Origin: Vermamoeba vermiformis
Taxonomy: Eukaryota
DNA: 64,000 bases
Direction: 5' to 3'
Assembly (NCBI GenBank): GCA_045837725.1
Contig: JBEWZL010000282.1
Coordinates: forward strand, 248,001-312,000
Shown: positions 1-64,000 of the stretch, piece after piece
Layout: the number at the start of each line of letters is the position of its first letter
Position numbering within the stretch: position 1 is the stretch's first letter
Position numbers and translations under genes: made by a program
The notes under the pieces: generated by a model
Told to the model about the DNA's origin: nothing
Database searches by the model: none
Seen by the model: only the letters and a program-made list of their open reading frames with translations

Positions 1-1346
1 TGAGGTACCGTGGACGGAGAACCAAGCAATGGCACCGAGATCTAACGCATGATATTAGTAGTGTTCCAATAATAAAACTGCGGTGGTCTGTCAATCTTAC
101 CAGTGTTGTCAGCACTGACGAACTTAAGCAAAGTGATGGCCTTGTCAGTGTTGCCAATCTTTGACCATTGTTGTCTTTCGCTCTCAGGATTCAATTCGTA
201 AGCAGAAGGAGAACGGCTAAGAAGGGATTCGTAAGTACACAGACAAAAGTTTTGTGTGCACGTGACTTCTCGGAGTTGTACAAACGTATCTTGGAGTATT
301 AACGAAAGGAGTACATACTTGATGTTAGTGAGGGCAGTCATGACGTCAGTGTTGACGATGACACGACCGACTTGAAGTCTCTCGTGAGCGCGTTGAATGG
401 CGTTAACAATGCCATTAACGATGACTTCAAAGTTCTCATTGTGGAAGCCCCAAGTTGTGACGTCGTAAAGAGGGTACCTGTCATATAATATTAATGAGTT
501 TCATAATATATAAGGCGATAGAACGTCGTTTGAATGCCGATAGATCAAGAAGCTAAAAAAAGTAAAGATGGAAATATTTTTAGATTTAATGTGTAGCGTC
601 ATTAATCAAATAATTTTGGGAACTATAATCGTACCAGTTGTATCCACCAGGTCCATCGTGAGTGTGAGTGGCGCTAATCATGACATTCTCGATCGTGTAG
701 GTGTTGCCGTAGATATGCTCTATTGGGATTGATTAGAATTTAAATATTATGCTAAGTGATACGCGTACTCAATCGCTCTACTACGGTAAGCTTGACTGAA
801 TCAGGAGTGAAGCACAGATCTGCTGAGACGAACGCGACTCTTTGTTGAGTAAGACTGTGACATTTTAAAGTAAATAATATGCCCCTTGATTGCACGAATA
901 TGTTGCAAGTACTTACCGATCAACAACGATGTAAGCACGAGCGCGAAGACGGAAATGAAGGCCATAACCAATTTGGTTCAGCATCTGTCAAGGAAATTTT
1001 TTAATTACGGCCAATTACTTGATAATAATATTGGACTTACAGCATAGCCCATGAAACCGACTAAGTAGTGATAAAAATCATGTTAGTATCTTTTTTAGTA
1101 ATAAATCGTATAAAAGCGGATCTCGAATAAATTGTTTTTCATTTATGCCCTATTCATTATACTGTATTTACCTTCGGCTACAGGGCCAGTAATATCGTAA
1201 ATTCCTGCACCAACGAGAAACGGATTTGAATTCAAATCATCGTCAGTTTTAGTGGAGCGTTTAGCGGCATTAATTAAGCCTGATATGCATACTAATGCAA
1301 ATAAAATATATAGAGGCCTCTTAAATGGCCGGTGAGCAGTTGCCAT
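1..1346 (-). CDS. Neutral/alkaline non-lysosomal ceramidase (multi-exon; 3' part runs off the window)
   Basis: Signal/anchor peptide, then VGAGIYDITGP, GFMGYA (micro-exon), GLHFRLRARAYI, ISATHTHDGPGGY, RSPSAYELNP and AWFSVHGTS, all hallmark neutral ceramidase motifs, joined across GT-AG introns. Confidence 0.93.
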
Positions 1347-1541
1347 TGTGATCTGTCAGATAGGACAAATGAGTGAACATTGAGGACGGGCCGCCTTATA
1401 ATTTTATGCTGTTTTATAATTAAAAATATTACTTACCCTTGTGTAAGGTATATAAAGATACAAATTATTAGTCAAGACAAAGAGGAAAAGATTTTGAGTC
1501 CCAAGTAGTGGACATTTCGAAGCCATTTTCAAACAGCAACA

Positions 1542-2771
1542 ATGTTAGCGAGAATTCAATACAAAACTCTACTTAACACTACTAATGTGCTAGTTACTAG
1601 ACTGGTCAAGCGAAGATACAGCATAGAAGACAGTATTTTTGAGGATGCGAAGAGATCAGATCATTCAATTTCATCCAGGACGGCTTCCTGGCTCGAAAAA
1701 GGCTTGAAATTCGAGAATATAGGACAGGGAGTTAGTAAATTATCGTTTGCACGAGATGAAGCGAAGAATGCGCTCTCTACGCCTGTTGTGAGTGCTTTAC
1801 TCGAGGCATTAAGACTGCTAGCAGAAAAAAATGAAGAAAAATCAGAAGACGCGCCCAAAGTTGTCATATTATCGGGAGAAGGTATTTAATTTCCTCGTAA
1901 AATGTTGCAAATTGAAAAAATATTTTCAGATCTGAGCATTTACGAATATTTTGATATTTAGGTACTTATTTCTCAGCTGGAGGTGATATTTCAGAGTTAC
2001 AAAGAGCGAGGAACGAGGACGAGTTGCGGCTAATATTCAACACATTTACGCAGCTTGTAGAAACTTTTCGAAGGCTGCCTCTCGTGGTAATATCGCAAGT
2101 ACGTGTCCTGATCATAATATAGTAGTAATATCGATCCATTGGTATTGATGGCGCTTATTTCAGGTGAATGGCAGGTGCGAAGGAGAAGCATTGCAATTAG
2201 TGGGTGCGTCGGATCTGGCTATCGCTTCTAAAAGAGCAACTTTCAGTTTGCCTGGTATATAATGATAGGCGTTGTCGGCTATTATAAGCTAATATACATT
2301 ATAGGGAGCAGCTATGGCTTGATTAATCACATGGCTGCCGTCAATGTACTACGTAGCAGCGTGCACAAGAAGAAAGTTTTTGAAATGTTATTGACTGGCG
2401 AGACCATTACAGCTAGAGAGGCATTAGAATACGGCTTATTAAATACGGTACGTTAATATTGGTTTCTTGGAATGTTGACTAATGGTGCGATAGGTCGTGG
2501 ATGAGGATCGACTCGAGGACGAGACACTGCAGATAGCAAAAAAGATCGCGCGACTTGATTATGCAGTACTTGGTCTAGCCAAGAAGGTTCGTCGTAATGT
2601 TCTTGATTATGCCCGTTATACTTCTCACAATTGTCGGAATTATAGACTTTCCACGCACAATCGCAGATGCCTTTTGAAATTGCATTGCCGATCGCAGAAG
2701 AAGCGATGCTCGAGAATATTAAAATGGAGAACGTACAGCAACAGATTAGTGCAAAGTTGAGGAAGAAATAA
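1542..2771 (+). CDS. Enoyl-CoA hydratase/crotonase family protein (ECHDC3-like), probable mitochondrial presequence
   Basis: KNALS, VVILSGEG-YFSAGGDI, PLVVISQVNG, ASDLAIASKRATFSLPG, FEMLLTGETITAREALEYGLLN; basic N-terminus; spliced exons end at TAA 2769-2771. Confidence 0.85.
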
Positions 2772-3770
2772 ACCGGTCAAGAAGTGGGACAAGAGATCTT
2801 TTGGTGCGGATGAGCTTGCTGACCTAAATCGGAGTGAGCGATCGAAGATTGCACGAAGATCTAGTGCCCTCGAGCTTAGTCTAAGCGATAATGACGACTA
2901 TGAAGATATTGTGTGTCTCGATTGAATTCCGCCGCTCCTTATTAGCCTTTGCAATCTCGTAAGTGTGTTACCGTATGCATTAGGCAAGTGCGAAATTATT
3001 GCAAAGGTTTCGTTAGATCTACTTGTACTAACTTAGATAAATTCGATTGAAAAGATGTGAGTGCATTAACTAACCAGGCTTTCTTTTGTGCGATCTCGAA
3101 GATCTCTGCATGAAAACTAAGTCGATTTGTGACTTTAGTGAACAACGCTTGCGCAATAAAAGCATTCACGTACCAGGCTTATGGAAATGATAGGCAGAAT
3201 TAATATGGGCTGCTAAATATAGCTATTAAATTTGTTTGAATTGGTTTTCGGTTGCAAGTTGGTTACACTACCGGAGGAATGATGCACAACCTTACGGATT
3301 CTCGATTAGATCCATTTCTCGACTAGTGAACAGCGGATGTGGTGTGACATGTCTGAATTTAATTCCGCATCTGAGCTCAGAATTCATTATTTATCGATAA
3401 AAGCATTTCTATGCCTCCCTTTAGCGATGAAACTGAAGTTCTAGCGACGGCGAATCGTAATCTTGAATAGAATCTTTGCCATCTTCGTAATATGCGCAAA
3501 TATATTATTGCCGAAAAGAAATTGTGATGGATCGCAAACAACCATGAACGAAATGAGGCGCAACAAGCTGATCCTATATCATTAAGAAATGCGTACGTGC
3601 AACACCCATTCTTCCACGTGATTTGTCTCAAAAAGGAAACGTAATGAAGTTTTTGGCTCATTTTTGTATTTTCATCAAACTCAGCAACAGAGCCCTTCAA
3701 AAATCTTAAGTTTTGTCGGGTCATAATAGCTATTATTTGTTGTTAACTATATTAAAGCAGTTCATGGGCT

Positions 3771-6700
3771 ATGGAAAGTTATCCCCCCAGTAAACGACCT
3801 CGTCTCGATCGTGGTGATTTTATAGAAAATCTGGAAGCAAACCAAACTCATACCTATATCGACATTACACCACACGACAATCTTCAATATGGGACGTCAA
3901 TATATCCACCTTTTGATGTACACGAACAACAGTTCATTAACAGTGGAACATCCAACCATGATCTGCTCGTTCCACCGAAACCCAACACCAGCAATGCCCA
4001 CTTTTGACCTAATGCCCATGCCTGACTATTTGCCTGCCGATGAAGAATATTCTTTCGCTCACAATAATTTATATTCGACAAACTTGAATCAGCTGATGCC
4101 AAATTCCCATCCAGTCACTGGAGAGCATTTTTATCAACCAAACCATTCGACACAAAATATACCCGCATATGGATACTCCAATTCATCGCTTCCGGCTCAC
4201 ATCCCCAACGCACCTTCTCCGAATGCAGCCCAAATATATGTAGCTCAGCAGCACGTTGCTACAACCACGACTATAGTAGACAGCGCGCAAATACACATTA
4301 ATCACCCGCCTCCGACACCTACAGTCCCTGCGCCCGTCCCCTCGCCTATTCAATCACAACAACACCTCAATGAATCGCCTTCACCCAGCAATAGCGGTTC
4401 TCCTGGTGGCTCTCGTAGTGTCTCATCACCCGAGCATAACATGCAGATGCAAAAGAAGAACGAAGTCGCATCCAGTGAAGAGGATTTGGGTTTCAAACTT
4501 TTTTGCGAGAATCCACTCGTGCTCGTCAATTACCAAGCTCCTTATATTCGTAAACAAATGAATATAACTCTTACAAAGCTATTTTTGTGCGAGAGTGATT
4601 TTGACGAGCACGAAGGGACCATTACTCTATGGAAATTTAGAGACAATACGGTCATGCTCGGTAATCCGGCTTTGTTTCCTCAAGTTCCGCCTGTAGTGCT
4701 CGAGCCATCGATGGTAATTCAATCAGACATTGTATCTCGCGTATTCAGTGACGACAAATGCCTGTATACCGTCAGTGGCGGAGATTCGCTTTGGTTGAAC
4801 TGGTGGAATCTGACCACGTTCCAAGAGTCCAGACTCAATATAACGCCGAAGCTAGGACCATTGGTAAGTTTAAATTCTACATTTCCATTTATTTTTAAAT
4901 TGAGGGCTATTCAATCACAACTGATTAACCTTTCGTTAAACTAACTGGATCCAAGTTAAATGATGGCTGAACTGCCAAGATTTTCTGGATCCGGTTTGCA
5001 TTTATTACGATCGTAAAATTCTTATATTACGAAATCTTAACGAGTTTTGACTAGCGGCAGGTTTTTCTCGCTCGAAAAATATGATTCGAAATTTCCAAAT
5101 ATATTTTTTTTTGATTTTTCGTCAGATATTTTGAAATCTCATTTCGGCGACCTCCGCCAACGAGATATTATATTAAATGGTCCTCTCAATATTTTTCTTC
5201 AATTATTAATATTAATTCTTTTTCTAACGCCGTCATTTTTTCAGAATATTGAGTTGCCCGTTACCGTGACTGCAGGCCATGTCGACAAAGACTTTATTTA
5301 TATTGCTACAATGCGCGGACACATTCTCATCTTAGACAAGGTCCATAAGAAGATAAATAAGGTCCTCAAGCTCAAATCATTAGCATTCGCTCATTCGTTG
5401 ACCAGCGGAGAGAAGTACTTATATGGTAAGTATTACTAAATATGGAAGAGAGGACACGTCACCGCAAGAGAATATCTTTCCTAATATAACCAATTTACTA
5501 GCGCGTGACCATTAATTTTCGACTTTATGGATCGAGTGCCACTCGTTAAATTTCTGCAATCACTATTCGTACTAATATGATCATTTCCTATTATAGCTGC
5601 TTATACGGATGCGTCGGTGCGGCTGTGGTACAAAACACGCAATTGGAGGAAAAAGAAACATATCTGCGTTGGTAAGTGTCAGGCGGCGTAATATTGCGTA
5701 ACTTTCATGACACTTTTTATTGATAATAATTATCATATAGTATATACTATGACTATATATAACTTCGGAAACAAAATATGAATGGAAATTTCTCAATTAG
5801 ATAATACGAATGAATTTAATGGTTTTTGAACTGACAGTTGTATTAATGACACTTTCCAAAAATAGATAAAACCAATAAGACGCCAGTGCGCGGCATTGAA
5901 CTCGATGACGCCAAGTCATATTTTGCGTTCTCGCGGCTGCTTCAAGTCAGCAACAAAATCAACAAACAGTTGCTCGAATACGGCACCGTTCGATTCGATC
6001 AAGACGTGCAGTGCTTTACTTCTGATAGGGACTTTTTATATATCGCCTTCATTGGTACGTATCACCTGGCTTAATTAACGCGACAGCATAATGCCTAAAA
6101 AGGAATTGGAACTGGACTCCAGAAAATTAAAATTGATTTTCTGTAATTCGTTCAATGAACGATACTAACAAGGTTTAATTATGATTAGGACGCATTGAGA
6201 TTAGAGCTAAACAAAGCTTGGAGTTGGTCAAGTCACTTCAGTTACAAAATCAAAATGCAATCCGTTGGATCAAGACCGACGAGAAATATCTCTACGTGGA
6301 CAGCCATCCATTGATTGTCTATAACAAAGAGACACTAGTACCTATTACTATCATGGGCGAGCCTAGTTTGGACAAGTAAGCATAATTAAATTTAAATTTT
6401 ATTTGCGTGGTCGACACTTTAACCTAATTTGGCAAGCGTCAGTTGTTAGACAGCAATTAACTAACCATTTATTTTCTAGGAACTCGGGAGTGCGATACAC
6501 GTTGTGCAATCACAAAGTGATTATTGGTGGCTGCAAAAATGGAAACGTGATGATTTGGCGACGTGACGCGAATGTTTTGATCGCGGATCTTCCGCCAATC
6601 AGATCTTCGGGGGTATGTGTTCAATAAGACTCTTATATAGTGCATTGTATTGACACTAACGACTACTATAGGAGACTGATACCTCGCAACAAGCAGTGAC

Positions 6701-8463
6701 TTGCATGTCCATGGCCGGTGACTTGATCTACGTGGGACACTACTCTGGTCTCGTGAGGTAAGCGCGATAATTTGACGATAATATATTAGCGAGTGTTACA
6801 TAATATTAAGTAACTACGATAATACTGATGACGCAATTCTACTGCCTTCCTACTGCAATTTAATTGAAGATAAAAGGAAATACGTGTGACTGACTTTATC
6901 ACAATAGTGTTAATAATAATAATAATATGTACCTCATTGAACTATGTTACTGATAACGTTTTATTTAAATCAGAGTTATCAACCGTCTGTCGTATCAACA
7001 AGATGTAGTGTACATTCAACAATCGAGCTCAGACAGTGCCATGCAGCTCGGTCACGTGACGTCAATCTTCTGTGACTCGGAGATACTCGCAGTAGGCTAC
7101 TCGACGGGACGTGTGTATTCAATTGCAGTAGCGGATCTGGTGGTCGGTGACACAACGACTGCCATGGACAACAACGCACGCAAGTCTGTCTTGCTGACGG
7201 GCGGTGTGTCTGAAGAGCCACCGCCACTCTTAGCACCTGAATTGTTGCACCAGCCTCCTGCACACGTCGTAAAAATTGCGCGGTCGGGACCTTACTTGTG
7301 CTTGCTCTCGACAAATGGTAAGTGATTGTGTCTTTGCGTGCCATAGTACCAAGTGTTCAGCTTGTCGGCTATAGCTACTCAAATAGTGCAGTTGACTGAT
7401 CTGTTGTTATTAGGCCACGTGCTCGTGTATGACATCAAGTCCCCTTCAGCACCTCAAAAGTTGACCACGCTCTCGTACGGACCTTTCAGTGCGAACACAT
7501 CGTTCTACGTTGATGACGAACACGTCTACGTGTCCACTGAGGAGACGCAAGTGTCCAGTCCTAACTCCCAGTTGCTGGGCATTGGTCCCATTAAGAAGTC
7601 ACTCGTCAAGATCTGGAATCTCCACAACTTGAATGAGTCATTCACGCTCAAGACAGACCACACTGAAGCTATTTTCAGCTTGTTCAGCGACGAGTACTAC
7701 CTCTTCACGTGCACACGACGTGGCGAGCTCAAGTTGTGGTCCAAGACCCCGACCAAGCACGGCAGACAGTTGCCCGCGAATGACTTTAGTGACTTGGGCA
7801 CGAGTCCTGAGAACAACGACATGTCGCACATGATGAACAATTGGCGCGTGGGCTCACCGCCAACTAATCGTGATGCGAATGGTCGGTCTATTCGCACTAA
7901 CGGCCTTGCTGCACGCACTGGCTTGGACCCTCAAGCCGAACAACAACAACAACAGTCCGTTGATCAGCACATGAACGGCGGTGATCAGTCGAATGGCGCG
8001 TGTTACGGTCCGTTTGGCTTAGTCAAAACTACACAGTAAGTCACCCTTGCGATAGAGCCTGTCGAGTCTAAGATTTTAACCATATGACTAGATGTAATTG
8101 GCGAGAGATTGAATGCTTCAGTCGAATGCCGTTCTCAATGATCAGCGGCGAGACGTTTTTGCCAGCGTTCAGTCTCGGTGATCACAAGTACATCAACCCG
8201 ATTGAGTTCCAGGTACGCAATCACAATTATTATACGACACTACGGGGCCTAATAATATCGTCTAGTCTCGAGCACAAATTGAGGCCAACAGTCAGACGCA
8301 AAGTCTCGTGAACAATGACAATGACTCGACTATTGTCGTGAGTCGCATGCTTAACAAGGACGGTCGATTGCCACAAGAGTTCATTCCAAAAGGCAGTGTA
8401 TTCAGCCAAGAGGAGACACCTGGGTTTGTCGTCACGCCTAACATAATTTTCAAAAACGCCTAA
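3771..8463 (+). CDS. Large WD40/beta-propeller-like protein with Pro/Ser-rich N-terminus (apparent frameshift near 3985)
   Basis: Exons with beta-propeller-like units (IIGGCKNGNVMIW, LAVGYSTGRVYSI, VKIWNL...HTEAIFSL...GELKLW); splicing continues in frame past ORF 7353-8039 to TAA 8461-8463. Confidence 0.65.
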
Positions 8464-8628
8464 AAATAACAATAGTGAAGTGTAATTTTAGAAAAATCGA
8501 AATATCCAATGAGGTGTCGTAAAGTGACACTTTGTTGGCCGGTGAACATAGATTGTAATTAACTGCTTTTAGATGTTTATAGTGTAAAATAATAAATTTT
8601 CGTTTTTGCCATTAAAAAAAACAGTTTT

Positions 8629-11600
8629 TTATTTTTTGGCAGCAGGTGCGGTGGCCTTGGCGTAAGCAACGACAAGGTCATCACGGTCTTTCGGCGAATG
8701 TAAATGCAGTGTAATTGGCTTGGCCTTGCCTTCTGCTTGCAATTGCACCAGTTTGTCTAAGGAAAAATGATTAATATGGTGCGTTTAAGAGGCTGAAAGT
8801 GACCTACCTTCGACAGGTGTCAACGAGTACTTGTTGTTCTTGAAGATCTTTTTGAAGTATTGTTTCTGCAGTGCGGCCTTATAGTGCGTGTACAATAAGG
8901 CGTCGTTGAATAAGAACAACATGCCGTCTTTAGGCTTGCCTTTGCCCTCTGAAATTGACACTTTGAGTTCTTTGAGCAAAATTCTCGCTGGCTGTACAAG
9001 TTCTTCTTTGCAGCCGAAGATATTTTTCGTGGCCTCGACGAGCTGTTGCATAAACACAGCTTCTCGCTTCTTTTCGTTCAAATACGCGGTGACTTCTTCA
9101 ATGTTTTTGAGTGCCTTGTCCAAGTTGCCGTAGTCAGGGTGATCTTTGTCTGTGTACTTGATCAACTCGCGGATCAACATGGCGTAACGAGGCATGCGTT
9201 GTACGGGCATAATCAACAAACTGTCAATGTCTTGGTCGTTGCAAATAGGGTTGTCTCGGACTTGCTATAATTGGTAATAATGGATTAGTGCTGTGAATTT
9301 TTGCGGCATCTTTCAACGGACGTACCTCCGCAAATCGTTTGAATCTGATGTTCTTTGCCATGGCCTGTGTGGTGAGTTGATGAGCTGCTTCGTAGTTGTT
9401 GATGTAAGTCGAGTAACTCTTGAAGAAAGCAGTCTATTGCTAGCATTAGCACGGGTTTAATGTCATCGAGTGTCAGCGTACCATTGCGAGGAAGACATCG
9501 CCGATCAACTGTTTGGAAGACCAGGCACTCATGCGATTGTTGAGACCTTCCAACAACATGACATTGTACGAGTGCAGAATGGCCACGTTGCTGAAAATCT
9601 GTCTGATTTCTTGCTCAGTGATAATTGGGGCTGCTGATTTGAGCGCGGAGAGCAACGGATTTTGATATTTCTATAAAAGGCAAGTAATGAGTTTCACGGT
9701 TCATGAACGAGGTTCAGTGAATCTTACCTTCACTAAAATAGCCAAGTTCTTCACATACGAGGCTTCCGTGTCCAAAATCTCTTGAGCAATGAGTGTGCGG
9801 CGGTACTGTCGCTTGGCCTGTTCTAACTTGGCCGGGTCTAAATTACTCGGCAATGGGCGGCTTGAGGGGCTTGCGTGGCAGGTGTGCTGGGTGCAGTTAC
9901 CGGTGAGGCCACGGTCTTAGGGGCTTCAGGAATCTTGGGCAAATCAGTGCGCTCTAACACGAGTGTGTTCGGGTCTAATTTCTTAATGTCGCGCTTGGCT
10001 TTCTTTTCTTTCTTTTTGTCCTTGTGCTTCTCTTTCTTGTCCTTGTCCTTCTGCTTCTTGTCGCGCTTGTGTTTCTTGTCTTTAACTCCTTCAGCTGCTG
10101 GTTGTGCAGGCGTCGGTTCTTCATCAGAAACGTCGTACTTGTCCTTGCTCAGTGCTCTGTTCTCAATGGTATCGTCGCGCAGGTACTTCGGATCAACAGC
10201 TGGTCTAGCGTCTTGTTTGGGCTGAGCTGCAGTGGTCGTGCTTGTTGCGGCTGTGAAGTTTCAGCGGGTTTTTGTGCCGCTGTTTCCTTCGGGGCCTCCG
10301 TTTTGGGCTGAGTGGCCGTGGCTTTGTCGTCAGCTTTCTTGGTCTCTTCTGGCTTCTTAGTCTCAGTCTTGGCAGTTTCAGTCTTGACAATTGGCTCGGG
10401 CTTGGGTTGCTCTGTCTTGGTCTCTTGTGGCTTGGTCACGACAGGCTCTTTGGCCGCATCTTTCTTCGTGTCAGTCTTAGTCTCGACTTTAGGACTGGGC
10501 TCGGGCTTTTTATCTTCTTTCTTGGGCTCGGGCTTAGTCTCAGCTGGCTTGACAACCTCTGGCTTGGGCTCGGGCTTTGCTTCAACTTTGGGTTCAGGTT
10601 TCTTTTCGACTTTTGGTTCAACTTTGGGCTGTTCTGCTGCCTTGACAGGCTCGACAGTTTTGACGGGCTCAGCGGGCTTGACAGGCTCAGGAGTCTTTTC
10701 AGGTTTCTTTTCAACCTTGGGCTCTGCCTTGACGGGCTCAGGCTTGGCGGCCACTGGCTTGACATTAGCTTCTTCTGAAGAACTTTCTTCTTCGTCCTCA
10801 TCTTCGTCTTCTTTTTCGAGGTACGCTTGATAATCAGCAAATTCGTCTTTTTCGTGTTGAATCTTTTCAATTTGAGCTTGTGCTGTTTCAAAGTGTTGCA
10901 CGGACAAGTTTTGATACGCTGTGTTCAATGCAAAGTTGACTTGCGCATTTTTCGAAGCATCAGCCATGGTCTTAAGTGAGTTCAATGCCGCCAAAGATTT
11001 TTCTTGGAAATGTTGACGCACCTTGCCTGCAAGCATGAGGTGAGATTTATTATTATGCAAATTATTATTTCTCGATTTTGACTCGATGATATTGCGTACT
11101 GTTCAAGGCGAGCTTGGCCAACAACATGCCACCACGTTCTTTCAATTCATCGGACTCTTTTCCGTTCACTAAGCCCATTGCTGCATCAAGGCCGCCATGC
11201 ACTCGAATATCTTCGTTGACTTTCTCTATAATGAGGTATTAGTACTGAGCTTATGAGGTCAAAAGTAGGTGTCGAGCACGTGATTACTTGACAAGCAGAG
11301 GTTCTCTAGTGTCAAACAGGCCAATTCTTTTTGTGCTGCATTGCCTGTCTTGAGCGTGGCTACTAACATTGGCACTGCTTTGCCGTCAACAAACGCGTCT
11401 TCGTTTTCTTCAGTCAATGCAAGATTGATCAGTGCTTTCAAGGCCTCGCTCTTGACGTCGGGGTTAGGATAGCTTTGAGCCACTGGCACGATGACTTTGA
11501 TCGCGCCATTCGCTACGACTTGTTTGCGGACGTCATCTGACACGTGTCAGTCAGTTTGAGTTTGACAGGTGTCATCGACTAATGTCACTTACCGCTGTAA

Positions 11601-13294
11601 AGTGTCAAGTGGAAGATGGCAGTCATGATCTTCAGTCGCACTTCTTCGAGGGCTGGCTTATCACCGAACGACTCTTTCAGTGAATTGATCAGTGCTACGA
11701 CACCACCCTTGCTCACGAACATGTCTTGCATTGCATCTAAGGCCCACGCATTAATAATGGTTATTATAATAGGTCAGTATAATGAAGTATACCGTTGGAA
11801 ATCAAGTTCGAAATGGCCCAGATGGCGCGGTACTTGACCTTGTCCACATTCGATTTCAACAGCGCATTTAATTTCTCGAACAACGGTGACTTCAACGCGT
11901 CTTCTTGGACCAATCGCATCGTCTCATCTGTAAGCGGAGTTATTAATCTGTTATAGGTGTCTCTCGGACAATTACCCTTAGCTGACAGATTGATAATCGA
12001 TGACAGTGACGATGATTGGACGCTGTCAATAGTTGAGTCTAAACCGGCGACAATTGACGGGAATGCACCTGATTTGATGAGTGCGACAGCAGCTTGTTCT
12101 GAAAATATGACACGTGTCAAACAGTGGTCGGTGAGTACGTGTCAAAAAAATCTAACGTACCATCGTTAATCAAGTTAGCGAGGAATAATCGCGAAGTTTC
12201 TTGCAATTGAGGGTCTTTGACACGTGGCACTAGTTCGAGCAACGGACCAATCATGCCGACTTCCATCAACACTTTTCTGTTCGCATCTGATCCGGATTAG
12301 GAATTAGATCGCGCTTCATAGGGTGGTAATAATAACATACCATCGTTATTAAAGTTAACGAGCACTCTGATCATTGTTTCGAGTGTTTTTTCATCGACTT
12401 GAGGCTCTTTCAAGACCGCGACAAGTCCTTCGTAGATTTTGACTTTGGCGAATGATTTCAAATCTATTATAATGGTATTAATATTATATAATATGTATAT
12501 GAATATCTTATAGTACCTTTTGCAGAAAAAATCATCAAGTTGTTGAATAAAAGTACGGCTAAATGTAAAGTATCTTTTTCTTTGACAACTTTCGGCATAA
12601 TTTGAGCGACTGCTTCGAGTCCTCCATTCTTCTTAAATAAATCGGCGGATTGCTCTATTTAATTTTATTAATAATTTAAATATGACCCAGATCCAGCGAT
12701 GATTACCTCGAGACATAAAATTGACGCAGAATCGAACGACGCTAGGAATATCTGTAGTCTTATTCAATAGTTCAACTACAGAAGGCATTGCATTTTGCTT
12801 GACAACCTCATTATATACTCGTTCTGTATTCGAATTTAAAAATTAATTGCGAGATTTTTTTGTGGATCGAGTTTGAACCGTACCGTCTTTTGAGAAGTTA
12901 GTAAGCGCTTTCACAGCACCAAGTGCTGCATTGATATTTTGTGACTTCAATAATTGCACGATGATGTCAAAGCCTAGCGAATCATTAGCCGGCGTTGAAG
13001 ATCTGAATTTTTTTTTTTGCTTACCTTGACCGTGATGCAATAGAGATTGGGAAATATAAAGAGCATTTCCAGATACTTTATCGTTCGCGGAGCCAAAAAC
13101 GGTTTCCCATTTCACTGCATCCGAAACTCCTAAACCATTGCAATATTTTTAGATGGGCTGACATTTTACCGAGTAAAAGATATAATAAGGCACATATGTA
13201 TTTTAACTATACCTGCAGCGGACTCTCCCTTTTTTTCGAAGCCATAGACTTTGTCCAACTGTTGCTTTACATCTTGCAAGCTCATTTGTGCCAT
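8629..13294 (-). CDS. Armadillo-repeat RhoGEF (ARM repeats, Lys/Glu/Pro-rich linker, DH-PH)
   Basis: ARM repeats (RAIWAISNL, EALKALINLA); DH motifs IAQEILDTEASYVKNL, IFSNVAIL, LIMPVQRMPRYAMLIRELIKYT...HPDY; PH motif LFLFNDALLY. Single-base frameshifts near 10260 and 9875. Confidence 0.88.
10240..10770 (-). repeat. Low-complexity coding repeat (KPEP/KAEPK/KTE) in the ARM-RhoGEF linker
   Basis: Repeated GGCTCGGGCTT-like units on + strand; translation is rich in PKPEPK/KPAEPVK. Confidence 0.8.
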
Positions 13295-13614
13295 TTTGCA
13301 AGGCTGTAATTAAGATATAAAATACTAATATATATTACAGTGATGTGGTATTTACCAAACTCATTATAAAATCAGAAAATTTGAAGCTTGAATCAAAGAT
13401 TTTGTTGCCGATTTTATCAACTTTATATTACGCCCATTTTACGCTCATTTGAGTAATGGGCGTGGCAAAGCTAATATACTAGAGTATCTTTCTTATTGAA
13501 TTAGTTTATGTCTTTGTGCGACTAATCAAGTGAATTCAAAATGGATCGAATGCCAGATCTGGTTTGGTAATGAAGCAGTTGCCAAGATTTCTTCGAATAA
13601 TAATTCCCTAGTAT

Positions 13615-14176
13615 TTATTTGCTTGTTTGATCGGTATTTAACAAATAAGGCTTTAATCGGTCTGTAATCTTCCGTTCAACAAATTCTTGCATGATCTGTA
13701 CGTCTTTAGGCAAGTTGTAACTCACAAAGAACATTTTTCCTGTCTTCTTAGCTACATATATGATATTAATAAGCATTTATTTATTGATTTGATCGCAGGA
13801 TAATTATTTTGTGTCGGATCTACTTACACAACCTCTGTGCAATAACACTGCCGGCCGGGCTAAGATTTTCTCCAAATAAAGCTGATACTGAAGGCGTATT
13901 TTCCTAATTATATAGGGTATTAGAATGACAAGGTGAATTTTTGTAATTTTTTTTTGCATTTAAAAATATTCATTTAATTACCTGAGGCATTTTAATCGCG
14001 ACTGATAAGTTCTTTAATTGTGGTGGATTTAATCCGATCCATAAATAAAATGAATTATTCATAATGTACAGTTGGAAGTAGATGGCGTCTTCCATAAACT
14101 TTTCTGTAAAGCTTTCAATTTGAATCTTCGGTTCTACGAACTGAACTTCAACACCTGTAGACTCTTTTTGTTCCAT
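13615..14176 (-). CDS. PSMG4: Proteasome assembly chaperone 4 (PAC4)
   Basis: 3 exons: IYFQLYIMNNSFYLWIG...LKNLSVAI; S.IAQRL; KKTGKNVFVSYNLP...FVERKI, matching the PAC4 family pattern. Confidence 0.8.
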
Positions 14177-14388
14177 ATTGTTGTATTCGTTAATAATTTT
14201 GACAAATAAAAATGATTCACGAGAAAAATTAGTTTTATTCTTCGCTTACTTTAAAATTTACAACGGAGGCTATTGCATTAAAGAATTTTTCTTCTCTTCT
14301 ACTGCACATAAAGTCAATCTTCCATTCATTGTTGAGCGAGTAATTTGGCTTCGTTACATTCCAAACATTTTTTGATTTCATAGAAAGG

Positions 14389-14446
14389 TTTTTTTTTTTT
14401 TGGGTTTCTTTTTTTTTTTTTTTTTTTTTGAAATTTTTTTTTTTTT
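14389..14446 (-). repeat. Interrupted poly(A) tract (poly-T on +) just after the stop codon of the 14461-15493 ORF
   Basis: Three T runs of 13-21 nt, the longest homopolymers seen in the window. Confidence 0.9.
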
Positions 14447-14460
14447 ATGTCTTCACTTCG

Positions 14461-15493
14461 CTAATGCATCTGACGAAGACTTGGATCTTCTGAATGTACT
14501 ATAATGTCTGTCGATCCAATTACATTGGAAGGATATACAACTTTGATGTTAGTCACGCATGCATTGTTTGATAGGCCTAGACTTAGCAACATGGCATAAA
14601 TTCTGTCGATCTCAGCAGTTTCAACAGTAGACTTGACTTTTGCAACTTCAACTTCGTGGCGCAGCTTATTCAATTTATCTACAGCGCTTCTTACTGTCAT
14701 TTTTGTTTCTTCATTGAGGTTGTCTGTCTCTGCTATTTGAAGTAAGATCCCTAGCGATAAAATTGCGCCAAGAGGAAAGTATTTCGGGATCTGCCACTGC
14801 TCATGCGCTTCATACTTATCTACCAGTGGCTTTGGTACTTGAATAGACTTATGAACTACTGTTCTAATGTAATCAAAGCCGTCTCTAGGTCTAAATACAT
14901 CGCTGTCAAAATATACTTCCATTGCTTTCAGTTTAAATTCGTGTTTTTTCTTCAAAGTATCTTTTGCAGGCCAAAAACTGTTCGGGGACTTGTATTTGCA
15001 ATTATTTTGCGCAATATCATCGACAACCGGAATTAATTCTTCTTGGATCTGATGACACTTTATATCTTTAATGATTTTCCAGGAGTACGAGCTTTCATCC
15101 TGTACGTTACTGTAGGATTAGCACTTTTTTGCATTTAAAATGACCACAAAACTGAGTTAATGTATTTTTTGGGCTTACCGCTGATCTACTGTTTGTAATA
15201 CCAATATAAGCCTTCTTTGTTATAAAATAGCCAAACGTACAATTATTTGAATTATTTTCCTCATTGAAAAATTGTTTTACGAGCTCATTTTTTCTCCATC
15301 TGTGCCTCTTCTCACTCCATTCCGTCCTCAATTGGTTGGGAATATTTTTTAAATATGTAGTCCACGAAGAGTTGTCATTATTAGATGATGTCAGTTTGAT
15401 ACTGTTGCTTCGGCTTGATGTAGACCTTTTATGCAGATCCGGTTCACTTTTTGGCTGCTTTGACAACGCAGAGCCTTGTCGTGATATCGACAT
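14461..15493 (-). CDS. Hypothetical intronless protein (about 340 aa, frame break near 15110-15125) with a weak GIY-YIG-like motif
   Basis: ORFs 15107-15493 and 14461-14955 are bridged by an open frame (SYSNVQDESSYSWKIIKD...PAKDTLKKKHEF); motif GYFITKKAYIGIT. Confidence 0.5.
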
Positions 15494-15584
15494 TTCAAAA
15501 TAGATAAAAAAAACTCCAATTTACGGCCAATTTTTGACCAGCACAGCGGAATTACTAAAAAGAGATTTATTACAAGAAAAATGA

Positions 15585-17813
15585 TTAGAGATATTGACCA
15601 CCGCGACAAATGTCTCTAAAACCAAAACTGCCGCCCTTAGTGGAGAGCTTAATAGCGTCCAAAATACCGTCCGTAATGATGAACACAATAGACACCGCCA
15701 AGAATATGACCATGCACCACATGACGTAGCTCGTCTTGTTGTACTTGCGACTCACGACCACAACGACTCTGTTGCCAATAGCGCTAGCACCGACACCAAT
15801 GGCGGAGAACAAAAGCGCGTAGTCCCAAATCATGCGACCCATGAAGATGAAGCGAACAACCGCTGCGAGTGAACTGAGGGCCTGTGAGAGGAGGTTAGTT
15901 TGAGTGTTCGAATGACACTTTGACACGTTGACACTTACGATCAAAAACAATGAAGTTGATGCGGCAATGGCAGGGAGCACGCCCAAGTAGATCTAGACAT
16001 AAAATTAGAACATAATCAATATGTAGCCGTTACTAATAATGACCTACCATCAACGGAGAGAGCACAGTGCCGACACCAACACCGAGGGCTGTCGAGGCTG
16101 TGCCTGCAAGCAAAGAGCCAATGAACACGAGACCAATCGTGCGCGGGGTCCACTTAGTGTCACCAGGCTTCCACATGTAGCCAATCTTTTCTTTGCGCCT
16201 GTAGTCCAAGATGTAGTATCTGACGGCGATAATCAAAAACGCGAGCACCATGAACGGAATAATCATAGTAATGCCGATCCAAAACTCCGTGCTGCACGTC
16301 TCAACACCGATGAGACTCTCTGACTTGCCACCAACGAGCAACGAGTGCGTGACATATGCGAGCATCAAACCAAGGATGATAAGAATGATGCCGAAGGGAA
16401 CTTTAGCTTCACGCTTTTGAATCTTGTCAATCTTGGTGTAGTCCTCGAACAACTGAATGACATCTGTGTGACACGTGTCAAACTAAAGTGACACTTTCTA
16501 AATGACGCGAGAGATATTACCTGGTGGAGGTCCTTCACTGTGCTCGAGCTCTTGTTCTTCGAGTGATTTGACATTTGTTTCGCCGGTCTCTAACAAGGGC
16601 TTGTCAAGACTGTTGCGTGAATACAGTGCGTGTTCTTTTTCTTCGCGTTTTTTCTTCTTTTCTTCTGCGTTCATTCTACGAGCCTTAATAATTATAGGTG
16701 AGCAAATTGGCGCGTTGTAAATTAATTTTTTGAACTACGTACCACGCGAATGATGTGCACGAGCGTGATAGTTAAGACGACTACGAGCACAATAGCAATG
16801 AACCATTGAGGCATCAGTTGATTCAGCACTGCTCCCAATGTCGTTCCTAACAAGTTACATATGTTATTGCACTTATTCTATGTCTTCCTTATTTGGAAAA
16901 ATGTACCTAAGAGCACCATAGGCGTGATGATCAAAGCCAACTTGTAATCAACGAGTGGTCTGTTCTTGACAGGATGACGTCGTTTAATTTGCAACAAATA
17001 GCTCAATATTGAGATACCAAAGATAATGGCCTATAATGTCGTGTTAGAATTGATATTTAGTAGATCTAGATCTAGTACACGTACTTGAGATAAAGGACCT
17101 GCTTCATCTGTATCAAAACTGCCAACGAAAATAAGTAGCGAAATAAACACCGATGAGCCCAAAATGCCTGAATAAAATTAAATGTTAAATAGCTGATAGA
17201 AAAAATATGCGCAATATTAATTTTACCTCCGGTGGACGCAAAAATGCCAATAATTAATAAAATAAGCGGCACTACTATATCGGACCAATGGAAAAAATCG
17301 GTAAGATTCTTGCGCACGCATTGAAAGCCCGACTCGTGATTGAGCTCTTTACAAATCCACAACTCTGATTCTTCCAGACAAATTGCATCATCATGGCAGT
17401 AGCTAAATATTTCGGTAATTAGATGTCAATCAAGACTTGAATAATAAACAAATTACGATGCGCATTAAAATTTAGGACGTGTGATCTGCCAAATAAACAA
17501 AATTGGTTGTAAATTGTCGCAAAATTAATAGACAATAGATTTCACATAAATAACATTATAATAATTATTATTAGTGCTAAAACGACGCGTGATCCATTTT
17601 TAACGGCAAAAATTACCTGCACAGGCCATCAATACAAGCCAAGCCATCAGGGCACTGAATAAAAAACTCGCATGTCTTATTAAATACAGAAGGGCTATAT
17701 TTTGATAGTTGTCGGGTCGAAAATGCTTCAAAATCCGTTTTAGAACCTTCCACGATCGAAATCCAAAGCAAGAACGCTACTGCTAACAAAAATAGCGTTG
17801 ATATTCGCTTCAT
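15585..17813 (-). CDS. Sulfite exporter TauE/SafE (DUF81) family membrane protein with signal peptide and Cys-rich N-terminus
   Basis: ASTGG-ILGSS, RHPVKNRPLVDYKLALIITPMVLLGTTLG, AGTASTALGVGVGTVLSP, GVLPAIAASTS; many TM segments. Confidence 0.85.
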
Positions 17814-18143
17814 ATTGGAATATATATTACAAAAATAAACAAGTTTGCGAATTTACAGTGCTTTGTGCTCGTTCATTGCTCTAACTAAACTAAAAAAAAC
17901 GGGACAGCTGAAGCTCAATTCTAGATTTTCAGGAACGAAAAAAGCAATTAGATTTGTCATTAACAAGACTAAGTTTCTCAATGAATATCGCTTATAATCA
18001 TAATGACCCGTATGTAAGAGAAAATTAGTAATTAAACGTCAACACGTCAAAAATATCTTCCGTCATTTTCCTCGCTGTAATTTTATCTTTTGGATCTGAT
18101 TAGTATAGCTACATTAGTGTATTATTTTTTACATATCATATTA

Positions 18144-21100
18144 ATGGATGATCTTGTACCGACGTGGCTTGACCAACTGCAAAATGAAGATCCGCAACAG
18201 CAAGAAGGAGCATTGAGGAAATTAATTTATCATTCTACTCGAGGTATAATATTAACTAATAATATGATTAATCAAATTTACTCGAAATTACAGCAGGAAA
18301 TTAATTTTGAAACTGCAGATCTGACATTTTATTATGACACGCGTTTCAAGTTGAAAATTAATCGTTATTGGTATATAATTAATTTTTTATATTAAAGACA
18401 CTACTATTCAACGCATAAAGAAGAGCGGAAAGATAAAATACATTACTGCGGCGTTAAAATCAGAAAATGAATACGTGTCGATGTTAGCGGCATGGGTTAC
18501 TGCCCTCGTAACATTTAAAGGTAATAATAATATAATATTATTAATAAATAAAAATGACCAACTCAAATTTCTATCTCGATCCAGATGAGGAAACGCGACA
18601 TTTATTCGCCCGCGCAAATGTTATTGAAGGACTGGTACAGTTATTAGAAAATACTGATAACCCTAATGTCGTGCAAAAAGCTTGTTGGGCCATTACTAAT
18701 CTCAGTTCTGATGGTAAGCAGATTCAAGTAACAAAATTATTGCAAGATTTGTGTAATAGTTATAACCCCGATAAATATGTACTTACATTAACTATTAGAT
18801 GATATTCGCGAGATGATGTCGCAAACACCGATAATGAAGCATTTAACACATTTGTACCGTTCAACTTCCTCGATCGACGTCAAAAAATCCGCTATTGAGC
18901 CACTGATTAATCTTCTCGCTGATAGTACGTATTGAATAATCACATTACACGTTTAATATATTAAAGCCTTTTGTGGTGATGCAGATCCAGGTTTTGATAA
19001 TAATTTTTTTTAACAGAGGAACAACAACGCTTGTTTTCGCGAGGTGGAGGTATTAGCACTACAATTAGTCTATTTTCGCATATAGAAGATGAGGGCGAAC
19101 AAAAGAATGCGACGATTATGTTGTACTTCATGAGCATCCATTTCGGTAAGACAGAAAAATTAATATAACCAGCAAAATAATATATGCCTAATGTATATAT
19201 TTGTAGATGACTTAAGAGCAGAAATAGTTCGCCAAGGTGCACTTCCAGTGCTTCAAAAGCAATTGCTCCTCAAAGACAATTCCATTCGCGAATTAACGAT
19301 GCGATTGCTGAATAATTTATCTGTTTGTGGTACGTTAAGTGCTATTTAATATTTCGCCTAAAATCAGACCGAGATCTAACTACCAAAATTTTCAGAATTG
19401 AATGAGATGCCCATTTTAGGCTCAGGCGTATTATTTCCTGTATTTGATCTGCTTAATTCCGACGACGCCAGCGAAGACTTGAAAAAACAATCGTTAATGT
19501 TATTATCTAACTTGGCTACTAATGGTACGAGTTACCGATTACCAAATAAGGAAATACCTAACATTTTCAACACTAGAACAAGTCCGTGCTTCTATTCGAT
19601 ACTGCGCCTGGCTTGAACCCGTGATGAATTTGTTGACTCATTCGCGCATGGACATCAACGAACAAGCACTGCGATTTGTCATAAACATCACATTCGATGG
19701 TACGTCAATGCGACCACTTTAGCGCTATAAAATATTAATACAGGGCTTAGAGTACTGTCGCAAACAGTTGTTGGACGCAGGAGCTGTCGACCTGATCAAT
19801 GGCAAGAAGCCACAGTGGAGCTCAGGGACAGAACAAATCAACAAACTGTCGCTCATGGCCATCGAGAACTTGTTGACGCCGAGTACGTAACACGCGTGCA
19901 GTGAAAAGTACTTGACTAACGGTGATTGGTCCATAGTCTCAGATGCAGTGCAAGCATATTTGAAGACTGAAGTGGAGATTGAATTCACGCCCATTGAAGA
20001 TGACGATGATGAGGTGATTGACGTGCAGTCGGATGAGGACGGTAAAGCGAAGGTAGATCCGACCTCACCAAGGGATAAAAATGTGGTAATTGGTGCCAAG
20101 CCCGATGAAGCTAAGCAACCTGTCAATGAAGAGCCGTCCATGGACCTCGATCTCGTTTTGGAGCAATTGAAAGTGCTGTCTGAACATCGCAAACGAGTCA
20201 AGGAGAGCAAAGAACAACTGGTCAAAGAACAGATTCAACAGCAACAACAAGTCACTGCACGACGTGAAGAGGAAGAGAAGATCAAACAAAAGATCACGCG
20301 CGAGAAGAAATTACGCACTGAAGGTACCTTTGACACGTGTCATTGCGTGTCACACTTTAAGACCGTGACACAATGTTCTAATATTAATGTTCAGGCACAC
20401 TACATGCCCGTCGTGAAGTAGTGGCCAAGGAGTTGTTGAAGACTGAAAATGAGTTCTTGACGACTTTAGAGGACGTGCTCAAGGTACGCGTCAAGTGACA
20501 CGTGTCAAGAGGTACTTTTGAGACTAATTTTACGATTTGTCCAGCACTATGTCTTGCCGTTGCGAGAGGCTATTTCAACACAACGACCAATCATATCCGA
20601 AGCTGAAGTGCGCAGTATATTCTCAATTACTGACATGATCTACAATATCAACAAGAACTTCTTGGAAAAAGTCAAAAATCGTTTGAAAAGCTGGAATTAT
20701 GAGTCGGTTATTGGCGATGTATTCTCTGAATGGGTACGCTGAATATATATATATATTATAATTCCGATTATTTCCTAATTTGGAAATATTAGGCCAATTA
20801 TTTCAAAGCGTACCAGCAGTATGTCAACAATTACAGCGACGCCGTGGCTACGTACTCCAAGTGCGTTAAAACCAACAAAGAGTTCCAGAAGTTTGTTAAG
20901 GTATTTTAATATAGCTTGTTATTAACTACAATACCTAATATTACTATTTTTATAGCAAGCTGAGCTTAAAACTGACGAGAGAGATCTGTTCGAGTTATTA
21001 ATTCAGCCTATTAAACGAGTGCCTAAGTACGTACCGATACTTATACTCCGTATAGTTATTAATGTTTCTATAGGTATTTGGAGTACTTGCGCGAGTTTGA

Positions 21101-21897
21101 AAAGTTTACTCCTTCGCACCATCCGGATGTACGGCAAGTAAAGAAAGCCATCGACACAATTGAAGTATTAGGTAAAATAAAGTTAATTATATAGTACTAT
21201 ATTATATATATGTATTAATATTAGCTGCTTAGTCGATTATGTCAATGGTATCAAGCCAGTCGCTGAAAAGGCCAACAAAATTATCGAATTAGAAAACAAA
21301 TTTTCAAATTTAGAAGACGTAAGATTATATAATATCCCACATTAATATGATATCTAATATTATCTTACCAATAGACGTTGTTAACTCCAACTCGATTGTT
21401 GATCAAGGACGGTACATTCATTCAAGAAAAGAAGTCAGGCTCGAGATACATCTACCTCTTCTTATTTAACGACGTCTTGGTCATATCGATGCAGCGCAAC
21501 AAAAAACAACACAAAATTCGTCAAATCATCCATTTGACCAAGATCGACAACGCCATGGAGTTATCTGCCCCTGCATTAGTCGCTAACGATGATTTGTCGT
21601 ATGAAGTATCGACCATGAATAACTCTGAGCGTCCTACTATCGAGGACAGCACTGGTACGTCGAACTGAAATAATTTTGTACCGGATCCGAATCTGATCGA
21701 ACTTTTTTTTAGGTTTGTTCCGCTTCGCTATTATCTTTGAAGAAGGTGGAAAGAAGAGAGCTATTGCCGTAGCCGCTCCAACAATCGCTGATCGCAGTGC
21801 GTGGGTCACAACAATTAATTCTGAGAGTCGCGCTTGCAAGAGCAAAGCGGATGGACTCGGAGCCACTCCGAAATTCAACGCTGACTCTGACATGTAA
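18144..21897 (+). CDS. Second armadillo-repeat RhoGEF (ARM-DH-PH)
   Basis: ARM motifs (KACWAITNLS, EQALRFVINIT); DH motifs VAKELLKTENEFL, LLIQPIKRVPKY...HPD; PH motif YLFLFNDVLVI. Confidence 0.88.
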
Positions 21898-22051
21898 TTT
21901 TATTAATATAATATACAACACTGTCTTGTAATTAAAGAGGTAATTGTTTGTGCAAGTGTCAAATTAATCAACGACGCATGTCAGATCCGGTTTTTACCCG
22001 ACGAATCTTCCGATCCAACTTCATCGATTGAATTCAAAACGAATAACAACG

Positions 22052-22967
22052 ATGAAGACAATTATAATTAGTGCAATTATTTGTCTCGTTGTTTGTATCC
22101 ATGTCGTGAAGAGTCAGATGGTGCCTGGTAAATAGGTTAAATTAGCAAGATTATGGTTCTAAAATCTAATTATTAATAAGGTGATATTAATCATATTTAT
22201 GGGCGGTTGTACGTTGGAAATTATCGTGCAGGAAAAGATATCAAAGGGCTCACAGAGACTTACAATATTACTGCAGTTCTCAATGTAGCTTGGGACCTCG
22301 ATATTAGGTAATAATAATGCAATATTTAATATGCAAGCATAAATCTAATATTTGCTGAACCGCCAACCAAATCCGATTTTTTTTTGATTCCAGTTTGGCA
22401 GGTACGATAACTACATGGTGCCTCCTGGATACCACATGATGATTCAAGCAAATAAAGTGAGTCAAATATGCAAAATACTGCTAACTGCATGTTTTGACTG
22501 GATTTGGCCTTTAGGTTGGTTTAATTGACGGTACTGGCAATAATATTGCTACACTAGCCTCGGCATTATATGTGCTCGATCAATACTTTCTGCCGCGTAC
22601 TTTAGAAGGCAAAGATAACAGCACCTACCCTCCTGGTATGTATTTCATTCTTTCAGATCGGATCCGCTGACTTTCAACCAGTCAACAACGTGCTCGTGCA
22701 TTGCAACAAGGGTCAAAGTCGATCAGTCGTAGTCACTGCGTTATATTTGTACTACAAATCAGGCAAATTCAAGAGCTTTGACGACGCTGTACAATTCGTA
22801 AAAAGTAAGTTTCCTTGAATAGTTCTTATTCACTTATTGCTATATTAACGATTGTGCAAGACAAGCGAGGTCTGTCTAGCAATAATGAAGTACCAGATCC
22901 GAATATCCTCGCACTCGCGCAGCAGTTGAGTGGCATGGATGTGTTTAGCCTATTCTCGACTAAGTAA
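22052..22967 (+). CDS. Dual-specificity phosphatase (CX5R) with N-terminal signal peptide
   Basis: MKTIIISAIICLVVCIHVVKS signal; RLYVGNY...NITAVLNVA; catalytic loop VLVHCNKGQSRSVVV. Confidence 0.85.
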
Positions 22968-23023
22968 ACAAAAGAGGATGTAAAACTAATTTCGCATTTA
23001 TTTACTGTATTATATATATATTA

Positions 23024-26000
23024 TTAGTTTGATCCCAGCAAGGTCAAGAAAGTAACTACTTTGCTGAAGATCTTCTTGTCGGTTTTGTACTGTTGGATCA
23101 GCCCGGCCAATAAATTAACGGCTTGTTCTTCAATCAATAGTAACTTAATTTTAGCTATTGATAGTCAATGTTAGCTTATTGTGCAATGTACGGTCAGATC
23201 TACTTACGATCCTTGGCGAAGATAGTGAGCAAATTCAACAGATTGTCAGCGTATTTGGCAGGGTACTTCTTCGTGGTACTAAGATTGCGCAGTATATAAA
23301 ACAATGCCATATTGTCGGCTACAATTCTGCTGGCATTGCCCGCGTCTAATCGTCAAGAGGTTAGATCCGATCCCCACAACTGCAGCGTATTAAAGCTGTT
23401 ACTTACGTGTGCTACATATGGCTGCAAATATGCCCAGTGTGTGCTTAGCAAGCTTGATGTAATCAGCGGTCTCCTTCAACTTCAGCACTGACAGCAGCAA
23501 TGGGAAAGCACCATCAAACAGGGCCACTTTGATGCTCGCATTTTCTATCATAACGTCGTGTTAGGCAATTATATTTATGCTAAGTGGTAGTGCTTACCGT
23601 CCTTAGTCAAGTGGAACAGAGCACGCAAGATATCAACGAGCACATCGAAGGGCACAGGTGTCATTTGCAGGTGTACCTTGAGCTGCACCATTAACGCGTC
23701 TTCAGTGACACCAAAGAGGCCAGCACTCATCTTTCTGAACGGCCCTAGTAATGCATCGTCAGTGCCATTCGACCCACACTACCAGTCTACGTACATAATT
23801 TCACGAGTGAAGTGAATGCACCGAGTGCCGGGTTCAGCACAGTCGCGGGAAGATTAGTCTTTTTAATAGTGTCCACTGCGATAGTGTTAGAGAGGATAGA
23901 CAGAGTAAATAGAGTGTCCGTACCAGTAGCCTCGACCACGCTCTGCACACGCGTGAGGTCAGTCTCAGCGGCAATGTTGCGCTGATCGACGCGCTTCAAA
24001 ATGTTTTGAATGTGCATGAAACACTTGGCAGCAACATCAGTGCTCTCGGACATGTTCTTCAGTGTCGTGCACAACAGCATTTGACCCAAAAATATTTTCT
24101 CGTTCTGTACCCGGGGTAGTCAATAAGGACCATGCATGACTAGTGTTACTTACGAATGAGATGTTGTACGTGTATCCTGCAAACAATGGGCTGATTCTCT
24201 CCGCCAATTTGATCATCAAACTGCGGTCCTCGGGCTTAATGACATCGCTCAACAATCCACGCACGCTATCTATTCACAGTTGTCAGCCAAGCACGGACAC
24301 AACATCGATACTTACCGTCTTTCTGAATAGCCGCTGAGAGCAAAGTGGCCAAGGACTCGTACATGGAGCCGCTGTCTCTGTCAATCAAACTCAACGAGGA
24401 CTTGTAAGTCTCCACCAAGTCAGTTCGTTTCTCACGCTCCGCGTCTTTAATCTTCGCCTCTAAGTCTGTTATCTTTGTCTCTCGCTCACGCACCATGGTC
24501 AACAGAACAACGATCTTAGACGGCACATCGCCTTCGAGTCCATCATTAGATGAAGCCAATAGCTTGAGCACTTCGATAATTTGACTCGAGTTCGATGAGT
24601 CTACGAACAAGGCAGCGAACTGTTTGTCAATCTCGTGAATGATTGGTGCCATGTTCGAGATTCTTTTAGCACTAGACAACGTGTTGAGTAGCTTGAACAA
24701 CTCTGCGCTGACTTGGTTGTTGGCGCCGAGTTGCAGCAGTGCCAAGAAGTACGCGTTAAATCGATCAAAGTCAATCGCCTTGTCGTCATTGGCTGCCCAT
24801 GTCTGCAACGTTTTGACGATTGCCATTGAATTGGGTACGGAGCTAACGTTTGACATGGCCGCTGCGTAGAGTGCCTTGTCGACTTCTTCGGCCCTAGCAC
24901 ACGTGTTAGACATCATGAACTGTCACTGAATGTGTTCGACTTACACGAGCAGTTCGATGACGTTCTTCATTTTCGTGAAGGATCCCAGCGCAGTCGCAAC
25001 TTTCTCGACATTTGCTCCTTGATTAAGAAGCTTGCCTAGTATGCGAATCACATCTTTCAGATTGGAAATATCTTGTCGGGCCGCTGTCATTTTATATGGT
25101 TAGATTTGCTTTTACCATTAAGATTACGCACATTTGGCGGCAAGAATCACCGAGCACAAGACTTGCGAGGCACTTGCGTTGAGGTTAGGTGTTGGCCAGC
25201 TATCAACCAACGCACAAATATCATTGAATAAGCTACACCTGACGTCAGCATAGTACTCAAATTAAATACCCTACGTACCCACTGTCAATGCAGCTAGTGG
25301 CCGCATCAGGGTTTACGAGGCTTCCATTTATAACATTCAAACAAGCCCCAACAACCTCTTCATTTTTACGCTCCAAGTAATACTTGAGCACATCGGCAAT
25401 GGGTCGAAGGTCAGTGCAAATACATTCTAACGAGATAACGTTAGGGTGGTTACATAAAAAATAAACGACGACTTACTAAAGGCCACCAATGAGTTCAATG
25501 TTTGCTTTGTAAGAGACTCATCCTCTTTTAGCCTATATCCGAGTTAGTCCCAGTGCCTTTAAATATAAGGTGAAACTTACGCCTGCAAGCCCTCCAATAA
25601 GGCCTTCATAGTCTCTTCTTGTTGACCAATGAACGCGCTGAGTGTCACGACCTTGTTTGGGCTCTGAGTAGTGCTTCGCGATAGAACAGGCCGAGGTTGC
25701 ACGACCACTAATGTATGTGAATACATGGATAGACATAGCAATGTACAACTGAACTTACCATAGTCAATAAAAGAGCCTTCAGGCAGTTGCACAAATTTAT
25801 CTCCATTGTCCTGCGCTACCATGATGTCAAAGTAGAGCACTCCTGCAAACTCGCCATCGTGTCTAACAAGTGTTATTTAACGACCCTATTGTGGTACCGA
25901 ACTTACGTCAAAGTGTGGCAGTGGTGAATGGGACCAGTAGCGAGTTGTTCCAAGTTGAGCGTGACAGTGTCAATCACGTCATTGCGTGAAGTCTAATGCG

Positions 26001-27255
26001 AGTGTTAGAACGTGCAACAGCCTTGAGCTCCAAACTCACTCTATCGTAGTCAGTCACAGTAATCTTCACTAGCTTCTTGTGCATCACATCAACCTCCTTG
26101 GCACGCAGGGTGTATTTGAACTCTTTACGGAAGTCGAACACAGGATTTAATGCTAATAACGCGTTAAATATGATGCACAAACACACACCTCCTTACTCTT
26201 CTCCTTGATCTCGGTTTCGAACTCTAACCCATCGAAATTAAACGTGATGAACGGATCCGACATTCCATTACTGTGGTATTCAATTAGACTCGTTTCTATA
26301 AGTAACTTATAGATATTGCGGTTACCTATCCATAGCCTTTAAATTCCTGCATCTGCAATTGGAAATGATGACGTTGAAATTTATCGCGTTCACTTGATCT
26401 GGATCCAAATTCTTCGAGCTACGAGGAGACTTGACGGACTAAATTGAAAATAATAAGCGCTTATATATATGCGATACTACTTACAGTTATAGAATCGTTA
26501 GTCGATGATTTTGGAACTACTAATCTTGGAGTTGAGTTTCGAGGAGAGACAGCCAAAACATCTGAATGGCATTACTGATTAATCATACAAAGAATAGGTA
26601 ATATAGTATAAATTTAAGTCTCACCTCTCTTTGGGCGAGGATCAAACGAGAAACTTAAATTGATCGAACCGCTCGTGGTCTTCTCCAAGCTCCACCAATC
26701 AGCCTCTACTCCGTTCAATATTTTTTCCATTAGAGATTTAATGGAGATTGTTAAGGAGCCCAAGGAATCATCTTTGCCAACCTGGATCGCGATCAATTTA
26801 ATTGAAACTCTGAACTTTCACCAAACATACCTTATCCCAATCATAACATTTGACTATTAATGTATCATCAACGACAACGTCTTTACTAATTAAAATTATT
26901 AGAGGTGATGCATGACGGTGTTAGCTTACAATGTAAAAGTCTCGTTCCAAACAGGGTTGACCGTTTTCATAACTTTGTTTGTTTTGACAGACTTCGTGTC
27001 TTTTGATTTGATATACAGCTTCACCTATAATTTGCAAATAAATAAAGGAAAAATTAATTATTTAATTCGAATTATGGATGCATTAATTCGCCTCGCATTC
27101 AGAATTAATTGGTAATTCGCCTTACATAAGGATCGCTAGTACCGCCTTTATCGGCAGCTTTCAAGTTCTGCGCTTTGATTACTGTTGCACAAATTCGTTA
27201 GTACTCATCTCCACATCCGCTAAATTTTCTTACCGGTAATGGTCAAAGAGTACAT
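23024..27255 (-). CDS. Multi-C2-domain protein with C-terminal ARM/helical repeats
   Basis: C2 motifs AQNLKAADKGGTSDPYVK...NPVWNETF...VKCYDWDKVGKDDSLG and NLKAMDSNGMSDPFI...LNPVFDF...VTDYDR; helical repeat exons downstream. Confidence 0.82.
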
Positions 27256-27474
27256 TGTCGACGGCTACTTCAGTTCAAGAAATAAACGATAAACAACTGG
27301 AATCGTTTTGTGCACTTTAATCTCCCACACGTGATGCGCCTATTTTTATCAACCGATGTTTTGTACTCGCTTTTGTGGTTAGAAAATAAGGCACTTGGAC
27401 ATAACTATTAGGTTTTCGGCTTTTATTTATAAAAACATTTTTTAATTTTTACTCGATGTTTCTACTGTTTCCGG

Positions 27475-29429
27475 TTACTCGATCTTCATCGCATCCGTCT
27501 TCGGCTCCTCTTCCATAGCATCGCTCTTCGGCTGTGAATCACTGCTCACTAAAGCGTTGGTGTTGGATTGAGCGTTGCTGTGTTCGGGTGATTGATGGTG
27601 GTTCGAGTGGTTCTCTTCGCGGCTTTGCTCGCCCTCAGCCAGCATCTTCTTGAATCGTTCTTCTTGAGCAGCGGGATCTATATCGAACTTCTCCAACAAC
27701 AGCTGGTTAGTGAACTTCAGATACTTGATCTCTTGTTGCATGTTTTCCATAATCTTCCTTTGACGCTCGATAACTCGTCTGTCTTCTTCGCGAGCAGCAC
27801 GCAACTCCTCAAACTTGTGCGAGAGGAAGCTACGAATGTCCGTGGTAGCGACAACAGGAGCTGCTTCAACAGGAGGGAGAACTAACGGCTTCTGTTTGAT
27901 AACGCTGCCGTCCTCAGCTCTAGCATACTTGCGCGGACGACCAGGACCTCGTTTACCGCCTTGGTCAAAAACTAAACCAGGAGATGAGGGCACGATTGGC
28001 GGAGAGCCAGCAGGCACGTAGTACTCGCCAGCCTCGTTAACCTTTCGTCGCTTGGAAGAAGTAAATGAACCAGCTTCGTTGTCACTTTCTGATGAGAAAC
28101 CAAAGAGTTCTTTCGAAGCACGTGTTAGCAAAGGGCAATCCACTTGATCGAATCGATCATTAATAGTACGTACCTCCTTCTAATTTTACAATATCGTCTT
28201 TCAAAACATCGATAACACTCATGGACTTCGACGAGGCCTTCTGCATTAAATTGGCCTTCTTATTTTTAACTTGATCAAATGTTTTTGTGTTTCCAATAGC
28301 GGCGCTTAACTCTTCCCAAATCTATCGATGAATCGTTAGTTGGCTTGTACGCGACGAGTACTCGCTAAGAACTTACTTGTTGGGGATCAGTCTTGCCACT
28401 TTCCAAAATTTTGAGCAGTTGACGGCTCTCTTGTAACGTCCAAAGTGCTCTTTCTTTAGCCTTCTTCTCATAATCTAAACATATATTAGATAGATGCCAC
28501 TAAAAGGGACTTTATGTGCGCGCGTACCAGGACTGCTATGCAAAGCGTTCAATTGTGATAAATCGACGCCAGCCTGAGCGAGTTGTTGTTGCTGTTGTTG
28601 AATTTGTTGTTGTAATTTAAGCTTTTGTTGCTGCAGGTGAGCTAAGATAACCTCCTCGGGCTAATATCTAGAATTAGTTCAACGCTCTAAGGATGTCTCC
28701 TCAAGTCGCTTACATCACCAGGGCGAGGCACCTTTCTTGGTCGACCACGTCCTCGCTTGCCCGGATAGGGACTCATAGAGCCTGCAGGTTGGCTTGTGTA
28801 TTGTGCAGCTGCCACTGATTCGGCGGCTGTTGGCATGACTTGTTGGAGTTGTTCATTTTGTTTTCGCAGCAACTACATAATATCGTTAGATACCGTCGGA
28901 TGGCAACTAATTAAACGCGCACGAACCTCCTCCAATTTTTTCTGTTTTTTGTTTCTGAGCTCCAAAAGTGCTTGTTGTTTCTTTTGTAATTCGTTAATAT
29001 CTAAGGCGTCAATATTATCTAAGTCAATATCGAGGTCTGCCAAATCCAAAGAATCTGAATCTGAGTCACTTTCTTCATCATATTCCTCTTGTTTGCTCTT
29101 CGTAACACCCAGGATGTTAGTAAACGGTACGCTGCTCATACGCGAGTAATACTTACCTCGCTTGCTTGGTCCTTTCGCAAGTCAGGCTTACTTTCAACGT
29201 CAATATCGAGATCGACATCTTCAGTATTTTGTGTAACGTCCTTGGAAGCATCAGAAGCGACGGCGGTGCTATTTTGTTCGGCTGACTGCGCGACTGGCGT
29301 TATATTAACAGGAGCCACAGGGACGGCTTGTGTTTGAGGTGCTGCAGCAGTGCCATTTTCGTGAGGAACGTGCGTTTCTCCCAAAGGCTTCACTTCTGCC
29401 GGCTGCGTGGTTACCGCGATATCGCTCAT
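27475..29429 (-). CDS. AT-hook and SANT/Myb-like DNA-binding protein with coiled coil
   Basis: Two AT-hooks (KRGRGRPRK, KRGPGRPRK); WTLQESRQLL...IWEELS...KTFDQVKNK SANT-like helix pattern; Q-rich segment. Confidence 0.75.
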
Positions 29430-30115
29430 TTATTCTGCCATTGAATAATTAATAATGATCATTTTTGCCAAGCTACAGCATAGAAAATATATAAAAAATC
29501 AATCGATAACAAAGAAGGGTTATTTTTAGGAGATAGAGCGAGATCCATCCAATCCCGCAGCAACTGACATCGAGACCAGTTTATGCGTTTAAAGTGATAT
29601 AAACAGTCATCGATAGCAGATACATATGTCCCCATTGAATTAAAAGCAAAAAAGTTATGATCAAGAAAAGAATCGAGAAAGATTCGGCCGAAGGAACTAA
29701 AGGTCTTATTCCTTCAATAGGCATTGCCGTATGGTAATGGAGCTAACGGAGCATTACCAAAAATCAACAACACTCCGAATCTTTCGCAATCCACGCGATT
29801 AGAAAAAACAAAAGACCGTTCGGTCGCATCTGATCGCTTACCTCCGTAAAACAAAAAGTTGAATAAAAGTAGCAAATAACGGTAAGAGAGTTCGAGGCCA
29901 ATAAGGCTTGTTCTCCGTTTGGTTACGTTGTGCCGTCTAAAATTAATAAAACGTGTATTTTATAAAGTTCATAAAAATTTCGGTCAAAGCTCGGTCAAAC
30001 TTCCGCTAGCTTCGAATAACAGAGGCAAAGAATTTTAGCGCTTTCGGAACAATGCTTTTCTTTTTTGCAATCCATTAATCATACATACACATTTGTTATA
30101 TATATTTTATAGACG

Positions 30116-33100
30116 ATGGGAAACGAAGTCTCCCGAACGGCTGCTCTCAAGCGCGTGTTCCAGAAGCTCGATGCCGGTACGTTACATTGATTTATTTTTC
30201 ATTATTTAGCAATCTTCCATATGCCATACAGCATATATTATCGATCTTATTCTTTTTGTCGACTTTGTGACCTGTTATACTGACTGATCGTCTTTTCGCC
30301 ATCCAGATCAACAGGGAGTGCTTACCCTCGATCAAATTCTATCTGTAAAAAAGATACCTGGTGTAACGCACCCTATTAGCAATTCTGCATTGCTATTGCT
30401 CCGCGTAAGTGGCACTGAGACTCGATAAAAATTACCCACGTTTTTTTGTATTATCAATAATAATAATTTTAATCGTTAATGTGTAGTTCGATGAATCCTT
30501 GGAAGGAACTATAAACTTCAAAGAGTTCAGAAACTTATTAGACCATATACGTAATGCAGAATTGAAGGCCAAGGGCCGAAAGAAGAAAAAGAGGTATTTA
30601 CAGCGTGCAGATGAAGCGTTTTAAATTGCCCTATACATGCCCATGATTGATTTATTACATTACGGACGATTTACGGCCCAAGCAGAATTAATTTACGTTG
30701 CATCTCAAACTGATCAACGTTATTTGGGCGAGGCAATGCTATTAACTCTTGAATTTTCCGTGACATCTTGATTACTAACTCCTTTTAATACAGAAATAAG
30801 TTAAAGGTTTGGAGCGCTGTTAGTAGAGATACAGGTAAGTCGTGTTGATATTTTGAATTTTTTTAAACTCGCGATCCGAAATTAATTTTTACGCCGTTTC
30901 GGAATCATGCTGACAAGTAAATGTTTAGTTACGAAATCAGAACTATCAAGAAACTCTGAAACGCCTGCTTGGACAGGAAGAAAGCCAGCAAGCAATCATG
31001 GTAAGTGTCATTTTAAATTTTAGCATCGGAAATTTCTGTACTATCCGAAAGCTTTGTCATTTTAATTATTTAGCGCGCAAGTTACTAATTGTAGCGAAGT
31101 AGGTTCTGACAGTGAAGAGTCAGATGAAGGCTCAGATAAAAGCTTAGAAAACGATGATTCACTTACAGAGGACATTGAAGAGACTCTGAAAGTAGAAGCA
31201 AAGGCTTTCTTTGATAAAATGATCAAAAGTGAAGAGGGACGCGAGAAATTTATTCAGTGGTTATGGAGATTGGTACGTGATTGAAATTTAAAATTTTTGT
31301 AACGGCTGATCTGACATCATTTCGCAGGCCGACACCGATAAGAACAATCTCGTAGCTGCTGACGAATTAACGTGCGTCCTGAAAGCATTGAGAGCTGATG
31401 GTATCAATCCTGAAAACTTAGTTTATGAAAACGATAACGACATTAAAGTAAGCCGGATGCGACAACTTTTTTTTTCGCTTTTAATTAACTATCGCATGAT
31501 TAGACGACCGATTTATCGAGGAAAGATCAAACTATTGCCAAGAAGTTATTAGAAGAATTTGATAAAGGACAGACCGGCTTCCTGACGCAAGAAGAGTTTA
31601 CCATTTTGGCCGATCTAATTTTGAAGAATTACGAAATCAAGTCAGAATATGAAGTAAGCGATTTATTTAGTCGTAGTAATAGGGACAAAGCTCAGGGGAG
31701 TCCACGAAGTTCGGATAAATTCAAATTAGATAGAATTGATTTCTTGTTTACAGCAATCTTTCTATGAAATTTCATTTAATTGCCAGCAGATTTGGCACCG
31801 CGAGCACATAATTTATCCTTTATATGGCTTATTAGCTTTGAATTGTTGACTTTTTTTTTGCTCGAAATTTGATTTTTCTTGCTGGATGTTGCTCAATTTC
31901 CGCGTTTTAAACAATTCTAATCGAATTTCGTGGCAAAATTCATGGATTAAAATGTTCTGTTTGAACGCAACCATTTCAGCTTCAATTTTAATCGGCAAGG
32001 CAAACTAATGAAATTTTTTAAATCGATCGATTTTTTGTTACGCGACAATTTTATCGCATTTTACTGGTAAGGTAGTTCTGCCTTGATTATTTTGCTTTAC
32101 TTTAACTTTACTCCGGGCTCTTAGTGGTTAGTTTTTAATATTAAAAACCCATCTTACCCTGGATCTCATTTAGTCTGGCGACATATTGGGAGATTACGAG
32201 CTCAAGCGGCGGTTGGGTCGCGGTGCCAGCGGTGAAGTGCGTCTTGCCGTGCATCACATCACTGGAGACCGAAGAGCTATCAAGATCTGTCCCAAAGGAA
32301 ACATCGCCTCGCTGGCTAGGCTAGACACTGAAATCAAAGTACGTGCCTTCGTGTTATTGCTATTAATGTCATAAGACTAACAAAGTTGATTTTATAGGCT
32401 ATGTTAATGTTACAACACAAGCATATTGTCTCGCTCTACGAAGTGCTCGAGTCTGAGGACAACGTGTTTTTTGTAATGGAACTGTGCGGAGGTGGCAGTC
32501 TCTACGAGTATATGGGCAACAAACCGCTCAGCGAAGATACCGCGCGATATTATTTCTCGCAAATTATCGAGGGTGTCAGCTACTCACACTCAATGGTAAG
32601 TTCTTGTTACCTCGCGTGCCTCGAATCTAATGGCGAAAATTTACTCACGGCGGCTATGACTAAACGATATTAACGTATCTTGTTTATAGGGAGTCGTGCA
32701 CCGTGACTTGAAACTTGACAACTTACTGTTGGACAACAACGCCAACATTAAGATTACGGACTTTGGTCACGCAGGCATCTTCCAAAAGGGTTGGGACTTG
32801 TTCTGCACGCCTACTGTCGGTGGTCTATGTCACGTGGCCCCTGAACAGCTGCTTGGCCAACCGTACAGCGGTGAAAAGAATGACATCTGGGGCCTCGGTG
32901 TCATTCTGTACATTCTGCTTGTCGGCTCATTACCGTTCAAAGGACAAGCTTATTTGGACAACATCCGCAATGGACGATACACCATTCCCGAGCACTTGTC
33001 ACCCGAAGTGCGCGACCTCATTTCAAACATGTTAGTTACGGATCCGAACGGTCGAATTGGCTGCAGAAAGATCATGAAGCACCCCTGGTTGACTATGGGC

Positions 33101-34334
33101 AAGAAGGATTCACCGAACTTGGATCGATTCCAATTGCCTATTCAGCCAGAAAAGGCTGTTTGGAACTTACCGGGCGGCAAGATCTGTGCTCTGTGTAATG
33201 TTCTTCGTGACTTGGAGATTGTCACTCTGCACCTGAATGATAAGCCGCAAGCCGAAAAAGATAGTAAGTCCTTTCTATTAATGTGCTTTATCGACTGGTA
33301 CTAATGTCTGTGCCTCAGAAATCCGGTGTCATTATCCCGAGAAAGAGCTCAAGTTCTATTTCAAGCTCAAACGAGACCCTCAGACCAATGAACAAGTACG
33401 TACTCCTATTGGGATGCTTTAATTAGGTGTGCTAATGTGCGTTTAGTTTTTCCGATTCAAGCTGGCCGAAGGTGAGAGTCGAGACTTTTTGGGAATCATG
33501 CCGAAGATTAGAATGGGCATTGAAGACGCCGAGAGGAATCTACAATCAGGCACAGCCAGCGTTAAGAACACTATTCAAATGCGACTTGGTACCAAGAAGT
33601 CCACAAAGAAGAACTTGGCTGATGTCGACAAAGAAACAAACGGAGCTAACAAAGACGACAAAGAAAAGACGTCGTCAAAGCGCAACCTGCAAGACGACGA
33701 AAAAGACAAGACATCGTCCAAGCGAAATCTGCAAGACGATGATAAAGACGAAAAAGATTCAAAGGACCGTCGTGAAAGTAAAAAGAATATCCACGATAAA
33801 GACGACAAAGACGGCCACGAAAAAGACAAAAAAGACAGCAAACGAACCTTGGATGCTAAGCACGATAAAGACCGAGATCATTCAGAGTCCCCTGATGAAG
33901 TCCGAAGTAGCAGGACCATTCGCGCGGACAAAGACAAGGATCACCATGACCGTGAAGTCCAGAGCGAAAAGATTTCAAAGCGAGCAACAATGGACGAGCG
34001 GTTATTGGACAAGAGCCGCGAGATTGAGAAGTTGAAAGAGATCCATGAAGACAAGCCTATGTCCACCGTCATTTCGAAGAAGCACGAGCAAGAAAACGGC
34101 AGCAGTACCAATGGCAGCAAACGGGCCATGGAGCGCAGTCGAGAGATTGAACGGCCAAAGGACAAGCACCACCGCGATGAGCTGCGGGGCAGTCAGTCTG
34201 ACATCCTGCGACGTCGAAAGAAACCAAAGCGTGCTTCGAAGAGGTCAATCAGTTCTGAGAGCTCAGAGACACATTCAACCTCTGAATCAATCGGTTCATC
34301 GAGTGGTTCTCGAAGGGACGGTGATCGAGATTAA
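30116..34334 (+). CDS. N-myristoylated EF-hand / CAMK-group (SNF1/CIPK-like) Ser/Thr kinase fusion with charged C-terminal tail
   Basis: MGNEVS N-terminus; four EF-hand-like loops (DADQQGVLTLDQ, DESLEGTINFKE, DTDKNNLVAADE, DKGQTGFLTQEE); kinase LGRGASGEV, AIK, HRDLKLDN, DFG, APE, DIWGLGVILY. Confidence 0.88.
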
Positions 34335-34534
34335 GTCTTCGTTGTAAATTTATTGTAATTAAGGAGCCAAAATGTAATAATTAAACTCTGTAATTACAAA
34401 TCGGAAATTAGGGTCTGTTGCAATTAACGGTTACAAAAAGCCATGCTGCTTTTTATTTATTCAACCCTAGCTGACCAACGGATCTGCTCCAGGAGCTTTG
34501 CTACAGTATTCGGCAAAGGATCCTTCACGGCAAT

Positions 34535-36268
34535 TTATATGGAGGCATTAACGAGCCGAGTCAATTTCAGCGATAGTTCACCGAGCGTAAAATTGTGCGG
34601 GAAGTACAATGAGACATCTCGGAGTGTCGTCAACGCTGTTAAGTGAACACACGCCGCGGAATTATCTTGGTGGTGGACTCGCAAAGCAGTTAAGTTGCTG
34701 AGTGCGGTCAGAAGAAGTAAATCGTCCTCGGTTTCGACCAGACCGGTTCCAATGGTAAGACTTTCAAGCGCAGTGAGCGTTGGCAATACAGCCCAATAGT
34801 TCTTAATGCCTGGCATAACTGCTTGCAGCAGAATCAATGGCAGCTTTGCTAGTACTGTGCAATCGAAAGTAGTCTGGTAACTTGGACGAGCAACGTTGTC
34901 GAAAACTAACGAAGTCAACTTCGTTAAATATTGAATATTCTCCCAAGTTTCTTGCTCCAGTTGCGAGTGACTAAAATCTAATGATTGAAGATTTGTAAGA
35001 CGCGTGATAGCTTGTGGTTCTATCTCGCATCAGTCAGAAATAAGCTCGTCAAGTTATGAAGATTTGACAGTGAGGAGATCCGTTCGTGCCTTGGCATTTT
35101 CAATCTCAATTCCAGTAAATTCGTCAAGCTGTTGAGTGGCTCAATAGCCGTTGTCTTGCACAGATCCGCATCGAGTTGTGTCAAATGAACCAAGTGTGAG
35201 ACGGCAGACAATTCAAACGGCACGCCTTCGCGCAAATTCAATGATAATTCTTGCAATGTCGTCGGGAATGACGCGACATCAGCGCCTTCAGAAGTGATGT
35301 AGAGCGTGTTCAATTGTGACAGGTTTGACAGTGACACGTTGCCACAATTGGGCAAGAATAGGACTAATCTTTCCATCTTTGAGAGCGTGGCCAAGCTGTC
35401 CAGCAGCACAGACACGTCAGTTTCCATGTTTGTTTGGACAAACAACTCCGTCAGATGATGGCTGAACTCGAGTCCTGTCAATTTTCCCGTGTCGCAGGTC
35501 AAATTCTCCAACCATGTAATGTGTCGAAGATCCACTGATCTGTCCTCGTCGATTCTGAGTGCTAGTTGCTTGAGTCTTGTTAATCTTGACAGCTCTTTGA
35601 GGGACTGACCGGTGGTGAGTATGTTCAGTTCTGTGACTGAGACTGGAAGCTGTCGTAAGGCCGTCTCTGTGGTGTCGAACGCTTCATAGTGCGGGCAGTG
35701 AGTTGCAACAAAATGAACGAAGTCGTCGGAGTCTTCTGTGTCGAAAGAATTGTAGCAGCGTTTCATTCGTGGAAAATGTTGCAAAAGTTTGGAAGGCACA
35801 ACACGTCTGTAACCCAAGTACAATGACTCCAAGTTGGTTAACGTTGATAATTTGAGGTATTCTTCGGGTTCTAGAGACCTTTGCTGGCTTGTTGAATGAT
35901 CACTCAAGGCAAATACTCTGAGCTGCGTTAAACGAGGGATGTGCTCTAAAACATCCCTGTCTGTAATGTTGACGAGGTTTTGAAGTGTTAACTCAATTGG
36001 ATATTGGTATTTTGATAACCGAGCAACGATTTGAGGCAGCAGAGTCGAGGATGCGAAGTTGAAGACAAAAGTCGAGTAGTTGATCCAGCGAAACCAGTCT
36101 GTGCTCGCCAATCGTGCAATGCGTGCATTTTTGTCGTCCAAAAATGACAAGATTAATTTGATTATTTCGTGTGGTAAGTGATCCTGTCAAAGAAAAATTA
36201 GAAAGAAATTGGAAAATCACCAAAAATATAAATCGCACGATTCTTTCTATATATTTATAACTCACCAT
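34535..36268 (-). CDS. F-box/leucine-rich-repeat protein (frameshift near 35030)
   Basis: ATG at 36268 followed directly by a GTGAGT...ACAG intron giving MDHLPHEIIKLILSFL...RLASTDW (F-box), then many LxxLxxLxxL repeats. Confidence 0.8.
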
Positions 36269-36538
36269 ATTTCAGGCATAGGCAGAACAATTATTAAAAC
36301 CTTTGCCTGTAAAATGGACGACGGTTTTGGAACTGCTAAAGTATTGAATAGTTGGTAGTAACGTTTGACAAGCCTTGTCTTGATCACAAGTACTTATTTC
36401 GGTAGATCTCTTTTGTTGCGCATAAAAATGGGGAACATTAGCCAATTATAAATTCAATTTACCCGAAGTTGTTTTTCATTAAACAAAAAAATCGTGACTT
36501 AAATGCCAGTTAGTGTCGCAAGATTTGATTAAAACACG

Positions 36539-38613
36539 ATGGAGCACAACACAGGTCCTGTTAACGCTATTTTAATTGGTTCGCGAGCCTGGAATAAAGA
36601 TTTGGATAGTGAGAAGTCCTCGAGCAAGTCGGATTGGGATCTAATTGTCACTGCTGAGCGGTTATCTGATTTACTTCGTATGTATTTATTAATGATAATG
36701 AAATTAGTTTAAGATGCTATTAATAACGGCAGTAAATACAAATGTACAGCCTATATTTTAATAATTTATTAATTATTTGATCTAATGGACCTTTAAATAA
36801 AAGACGGTCGAATGTTTTACCACTACCGATCACAATTAGAACAAGGCAAATTATCGGTTGTTTCGCAAACTGGAGCAAAAGTGGAATTTGAGATCATGGA
36901 AAAATTTGAAAGCGCGAAGGTCCTCAAAGCACTGTCTAAAGAACAAAAAAAGACGATCAAACTTCAAAACTTGTCTGTTCAAATTTATACCGGTCAAGCG
37001 ACTGTTGCGCGCGTCTGGGCAGCTGAAGCTAATATTCCAACAAAAGAAGCCCTTTTAGTGCTCAAAGCAAGTCATATCTATTTCCCGATCAATTGGCGCA
37101 AGAACTGTAAGTTTATAACCGATCGGATATCCGCGGCAGCAACTGATCCAGAACAGATCTATCGCGGCATAACTTCGGCAAGATCCACTTATTAACGGTA
37201 GTATTGCGCAGTTCTTCAGCTCGTATCAATGATGTCCTCGTTCTCAAAGAGCTTCAGCAAAGTGATCAAAGAAGATCCTCACTCATCATTGCTCAAAGAA
37301 CTGTTTCAAACACGAGCACGTGAGACACTTCATCGAGTCAAGTCACAAGTGCATCTCTCAGTTCAGCGAATTCATGCACCAACCATCAACCAGCTTCGAG
37401 ACTTGTGCAAAGGATGTTACGATCGTGAAGAGTTCATTTTTGCAGACATTTTGCAACTGAAAGAAGATCCGAGTGACACGTTCTATTTACCAACCACTGG
37501 ACTCAAACTGAGCAAGTCTGCGTGGTCGAAATATGGTGTAGACGTGACAGCTCACAAGTCTGGCGAAGTTGCTGGCAAGGCGCTGATAGTGCACGAACAA
37601 CTCGTCCTGTTGGCATTGCACTACTATCTGCCTCAACATCGAAGCTTTGGCTTCTTGTCGTAAGTCTCGGTCCATCACTAGGCGAACGGAATAACACTCC
37701 CAGTCATTTGTAACGATTTAATTTATAGAAAACTGAAAAAAGAAGATCAAATCAACGAGCTGTTCATGCTGTGTGTCGAGACATTTGTGACGCAGCAACT
37801 TGTGCCTGTCACTCGTACCACAGATCACCATCCTGAATACAAATCATGTATGTACATGCTGGTTGATGCGCATAACAATATCGACTAAACTGACGACTAT
37901 TCAGGCTTGCCTGTTGATGGTGCTGGTATTGCCCCAGACGTTTTCATCATTGATTTGTACGGTATGTCTCGTATTATTCCCAAACACAACACGTTACTTA
38001 TGTAGCACAATTAGAGACACTGCCATTAGCAACGAATGCAGAGCTGTCAAAAACAACATTCGCCAATCCAATCGTGAACTGGCTGCTCGACAATCTCAGC
38101 ACTGAATACGACACCATTCGACAGTCATTTGCAGCATTTGTGCAGTCTTGCATTGAAACACACAAAGATTTGTTCACTTACAAACAGTTCACCATTCATC
38201 TTCCCTTCGAGATCATCGACATGATCGAGTCATCCGTGCCAAATGATCACGTGCTTTTATCGAAACTTTGTCGAGTGTGCAAGTCATGGAACAAGTACTT
38301 CAGTGAAGACGCCAAGTGGGAGGCACTGTGCGACAGATTTGACGAACAGACTAAACAACTAGCGAGGGAAAATATCTCGTCGCATCAACGCTGCACTTGG
38401 AAGTTGGTGTTCAAGAATGCGCTCGAGTTAATGCAAACCACGCACAATATGCAGTACTGCCGACACTGTCGCAAGTTGCACCCGAGAGTGTTCAGCTATG
38501 ACGAAAGAAATAGCAAAACTGACGAAGCTTATTGGTCTTTGTGCGTCTGTCCTCTGTGTGATGCGGGTAGTTGGCGAGAATGTCCGTACTACCAGGACTT
38601 CTTTTACGCGTAA
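36539..38613 (+). CDS. Nucleotidyltransferase-like / F-box / Zn-finger protein, tandem copy 1
   Basis: ILIGSRAW...SDWDLIV (GS...DxD); LLVLKASHIYFPINWRKN; F-box LPFEIIDMI...LCRVCKSW...WEALC; CxxC...CxCxxC...C tail. Confidence 0.8.
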
Positions 38614-38840
38614 CACGTTGTAAATACAAAAAAACGTAAACATTAATTAAAAAGCAGCAGTGCAATTATTATCCTTCGTGAATCAATTACCTGGAAATTC
38701 GAGAATGGAGGCGGTTTTATGCTATAGTCACTATGTCCACAAATGCGTCGTTGTTGGTCATTGGTGATGCATTTTATGCATAAAAAAAATGTGACTTAAA
38801 CGGGACATTGTGTCTCAAGATTATTTTGTTTGTAAATACG

Positions 38841-40885
38841 ATGGAGCACAACACAAGTCCCATCGATGCTATTTTGATTGGTTCGCGAGCATGGAATAAA
38901 GATTTGGACTGCGAGAAGTCTTCGAGCAAGACGGATTGGGATCTAATTGTCACTGCTGAGCGGTTATCTGATTTAATACGCATGTAATTTAAATTATATT
39001 GTGAATTCGTTTAGTTTAAAACGGCGGTTATATTACTGAACGCTTACAATTTTGATTTTTCTAAAATTGCGTTGCTAATTATTAATTACCGTAAATATTA
39101 ACAGATGGCCGAACGTTTTACCACTACACACCACAATTGGAGCAAGGCAAATTATCGATTGTTTCGCAAACTGGAGAGAAAGTAGAATTCGAGCTTATGG
39201 AAAAATTTGAAAGCGCGAAGGTCCTCAAAGCACTGGTCAACAAAAGGAAAACAGTCACGATCCAAAATTTGTCTTTCCGAATGTTTTCTCATCAACCATA
39301 CACTCCGCGTATTTGGGCGGTTGAAGCGAACATTCCAACAAAAGAAGCACTGTTGGTCCTGAAAGCCAGTCATATCTACTTCCCGATCAATTGGCGCAAG
39401 AACTGTACGTTAAGCGATGCCGATCCAGACCAGATCTATCGCGGAATAACTCTTCGGCGAGATCCACTTATTAACTGTCATATTGTGCAGTTCTCCAGCT
39501 CGTGTCAATGATGTCCTCGTTCTCAAAGAGCTTCAGCAAAGTGATCAAAGAAGATCCTCACTCATCATTGCTCAAAGAACTGTTTCAAACACGAGCACGT
39601 GAGACACTTCATCGAGTCAAGTCACAAGTGCATCTCTCAGTTCAGCGAATTCATGCACCAACCATCGATCAGTTACGTGATTCATGCAAAGGTCGTTATG
39701 ATGGTGAAAGTTTCATTTTTGCAGACATTTTGCAACTGAAAGAAGATCCGAGTGACACTTTCTATTTGCCGACCACTGGACTCAAACTGAGCAAATCTGC
39801 GTGGTCGAAATATGGTGTAGACGTGACAGCTCACAAGTCTGGTGAAGTTGCTGGCAAGGCACTGATCTTGTACGAACAACTCGTCTTGTTGGCATTGCAC
39901 TACTACGTGCCTCAACATCGAAGCTTTGGCTTCTTGTCGTAAGTCCCCATGAGAATCATCATGGTGCATGAGAGTCAGCTAAGCACCTTTTGTAGGAAGT
40001 TCAAGAAAGAAGATCAAATCAACGAGCTGTTCATGCTGTGTGTCGAGACATTTGTGACACAACAACTTGTGCCTGTCACTCGTACCGCAGACCACCATTC
40101 TGAATACAAATCATGTATGCACATACAAACTCGTTGATACGCATAACAATATTGTCTAACGAATTACAACAGATTCTACCCCTGGGGCTGATATTGCCGC
40201 AGATGTGTACAGCATTGACTTATACGGTATGCCTCGTATTATTCCCAAACACACCTACGTCACTAACACAATGATATTAGAGACCTTGCCATTAGCATCG
40301 AACGCAGAGCTAGCAAAAACAACATTCGCCAATCCAATCGTGAACTGGCTGCTCGACAATCTCAGCACTGAATACGACACCATTCGACTGTCATTTGCAG
40401 CATTTGTGCAGTCTTGCATTGAAACACACAAAGATGTGTTCACTTACAAACAGTTCACCATTCATCTTCCCTTCGAGATCATCGATATGATCGCGTTGTC
40501 CGTGCCAAATGATCACGTGCTTTTGTCCAAACTTTGTCGAGTGTGCAAGTCTTGGAACAAGTACTTCAGTGAAGACGCCAAGTGGAAGCCTCTGTGCGAT
40601 AAATTTGATGACAAAGCAATGCAGATGGCGAGGAAACGTCTTGCTGAGAAGAGTGCACGCAGTCGCATTGATTGTAAAGCCTTGTTCGGTGAGGTGTACC
40701 AGTCTCTGCCAACCATTCACGCGATGCAGTACTGTCAGCATTGTCACGGCATGCACGCTAGAGTGAGCAACTATGACGAGAGAAATGTGAATGTTGAGGA
40801 AGGGCACGAGACCCGCTGCCTTTGTCCTGAATGCGATGTTAGTTGGCAGGATTGTAGGTACTACACGGACTTCTTTTTCGAGTAG
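38841..40885 (+). CDS. Nucleotidyltransferase-like / F-box / Zn-finger protein, tandem copy 2
   Basis: Same exon layout and motifs as copy 1 (ILIGSRAW...TDWDLIV; LPFEIIDMI; CQHC...CLCPEC...C). Confidence 0.8.
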
Positions 40886-41179
40886 ATAAATATTAAACAA
40901 TTTGATTTGGATGTGTGCGCGATTTAGCTAAAGATATGGCAAAACACTAATGTCCGTATTACCGCAGTTCGTTTATGCGTACGTGAACTAAAATTTGTGT
41001 CGTTTAAATCGAAAGATAAACATATTATTTTATCTTATCATCAGGTGGCGATCACACTTGATTTCAATCATTATAAGAATATTATCAGAATGCGATCTGT
41101 TCATTCCGCATAAACCTGTCAGTCCTTTCCTCATAAATTGCGATGCCGTTCACTTCGGGCATTGTAATGCCATATTACA

Positions 41180-43169
41180 ATGGAACGCAACGCAGGGCCT
41201 GTAAACACTATATTGATTGGCTCGCGAGCTTGGAACAAAGATTTCATTGCAAGCGACAATGACACGGATTGGGATCTGATCGTCAATTTGAAGCAATTAG
41301 AGGATATAATAGGTTCGTAAAATTAGCAAAAATATCTTTTGATTGGTAGACGGGTATTTGGAGGTACAAGTTCGTGATCCTTCAATTCAAAATTTAACGG
41401 CCAATTAAAATTTGTAAATTCAATTGACCAATTCGAACTCTTCCATACTAACTTCTATCATTTATAGCGGAAAAAACATTTTATCACTATCGACCGCAGT
41501 TGGAAAACGGCAAACTGTCCGTCGTACATCAGAGTGGTGCGAGGTTAGAATTTGAAATTATGGAGAAGTTAGCAAGCGCTCAGATTCTCAAATCATTATC
41601 GAAAGAGCGAAAGGAAACGATCACGCTACAGAACCAAACTAAGCAGACTTTTCACTACGCAATCGTGCCAGTGACGTGGACTCTACAAACCAACATTCCA
41701 TCAAAAGAAGTCCTTTTAGTGCTCAAAGCAAGCCATATCTACTTCCCGATCAATTGGCGCAAGAATTGTAAGTTAAACGATGACCGATCCGACCAGATCC
41801 GCTTATTAACTGTCATATTATGCAGTCCTTCAGCTCGTGTCAATGATGTCCTCGTTCTCAAAGAGCTTCAGCAAAGTGATCAAAGAAGATCCTCACTCAT
41901 CATTGCTCAAAGAACTGTTTCAAACACGAGCACGCGAGACACTTCATCGAGTCAAGTCACAAGTGTACCTCTCAGTTCAACGAATTCATGCACCAACCAT
42001 CGATCAACTACGTGACTCGTGCAAAGGATGTTACGATCGTGAAGGGTTCATTTTTGCAGACATTTTGCAACTGAAAGAAGATCCGAGTGACACGTTCTAT
42101 TTACCGACCACTGGACTCAAACTGAGCAAGTCTGCGTGGTCACAGTACGGCACAGACAAGTGTCATTGCGATGGTGATGAGAATGAAAGCAAGGCATCCA
42201 TACTCTATGAACAGCTCGTCCTGTTGGCATTGCACTACTATCTGCCTCAACATCGCAACTTTGGCTTCTTGTCGTAAGTTCTACTAACCAAATGCACTGC
42301 AGTCAATTGTGACCGTTATCTATTCACAGAAAACTGAAAAAAGAAGATCAAATCAACGAGCTGTTCATGCTGTGTGTCGAGACATTTGTGACACAACAAC
42401 TTGTGCCCGTCACTCGTATCACAGATCATCATCCCGATTTCAAATCATGTACGATTATAACATTAGATTGCCAATCCGACGCAGTAGCTTACTCCAAATT
42501 TTAGGCTTTCCCACCACAGGCGCAGACATCATGGCAGAAGTCCATGGCTCGGACATTTTTGAGCCTGCACCATTGGCATCGAATGCAGAGCTAACAAAAA
42601 CAACATTCGCCAATCCAATCGTCAACTGGCTGCTCGACAATCTCAGCACTGAATACGAAGGACTGCGCACTTCATTCACTCAGTTCATGGTGAAAGCACG
42701 CAAAGCACGAGAAGAGTTGTTCGTGCATACACTCAATGCTATTCCTAATCTCCCCTTCGAGGTAATTGAAATGATCAAATCATCAGCGCCGAATGATCAC
42801 GTGCTTTTGTCGAAACTTTGTCGAGTGTGCAAGTCATGGAACAAGTACTTCAGTGAAGACACCAAGTGGGAGGCACTGTGCGACAGATTTGACCGTGAGA
42901 CACGAGCATTGGCTGAGAAGCACCTCAAAGCAGCGCATCGTCGTGTTGACGCCAAGACATTGTTCCGTGAGCTGTACGAGATGATGTCCACAGCACACAC
43001 GATGCACTATTGCAATCACTGTCGTGACGTGCATCAACGGCGCATGAGTTACGACGCTGTCGCCAGACGACTCGAATACGAGGGTCGTTGTGCTTGTCCT
43101 CAGTGCAAAACTGGCAGCGGGGATATCTGTCCTTATTTCAACGACTTTTTGTTCAGCAACGAACATTGA
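41180..43169 (+). CDS. Nucleotidyltransferase-like / F-box / Zn-finger protein, tandem copy 3
   Basis: ILIGSRAW...TDWDLIV; LPFEVIEMI...LCRVCKSW; CNHC...CACPQC...C; lacks one intron present in copies 1 and 2. Confidence 0.8.
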
Positions 43170-43262
43170 ACTTGTCTAATATATTGCATATAAACGACGC
43201 CACTGTAAAAAAAAATTGACTGCGTAACAAAAAATGCTTCTTTTGGGTGACACTTTGACATT

Positions 43263-44799
43263 TTATTTCTTTTTCAAGCTGTCAAAATATTCCGCCATAG
43301 ACTGTGCCAGTATTGCCTGTTCAATGTCCTGTTCGTATTGTGCGAGTTCAGACTCGTGTTTGAGCTGTTCAATCAAGCTCAGTTCAATCGCTTCATCGTC
43401 CATCACGCGGTCACTCTCTTGCTGCACGGTCTTCAGCACTTGTTCTTCGAGCACCTCGCGCTCTGATTCGTTGATTGCTGCCTCGACTTGCATCTTGTCG
43501 GCAAGCTAAAGGAGTATATTAATATGGCTATATTATATGGTGATTAATAGACGTACGCCTGGCTTCAGATCTGGCATGCCAAGACCGACTCCGAATGCAG
43601 GATTGTTTGGATCTCGAACGGAGTTGTAATGGTTGCCTTGATGATAGCTTAACTTGATCGATGGATTATCTGTCGCGTAGTTTTCTTGGAAAATATTCAG
43701 CGGCTCTTGGATTTATGGATCAGAAACAAGATCTCAAAGATAATGATCAGAATGGACTTACGATCATCTTCAGCATATATTTCAAAGGGTCTATTATACA
43801 GTTCAATCATCGCTTGGATCTCTAAATGATTGCCAAATGTTCCTAAGATTCTTTTGCGTCGGATGTACTCGTCAAAATCTTCCGTTACAAACTGCGAGTA
43901 ATAATCCCGATCTCTTTCCTATTAGTATTATATTAACATATATATCCAATACTAGCGTTCTTGTAACACTACCATAAAGTCCAAGCAATTCTTTCGTACT
44001 ACATCGTGCATGTCTGCATCGCCGTAGACTTGATCCGCTGCAAAATATCGAATGGTTAGTATAAAGCTATTTGATGTGATATATATGTGCCATATCAATC
44101 CTGATATTTGCTGAATTCAAGTTGTGCTTCGAAATCCAGTTCGCGTCTTACCGACAGATCTAAAAAGACAGTTTCCATCACCAGCTACTGCATATACTTC
44201 TAGTCCTGTTCGTTCTTTTAACAATCGCGCAAAAGCTTCTTCATCTGCAGTCTATATAAGAGTAAAGATTTGTCAGCAAATTTGAAATTGAATTGGATTT
44301 CGAACTGATTAATAATTTTAATTCTTCTAAATATTTTATTTTATATTTTAATAATATTTACCAATACTGGCCGTAGCTGGTTTGATAGGGATTGGCTGAA
44401 AGAATTTTTTGTTTCGGATCTTGGTTCTGCCGGGTTATGTGCTTGATTGCGCGATATTATAATACACCTCTTATTATTTACAATATTTACATTATTATTA
44501 TTTCGTGCTATTGACGGAGTTGGACTCTCTGAAGAAATTTTCTGTTTTTTTCTCGGATGTGGATCCGAATCTTTCTCCCACTCTGTGCCACTATCTGACG
44601 TTGTTACTACGCTATCATCTTCATTATTGTTATTATTTACAGTATTTTTGTTGTTGACATTTGCTGCATCCGGTGGATTAGTCTTTTCAATTACTTCAGT
44701 CGAATTCTCTTGCTTATTCTTGTCCTCGTTATTATTGCCATTATTATTACTCGTATTATTCGTGCTGGTAGTTGGTGTTTTATTTACAATGCGCACCAT
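43263..44799 (-). CDS. OTUD5: OTU-domain deubiquitinase (OTUD5/DUBA-like)
   Basis: [64 protein letters not shown]-terminal UIM-like EQAILAQS. Confidence 0.9.
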
Positions 44800-44843
44800 T
44801 TGTGGTGGTCAGATCTCAACTTTGAAAATAAACGATGCATTGA

Positions 44844-45207
44844 AACGAAGCCTGACGAATGTATTCACCCTGGTCCTCACTCACAAGCAGCTTACGTGTA
44901 ACAGTACTACACCCGTGCAGAACAGCCATCAGGTGGCATTGAGCCATCAGGTGAGGCAGGTGCTGACTACCCGGAGTGCTTAAAGAGAATGCACAGGATG
45001 AAAATTGAGTTTAAGTCGATCTTTTAATGGTCAGCAACTGTTTATGTAGCTGCTGGTTGCTACACTCAATTGCTCACCTTTGCGAGGGTAGTACATGAAG
45101 TGCTACAAATGACGCTAAGGCACACTACCTACTATGACTCACTGTACAGGTACAAATCACGCTTCATACTCATAATGCTCTCTTACTATGTTCCTTCACG
45201 CTTCGTT
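44844..45207. ncRNA. Candidate structured non-coding RNA (family unassigned)
   Basis: GC-richer than flanks, no credible ORF, several nested complementary segments (see findings). Confidence 0.35.
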
Positions 45208-45792
45208 GCGTGTACCGGTGCAGATCAGCGCTGATTCAAAGCAAGACGTTCTCTGAGTGCAATTGCCGCACAGTTCTTGGATTGTCCCGCAAGTTACCCG
45301 ACGTCAGCTTTGCCGCGCCAGTACAAGTTTGGTTCGCCGCAGCGGAAGCCGAAAGTTCGGTAGTACTGAGCGGAATTTACGTGAAATTTAGTTTTGAGGT
45401 GCAATTTTCACCTAGTTTCCTGTCGTTATTTTTTTCTCGTCGGGACTCAGCAGTTTTGTGTTATTGTTGCCTTGTCATTCGTTATCATCAATACCACCCT
45501 TTGATTGTTAATTTTGGAAGAGGATCCATTTTTATAATTTTAAAGCGGATCCAATCTCAGAACACAAAAGGCCTTTGCTTGTCAATCAAAATACATACTC
45601 AGGCAACAATCACCCACCATACACTATATTATTAAGGTAAGCTATTTAATTTTAATCGTGATTCGTGGCTTGATAATTTCAAAAATGTCGAAAAGTAGAA
45701 TTATTATTCCAACGGTATTCGTACGCGCGAAAAATTAGATTCATCACAATATAATAATAGACCCCCGTAATAACATATTATCTTATGGCAGA

Positions 45793-48316
45793 ATGGCTTC
45801 AACAGAGTCCGACGAAGTCGCAAAAATTATTTTGCTTACAAAAACATCTGAAGATCCGTTCGAAATCCTGGGCATAGATTACGATGCCACTGAAGTAGAA
45901 ATTAAAAAGTCTTATCGGTATGTAATTGCACGGCTAGCTATGAAGCCCACTAGATATGCGAAGATAACGATAATTTGTTACTTTGGCCCATCCACATAAT
46001 CTATCTTTTGCCACAATTCTGGAATGTCAAGAATAGTCTCTATTATACCCACTAGATACTATATCACAATTTAATATTACTCTGCTAATGCTGAGTTCAT
46101 TGTACAGAAAACTCGCGGTTTTGCTACATCCGGACAAAAATAATAACATGCAAGATGCCGAAGAGGCTTTTAAATGCGTTACACAAGCATATGTAAGCAC
46201 TCGTTATACATCTATATTAGTAACGTCTCGAAATAAGTTGTGCATGACATCGCGACGCTACTCCGATCTGTCATTTCTTAATATTTGTTGAAACCGACGA
46301 TCTTCCAATCTTCTGACTTAAATCTACATACACAAGCATTTGTTTTGTGCACATCAAGCAATCTCTAACCTCAATTCTTTATGTTTAGACTGTACTTCTA
46401 GATCCCGTTAAAAGACAACAACTGTTTTTCAATAGAGTTACACCTGCGAGCCCTAACGAACCGGTAAGTAGCGTTATATATACACCTTAAACACATAAAG
46501 TTGATGAAAACGATGACAAGTGATCTTCTAAGTTTATGTAACGGAGATCCGATTACTTGAATACTGGAATTGCTTTCGCTTAAATAGCGCTGTTTTCATC
46601 TAAATATCATCTAATAATATATCGCACGTTGATTCGTGATCTCCGACATAAATAGAAGGTTTACTCTTTCAAATTTCGGATCTCAACTTGGAGGGAATTC
46701 TTTGAAATTTCTAACTATTGAAAGCACCTCTCTGCTAAACTAACGTACTACAAAGGAGAGCTTATACCCTACTCGTTATATGACCAAATTTGCTCGTTTT
46801 CAATTGAATTTTTATAATAATGGTCGTACTTTTAGATATCCCGAAAGAGCGGTACAAATGTCTATCAAAATACAGATACCGTGCAATATAAGATGTACAA
46901 CATGTATTGCAACAAACTATTGAAGAAGATAGACGAAACTTCACCCGTTGTGTAAGTAACAATCACATCCGATTCCGGGACGCAACCGAACAAATTCCGA
47001 TTTTAAAATTTCAAACGGATTAATCATTGGAAATTCATAATGTCATACTTTATATCTTTAAACATTTCTATATCGATATATCGGTTCAAATAGCCGATTC
47101 TAATTTTGGAATTCCAGATCGCGCCGCACCCTCTCTCCAGCAGTCTCGCGCACAGCCTCATCAACACCACTCGATGGTCTGTCGCCTGCTACTAAGCGTA
47201 AGCGAGAGGAAGAAGAGATGGTGAAAGGCACTAAGAAGTTGAAGATTACTGACTTGAGATCTTCCACGAGCACGCACCACGACGAGTCGAGTTCGAGTGT
47301 CGAGGAAGAAGAGGCCTCAGACAGCTCTTCGCGCTCTAAAAATAGCCTCAGACGATCATCACAGCGATCCTCCACTGAAGAACTCAGTTTCAAGCGCGGC
47401 AAATCAGCTGCAGCCGGAGGTCCTGGCGCGGGTGCCAAAGCCGCGCACTCGAGCCCTGCAAACTTGACACGAGCACGTGTGAGCATCACCGACATCAATC
47501 AATTCATCTCACAGAAGATCAGACAAGTACGTGAATGATCATTGCTTGATTAGCAACGAATCTTGATTTGACACGTGTCACTTTTATTGACACTTGACTT
47601 GACAGGTGAAAGAGACACAAGAAGATGACATTAAATTGCACTTGTTTGAGAACTTGCAGCACAAGTTCGGAGAGGGTTCGACAGCTGGCACCTCGACACA
47701 GACAACGAGTCTGAGTGTCTCGGGCAATGGTCAGACTGGCACCTTCAGCCAAGTGACGACCTTCAGCTTCAATCAAAGCACGATCAGCTCGCCTAAAGTG
47801 ACGCCGAAGAGTGACTTGAACACGCTGCTGACCAACTATATGACGCAAGTGCCTGTCATCACCACCGTCAGTACCAGCAGCACGACCAACACGCCGAGCT
47901 ACAACTTTTTGAACCCGAACGACCCCGTCTTGTTGAACTCACTGCGCAAGAGTCAATCGCGCACTATTGGCCCGCACACCAGTCCCGTGGCGGTCTATTC
48001 CTCACCCGCGTCAAGTGCCCCGAGCACGCCTAGTGTCGCCAGCCCGACTGTCCCACACGCTGGCTTTGACTTTGGATCTCTGTTTGCGTCACAAAGTCCT
48101 GTCACGCCGAAGATTGAGCCACGCACAACTGCTGGTCAGAACAGCATTAGTTCGGTCAACTCGAGCTTTCAAGCTACAATTAGCAACTTGTTGAACGACA
48201 GCACCAACACGACACTGACGTCGATTTTGACGAGCCCTGTGACCAGTCCTCCACAACAAGTGTTCGAAGCAGCGAGTGACACCAGCACTGACACGAGTGC
48301 GCCGATGACATTATAA
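45793..48316 (+). CDS. DnaJ-domain protein with Ser/Thr-rich C-terminus
   Basis: DPFEILGI...EIKKSYRKLAVLLHPDKN...AEEAFK (J-domain with HPD). Confidence 0.85.
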
Positions 48317-48570
48317 GCCCGTCCTATATGATGTCTACCATGTACCATAGTGCCGTATTTATTTGTTTATAATTCTCCCTTCTGTGCAGCAATTTTGATA
48401 GGTAGTAACATTACTACGAGAAGTGTAATGTACTTGTAAATAGAAACTTTTTGCAGCTTTAAAAGCAGTAGATTCGCAGAAAAAAGATCAATTGCTTAAG
48501 TGTGATTGAAATAAAGTCAGTTTATGCGATAATTATAGTGGTATATTATTACATCGTCTAATGTGCTAAT

Positions 48571-50070
48571 CTAATGCGAGTCAGTGTAAGTAGCGCCTCT
48601 GTTGTATCGACCTTGTTCGACGAAGAACAAGTGCTCGCTGTCCTTGCTGCAGCGATGGTTAGCAAATCCATTGGTATTGAAGTTTGGTTGGTATACTTAC
48701 GCGTACGAGTAGAGCAACAAGCCCCAAGCTCCGACGAAGACAGCCAAGTCAGTGGCGTGATAAGGAATGGTGCCAGTGTAGAACATGGACACGGCAACTG
48801 AGACCGTGGTCATGAGTGCCAAGGCCAAGATCAGGTGCATGCGTGTGAGGCGAGGCGGTCTGTTGTTGTGATTGGGCGCTGTGGTGACTTGGTAAGGTTA
48901 AACAGTAGAATAAGGATAAGGGTGTTACACAACAGACGTACTCGCATTCAACAAGAAGTGCACTTCAAGGTAGTGAATGAACAGGCCGAAGAGCACGCCG
49001 TTCAAGATCTGGCGCAGTGAGTGGAAGCCCCAGCGCCAAGTGCGGTACATGGTCCACGCTGAGAACAAGACGAACACGGCGTACAGACCGAGCAGCACTT
49101 TCGTGATGAGTCTGTGACACGTGTTAGAGCTGACAAGGCAGTACATTATGTGATAGATAACTCACCTGACTCGTCCTTCTTTGAGGCGATTGAAGATCTT
49201 GGAGTTGAAGTACCAGTGCGTGTCGAGCGGTGATCTCTTCAAGCTGACAAAGATGTACAGAATGGACAAGAGCTGGAAGGTGTGGAAGGCAGAGTGGCCT
49301 GAGACACTGCGCGAGAGGTGTTAGTGTCAGTCTGCTGCTGTGACACGTGTCACATTGCGCTTGGTTCTAATGCCGTACCTGTTGTTATGATCTGCATTGC
49401 TTCGGCTGCACTGTCTGTCATCGTATGAATTCTTCAACACGTAAAGGATCGGGTACCAACACGCGTACCTGCACGTGGCACACAGCACAGGTGAGTTCAT
49501 TGAAACAAAAAATTCATCCCATCCGTTACTACTTACCACAAAATGTTGTACGTGCCTAAGAATACTGCACGCCAATTGGTCTATTAAAAATTATTAGTCT
49601 ATATTCAAGCCTTCTGTTCAGTTTCACGCGTACCTTTTGTCCTAACTGAGGACTGCCAGTGGGTTGCCAGAAAGAAATTGCCAATACAATCGCGCCAATT
49701 AACAGCTTGGAGCTGTTCCAAATGATCAATGATACGAATTTATATGGAATTTTGTGGTCCTCGGCATTGCGATCATGCAGACAGGTGTTGTAAAGTTTAG
49801 TCGCATCCAAGTACTGTCCTTCGCTAAAATCGACGCAAAAATATTATTAATATTTATTTAAATATTCTAAAAGATGCGCTTCATAAACTATACACGCAAA
49901 ACTAAATTTTCAGAAAACTTTTTCAATTTGCAAAATAATCTCCAATTTGCTCGATTACAACCTCCAATAAATTTTGTATGGCAATAATATTGATTAAAAA
50001 CTTACAATTTTAATGCGATGATTAAGCCCGCTGCAATTAGCAGCAAGTGGTCATAAGGGATCTTCGCCAT
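48571..50070 (-). CDS. PAP2/haloperoxidase-superfamily membrane phosphatase-like protein
   Basis: K...RP, VSGHS and YRTWRWGFHSLRQILNG motifs (PAP2 motifs 1-3) with TM helices; final exon ends TAG at 48571-48573. Confidence 0.65.
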
Positions 50071-50306
50071 TATGCTTTGATTCGGTATTTACAATTAACT
50101 TGATTGTTGTTGTATGGTGCTCGTATAAATAAATAATTATAAATTAGTCAATCGACAAAATTTTAGGTTTCTGAATGACGTCACGAATATTTTTTGCCTG
50201 GTCAAAATCCGAGAATTCTGAGAACCACGCACAAACAACTCCAAACCACTAATTTTATGTCATAAGAGTAAGACTTAGTACTATGCTCCGCGAATATCAA
50301 TGCTGA

Positions 50307-52588
50307 TTAGTCAGAACCTGAATTATTCGAATTCTGCATCATCAGATCCGTTTGAAATAAATCTTCTTCCGAACCTTCAACGCGATAGTCAACGAGCTCG
50401 ATCCGACCACTTGGCAGAAATTCTTTGATTTTGTTCATCGGCAATGGTAATTCCTCACTGACAAAGGTTATATTAGAACAACCCAGTTGACCAATTGCCA
50501 CTTACACATTGAAGTCAATTTCTTCGTTCAATTCACAGGTGATGAAGTGGCTGATTGGCTCTTCATTCGGAGTGATTGTTCTCATGCTCATCGTGCCATC
50601 TGGTGCTCGTACTTGGTAACAATACGACCCTTCCAACACACATACCCTTGCAATGCGACAGTCCTGCACGAGTAAGTCAGTAACGAGAGTAAAGAGAGTG
50701 CTGCGCCGTGACTAGTACTGACCTCTTCAAATGTCCATCTCTCGGACTTACGACCACTTTTTGTGAAAGTCATCAGCAGTTGATCCACCGCAATAAACAA
50801 CTTCTTCCAATCTAGTTCGTCCGATTCATCGATGACTGCGAGCTCATATGTGGCAAACCATTGAGCCTAAAACGAGTCAAACGGGTTATTTTCTGTAAGA
50901 TTCCGCGAGTGATCTACCTTCCAATACTCTTGCGATGTAATGATCTCACTGAATTGTATGCACGTGAGCATCACTGAAAGAATGTCCTCGAGACAATTCA
51001 AATAGCCGAAGATATGTCTCTTCGAGTCGTTACTGCACTTAATCAAATGACTCTCTTCAATGTCGCTCATTTCCGTGACAGTATGTTGACTTAAGTCACG
51101 AACGAAAGTGGCCTGTCCTCCTCGTTAATAATACCTCCACGAAGATGAAACTCACCTCATCCGAAGACCACCACTGGATCTTGGGACCAAAGATGTGAGA
51201 GCGCAAGTAGCGATCATGAAAGTCTTGTGCGAAGGGATTCATGTCATGTCTGTATAAGTTCCTTGGCAGCTCAGCCCTGTGTTTGATCAACAAGCGAGCG
51301 AAAGATGAAGACTCGGGACACGACATCGCTGCGTTGAGGGAAATCCTCGCTTCTTCAATAATCAACTCACCTCCTAAGTCGGCTTCAGTCAGCAAGTACT
51401 TCAATATTTCGTAGTTTTCGTTTTCAACTGCTGCATCTAACGCCTTCTGCATCGACTTTTTTGAACCGGTCAAAGAGTCGCTGAAATAGCCTTAGCACTT
51501 GAATGGAATAACCTCACACTGTAATCACACTTACAATTCTTTCATTAGCTTGACAATATTCATATTATCAGTGTCAACGGCAACATGTCCAAGATCACGA
51601 AACCAAGCTTTACGATCGTGCAAGTAGCGAATCAGTTCCTCATCGCAAGTTTCGATAGCCTTTGCCAGAATGTCCCCCGATGAATCTTCTGCTTCTTCCC
51701 ACGAATCCACCTCTCCCGAGTCATCATTACAATTAAAGTAGTTCTCCAAGCTAAACAAAATTAAGTTAAGTACTATGGACGAAGTGAACTTACGAATACT
51801 GAGGCAGAAATTCTTCCACGAGTTCAATATTGCAGTTTTCAACCGCTCTATAAACAAGCTCATTTCGTCGCTTCTCCACATAGTCCCAATACTTCGATGG
51901 GTCACCCTGAAACACCTGAAGCATTTCCACGTCATTGGCCTCTAACACAGCGCTCAGCGATTCGCCCTCATCGTACTCATAGTTCCATGTGACTTTGAGT
52001 GAGATCAGCTTCGCAACGGCTTTGGCACAGTTGTTCTGCACGGCATAGATCAATGGTGTGATTGCGTCACCGTCTGATTGGTCCAAATAGGCGTGATCTT
52101 GCTTCTTCAAATCGATTATGAGATCTGCTAATTCGTCTTCGCCGTTTTCACAAGCATAGTGCAGTGCTGTTTGGAAATTGTCGTCAGCAACGGCGAGATC
52201 CACATTTTTTTCCTGGATCAGATATTTTGCGAGATCTGTCATTCCATTCTCGATTGCAATCATTAACGGCGTTTGCTTTACATATCCAAAGCGCCAATTA
52301 AGGTCAGGCAACCGATCAATTAATTGTCTGAGCTGAGCTTCGTCATCTGAAACGAGAAGCGTCTCTTCGTCGGCCGTACATTCTTCATCGGTATTTATGT
52401 CTTTTTTCAACTCATCAATAAGCAGCTTTTCGGCTTCTGGATCGATTTTCCTTCTCTGAATTAAAATAATTTTAAATAATCATTCTTAGAATGAAGACTA
52501 ATAAAAAAATACGTATATGGTATTGCTGTGGCGTTCGTAGTACCTTGTTCGGGATAAAATCGTTTGACTCCGATAATCTTCGCTTCAT
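50307..52588 (-). CDS. Ankyrin-repeat protein with internal/C-terminal F-box
   Basis: ANK motifs (QTPLMIAIENG, TALHYACENG, TPLIYAVQNN); a GTGAGT...GACAG intron near 51118-51156 links in frame to MSDIEESHL...KRHIFGYL...VMLTCIQF...YWK (F-box-like). Confidence 0.7.
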
Positions 52589-52733
52589 GATTGTGTTTGT
52601 GTTACTAAACCGAAGAAGTTGCAAAAGTCCGAAAAAAAAACGAGACCAGAAAAAAAAACGCGATAAGGCGCGCATTAAAACCTTTACAGCAGCACGCAAC
52701 CACATCAAAAGCACAATTGGCGTATAAAAGCAA

Positions 52734-53893
52734 ATGGACACCTGGATTAACTTGGATCTTGATACAGTCTCGAGAAACTGGGACGACGACGAAGTCGAGA
52801 ATGAATTGCCTGTCGAATATAAAGCTCCTGTGTTTGAGGTAATACAATTGCAGCACTGTAGCTTTTAAGATGTTATGCATGACAAAAAATTATTTTCAAA
52901 AATATTAAAAATTGTCCTACAATGCATAAATAAATAATCATACGGCCAAACCTTTATTAATATTAATTAAAAATACTTAGTGGACTAAAGAAGCCAAAGC
53001 GACCAATAACAAAATTCAAGCCGAATATTTAGTCATCGCTGTCAATACAGCAGCCAGCTTGTTCTTTCATTCACTGATTGAAAGCACAAAATCACCATTA
53101 ATTGGAACTCTTATAATGCCTGAACTTTCTGCCCAAGTAAGCCTATCATAATTTGTTTGTACACTTTTCTGACTTTTGATCTGCAAGATTTCAAAGCATA
53201 AATCACCTTTACGCGACGGTCTATATCAACTCACACCAAATATTGTTGTCGTACTTGTCTCCTTCTTACCAGCGGCTGAGCGCGGCCGAGCTTGGGCATC
53301 ATCATTGTTCGAACACGTTACTGCAACTAAGTAAGTCACACATTTAATTTGTACGAACCACTGACTAACACTGAGTAAAGTGTATATGTGTTCGACACAA
53401 TGTTAGACTCGCGCTACAGAGACAAGTCTGGACGACGTCCTTTGCCTCCTTATGTCAGAAAACTAGAAACTGACGCACGAAAGGTAATGATATAGATCTT
53501 TATCATACTGCCAAACGACGTGCTAACTTATTTCAGCGTCTGAACGCTGATAAAATGATCACTGACGACTGCCCATACTATGAAACGCCGAACATGGTCG
53601 AAGAACTTTCAGCGGCCATCATTACTTACGTAAGTCTGCTTGTGCATCAGAAAGGGAGTGGCACTAACAACTTTCTACAGTGCCAATTACACAGCATTCC
53701 AGCAGCTCTCTATCTGAGCTTGGAAGAAGGCAGCAACTTGCGCTCAGAAACATTGAAGGCATTTGAACACATCGTCGACGTTCTCATGTCCACTGACCTC
53801 AGCGAGATCATGGCACAGAGTCCGCGAAACTACACTACCTTGTTGAAGACTGTGCGCTCTAACAAGAGCGTTCCATTGGACTTGTACATGTAG
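52734..53893 (+). CDS. PSMG1: Proteasome assembly chaperone 1 (PAC1)
   Basis: SRNWDDDE N-terminus; CPYYETPNMVEELSAAIITYCQLHSIPAALYL and terminal DLYM resemble PAC1 (LEQPNIVHDLPAAVLSYCQVWKIPA...NIYT). Confidence 0.78.
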
Positions 53894-54087
53894 AATTAAA
53901 CCGGTTTTTGAGAAAGCCAGTTATTTTGTTGCTGTCTCGCTTTATTGTTCTTCTATGTCCACAAGACAATGGCCAAGCGATGTCGATTCTGGAACGTCTT
54001 GAAAATGTCAAGAATTTTCTCACCTAATGTAATTTCGCGCCTTTTGTAAAGAAGTCATTTAGTTAATAAACTGCACACGAAACCAAC

Positions 54088-55023
54088 ATGTCTAACGATG
54101 AACCTGTTGTAGAATATATTGAAGACCTGGATAATGATGTGGCAGCGTACTATTACTCCGATGAAGAGGTGGATCCATTTTTGAAACAAAAGGAAAATGA
54201 GAAAAATACCAATAAATCAACTGAAAATAGTAAAACTCATAAATCAATTCCAAATAATACTTCCGATAATATTAGCGCAAATAAAATTCAAGAAGCCCAA
54301 AATTTGAATACACGCAACAATAATTCGAGGACATCCGATTTTGCACGAGAAGAGGAGGCTGCTGAAGATGGAGAAATTGATGAAAACGATTTTGGAGATA
54401 GCAACAAAGGTAACTCTAAGTTTTCAAGTTGTTCTCTTCGAGATCAGCAATCCCGTCGTGTCTCGCTAAATGATTGCACTACAGACGCTAGCACTATCAA
54501 TAATACTACTGAAGAGAGCACCAGCAACAAGTTTGAACAAGCACGCATTGACATCTTAGGATTTCTGAGCGACGCAACCAAGACGAGCGATAAAGCAGCT
54601 GTTGTAGCACGACTGGCTGAGTACTTTGACGAGCCGCGATCAGATCTGCTGGACTTGGCTGTAGAACATCTCGACGTTGGTCAATTAACCGCTTTGGTGC
54701 TCGAGGCAACGACGATAGAACAGAATGGTGGCATGCACACAGCTGATGGTAAGCGAAAGAGGACCTTTGGTGGGTATTTTTCTACATTATGGGCAAGAAA
54801 GTGTCCAAAGAAGCGAAAAAAGCGATTTTCGGTGCGGATCAAAAGCTCCGCAAACAAGCACAAATACAACGGCAACGTAATCATAAACAATCGAATAACA
54901 GCCGCGGAACTCACAACCGAGGTCGAGGCAATGCCAACGCGCGTGGAGGACGTGGAGGGAGTGAAGAGGAAGCGTGAGAACGAAGCAGATCCCAACACTG
55001 TAGCGAAGAAACAAAAATTGTAA
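54088..55023 (+). CDS. PHAX: Phosphorylated adapter for RNA export (PHAX), with a frameshift near 54775
   Basis: IEQNGGMHTADGKRKRTFGG(VF) matches the PHAX RNA-binding domain; restoring one G gives GGVFFYIMGKKVSKEAKKAIF. Confidence 0.8.
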   Translation: MSNDEPVVEYIEDLDNDVAAYYYSDEEVDPFLKQKENEKNTNKSTENSKTHKSIPNNTSDNISANKIQEAQNLNTRNNNSRTSDFAREEEAAEDGEIDENDFGDSNKGNSKFSSCSLRDQQSRRVSLNDCTTDASTINNTTEESTSNKFEQARIDILGFLSDATKTSDKAAVVARLAEYFDEPRSDLLDLAVEHLDVGQLTALVLEATTIEQNGGMHTADGKRKRTFGGYFSTLWARKCPKKRKKRFSVRIKSSANKHKYNGNVIINNRITAAELTTEVEAMPTRVEDVEGVKRKRENEADPNTVAKKQKL

Positions 55024-55353
55024 CTGTAAAGCTTGTATCATACTCAGGGCACGAGGAGCATCATTCCCGAGACATGTAAATACGTATTGATCGATCTCTC
55101 GTTCCAGATCGTGAGCGAATTGCAGGCGTGTGTACATTTCGTGCATTTCAAAACCAGACACAATCGGTGATTTGAAACGAGTTCGAGCAATCGGTTAATT
55201 AATCGATATACCTCACGTTATACTATGCCATTCAATGTTACTAGGCGTAGAAGCGTGGTACTCACCCTGGCGGACGCGTTCCGAGGAAGGAACGGAAAAA
55301 TTGGGTGTGGATCGCGGGCCGATCTGCCGAAGCTCCGTTGAAAGACTGCTTTA

Positions 55354-57853
55354 TTACTTTGAATCCTCTTCCATTAGGATCACTCCGGTGCGCTTCAAAT
55401 GCTTTCTCTTGCGCTTCTTCTTCGATCTGTCCTTATGATCCGGCGACGTGTAATCCTTATCTGCGAAGATTCAATTTAGTCTTTAATAAGATTTAAATAT
55501 TGGTACAACGGCAGATAAAAATATTCCAGGTTAATTAATTGTGAGCCGGTAAATCCGAGATCTGAATAAAACTTACATTGCGCGCTCGGATGCACATGAT
55601 TACTATCAGGAATAATAGTGCTTGGCAAGAATGTCAGCTCATCTTCTTCGTCTGATAGTTCGTTGTTCTTGTAGGGCGTAGTAACGTCAACCTGGTAAAT
55701 GACACGCGGGAGATTAGCACGAGATAATTATGTGCACGCGAGTTTGTGAAAAAGATTTTCGGGCACGAAAACCAAAAATAATATTTGTGCGCCATATCGA
55801 AAAAATTGTGTCCTAATTCGAATGCCTAAGACCAAGGTTAGCAACCTGGCCAGTCTTACCTCTTCGTCCATGCTAACTTCTTGATGTTCGGTCTTTTGTC
55901 GTTTCTTTCGCTCTTCTTGTTCATCGACCTGCACGAAGATTTACTCACACGTTCATGAACGAGTCCAAACGGCCGTGTCTTGTTCACACTTACCTCATCA
56001 AATTCGTCCTCGCGTTCAATATATTCGACGTTTTCTTCAAACTCTGTGAAACCTGGGGCGTACGCACTCCAGTTCTCGGTTGCTTGAGCACCCCAAAGAT
56101 AGCAAATGCCGCTGGTACCGCACGTGACTGCGAATGAGCGGAGCGGGTGCCACTAAGAAGGACGATGTCATATTAGCAATGAGGCTTTTCTTGTCTTGTC
56201 AAAAAGGTCTGAATTTACCTCGACATCCAAAATGGCCTCTTTTGGCCCTTCTAATATCTTCTCTAAGTGGCCCGAATGACGTGACCATATGTACACCTTA
56301 TGCTCTGCCTTTTGTGCGGAACCTATTCAATAGAACGTGTGAATTAATAACTGGCGCCTTTCGAAACCAACCGGATCAGTGCACATAATTTACGAAAGGC
56401 GAACAAACACTCGTAATACGAGCGGTCAGATCTGGGTAGACATGTTACCTCCGATAATGTGCTCGTTATCGCTCGAGAAAAGACATTTCTTCCAATGCAG
56501 CTTTTCGACAACGTCTTGGAATTCAAATTTCAGCTTGTAATTCTTAGTGTCGTACAGCCTATTAATTAAAAGTGAGAAAGTGAGAAAGATATTTTGAAAG
56601 TATGCCGTAAATAGCAAGAAGGAATTAATCGCGGGAACAATTTTAAAATGACTTTTAAATTGGTGCTATTTTAGGACCGCTCACCTCAGCACGCGATCTG
56701 TGCAATTCACAAGAAACTGCTCTCCGTCTTTACTGAATGCAAATGATTTGATGCTGATTGCTGTGTTTGACACCCTGAACGCGTGCTCGACCTTCAGTGT
56801 CTCGAGATCTATCACCGAGACAATACCTTTAGCATTGCCCGCAAAGATTTTATCTCCTGCATGATTGAATTGCGCGACGGAATTAGGCACAGGTTTTTGC
56901 TTCTATATTTAAAGTTTAGGAAATTAATATCTCCGATTCATTCCCTGTCAGTGTATAAAGAAGCAAAGGTATGTATACCGTAAATAAGTTGTGCGCTGAA
57001 TCACCAGCGTGTTCTTCTTCTTTCTCTTCGTTCAATAGTCGTTCACCGTCCAGTCTGTCAACGAGTGGTAGCTTTTTCTTCTCGCCTGTGGTCAGATCCA
57101 CGAGGCACGGATCATCCATCCATACTGAAGCAACTGCGATATTGCTGCCGTAGCGTCAGTATATACGTAGCACAGTCAGCGATCAAAGGAAGATCGGTAA
57201 TGTAAACTGAACTTACCGGCCGCGAGGATGGATCTGCGACGACAAAATTGGCGAGTTGAAAGGTACATTGATATCAAATGAGGCTGTAAGCACATCCCAT
57301 AATCGCAAGTTCCAATCAGTTGATGAAGTGAGAATCTTGCGACCATTACGAGACCAGCTAAGATCATTTGTTAGAACTGGCACGATCGTGCCATGATCTC
57401 ACGGGTTTGGCACTTACCTAACAGCTGTGATTGGATGCACGTGACCGATCAATACTTTGGCAATGCCTCGTGTTTCAAAGTCCCATATAACTGTCCTTCC
57501 ATCGTTGCAACCAACCGCTGAAAACGAGTTAAGATTTCTTCAATCCGTAAAAAATTTGATTTGACTTGTATATTACCTAACAATGTTCCTCTTCTATTAA
57601 ATGCACAACATGTCGCCATGCCATCATCCAGATTATCTTCGATGCGATCTGGAAGGGCATTTCGCACGTATGGATCTTGAAATAATTTTAATAATCGTCA
57701 GAAAATTAATATAGATGTATAAATGGTCCATAAAGTACTAATGCATAGCCTATCCGCCAAATATAATTGTTTCGATAATTTTCTATTGATTACAACGTAA
57801 AATTGCCGATCGCGATTACTATCCGTTTTCTTACCTAACAAAGCCAAATTCAT
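55354..57853 (-). CDS. RBBP5: Retinoblastoma-binding protein 5 / Swd1 (COMPASS WD40 subunit)
   Basis: MNLALL-DP...PDRIE, CAFNRRGTLLAVGCNDGR.VIWDFETRGIAK...HVHPITAVSWSRNGRK, FLVNCTDRVLR, NWSAYAPGFTEFEENVEYIEREDEFD. Confidence 0.95.
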
Positions 57854-58704
57854 TACTTAAACTATTCTACAAATATACAATGGTAATAATACAATGAGTG
57901 ATCGGCCACTCCTATCGGTAAGTGATTGTTTCTACCGTAAATGATACGACGAAAATGGCGGCAAGAAATAATTGGTTATCTAACACTCTCAGGACAAAGG
58001 CACGAACACCTAAGGCTACTGATAACGACAAAACATCTCAATTAAAGTCATCAAGATTGATCCACCCCGTAAAATTAATGCTGGGATGAATCCAGTACTT
58101 GTGCGGCGCACTTTTGTTTACGGTTGGGAACTGGGAGAAAGCCAAAAAATGAATGAAATTAAGCTATCTTGCGTAATCTTGCCAACGCTTGCAGCTGCCT
58201 GGGCTCAAACGGTATGGTTCACAAAAATAAAACATTTGCCTTCTTTTGGTATAATTTTGCGCGATAAATTTAATTCTTACTTAATCATCCACCGACGCGC
58301 CCGCTATCAATGCACTATTAATGAAATATACTTTCACAGGCCACAACGCGACGAGTATTCCCGCTATAGTAAGAATGGAATTGCAAAGTGGAGATAAACT
58401 TCCGGAACCCGCCGTTACCCCAACCCTTTACTAGTTAATGTACTGCATTGATTAAGTGCGTTAGGTAACTTCTAACGCAATCGGTAAAGCGTTCGACTCA
58501 AGTATTCACACTCCCGAAAAGGAAATGTCAAGAACTACGACATATTGCAACGTGCACATTGAGATTGTATCTGGGCCCCGACACGTCTATTTTCTTGACA
58601 CGCGCGGCCAAATTTTTATTTGTTTGTTCTCCCGCGGTTAGTATTTTTAGTTTGTTAGTTGAGGAATAACACGAAAGAGCTGATCCGCTTTATTTGACCC
58701 AACT

Positions 58705-60468
58705 ATGAATACTTTTGTCAGCGTACATACTTGCGTGGAGAACCTCAAGTAAGCATTTGTGTATCCTGCTATTAAAAGAAAACGTTTGTATCCTTTCATG
58801 AAGGATCCGCGTCACTAGTACACGCAATGCATCTGCTAACATTTATCACTCAAGGAATATGGTGGATGAGGATAGCGCTTACCGTATCCTTGGAATCATA
58901 GAGGAGTAAGACCAAACGCGTGCGCTCTTTTAATAGCATCTTACTTAGTTTGCCCTTTTAGGTTCGTTTGTCAACGCATTTCATTTGAGGAGTTTCAAAC
59001 TGTAATTCGCATTATAATCCCTCCACACCAGTTCCACCTGTTTCCAGTCGTTGCTAGGTATGTGGCCCTTCTAGATCTCCAATACATTTCTTTTATCTAC
59101 TCTTTGTAGCTGAAACTTAACCAAATAATATGGTCCAACAGGCATTTTTATCATTTTATCTTGTCTTGCTAACACTTGCAATACAGCTTGGTCGAACTCA
59201 CTCGGGATCAATCGTATTACACACAAATGCAGAACAAAAATCTTTCGCATGAAAAGGGTAAGTCTTTTTCATTACTCGCGACACGATAATGTTGTTTAAT
59301 GCGATAAATAATTCCCGTTAATTGATATCTTTCCTGATATCGTGTCATTACATTGATGGATGTGACAACCGGAGTAATTTACTGACTAGATTCATTCTTT
59401 AGATACGGTCTTAAAAAGGCTAGAAAGCCTAAATATCCATTTTCATAGCGATAAACTTTACTCTCAGTCCCACCAATTGGTTCCCAAGCCGTCAAAAACA
59501 TCAATCGCCGCAATATTGAATGACGAAAACAAAAATGTGGATTCGGACGAAGCGCAATGGAAAGAAGAGTGCCCCAACGCTGATATCTACGAAGACATCA
59601 AGCAGTTCATTTCCAGCAAGCCGCAATTGTCGTCTTGGCTCAGTTGCCCTACACTTCCATTTTCGAAAGCGATGCCTAAATTGGATGTGTCTGGTGTCTC
59701 CGCTAAATTTAACTCGAGTAATGTCGCTCCTAAACTGCGATCAAGCTTTGAGCGACCTATGAAACAAAAGAGTCGTGTTCGCAAGGAATGGACTGAAGCT
59801 GAAGATCGCGCCTTCCTTGCCGGCCTCAAAGAGTTCAAGTTGAACTTTGAGAAGATTGCCCAAATGATCCCTGGACGCAACAAAGCTCAGGTTAGTCGGG
59901 GAATTCTCGATTTAATTATTCTCAACTTTAGAACGGTTTGAAATTTGGAAATTTAACGCGATTACACAATTCCGGAATAGCACGCGTAGAATTTCTATTA
60001 ATTCTTCTCTTTAGATTCGCACGCATTACAAATACTTGTCCAAGTCCTTAAAGCACAACCTCAATGCCACAGGTAATTCAAAATCATAAATTTACATTCT
60101 TGATCCCTAGTACTAATCGGGTTATAATTTTTAGTTAAGCGTCGCATTAAAATGCGTGGCCGCCCTCCTAGAGGCAGACCTGCAGTCACTCCATCAACTT
60201 TGATGCAAGAGATGCAAGCTTGCATTGAATTGATTGAAGTAAGTTACATCTTTCATGAACTAGGTTCGGAGTTTGGTTTTAACGAACTATCTAGATTGAA
60301 CGAGCTCAACAACAACGAGATGGTCTAATAAAGCCGGACGACAGCGACGAGGACAGCTTGAGCTCGGAAATTGATACCCCGAGCGCATCTCCTCGAAGCA
60401 GCTTCAGCACCGAAAGTCCACGAAGCAGTGGCGAGCACGATCTGTCCGAGTGCATGATGAGCGAATAG
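58705..60468 (+). CDS. Myb/SANT-domain protein with AT-hook-like motif
   Basis: EWTEAEDRAFLAGLKEFKLNFEKIAQMIPGRNKAQIRTHY; RGRPPRGRP; 5' exons less certain. Confidence 0.78.
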
Positions 60469-60527
60469 AGTAACAACAACATGGTGTTTATTTTGTATAT
60501 ACATGTAAATAGTTGCGATGTAAGTAG

Positions 60528-61892
60528 TTAGTGCGAGGTCAATTGTGATAGAAACAATGTGACTTGCTCCACGAATTGGGCTACCGATTTAGGGTCACTA
60601 ATTGCATGATCCGCGCACTAAAGTAAATAAAGGATGTATTTTTAGAAACAATTACTCGTGGCATACGTGGATCCTACCTCCAACTTTACAACTTGACATT
60701 TGCAAAATTTGTTCACAATAGATCCCAGGCGCTCAGTGAAGGCGTGCAAGTCAACGTGCTTAGGTACGTATTCATCGGCCATGGAAGCACATAGTAACAC
60801 CGGTGCCTGTGAACAAAAAGATTCACTTTAGTTTCATTTTCACTATTTATGGTCAGAAGCTGTTTAATTCAGGTAGAATGTTCTTCTCGGTTAAAACGCC
60901 GCAATTCACGAATATCAGGAGCGCCAGATAGTATTTCATTACCTTTAAATGGCTAAACAATGGTGTTAACTCTTCGTTGGTTAGATCACTGGAGAACATG
61001 TCATCGTCAGCGCCTCGTGACATGAAGGAGTGATATCTGGATAACATATGTGAATCTGAAATCCATGCGTATTAATAGTTACGCACCTGTACGCGGATAT
61101 CGGCGACAGATGGCAGTGTGAAGGCATGAGTGCGTCAGGTTGGTTGTCATCAACGAACTGTTGGGCCTGTTGCAGATACTCCTTTGACCTCGGCAGAGTT
61201 TCCATGTATTCTCGGTCGCTTACCGGCCCCTGTTTATCGTAAACTCAGTTTCGTGAAATAAACAACTCAATTTAGCGCAACGCGAATACCTGCAATATTA
61301 AAGCGGAAATACTCGTGCCGTACTTCCCAATTTTTGCATGAAGTATCAAATCTTGGCAGCCTGTTATATGATGCCCTTCTCAGTAACAGCTACGTTGGCT
61401 AGCGGGTCATACCTGTACTATAGCCTAAGAGCACAATTTGCTTCGAGTGAAAATCTCGTTGCAATACCTCAATCAGCGCGTCGATCTCTTCACAATCCCT
61501 GTAACACAAACACAAATGTAAGAGTGAATTAAGGTCGATAAATTAAGTAACGCAATCTCCATCGAGACTGTGCCGCGCATCACAAAAATATCGAATCATG
61601 CACGTACCTCCGGAGTGAACCAGTACCGAAACCAGTATGCGAAGACGATGTGAATATTTGAACTAAGGTGAATCCAATCTTTGATAATGATTTTTGCAAT
61701 GGTGGAAGATAATTAGCGCCGTTGTATGTGTCCGTTAGACCTGCGACGTAAATGACGTGCCTAAATCGAGCAACTTGTTATTTCATTAAACCATAAGCTT
61801 TGAGCAACGCAATATAATGCAATCTAGGGTTACCTATCACTATCGCCGCTCATGAATGCGGTCAAGCGACGCTCGGGATGGTAAATGAACAT
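60528..61892 (-). CDS. DUF1749/UPF0613 alpha/beta hydrolase
   Basis: GLTD, SSSHTGFGTGSL-RDCEEI, VLLGYSTGCQD (nucleophile elbow), ILQGPVSDRE, DDDMFSSDL, DEYVP, ADHA; start codon uncertain. Confidence 0.82.
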
Positions 61893-62255
61893 CTTGCCTA
61901 AGTTGACGATTTTAGTGCACTCCTTAATGTGATATCAAGGTATTAATTGACCCAAAAATATGCAGTAATTATCACCGCAATAGGAGGTTGCAGTAAATTG
62001 CTTTACGATTAATGAATTAAAATTATTTTTGTTGAATAATTGTTTACTACCTTCCATCAAGTTCATCGCGATAATTTAGTGGATAATCCTATTTTAGTAA
62101 ATAAGGGCTTATTGTAGTATACGAATCACGTAAGCAGGAGCAAAAGATTCGCGCGCCAAAAGTTCTATCTCCACCTCGAGATTTCTCGACACGTGACTCG
62201 AGTGTACTGGCTTGAACTTCTGTAGTTTGATTTATTCGATAACAGACATCATAAC

Positions 62256-64000
62256 ATGGCAACTACACTCGAGGTATGAGACGATTAACATCTCGAAGCT
62301 AACTCGATCGCAGAACTTGCCACTCTCCGTTGGCCTGTCCGTCGCCAAACTTCGATCCGTCATTCTTTCTTTGACGGAGAACGTCGAAAGCTTACAAGTA
62401 ACTGCTAATACATTAATCGCTAAGCTAATCACGCCAAATTTAGGCTCAACAACTTGAAAATGATGAGAGATTCAAAGAATTTAAAACAGAAATTGAATTG
62501 GCTCGCACTAACGGGTCAAATTCCAATGCGGCAATCTCTTTCGATTTTAATACTTCGAAGGTATTTATTTTCATCATTTTTGAAATTAATTCTGACAAGT
62601 TATTATTAAGGCGGACAGTAGCGCACTATCGCTCGAAAATGCCAAGCTTCAAAAGGACCTAGAAGAGGCCGTGCATATTATAGAGTCTAAGACGCAAGTC
62701 ATAGAGTCGTTAAACAAGAAGGTGCTTCTTGTCGAGTCAGATCTTGCTCAAAAAGATAAAGAGCTCAGCCAGAAGAATTCTCAGCTAAAGAACGTCGACA
62801 TGATGATATCGGTATTTCAGAAGAACATGAGTTCGGTGAGATCTCAGTTTTCAGAAGTTCAGGAACGCTTCCATAAAGAGCAAGCTTCCGGTACGTGATC
62901 GGCAGATCTCCCTTTCAGTGATACTGAGGTTTCTTTTATTAGTGGACAAACTCAAGCGAACTCATGAGAACATCATGCAATCACAGAAGATGAATCAAGG
63001 TAAGCATAAAGCATATGCGGATCTTGTTCTGATCTGATCTGAACGTTGCCAGAGGACATTAACAAGCTGACTCTCGAGAACAAGATGAAGCAGTTGAAGA
63101 TCAAGACGCAAGACGAGAAGATCACTGACATGTACAGCAAGTTGCGCGAACAAGCTACGCTACTCGAGGAGACCAAGCTGAAGCTCCAATCAATATCCTT
63201 ACTGCAGTTGTTAATCACTAACCATATCATGCTAATGACCCTTAACTAATGTGCACGAGATAGAGCTTCGTAGCGTCGCTGAGGGGTTCGCTGAAGAAGT
63301 TAGAAAAGAAAAAGAATTCTTTTGCGAGTCACTCAAGGCCTCTGAACGGCTGCTGACCGACACGACACAACTGTTGAGACAGCGCGAGGAGGCGTACACC
63401 GATCTAGTCAACGAGAAGTCGGCGTTGGAGAAACGCATTGATGCACTCAAACAGGCGTTGGATGAGAAGACCAATCCCGTGGAGTGCACGGAGCACAAAG
63501 ACAAAATTAAGAGACTGGAAGAACAAGTGAAGCAATTGAGCGATAAAAACAAAGAGCTCGCTGACAAAGTGAAGACCTATCAGAGCAGGTACGTCGATAG
63601 CGCTCATCATTAAGTAACGTACTTAGACGAGTGCAGGGAGCTAGTGCTGAAAGAGGAAGTGATCCTGCACGACAAGAAGATCGGTAAGGCCAATGAAGAG
63701 CTGCAGACCGTGTCCAAGTCACTTCAGTCGTACAAAGATTTGAGTGCGCTGCAAGAGAAGAAGTTAGAGACACTTCAATCAGAGCTCGAGTCTCACAAAA
63801 CACTCATCGTGAGGTTGGAAGAAGGTACGGCCTAAGAGTATTCTCAACTGTGCTTACTGGTGCGTAGAGCTATTGAAAGCAGACAAGAAAGTTACTCGTC
63901 AGCTCCCAACACCTGTCGCGTCAAACTCGCCGCCAAAATCCATTGCTCCACCTACACAAGCTGACTCGCCCCTCTCTGCTGGAGGACGGAAGTTTTTCAC
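62256..64000 (+). CDS. Long coiled-coil protein (3' end runs off the window)
   Basis: Consecutive exons with heptad E/K/L-rich sequence; no recognisable globular domain. Confidence 0.7.
63193..63256 (+). other. U12-type (minor spliceosome) AT-AC intron
   Basis: 5' ATATCCTT, branch CCTTAAC at about 63240-63246, 3' CAC; removal joins ...KLQS|EIELR... in frame and removes the TAA. Confidence 0.85.

Follow-up and report, generated by a model that had tools for sequence, protein, structure and literature searches.

Three adjacent genes (g1, g2 and g3) in a 64,000-nucleotide stretch of Vermamoeba vermiformis DNA, hereafter the window, were proposed in an initial annotation to join a nucleotidyltransferase (NTase)-like head to an F-box and a zinc-binding tail, as a candidate ubiquitin-linked conflict system with a virus-derived domain. 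The locus raises the question of what the head is, whether the F-box is real, and how the two might act within one protein. We judge it fairly probable (about 0.6) that g1-g3 belong to a small, lineage-restricted eukaryotic F-box family in which a viral-type NTase head is coupled to ubiquitylation.

Structure, expression and selection of the three paralogues

The three intron-containing paralogues and all of the elements ascribed to them were borne out, and each gave a complete spliced reading frame on the + strand, where all features described below also lie. The first gene, g1 (36539-38613), has six exons (36539-36677, 36804-37106, 37212-37659, 37729-37847, 37905-37961 and 38006-38613) and encodes a protein of 557 aa with NTase-like head, F-box and Zn tail. 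Its paralogue g2 (38841-40885; 554 aa, 80% identity with g1) also has six exons (38841-38979, 39105-39404, 39491-39938, 39996-40114, 40173-40226 and 40281-40885), and g3 (41180-43169; 554 aa, 67-69% identity with g1 and g2) has five (41180-41312, 41468-41767, 41826-42273, 42330-42448 and 42505-43169). The introns are 44-155 nt long and 13 of the 14 have GT..AG ends, the remaining one, intron 1 of g2, being GC..AG. A database homologue of 558 aa, P0001, shares 67-68% identity with each of the three proteins (68% with g1), and its exon joins are the same. The motifs IGSRAW...DWDLI, LKASHIYFPINWRKN, EQLVLLALHYY, LPFE.I.MI...CRVCKSWNKYF and C.HC...H...C.CP.C...C are present in all three genes, and the agreement of motifs and exons among them is far above chance. 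A tblastn search of the window with P0001 returned g1, g2 and g3 only, and no fourth copy. Neighbours of the triplet in the window include an F-box/LRR gene and an OTU-like gene.

Splicing was also seen in contigs from a public run (X8). These contigs lacked 36678-36803 and 37107-37211, corresponding to g1 introns 1 and 2, and linked 37659 to the start of g1 exon 4 across intron 3, in each case with GT..AG ends. For g2, a loose contig end at 38979 read into the first bases of exon 2, and no X8 contig covered the unique parts of g3. In three RNA-seq runs (X21-X23), 192 reads were placed on the stretch, 181 of them just partly, at 95-99% identity; they were confined to conserved patches and then extended into unlike sequence. 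These reads belong to another strain or to further paralogues and are hardly informative on g1-g3, which are thus at best weakly expressed in X21-X23.

The three genes are under purifying selection. dN/dS was 0.00-0.47 in every segment with estimable dS, including 0.14-0.35 over the first 50 codons and 0.45 in the tail, and a Nei-Gojobori count, which is crude and for which dS is saturated in variable segments, gave no sign of positive selection. Intact frames, dN/dS below 0.5 and spliced contigs together rule out a pseudogene or transposon. Synonymous divergence among g1-g3 was low in patches, which we read as a probable trace of gene conversion with partial homogenisation. The triplet itself would have arisen by tandem duplication, with purifying selection keeping the copies intact.

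The initial annotation had allowed that this architecture might be a widespread housekeeping family. This is not what we saw: only 28 matches to the family with E <= 1e-3 were found among 1,835,955,588 representatives. Word-indexed searches returned one relative in 'longer' mode and, for the family profile, eight that were all exon fragments or close copies; a scan of viral contigs with the phage-type pair found two loci only. In the tree, 14 eukaryotic sequences formed a single clade (support 0.99) on a long branch, with a sister support of just 0.715 and an arbitrary root, so that a viral source of the domain, as suggested in the initial annotation, is a possibility only.

Homology, fold and active-site residues of the head

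The N-terminal part had been likened to an uncharacterised phage and giant-virus family. Profile-profile comparison, the ESM Atlas and BFVD agree on this family, which is Pfam DUF7277 (PF23942) plus DUF7275 (PF23940), or PHROG 2141. An hhalign comparison of the eukaryotic family with 48 phage-type sequences gave a probability of 98.6% (E 5.6e-16), rising with g1-g3 added to 99.6% (E 8.7e-25) over 269 columns that place g1 residues 11-326 on residues 2-277 of the phage-type protein P0028. The nearest ESM Atlas clusters were DUF7275/DUF7277 (score 0.93), and in BFVD there were seven matches with E <= 1e-3, the sole two named ones being DUF7275 proteins of Satyrvirus (571 aa) and Sylvanvirus (508 aa). 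Pfam scans of g1-g3 were run exon by exon, with a curated cut-off of 27 bits each for DUF7277 and DUF7275 that was reached by no window exon, nor by P0001 (16.8 bits). Exon 1 of g1 matched DUF7277 at 24.4 bits (E 5e-5) and Polbeta at E 0.022, g1 exons 2 and 3 had no DUF7277/DUF7275 match, and the relative P0014 exceeded the DUF7277 cut-off (35.5 vs 27 bits). PHROG 2141 matched collinearly in exon 1 (E 9.4e-4, profile positions 2-36) and in g3 exon 2 (E 0.12, profile positions 62-128). Judged by these alignments, residues ~10-330 of g1-g3 are a divergent homologue of DUF7277+DUF7275.

Structure prediction bore out the earlier suggestion that this part has an NTase fold. For the P0028 model (pLDDT 93.6), all five Foldseek matches with E <= 1e-3 were to the toxin MenT1 (E 2.5e-5), and VIA likewise gave MenT1 (8an4) at Z 12.1 over 159 aligned residues with an rmsd of 3.9; its best eight rows (Z 12.1-8.4) were all nucleotidyltransferases or NTase-like proteins. 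MenT1 was also the top match of the P0001 model (pLDDT 75.3) in both programs, with a Foldseek E of 0.019 at probability 1.00 and a VIA Z of 7.2 (163 aligned, rmsd 4.2). By sequence, P0001 had no matches in the PDB, and those of P0028 were at chance level only.

We then compared the residues of the head with those of the phage family. Motif I, IGS...DWD, lies at 36575-36646 in g1 (G14 S15, D32 D34; phage-family equivalents S6, D21 and D23), at 38877-38948 in g2 and at 41216-41281 in g3. The VEFEI strand (g1 36881-36895, g2 39182-39196, g3 41545-41559) aligns to VELEV of P0028 and to the phage-family consensus EFEI, and its E74/E76 in g1 are candidates for the third carboxylate or metal ligand. 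The LKASHIYFPINWRKN element (g1 37061-37105, g2 39359-39403, g3 41722-41766) carries K134, S136, H137, W144 and K146 in g1; of these, K134, W144 and K146 align to phage K110, W120 and K122. All of the phage-family NTase core, that is, the invariant S6, D23, K110 and K122 and the near-invariant G5, D21, S112 and H113, is kept in g1-g3 (in g1 as G14 S15, D32 D34, K134 S136 H137 and K146). Furthermore, GS, DxD and ExE are intact in all three window genes and in P0001, P0011, P0014 and P0018. In an alignment of 11 eukaryotic sequences the only invariant residues besides the start Met were the K, W and K of the LKASHIYFPINWRKN element (g1 K134/W144/K146; also numbered K139, W149 and K151).

The helical lobe has changed more. 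Consistent with the claim that the viral HD motif is degenerate here, YDHDSIH of P0028 aligned by hhalign to YDREEFI, leaving relics at 37418-37435 in g1 (YDREEF, on YDHDSI(H)), 39697-39714 in g2 (YDGESF) and 42032-42049 in g3 (YDREGF); H184, D185 and H188, invariant in the 48 phage-type sequences, are replaced in all three. Ten of the 15 phage-type invariants lack a counterpart in g1-g3: F170, F171, H184, D185, H188, E231, E238 and R239 have been substituted, whereas P197 and F279 either fall outside the alignment or have no clear equivalent. Within the same lobe EE has become EQ and ER has become HY. The near-invariant phage D126 is Q150 in g1, and this Asp may match by position a toxin-specific Asp required in MenT3 (PMC7450476). 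With these invariants lost and D126 changed to Gln, catalysis by the head may be lost or altered.

As deposited, six of nine full-length relatives lack the GS and/or DxD strands, which are missing to varying degree in P0010, P0016, P0019, P0022, P0023, P0025 and P0029. These may be truncated gene models; the N-terminally short relatives keep the ExE strand, suggesting that first exons were missed.

The F-box and the Cys/His tail

The F-box of g1 (aa 421-464) lies at 38200-38331, and its equivalents at 40466-40597 in g2 and 42750-42881 in g3. It was assigned from Pfam F-box-like and from profile comparison with the PDB. The Pfam matches (PF00646 / PF12937; E 0.001, 0.0018 and 0.00091 for g1-g3) scored 18.4-19.4 bits, under the 24.3-bit cut-off, which P0001 also failed to reach and the relative P0011 exceeded with 27.9 bits. 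The family profile matched solved FBXW, beta-TrCP and SKP2 chains (best E 5.9e-5), which upholds the F-box as genuine; 10 of the 15 PDB sequences listed for the module profile (A6) were F-box chains, aligned at F-box positions (residues ~10-80). The LPxE...CKxW pattern is conserved throughout the family, and the likeness to FBXW proteins extends past the F-box into the linker. In the P0001 model, the segment had a pLDDT of 61-81 and VIA matched it to FBH1-SCF (Z 5.1) and Cdc4-Skp1 (Z 5.0), a Z of ~5 being weak by the tool's own grading. In the ESM Atlas, the nearest clusters to the C-terminal part were Nucleocytoviricota F-box clusters (score 0.90-0.91), which we note as a lead only.

The initial annotation had also taken the C-terminal position of the F-box as a viral or effector trait. 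This argument is weak: the F-box leads into a linker and then into a small Zn module, and F-box followed by receptor is the usual order in F-box proteins. The unusual feature of g1-g3 is their large N-terminal head, not the position of the F-box.

The tail, with the pattern C-x2-C-x3-H...C-x-C-P-x-C...C, lies at 38458-38583 in g1, 40733-40855 in g2 and 43011-43130 in g3. C508, C511, H515, C534, C536, C539 and C547 (P0001 numbering) are each conserved in 90% or more of the family sequences. Among the paralogues, divergence is greatest in the tail (26-53% identity per 30-column block). The tail had no sequence match in Pfam or the PDB, and its model in P0001 is of low confidence (pLDDT 55-61). 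A narrow tail alignment matched 94 stretches in viral contigs, none of which was confirmed, a weak negative as regards this Zn tail among viruses. Four database entries of ~200 aa with F-box and tail (P0002, P0006, P0009 and P0020) were considered as separate proteins and rejected; they read as last-exon fragments from genomic contigs, P0002 closely matching the last exon of g3 from 10 codons in, and the other three aligning to the same region.

Alternative readings and related systems

In the reading that we prefer, the first 330-400 residues form a divergent version of the DUF7277+DUF7275 enzyme, two-lobed and of the MenT/AbiEii structural type, followed by the F-box, a helical linker and a small, zinc-ribbon-like Cys/His module. 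The F-box would dock the protein on Skp1/cullin. The head, with its nucleotide/metal site kept (GS, DxD, ExE, K...W.K), would bind a nucleotide, an RNA end or a protein, and possibly nucleotidylate the bound ligand, while the variable Zn tail would occupy the usual place of the receptor domain in F-box proteins. A recognition or modification event would in this way be coupled to ubiquitylation.

It is possible, if doubtful, that the head has lost all catalysis and acts within an SCF adaptor purely to bind a ligand or substrate, be it a nucleotide, RNA or protein. The loss of HD..H, FF, the second Glu and ER, the change of Asp126 to Gln, the reduction of the invariant set to K139, W149 and K151, and the deposited relatives that begin downstream of the GS/DxD strands all point this way; however, those strands and ExE are intact in the window genes and four relatives, purifying selection acts on the first 50 codons, and retention of ExE in the short relatives suggests missed exons. 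At the other extreme, it is quite improbable that the head remains catalytically active in the manner of MenT (extending tRNA 3' ends with nucleotides, for example, or modifying a protein) and that the F-box serves mainly to set the turnover of the protein itself, as is the case for unstable F-box proteins. Such an enzyme would then build up only on disturbance of the ubiquitin system, like a guard of the abortive-infection type. MenT1, MenT3 and MenT4 are the nearest solved folds, the catalytic core residues are kept, and tandem expansion with strongly diverging tails would suit an effector, but an AbiEii/DUF1814 Pfam match and the toxin-type Asp are both missing and the tail dN/dS speaks against positive selection.

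The F-box-like segment could instead be a mere helical packing element that does not bind Skp1, making g1-g3 NTase-like enzymes that act on their own and carry a zinc tail. The sub-threshold Pfam scores of the window genes, the segment's pLDDT and its low structural Z are consistent with this, whereas the F-box chains found with the module profile, the score of P0011 and the conserved LPxE...CKxW pattern argue against it, and we hold it to be rather remote. A broader reading, closer to the conflict system proposed at the outset, is that a eukaryotic lineage took up a phage or giant-virus MenT-like NTase and linked it to an SCF ligase for immunity or conflict. Taken jointly, this is unlikely, and nothing that we saw ties the genes to defence, with dN/dS below 0.5 throughout. 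The head would in this case detect a viral or translational target, or nucleotidylate it; such a target could be an RNA 3' end or a protein tail rich in Ser, resembling those of the putative phage clients. Specificity would come from the rapidly diverging zinc tails, and the F-box would either have the target ubiquitylated or ensure fast turnover of a toxic enzyme, up to the point where infection upsets proteolysis.

The family matters beyond this locus. Giant viruses encode the DUF7277/DUF7275 enzyme, and so do phages, T4-like and phAPEC8-like ones among them (721 of 50,697 phage records); these proteins are, to our knowledge, functionally uncharacterised. An F-box-linked eukaryotic relative offers an independent handle on their partners and on the indispensable part of the enzyme, at which the retained NTase core and lost HD lobe hint. 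If Skp1 is bound, g1-g3 would be a new receptor type among SCF ligases and a further case of eukaryotes reusing viral or prokaryotic conflict machinery; if not, they are still a clean, rare domain fusion useful for annotation. In line with the earlier view that an NTase-F-box fusion is undescribed, a literature search found no paper on the combination.

Among known systems, DUF7277+DUF7275 / PHROG 2141 proteins are collinear with g1-g3 over ~270-300 residues and share GS, DxD, ExE, LKxSH...WxK, R..E, ALE..CT and the predicted NTase fold. The viral proteins are ~300 aa in large phages and longer in giant viruses, stand alone or carry other extensions, and keep the FF, HD..H, EE and ER invariants that g1-g3 have lost; unlike g1-g3, the 714-aa ORF of locus L001 and P0082, both of viral type, have no F-box. 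In one phage examined, two genes for small acidic proteins ending W-x-SSS-(x)-C precede that of the enzyme, and the window has nothing similar. MenT and AbiEii (DUF1814) toxins are the best structural matches, MenT1 first and then MenT3/TglT and MenT4, and likewise are bilobed NTases, in which the site has the GS...DxD motif and the helical lobe bears a conserved Lys. In MenT3, toxicity depends on D80 and K189, and the active-site serine S78 is phosphorylated (PMC7450476). Identity to P0028 and P0001 in structural alignments is ~10%, and AbiEii/DUF1814 had no Pfam match in the exons, P0001 or 10 relatives (E <= 0.1-1). In contrast to these toxins, g1-g3 have no antitoxin gene, a eukaryotic host, a fused F-box and Gln where the toxins have their second specific Asp. 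Cellular F-box proteins (FBXW, beta-TrCP, SKP2) likewise run from the F-box through a linker helix into another module; g1-g3 differ in the 400-aa viral-type NTase head before the F-box and in a ~45-aa Cys/His tail that replaces the WD40 or LRR receptor. F-box proteins with an enzyme domain include the FBH1 helicase (PDB match 9xzj) and the KDM2 demethylases. F-box proteins as such are known, and what is new here is a viral-type NTase head on an F-box protein, with a Zn tail added.

Gene models and transcription of the tandem paralogues

The three + strand paralogues lie between positions 36539 and 43169 of the window, g1 at 36539-38613, g2 at 38841-40885, and g3 at 41180-43169, and splicing by coordinates yielded uninterrupted frames of 557, 554, and 554 aa, respectively. 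Their 14 introns measure 44-155 nt and 13 of them are bounded by GT..AG; the remaining one, g2 intron 1 (38980-39104, + strand), is a GC-AG intron with the donor GCATGT versus GTATGT in g1. A database search with exon 3 alone retrieved the 558-aa homologue P0001, which shares 67-68% identity with each of the three genes and has the same residues at every exon join of g1-g3. P0001 and its near-identical cluster mates sit on contigs of 1842-1933 bases, too short for a gene with such introns, and we therefore infer that these contigs are assembled transcripts. In contigs from the public sequencing run X8, precisely the g1 intervals 36678-36803 and 37107-37211 are missing, with GT..AG ends, and a further X8 joint, likewise with GT..AG ends, connects 37659 to an exon-4 start. 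Furthermore, an X8 contig ending at 38979 continues as the start of g2 exon 2, in support of the GC donor of g2 intron 1. No fourth copy was found by tblastn in the 64-kb window. The fusion is real, intact, and rare, and transcripts exist for at least g1 and g2. Every motif quoted in the initial annotation was present in g1, g2, and g3, and its structural reading was largely right; its functional reading of defence, viral origin, and Skp1 binding is hypothetical.

RNA-seq reads from the runs X21-X23 matched conserved patches only, with read ends at window positions 37733, 42334, 38038, and 40082, and passed into different sequence that resembles another family member at its exon-3 end or exon-4 continuation; thus, further paralogues or alleles beyond the window are expressed and use the same splice junction. 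The decamer GTGACTTAAA follows an A-run at 36494-36503 and 38791-38800, about 40-50 bp upstream of the g1 and g2 start codons, and may be a shared promoter element copied along with the duplication.

The window is eukaryotic: reading frames for protein kinase, ankyrin, PHAX, and OTU-like proteins are present, as are short GT-AG introns. Head to head with g1, about 350 bp away, is a single-exon F-box and leucine-rich-repeat gene (35020-36186, - strand). It scores 20.8 bits with Pfam F-box (E 3.4e-4), slightly above cut-off, and its F-box bears no close resemblance to the F-boxes of g1-g3. Convergent with g3 is a several-exon gene for an OTU-like cysteine protease (deubiquitinase; about 43263-44251, - strand; one exon matches Pfam OTU at E 0.0031, below cut-off), with DGNCLFRS and HQGNHYNSV motifs in its ORF. 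The triplet is thus flanked on both sides by ubiquitin-system genes, which may be a coincidence.

Homology, fold and conserved residues of the head

The window was scanned for protein families exon by exon, with P0001 as a proxy for the spliced proteins, and these direct matches were weak. Pfam DUF7277 matched g1 exon 1 (E 5e-5, 24.4 bits; cut-off 27) and whole P0001 (E 0.012), Pfam Polbeta gave E 0.022 in the exon scan, and PHROG 2141 matched exon 1 (E 9.4e-4) and g3 exon 2 (E 0.12) collinearly in the profile. When 1.84 billion representatives were searched in full by HMMER with P0001, just 28 proteins reached E <= 1e-3: exon-sized fragments, nine full-length relatives of the same layout (P0010, P0011, P0014, P0016, P0019, P0022, P0023, P0025, and P0029; 516-578 aa, 18-25% identical to P0001), and three phage-type proteins, P0018, P0026, and P0028, the last two of which match DUF7275 strongly (E 3e-47 and 6.7e-50). 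Profile-profile comparison settled the homology: hhalign aligned the eukaryotic family (11 sequences) with 48 phage-type sequences at a probability of 98.6% (E 5.6e-16), rising to 99.6% (E 8.7e-25) when g1-g3 were added, with g1 11-326 placed on P0028 2-277. The phage and giant-virus nucleotidyltransferase (NTase)-like family to which the initial annotation had likened the head, there given as possibly DUF7275, is indeed homologous to it. The ESM Atlas also points to DUF7275/DUF7277, and among 7 BFVD matches at E <= 1e-3 the sole two with a name come from Satyrvirus and Sylvanvirus and are both called DUF7275 proteins. The conserved 'ASNAEL.KTT.ANP' region just N-terminal of the F-box (P0001 residues 346-387) also occurs in seven stretches of a 1506-aa repeat protein, P0012 (E 2.9e-9, 40% identity).

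AlphaFold modelled P0028 confidently (pLDDT 93.6), and in a Foldseek search of the PDB all five matches at E <= 1e-3 were MenT1, followed by MenT3/TglT, TM1012, ANT(2''), and CCA-adding enzymes. The VIA structure search, independent of Foldseek, likewise ranked MenT1 first (Z 12.1, 159 aligned, rmsd 3.9), then TglT (10.5), MenT4 (9.6), and ANT(2'') (9.2), its top eight rows all being labelled nucleotidyltransferases or NTase-like proteins. For P0001, model confidence is lower (pLDDT 75.3), but the top matches are the same (MenT1: Foldseek E 0.019, probability 1.00; VIA Z 7.2). Both models match MenT1 best in both searches, consistent with an NTase fold.

Invariant in the 48 phage-type sequences are S6, D23, K110, K122, F170, F171, H184, D185, H188, P197, E230, E231, E238, R239, and F279. 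According to the hhalign alignment, g1-g3 have retained GS (G14, S15), DxD (D32, D34), the ExE strand, K134, S136, H137, W144, K146, and the first Glu of EE; FF is replaced, the second Glu is Gln, and ER is HY. The HD motif had been suspected to be degenerate, and HD..H is replaced in all three genes (YDHDSIH to YDREEFI, YDGESF, or YDREGF). The near-invariant D126 of the phage-type family is likewise replaced in the window genes (Q150 in g1). MenT3 is reported to depend on D80, which lies in the Pol-beta motif, and on two toxin-specific residues, K189 and D211 (PMC7450476); judged by spacing, K134 and Q150 would correspond to the latter two. The eukaryotic family as a whole shares just three invariant residues besides the start Met, namely K139, W149, and K151 in P0001 numbering. 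Several deposited relatives start past the GS/DxD strands and keep the ExE strand; they may have lost catalysis, or their first exons may have been missed.

The F-box, the Cys/His tail and the history of the triplet

Pfam F-box-like scored 18.4-19.4 bits on g1-g3 (cut-off 24.3) and 27.9 bits on the relative P0011. We searched A6, an alignment profile of ten C-terminal modules, against PDB sequences at E <= 10. Ten of the 15 chains listed were F-box chains (five mouse FBXW-family, FBXW11, two beta-TrCP, and two SKP2), each aligned at its own F-box (best E 5.9e-5), and the similarity extended into the linker. In VIA, the P0001 model matched FBH1-SCF (Z 5.1), Cdc4-Skp1 (Z 5.0), and SKP1-FBXO3 (Z 4.1), scores in a range that the tool itself flags as weak. 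By profile, the C-terminal segment of g1-g3 is assigned to the F-box superfamily, bearing out the F-box proposed in the initial annotation. The tail that follows, C-x2-C-x3-H...C-x-C-P-x-C...(GSW)..C, is retained by 90% or more of the family and had no Pfam or PDB sequence match in scans of window and family sequences; its model is of low confidence, and we read it as putatively 'zinc ribbon-like' from its two CxxC knuckles.

The paralogues are 80% (g1-g2), 69% (g1-g3), and 67% (g2-g3) identical. Pairwise comparison revealed DNA patches 95-100% identical in all three (37212-37500, 37729-37790, 38037-38097, and 38274-38334 on the + strand, with g2/g3 equivalents), while adjoining introns and segments are 30-60% identical and the introns flanking the patches 30-50%. 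Exons 3 and 4, the F-box, and the TTFANPIVNWLLDNL segment have dS values of 0.12-0.35; elsewhere, for pairs with g3, dS is about 1 or more, or saturated. These low-dS patches amid divergent segments and introns suggest patchy gene conversion upon an older duplication. Wherever estimable, dN/dS is 0.00-0.47, so all copies are under purifying selection, and positive selection was not seen in these segments. A FastTree phylogeny of 65 head domains (286 columns, arbitrary root; exon-sized fragments P0002-P0009 and P0074, P0077, and P0083-P0085 left out) placed 14 eukaryotic sequences in one clade (support 0.99) on a long branch, with a weakly supported sister group (0.715). The tree thus supports a single origin of the eukaryotic family and no particular donor.

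Viral relatives, proposed action and comparison with known systems

A P0028 homologue is present in 721 of the 50,697 phage records searched. Among 60 records sampled across the ranking, the gene was named (putative) nucleotidyltransferase in four and putative antibiotic resistance protein in one; in the others it was hypothetical, unnamed, or unannotated. The IMG/VR contig L001 carries a 714-aa ORF (2557-4701, + strand) whose DUF7277/DUF7275 domain is intact, HD motif included; the roughly 300 aa that follow are acidic, rich in Asn and Tyr, and lack an F-box. A twin of this ORF lies on a 439-kb contig. We read L001 as giant-virus-like from its size and gene content, and the family therefore seems present in giant viruses besides phages. 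In the one phage examined, Escherichia phage ukendt (L003), two small acidic proteins (1910-2128 and 2138-2410, + strand) directly upstream of the DUF7277/DUF7275 gene (2501-3442) end in ...VWHSSSC and ...VWISSSSMC. P0026 (440 aa; phage-type, intact HD motif, N-terminal extension) ends in an acidic tail with a five-Ser run after an aromatic residue, which could be a fused client-like tail. Together, these ends hint that the viral enzyme may act on protein tails.

The products of g1-g3 would most likely be SCF-type F-box proteins, distinguished by a viral-type NTase head with its predicted nucleotide/metal site kept and by a small, variable, predicted Zn tail. Full-text searches turned up no description of DUF7275/DUF7277, and, judged by title and abstract, no relevant one combining F-box with 'nucleotidyltransferase domain' or DUF1814, in line with the initial annotation, which knew of no NTase-F-box fusion. 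The ESM Atlas holds a 53-member cluster of a 558-aa 'DUF7275 domain-containing protein', and the eukaryotic family may thus already be catalogued automatically.

The window head is homologous to DUF7277/DUF7275 and its predicted action is alike. It fails that family's helical-lobe signature and the Pfam cut-offs, and is therefore an atypical, divergent offshoot. With the MenT/AbiEii toxins it has the predicted fold in common, but not the sequence family.
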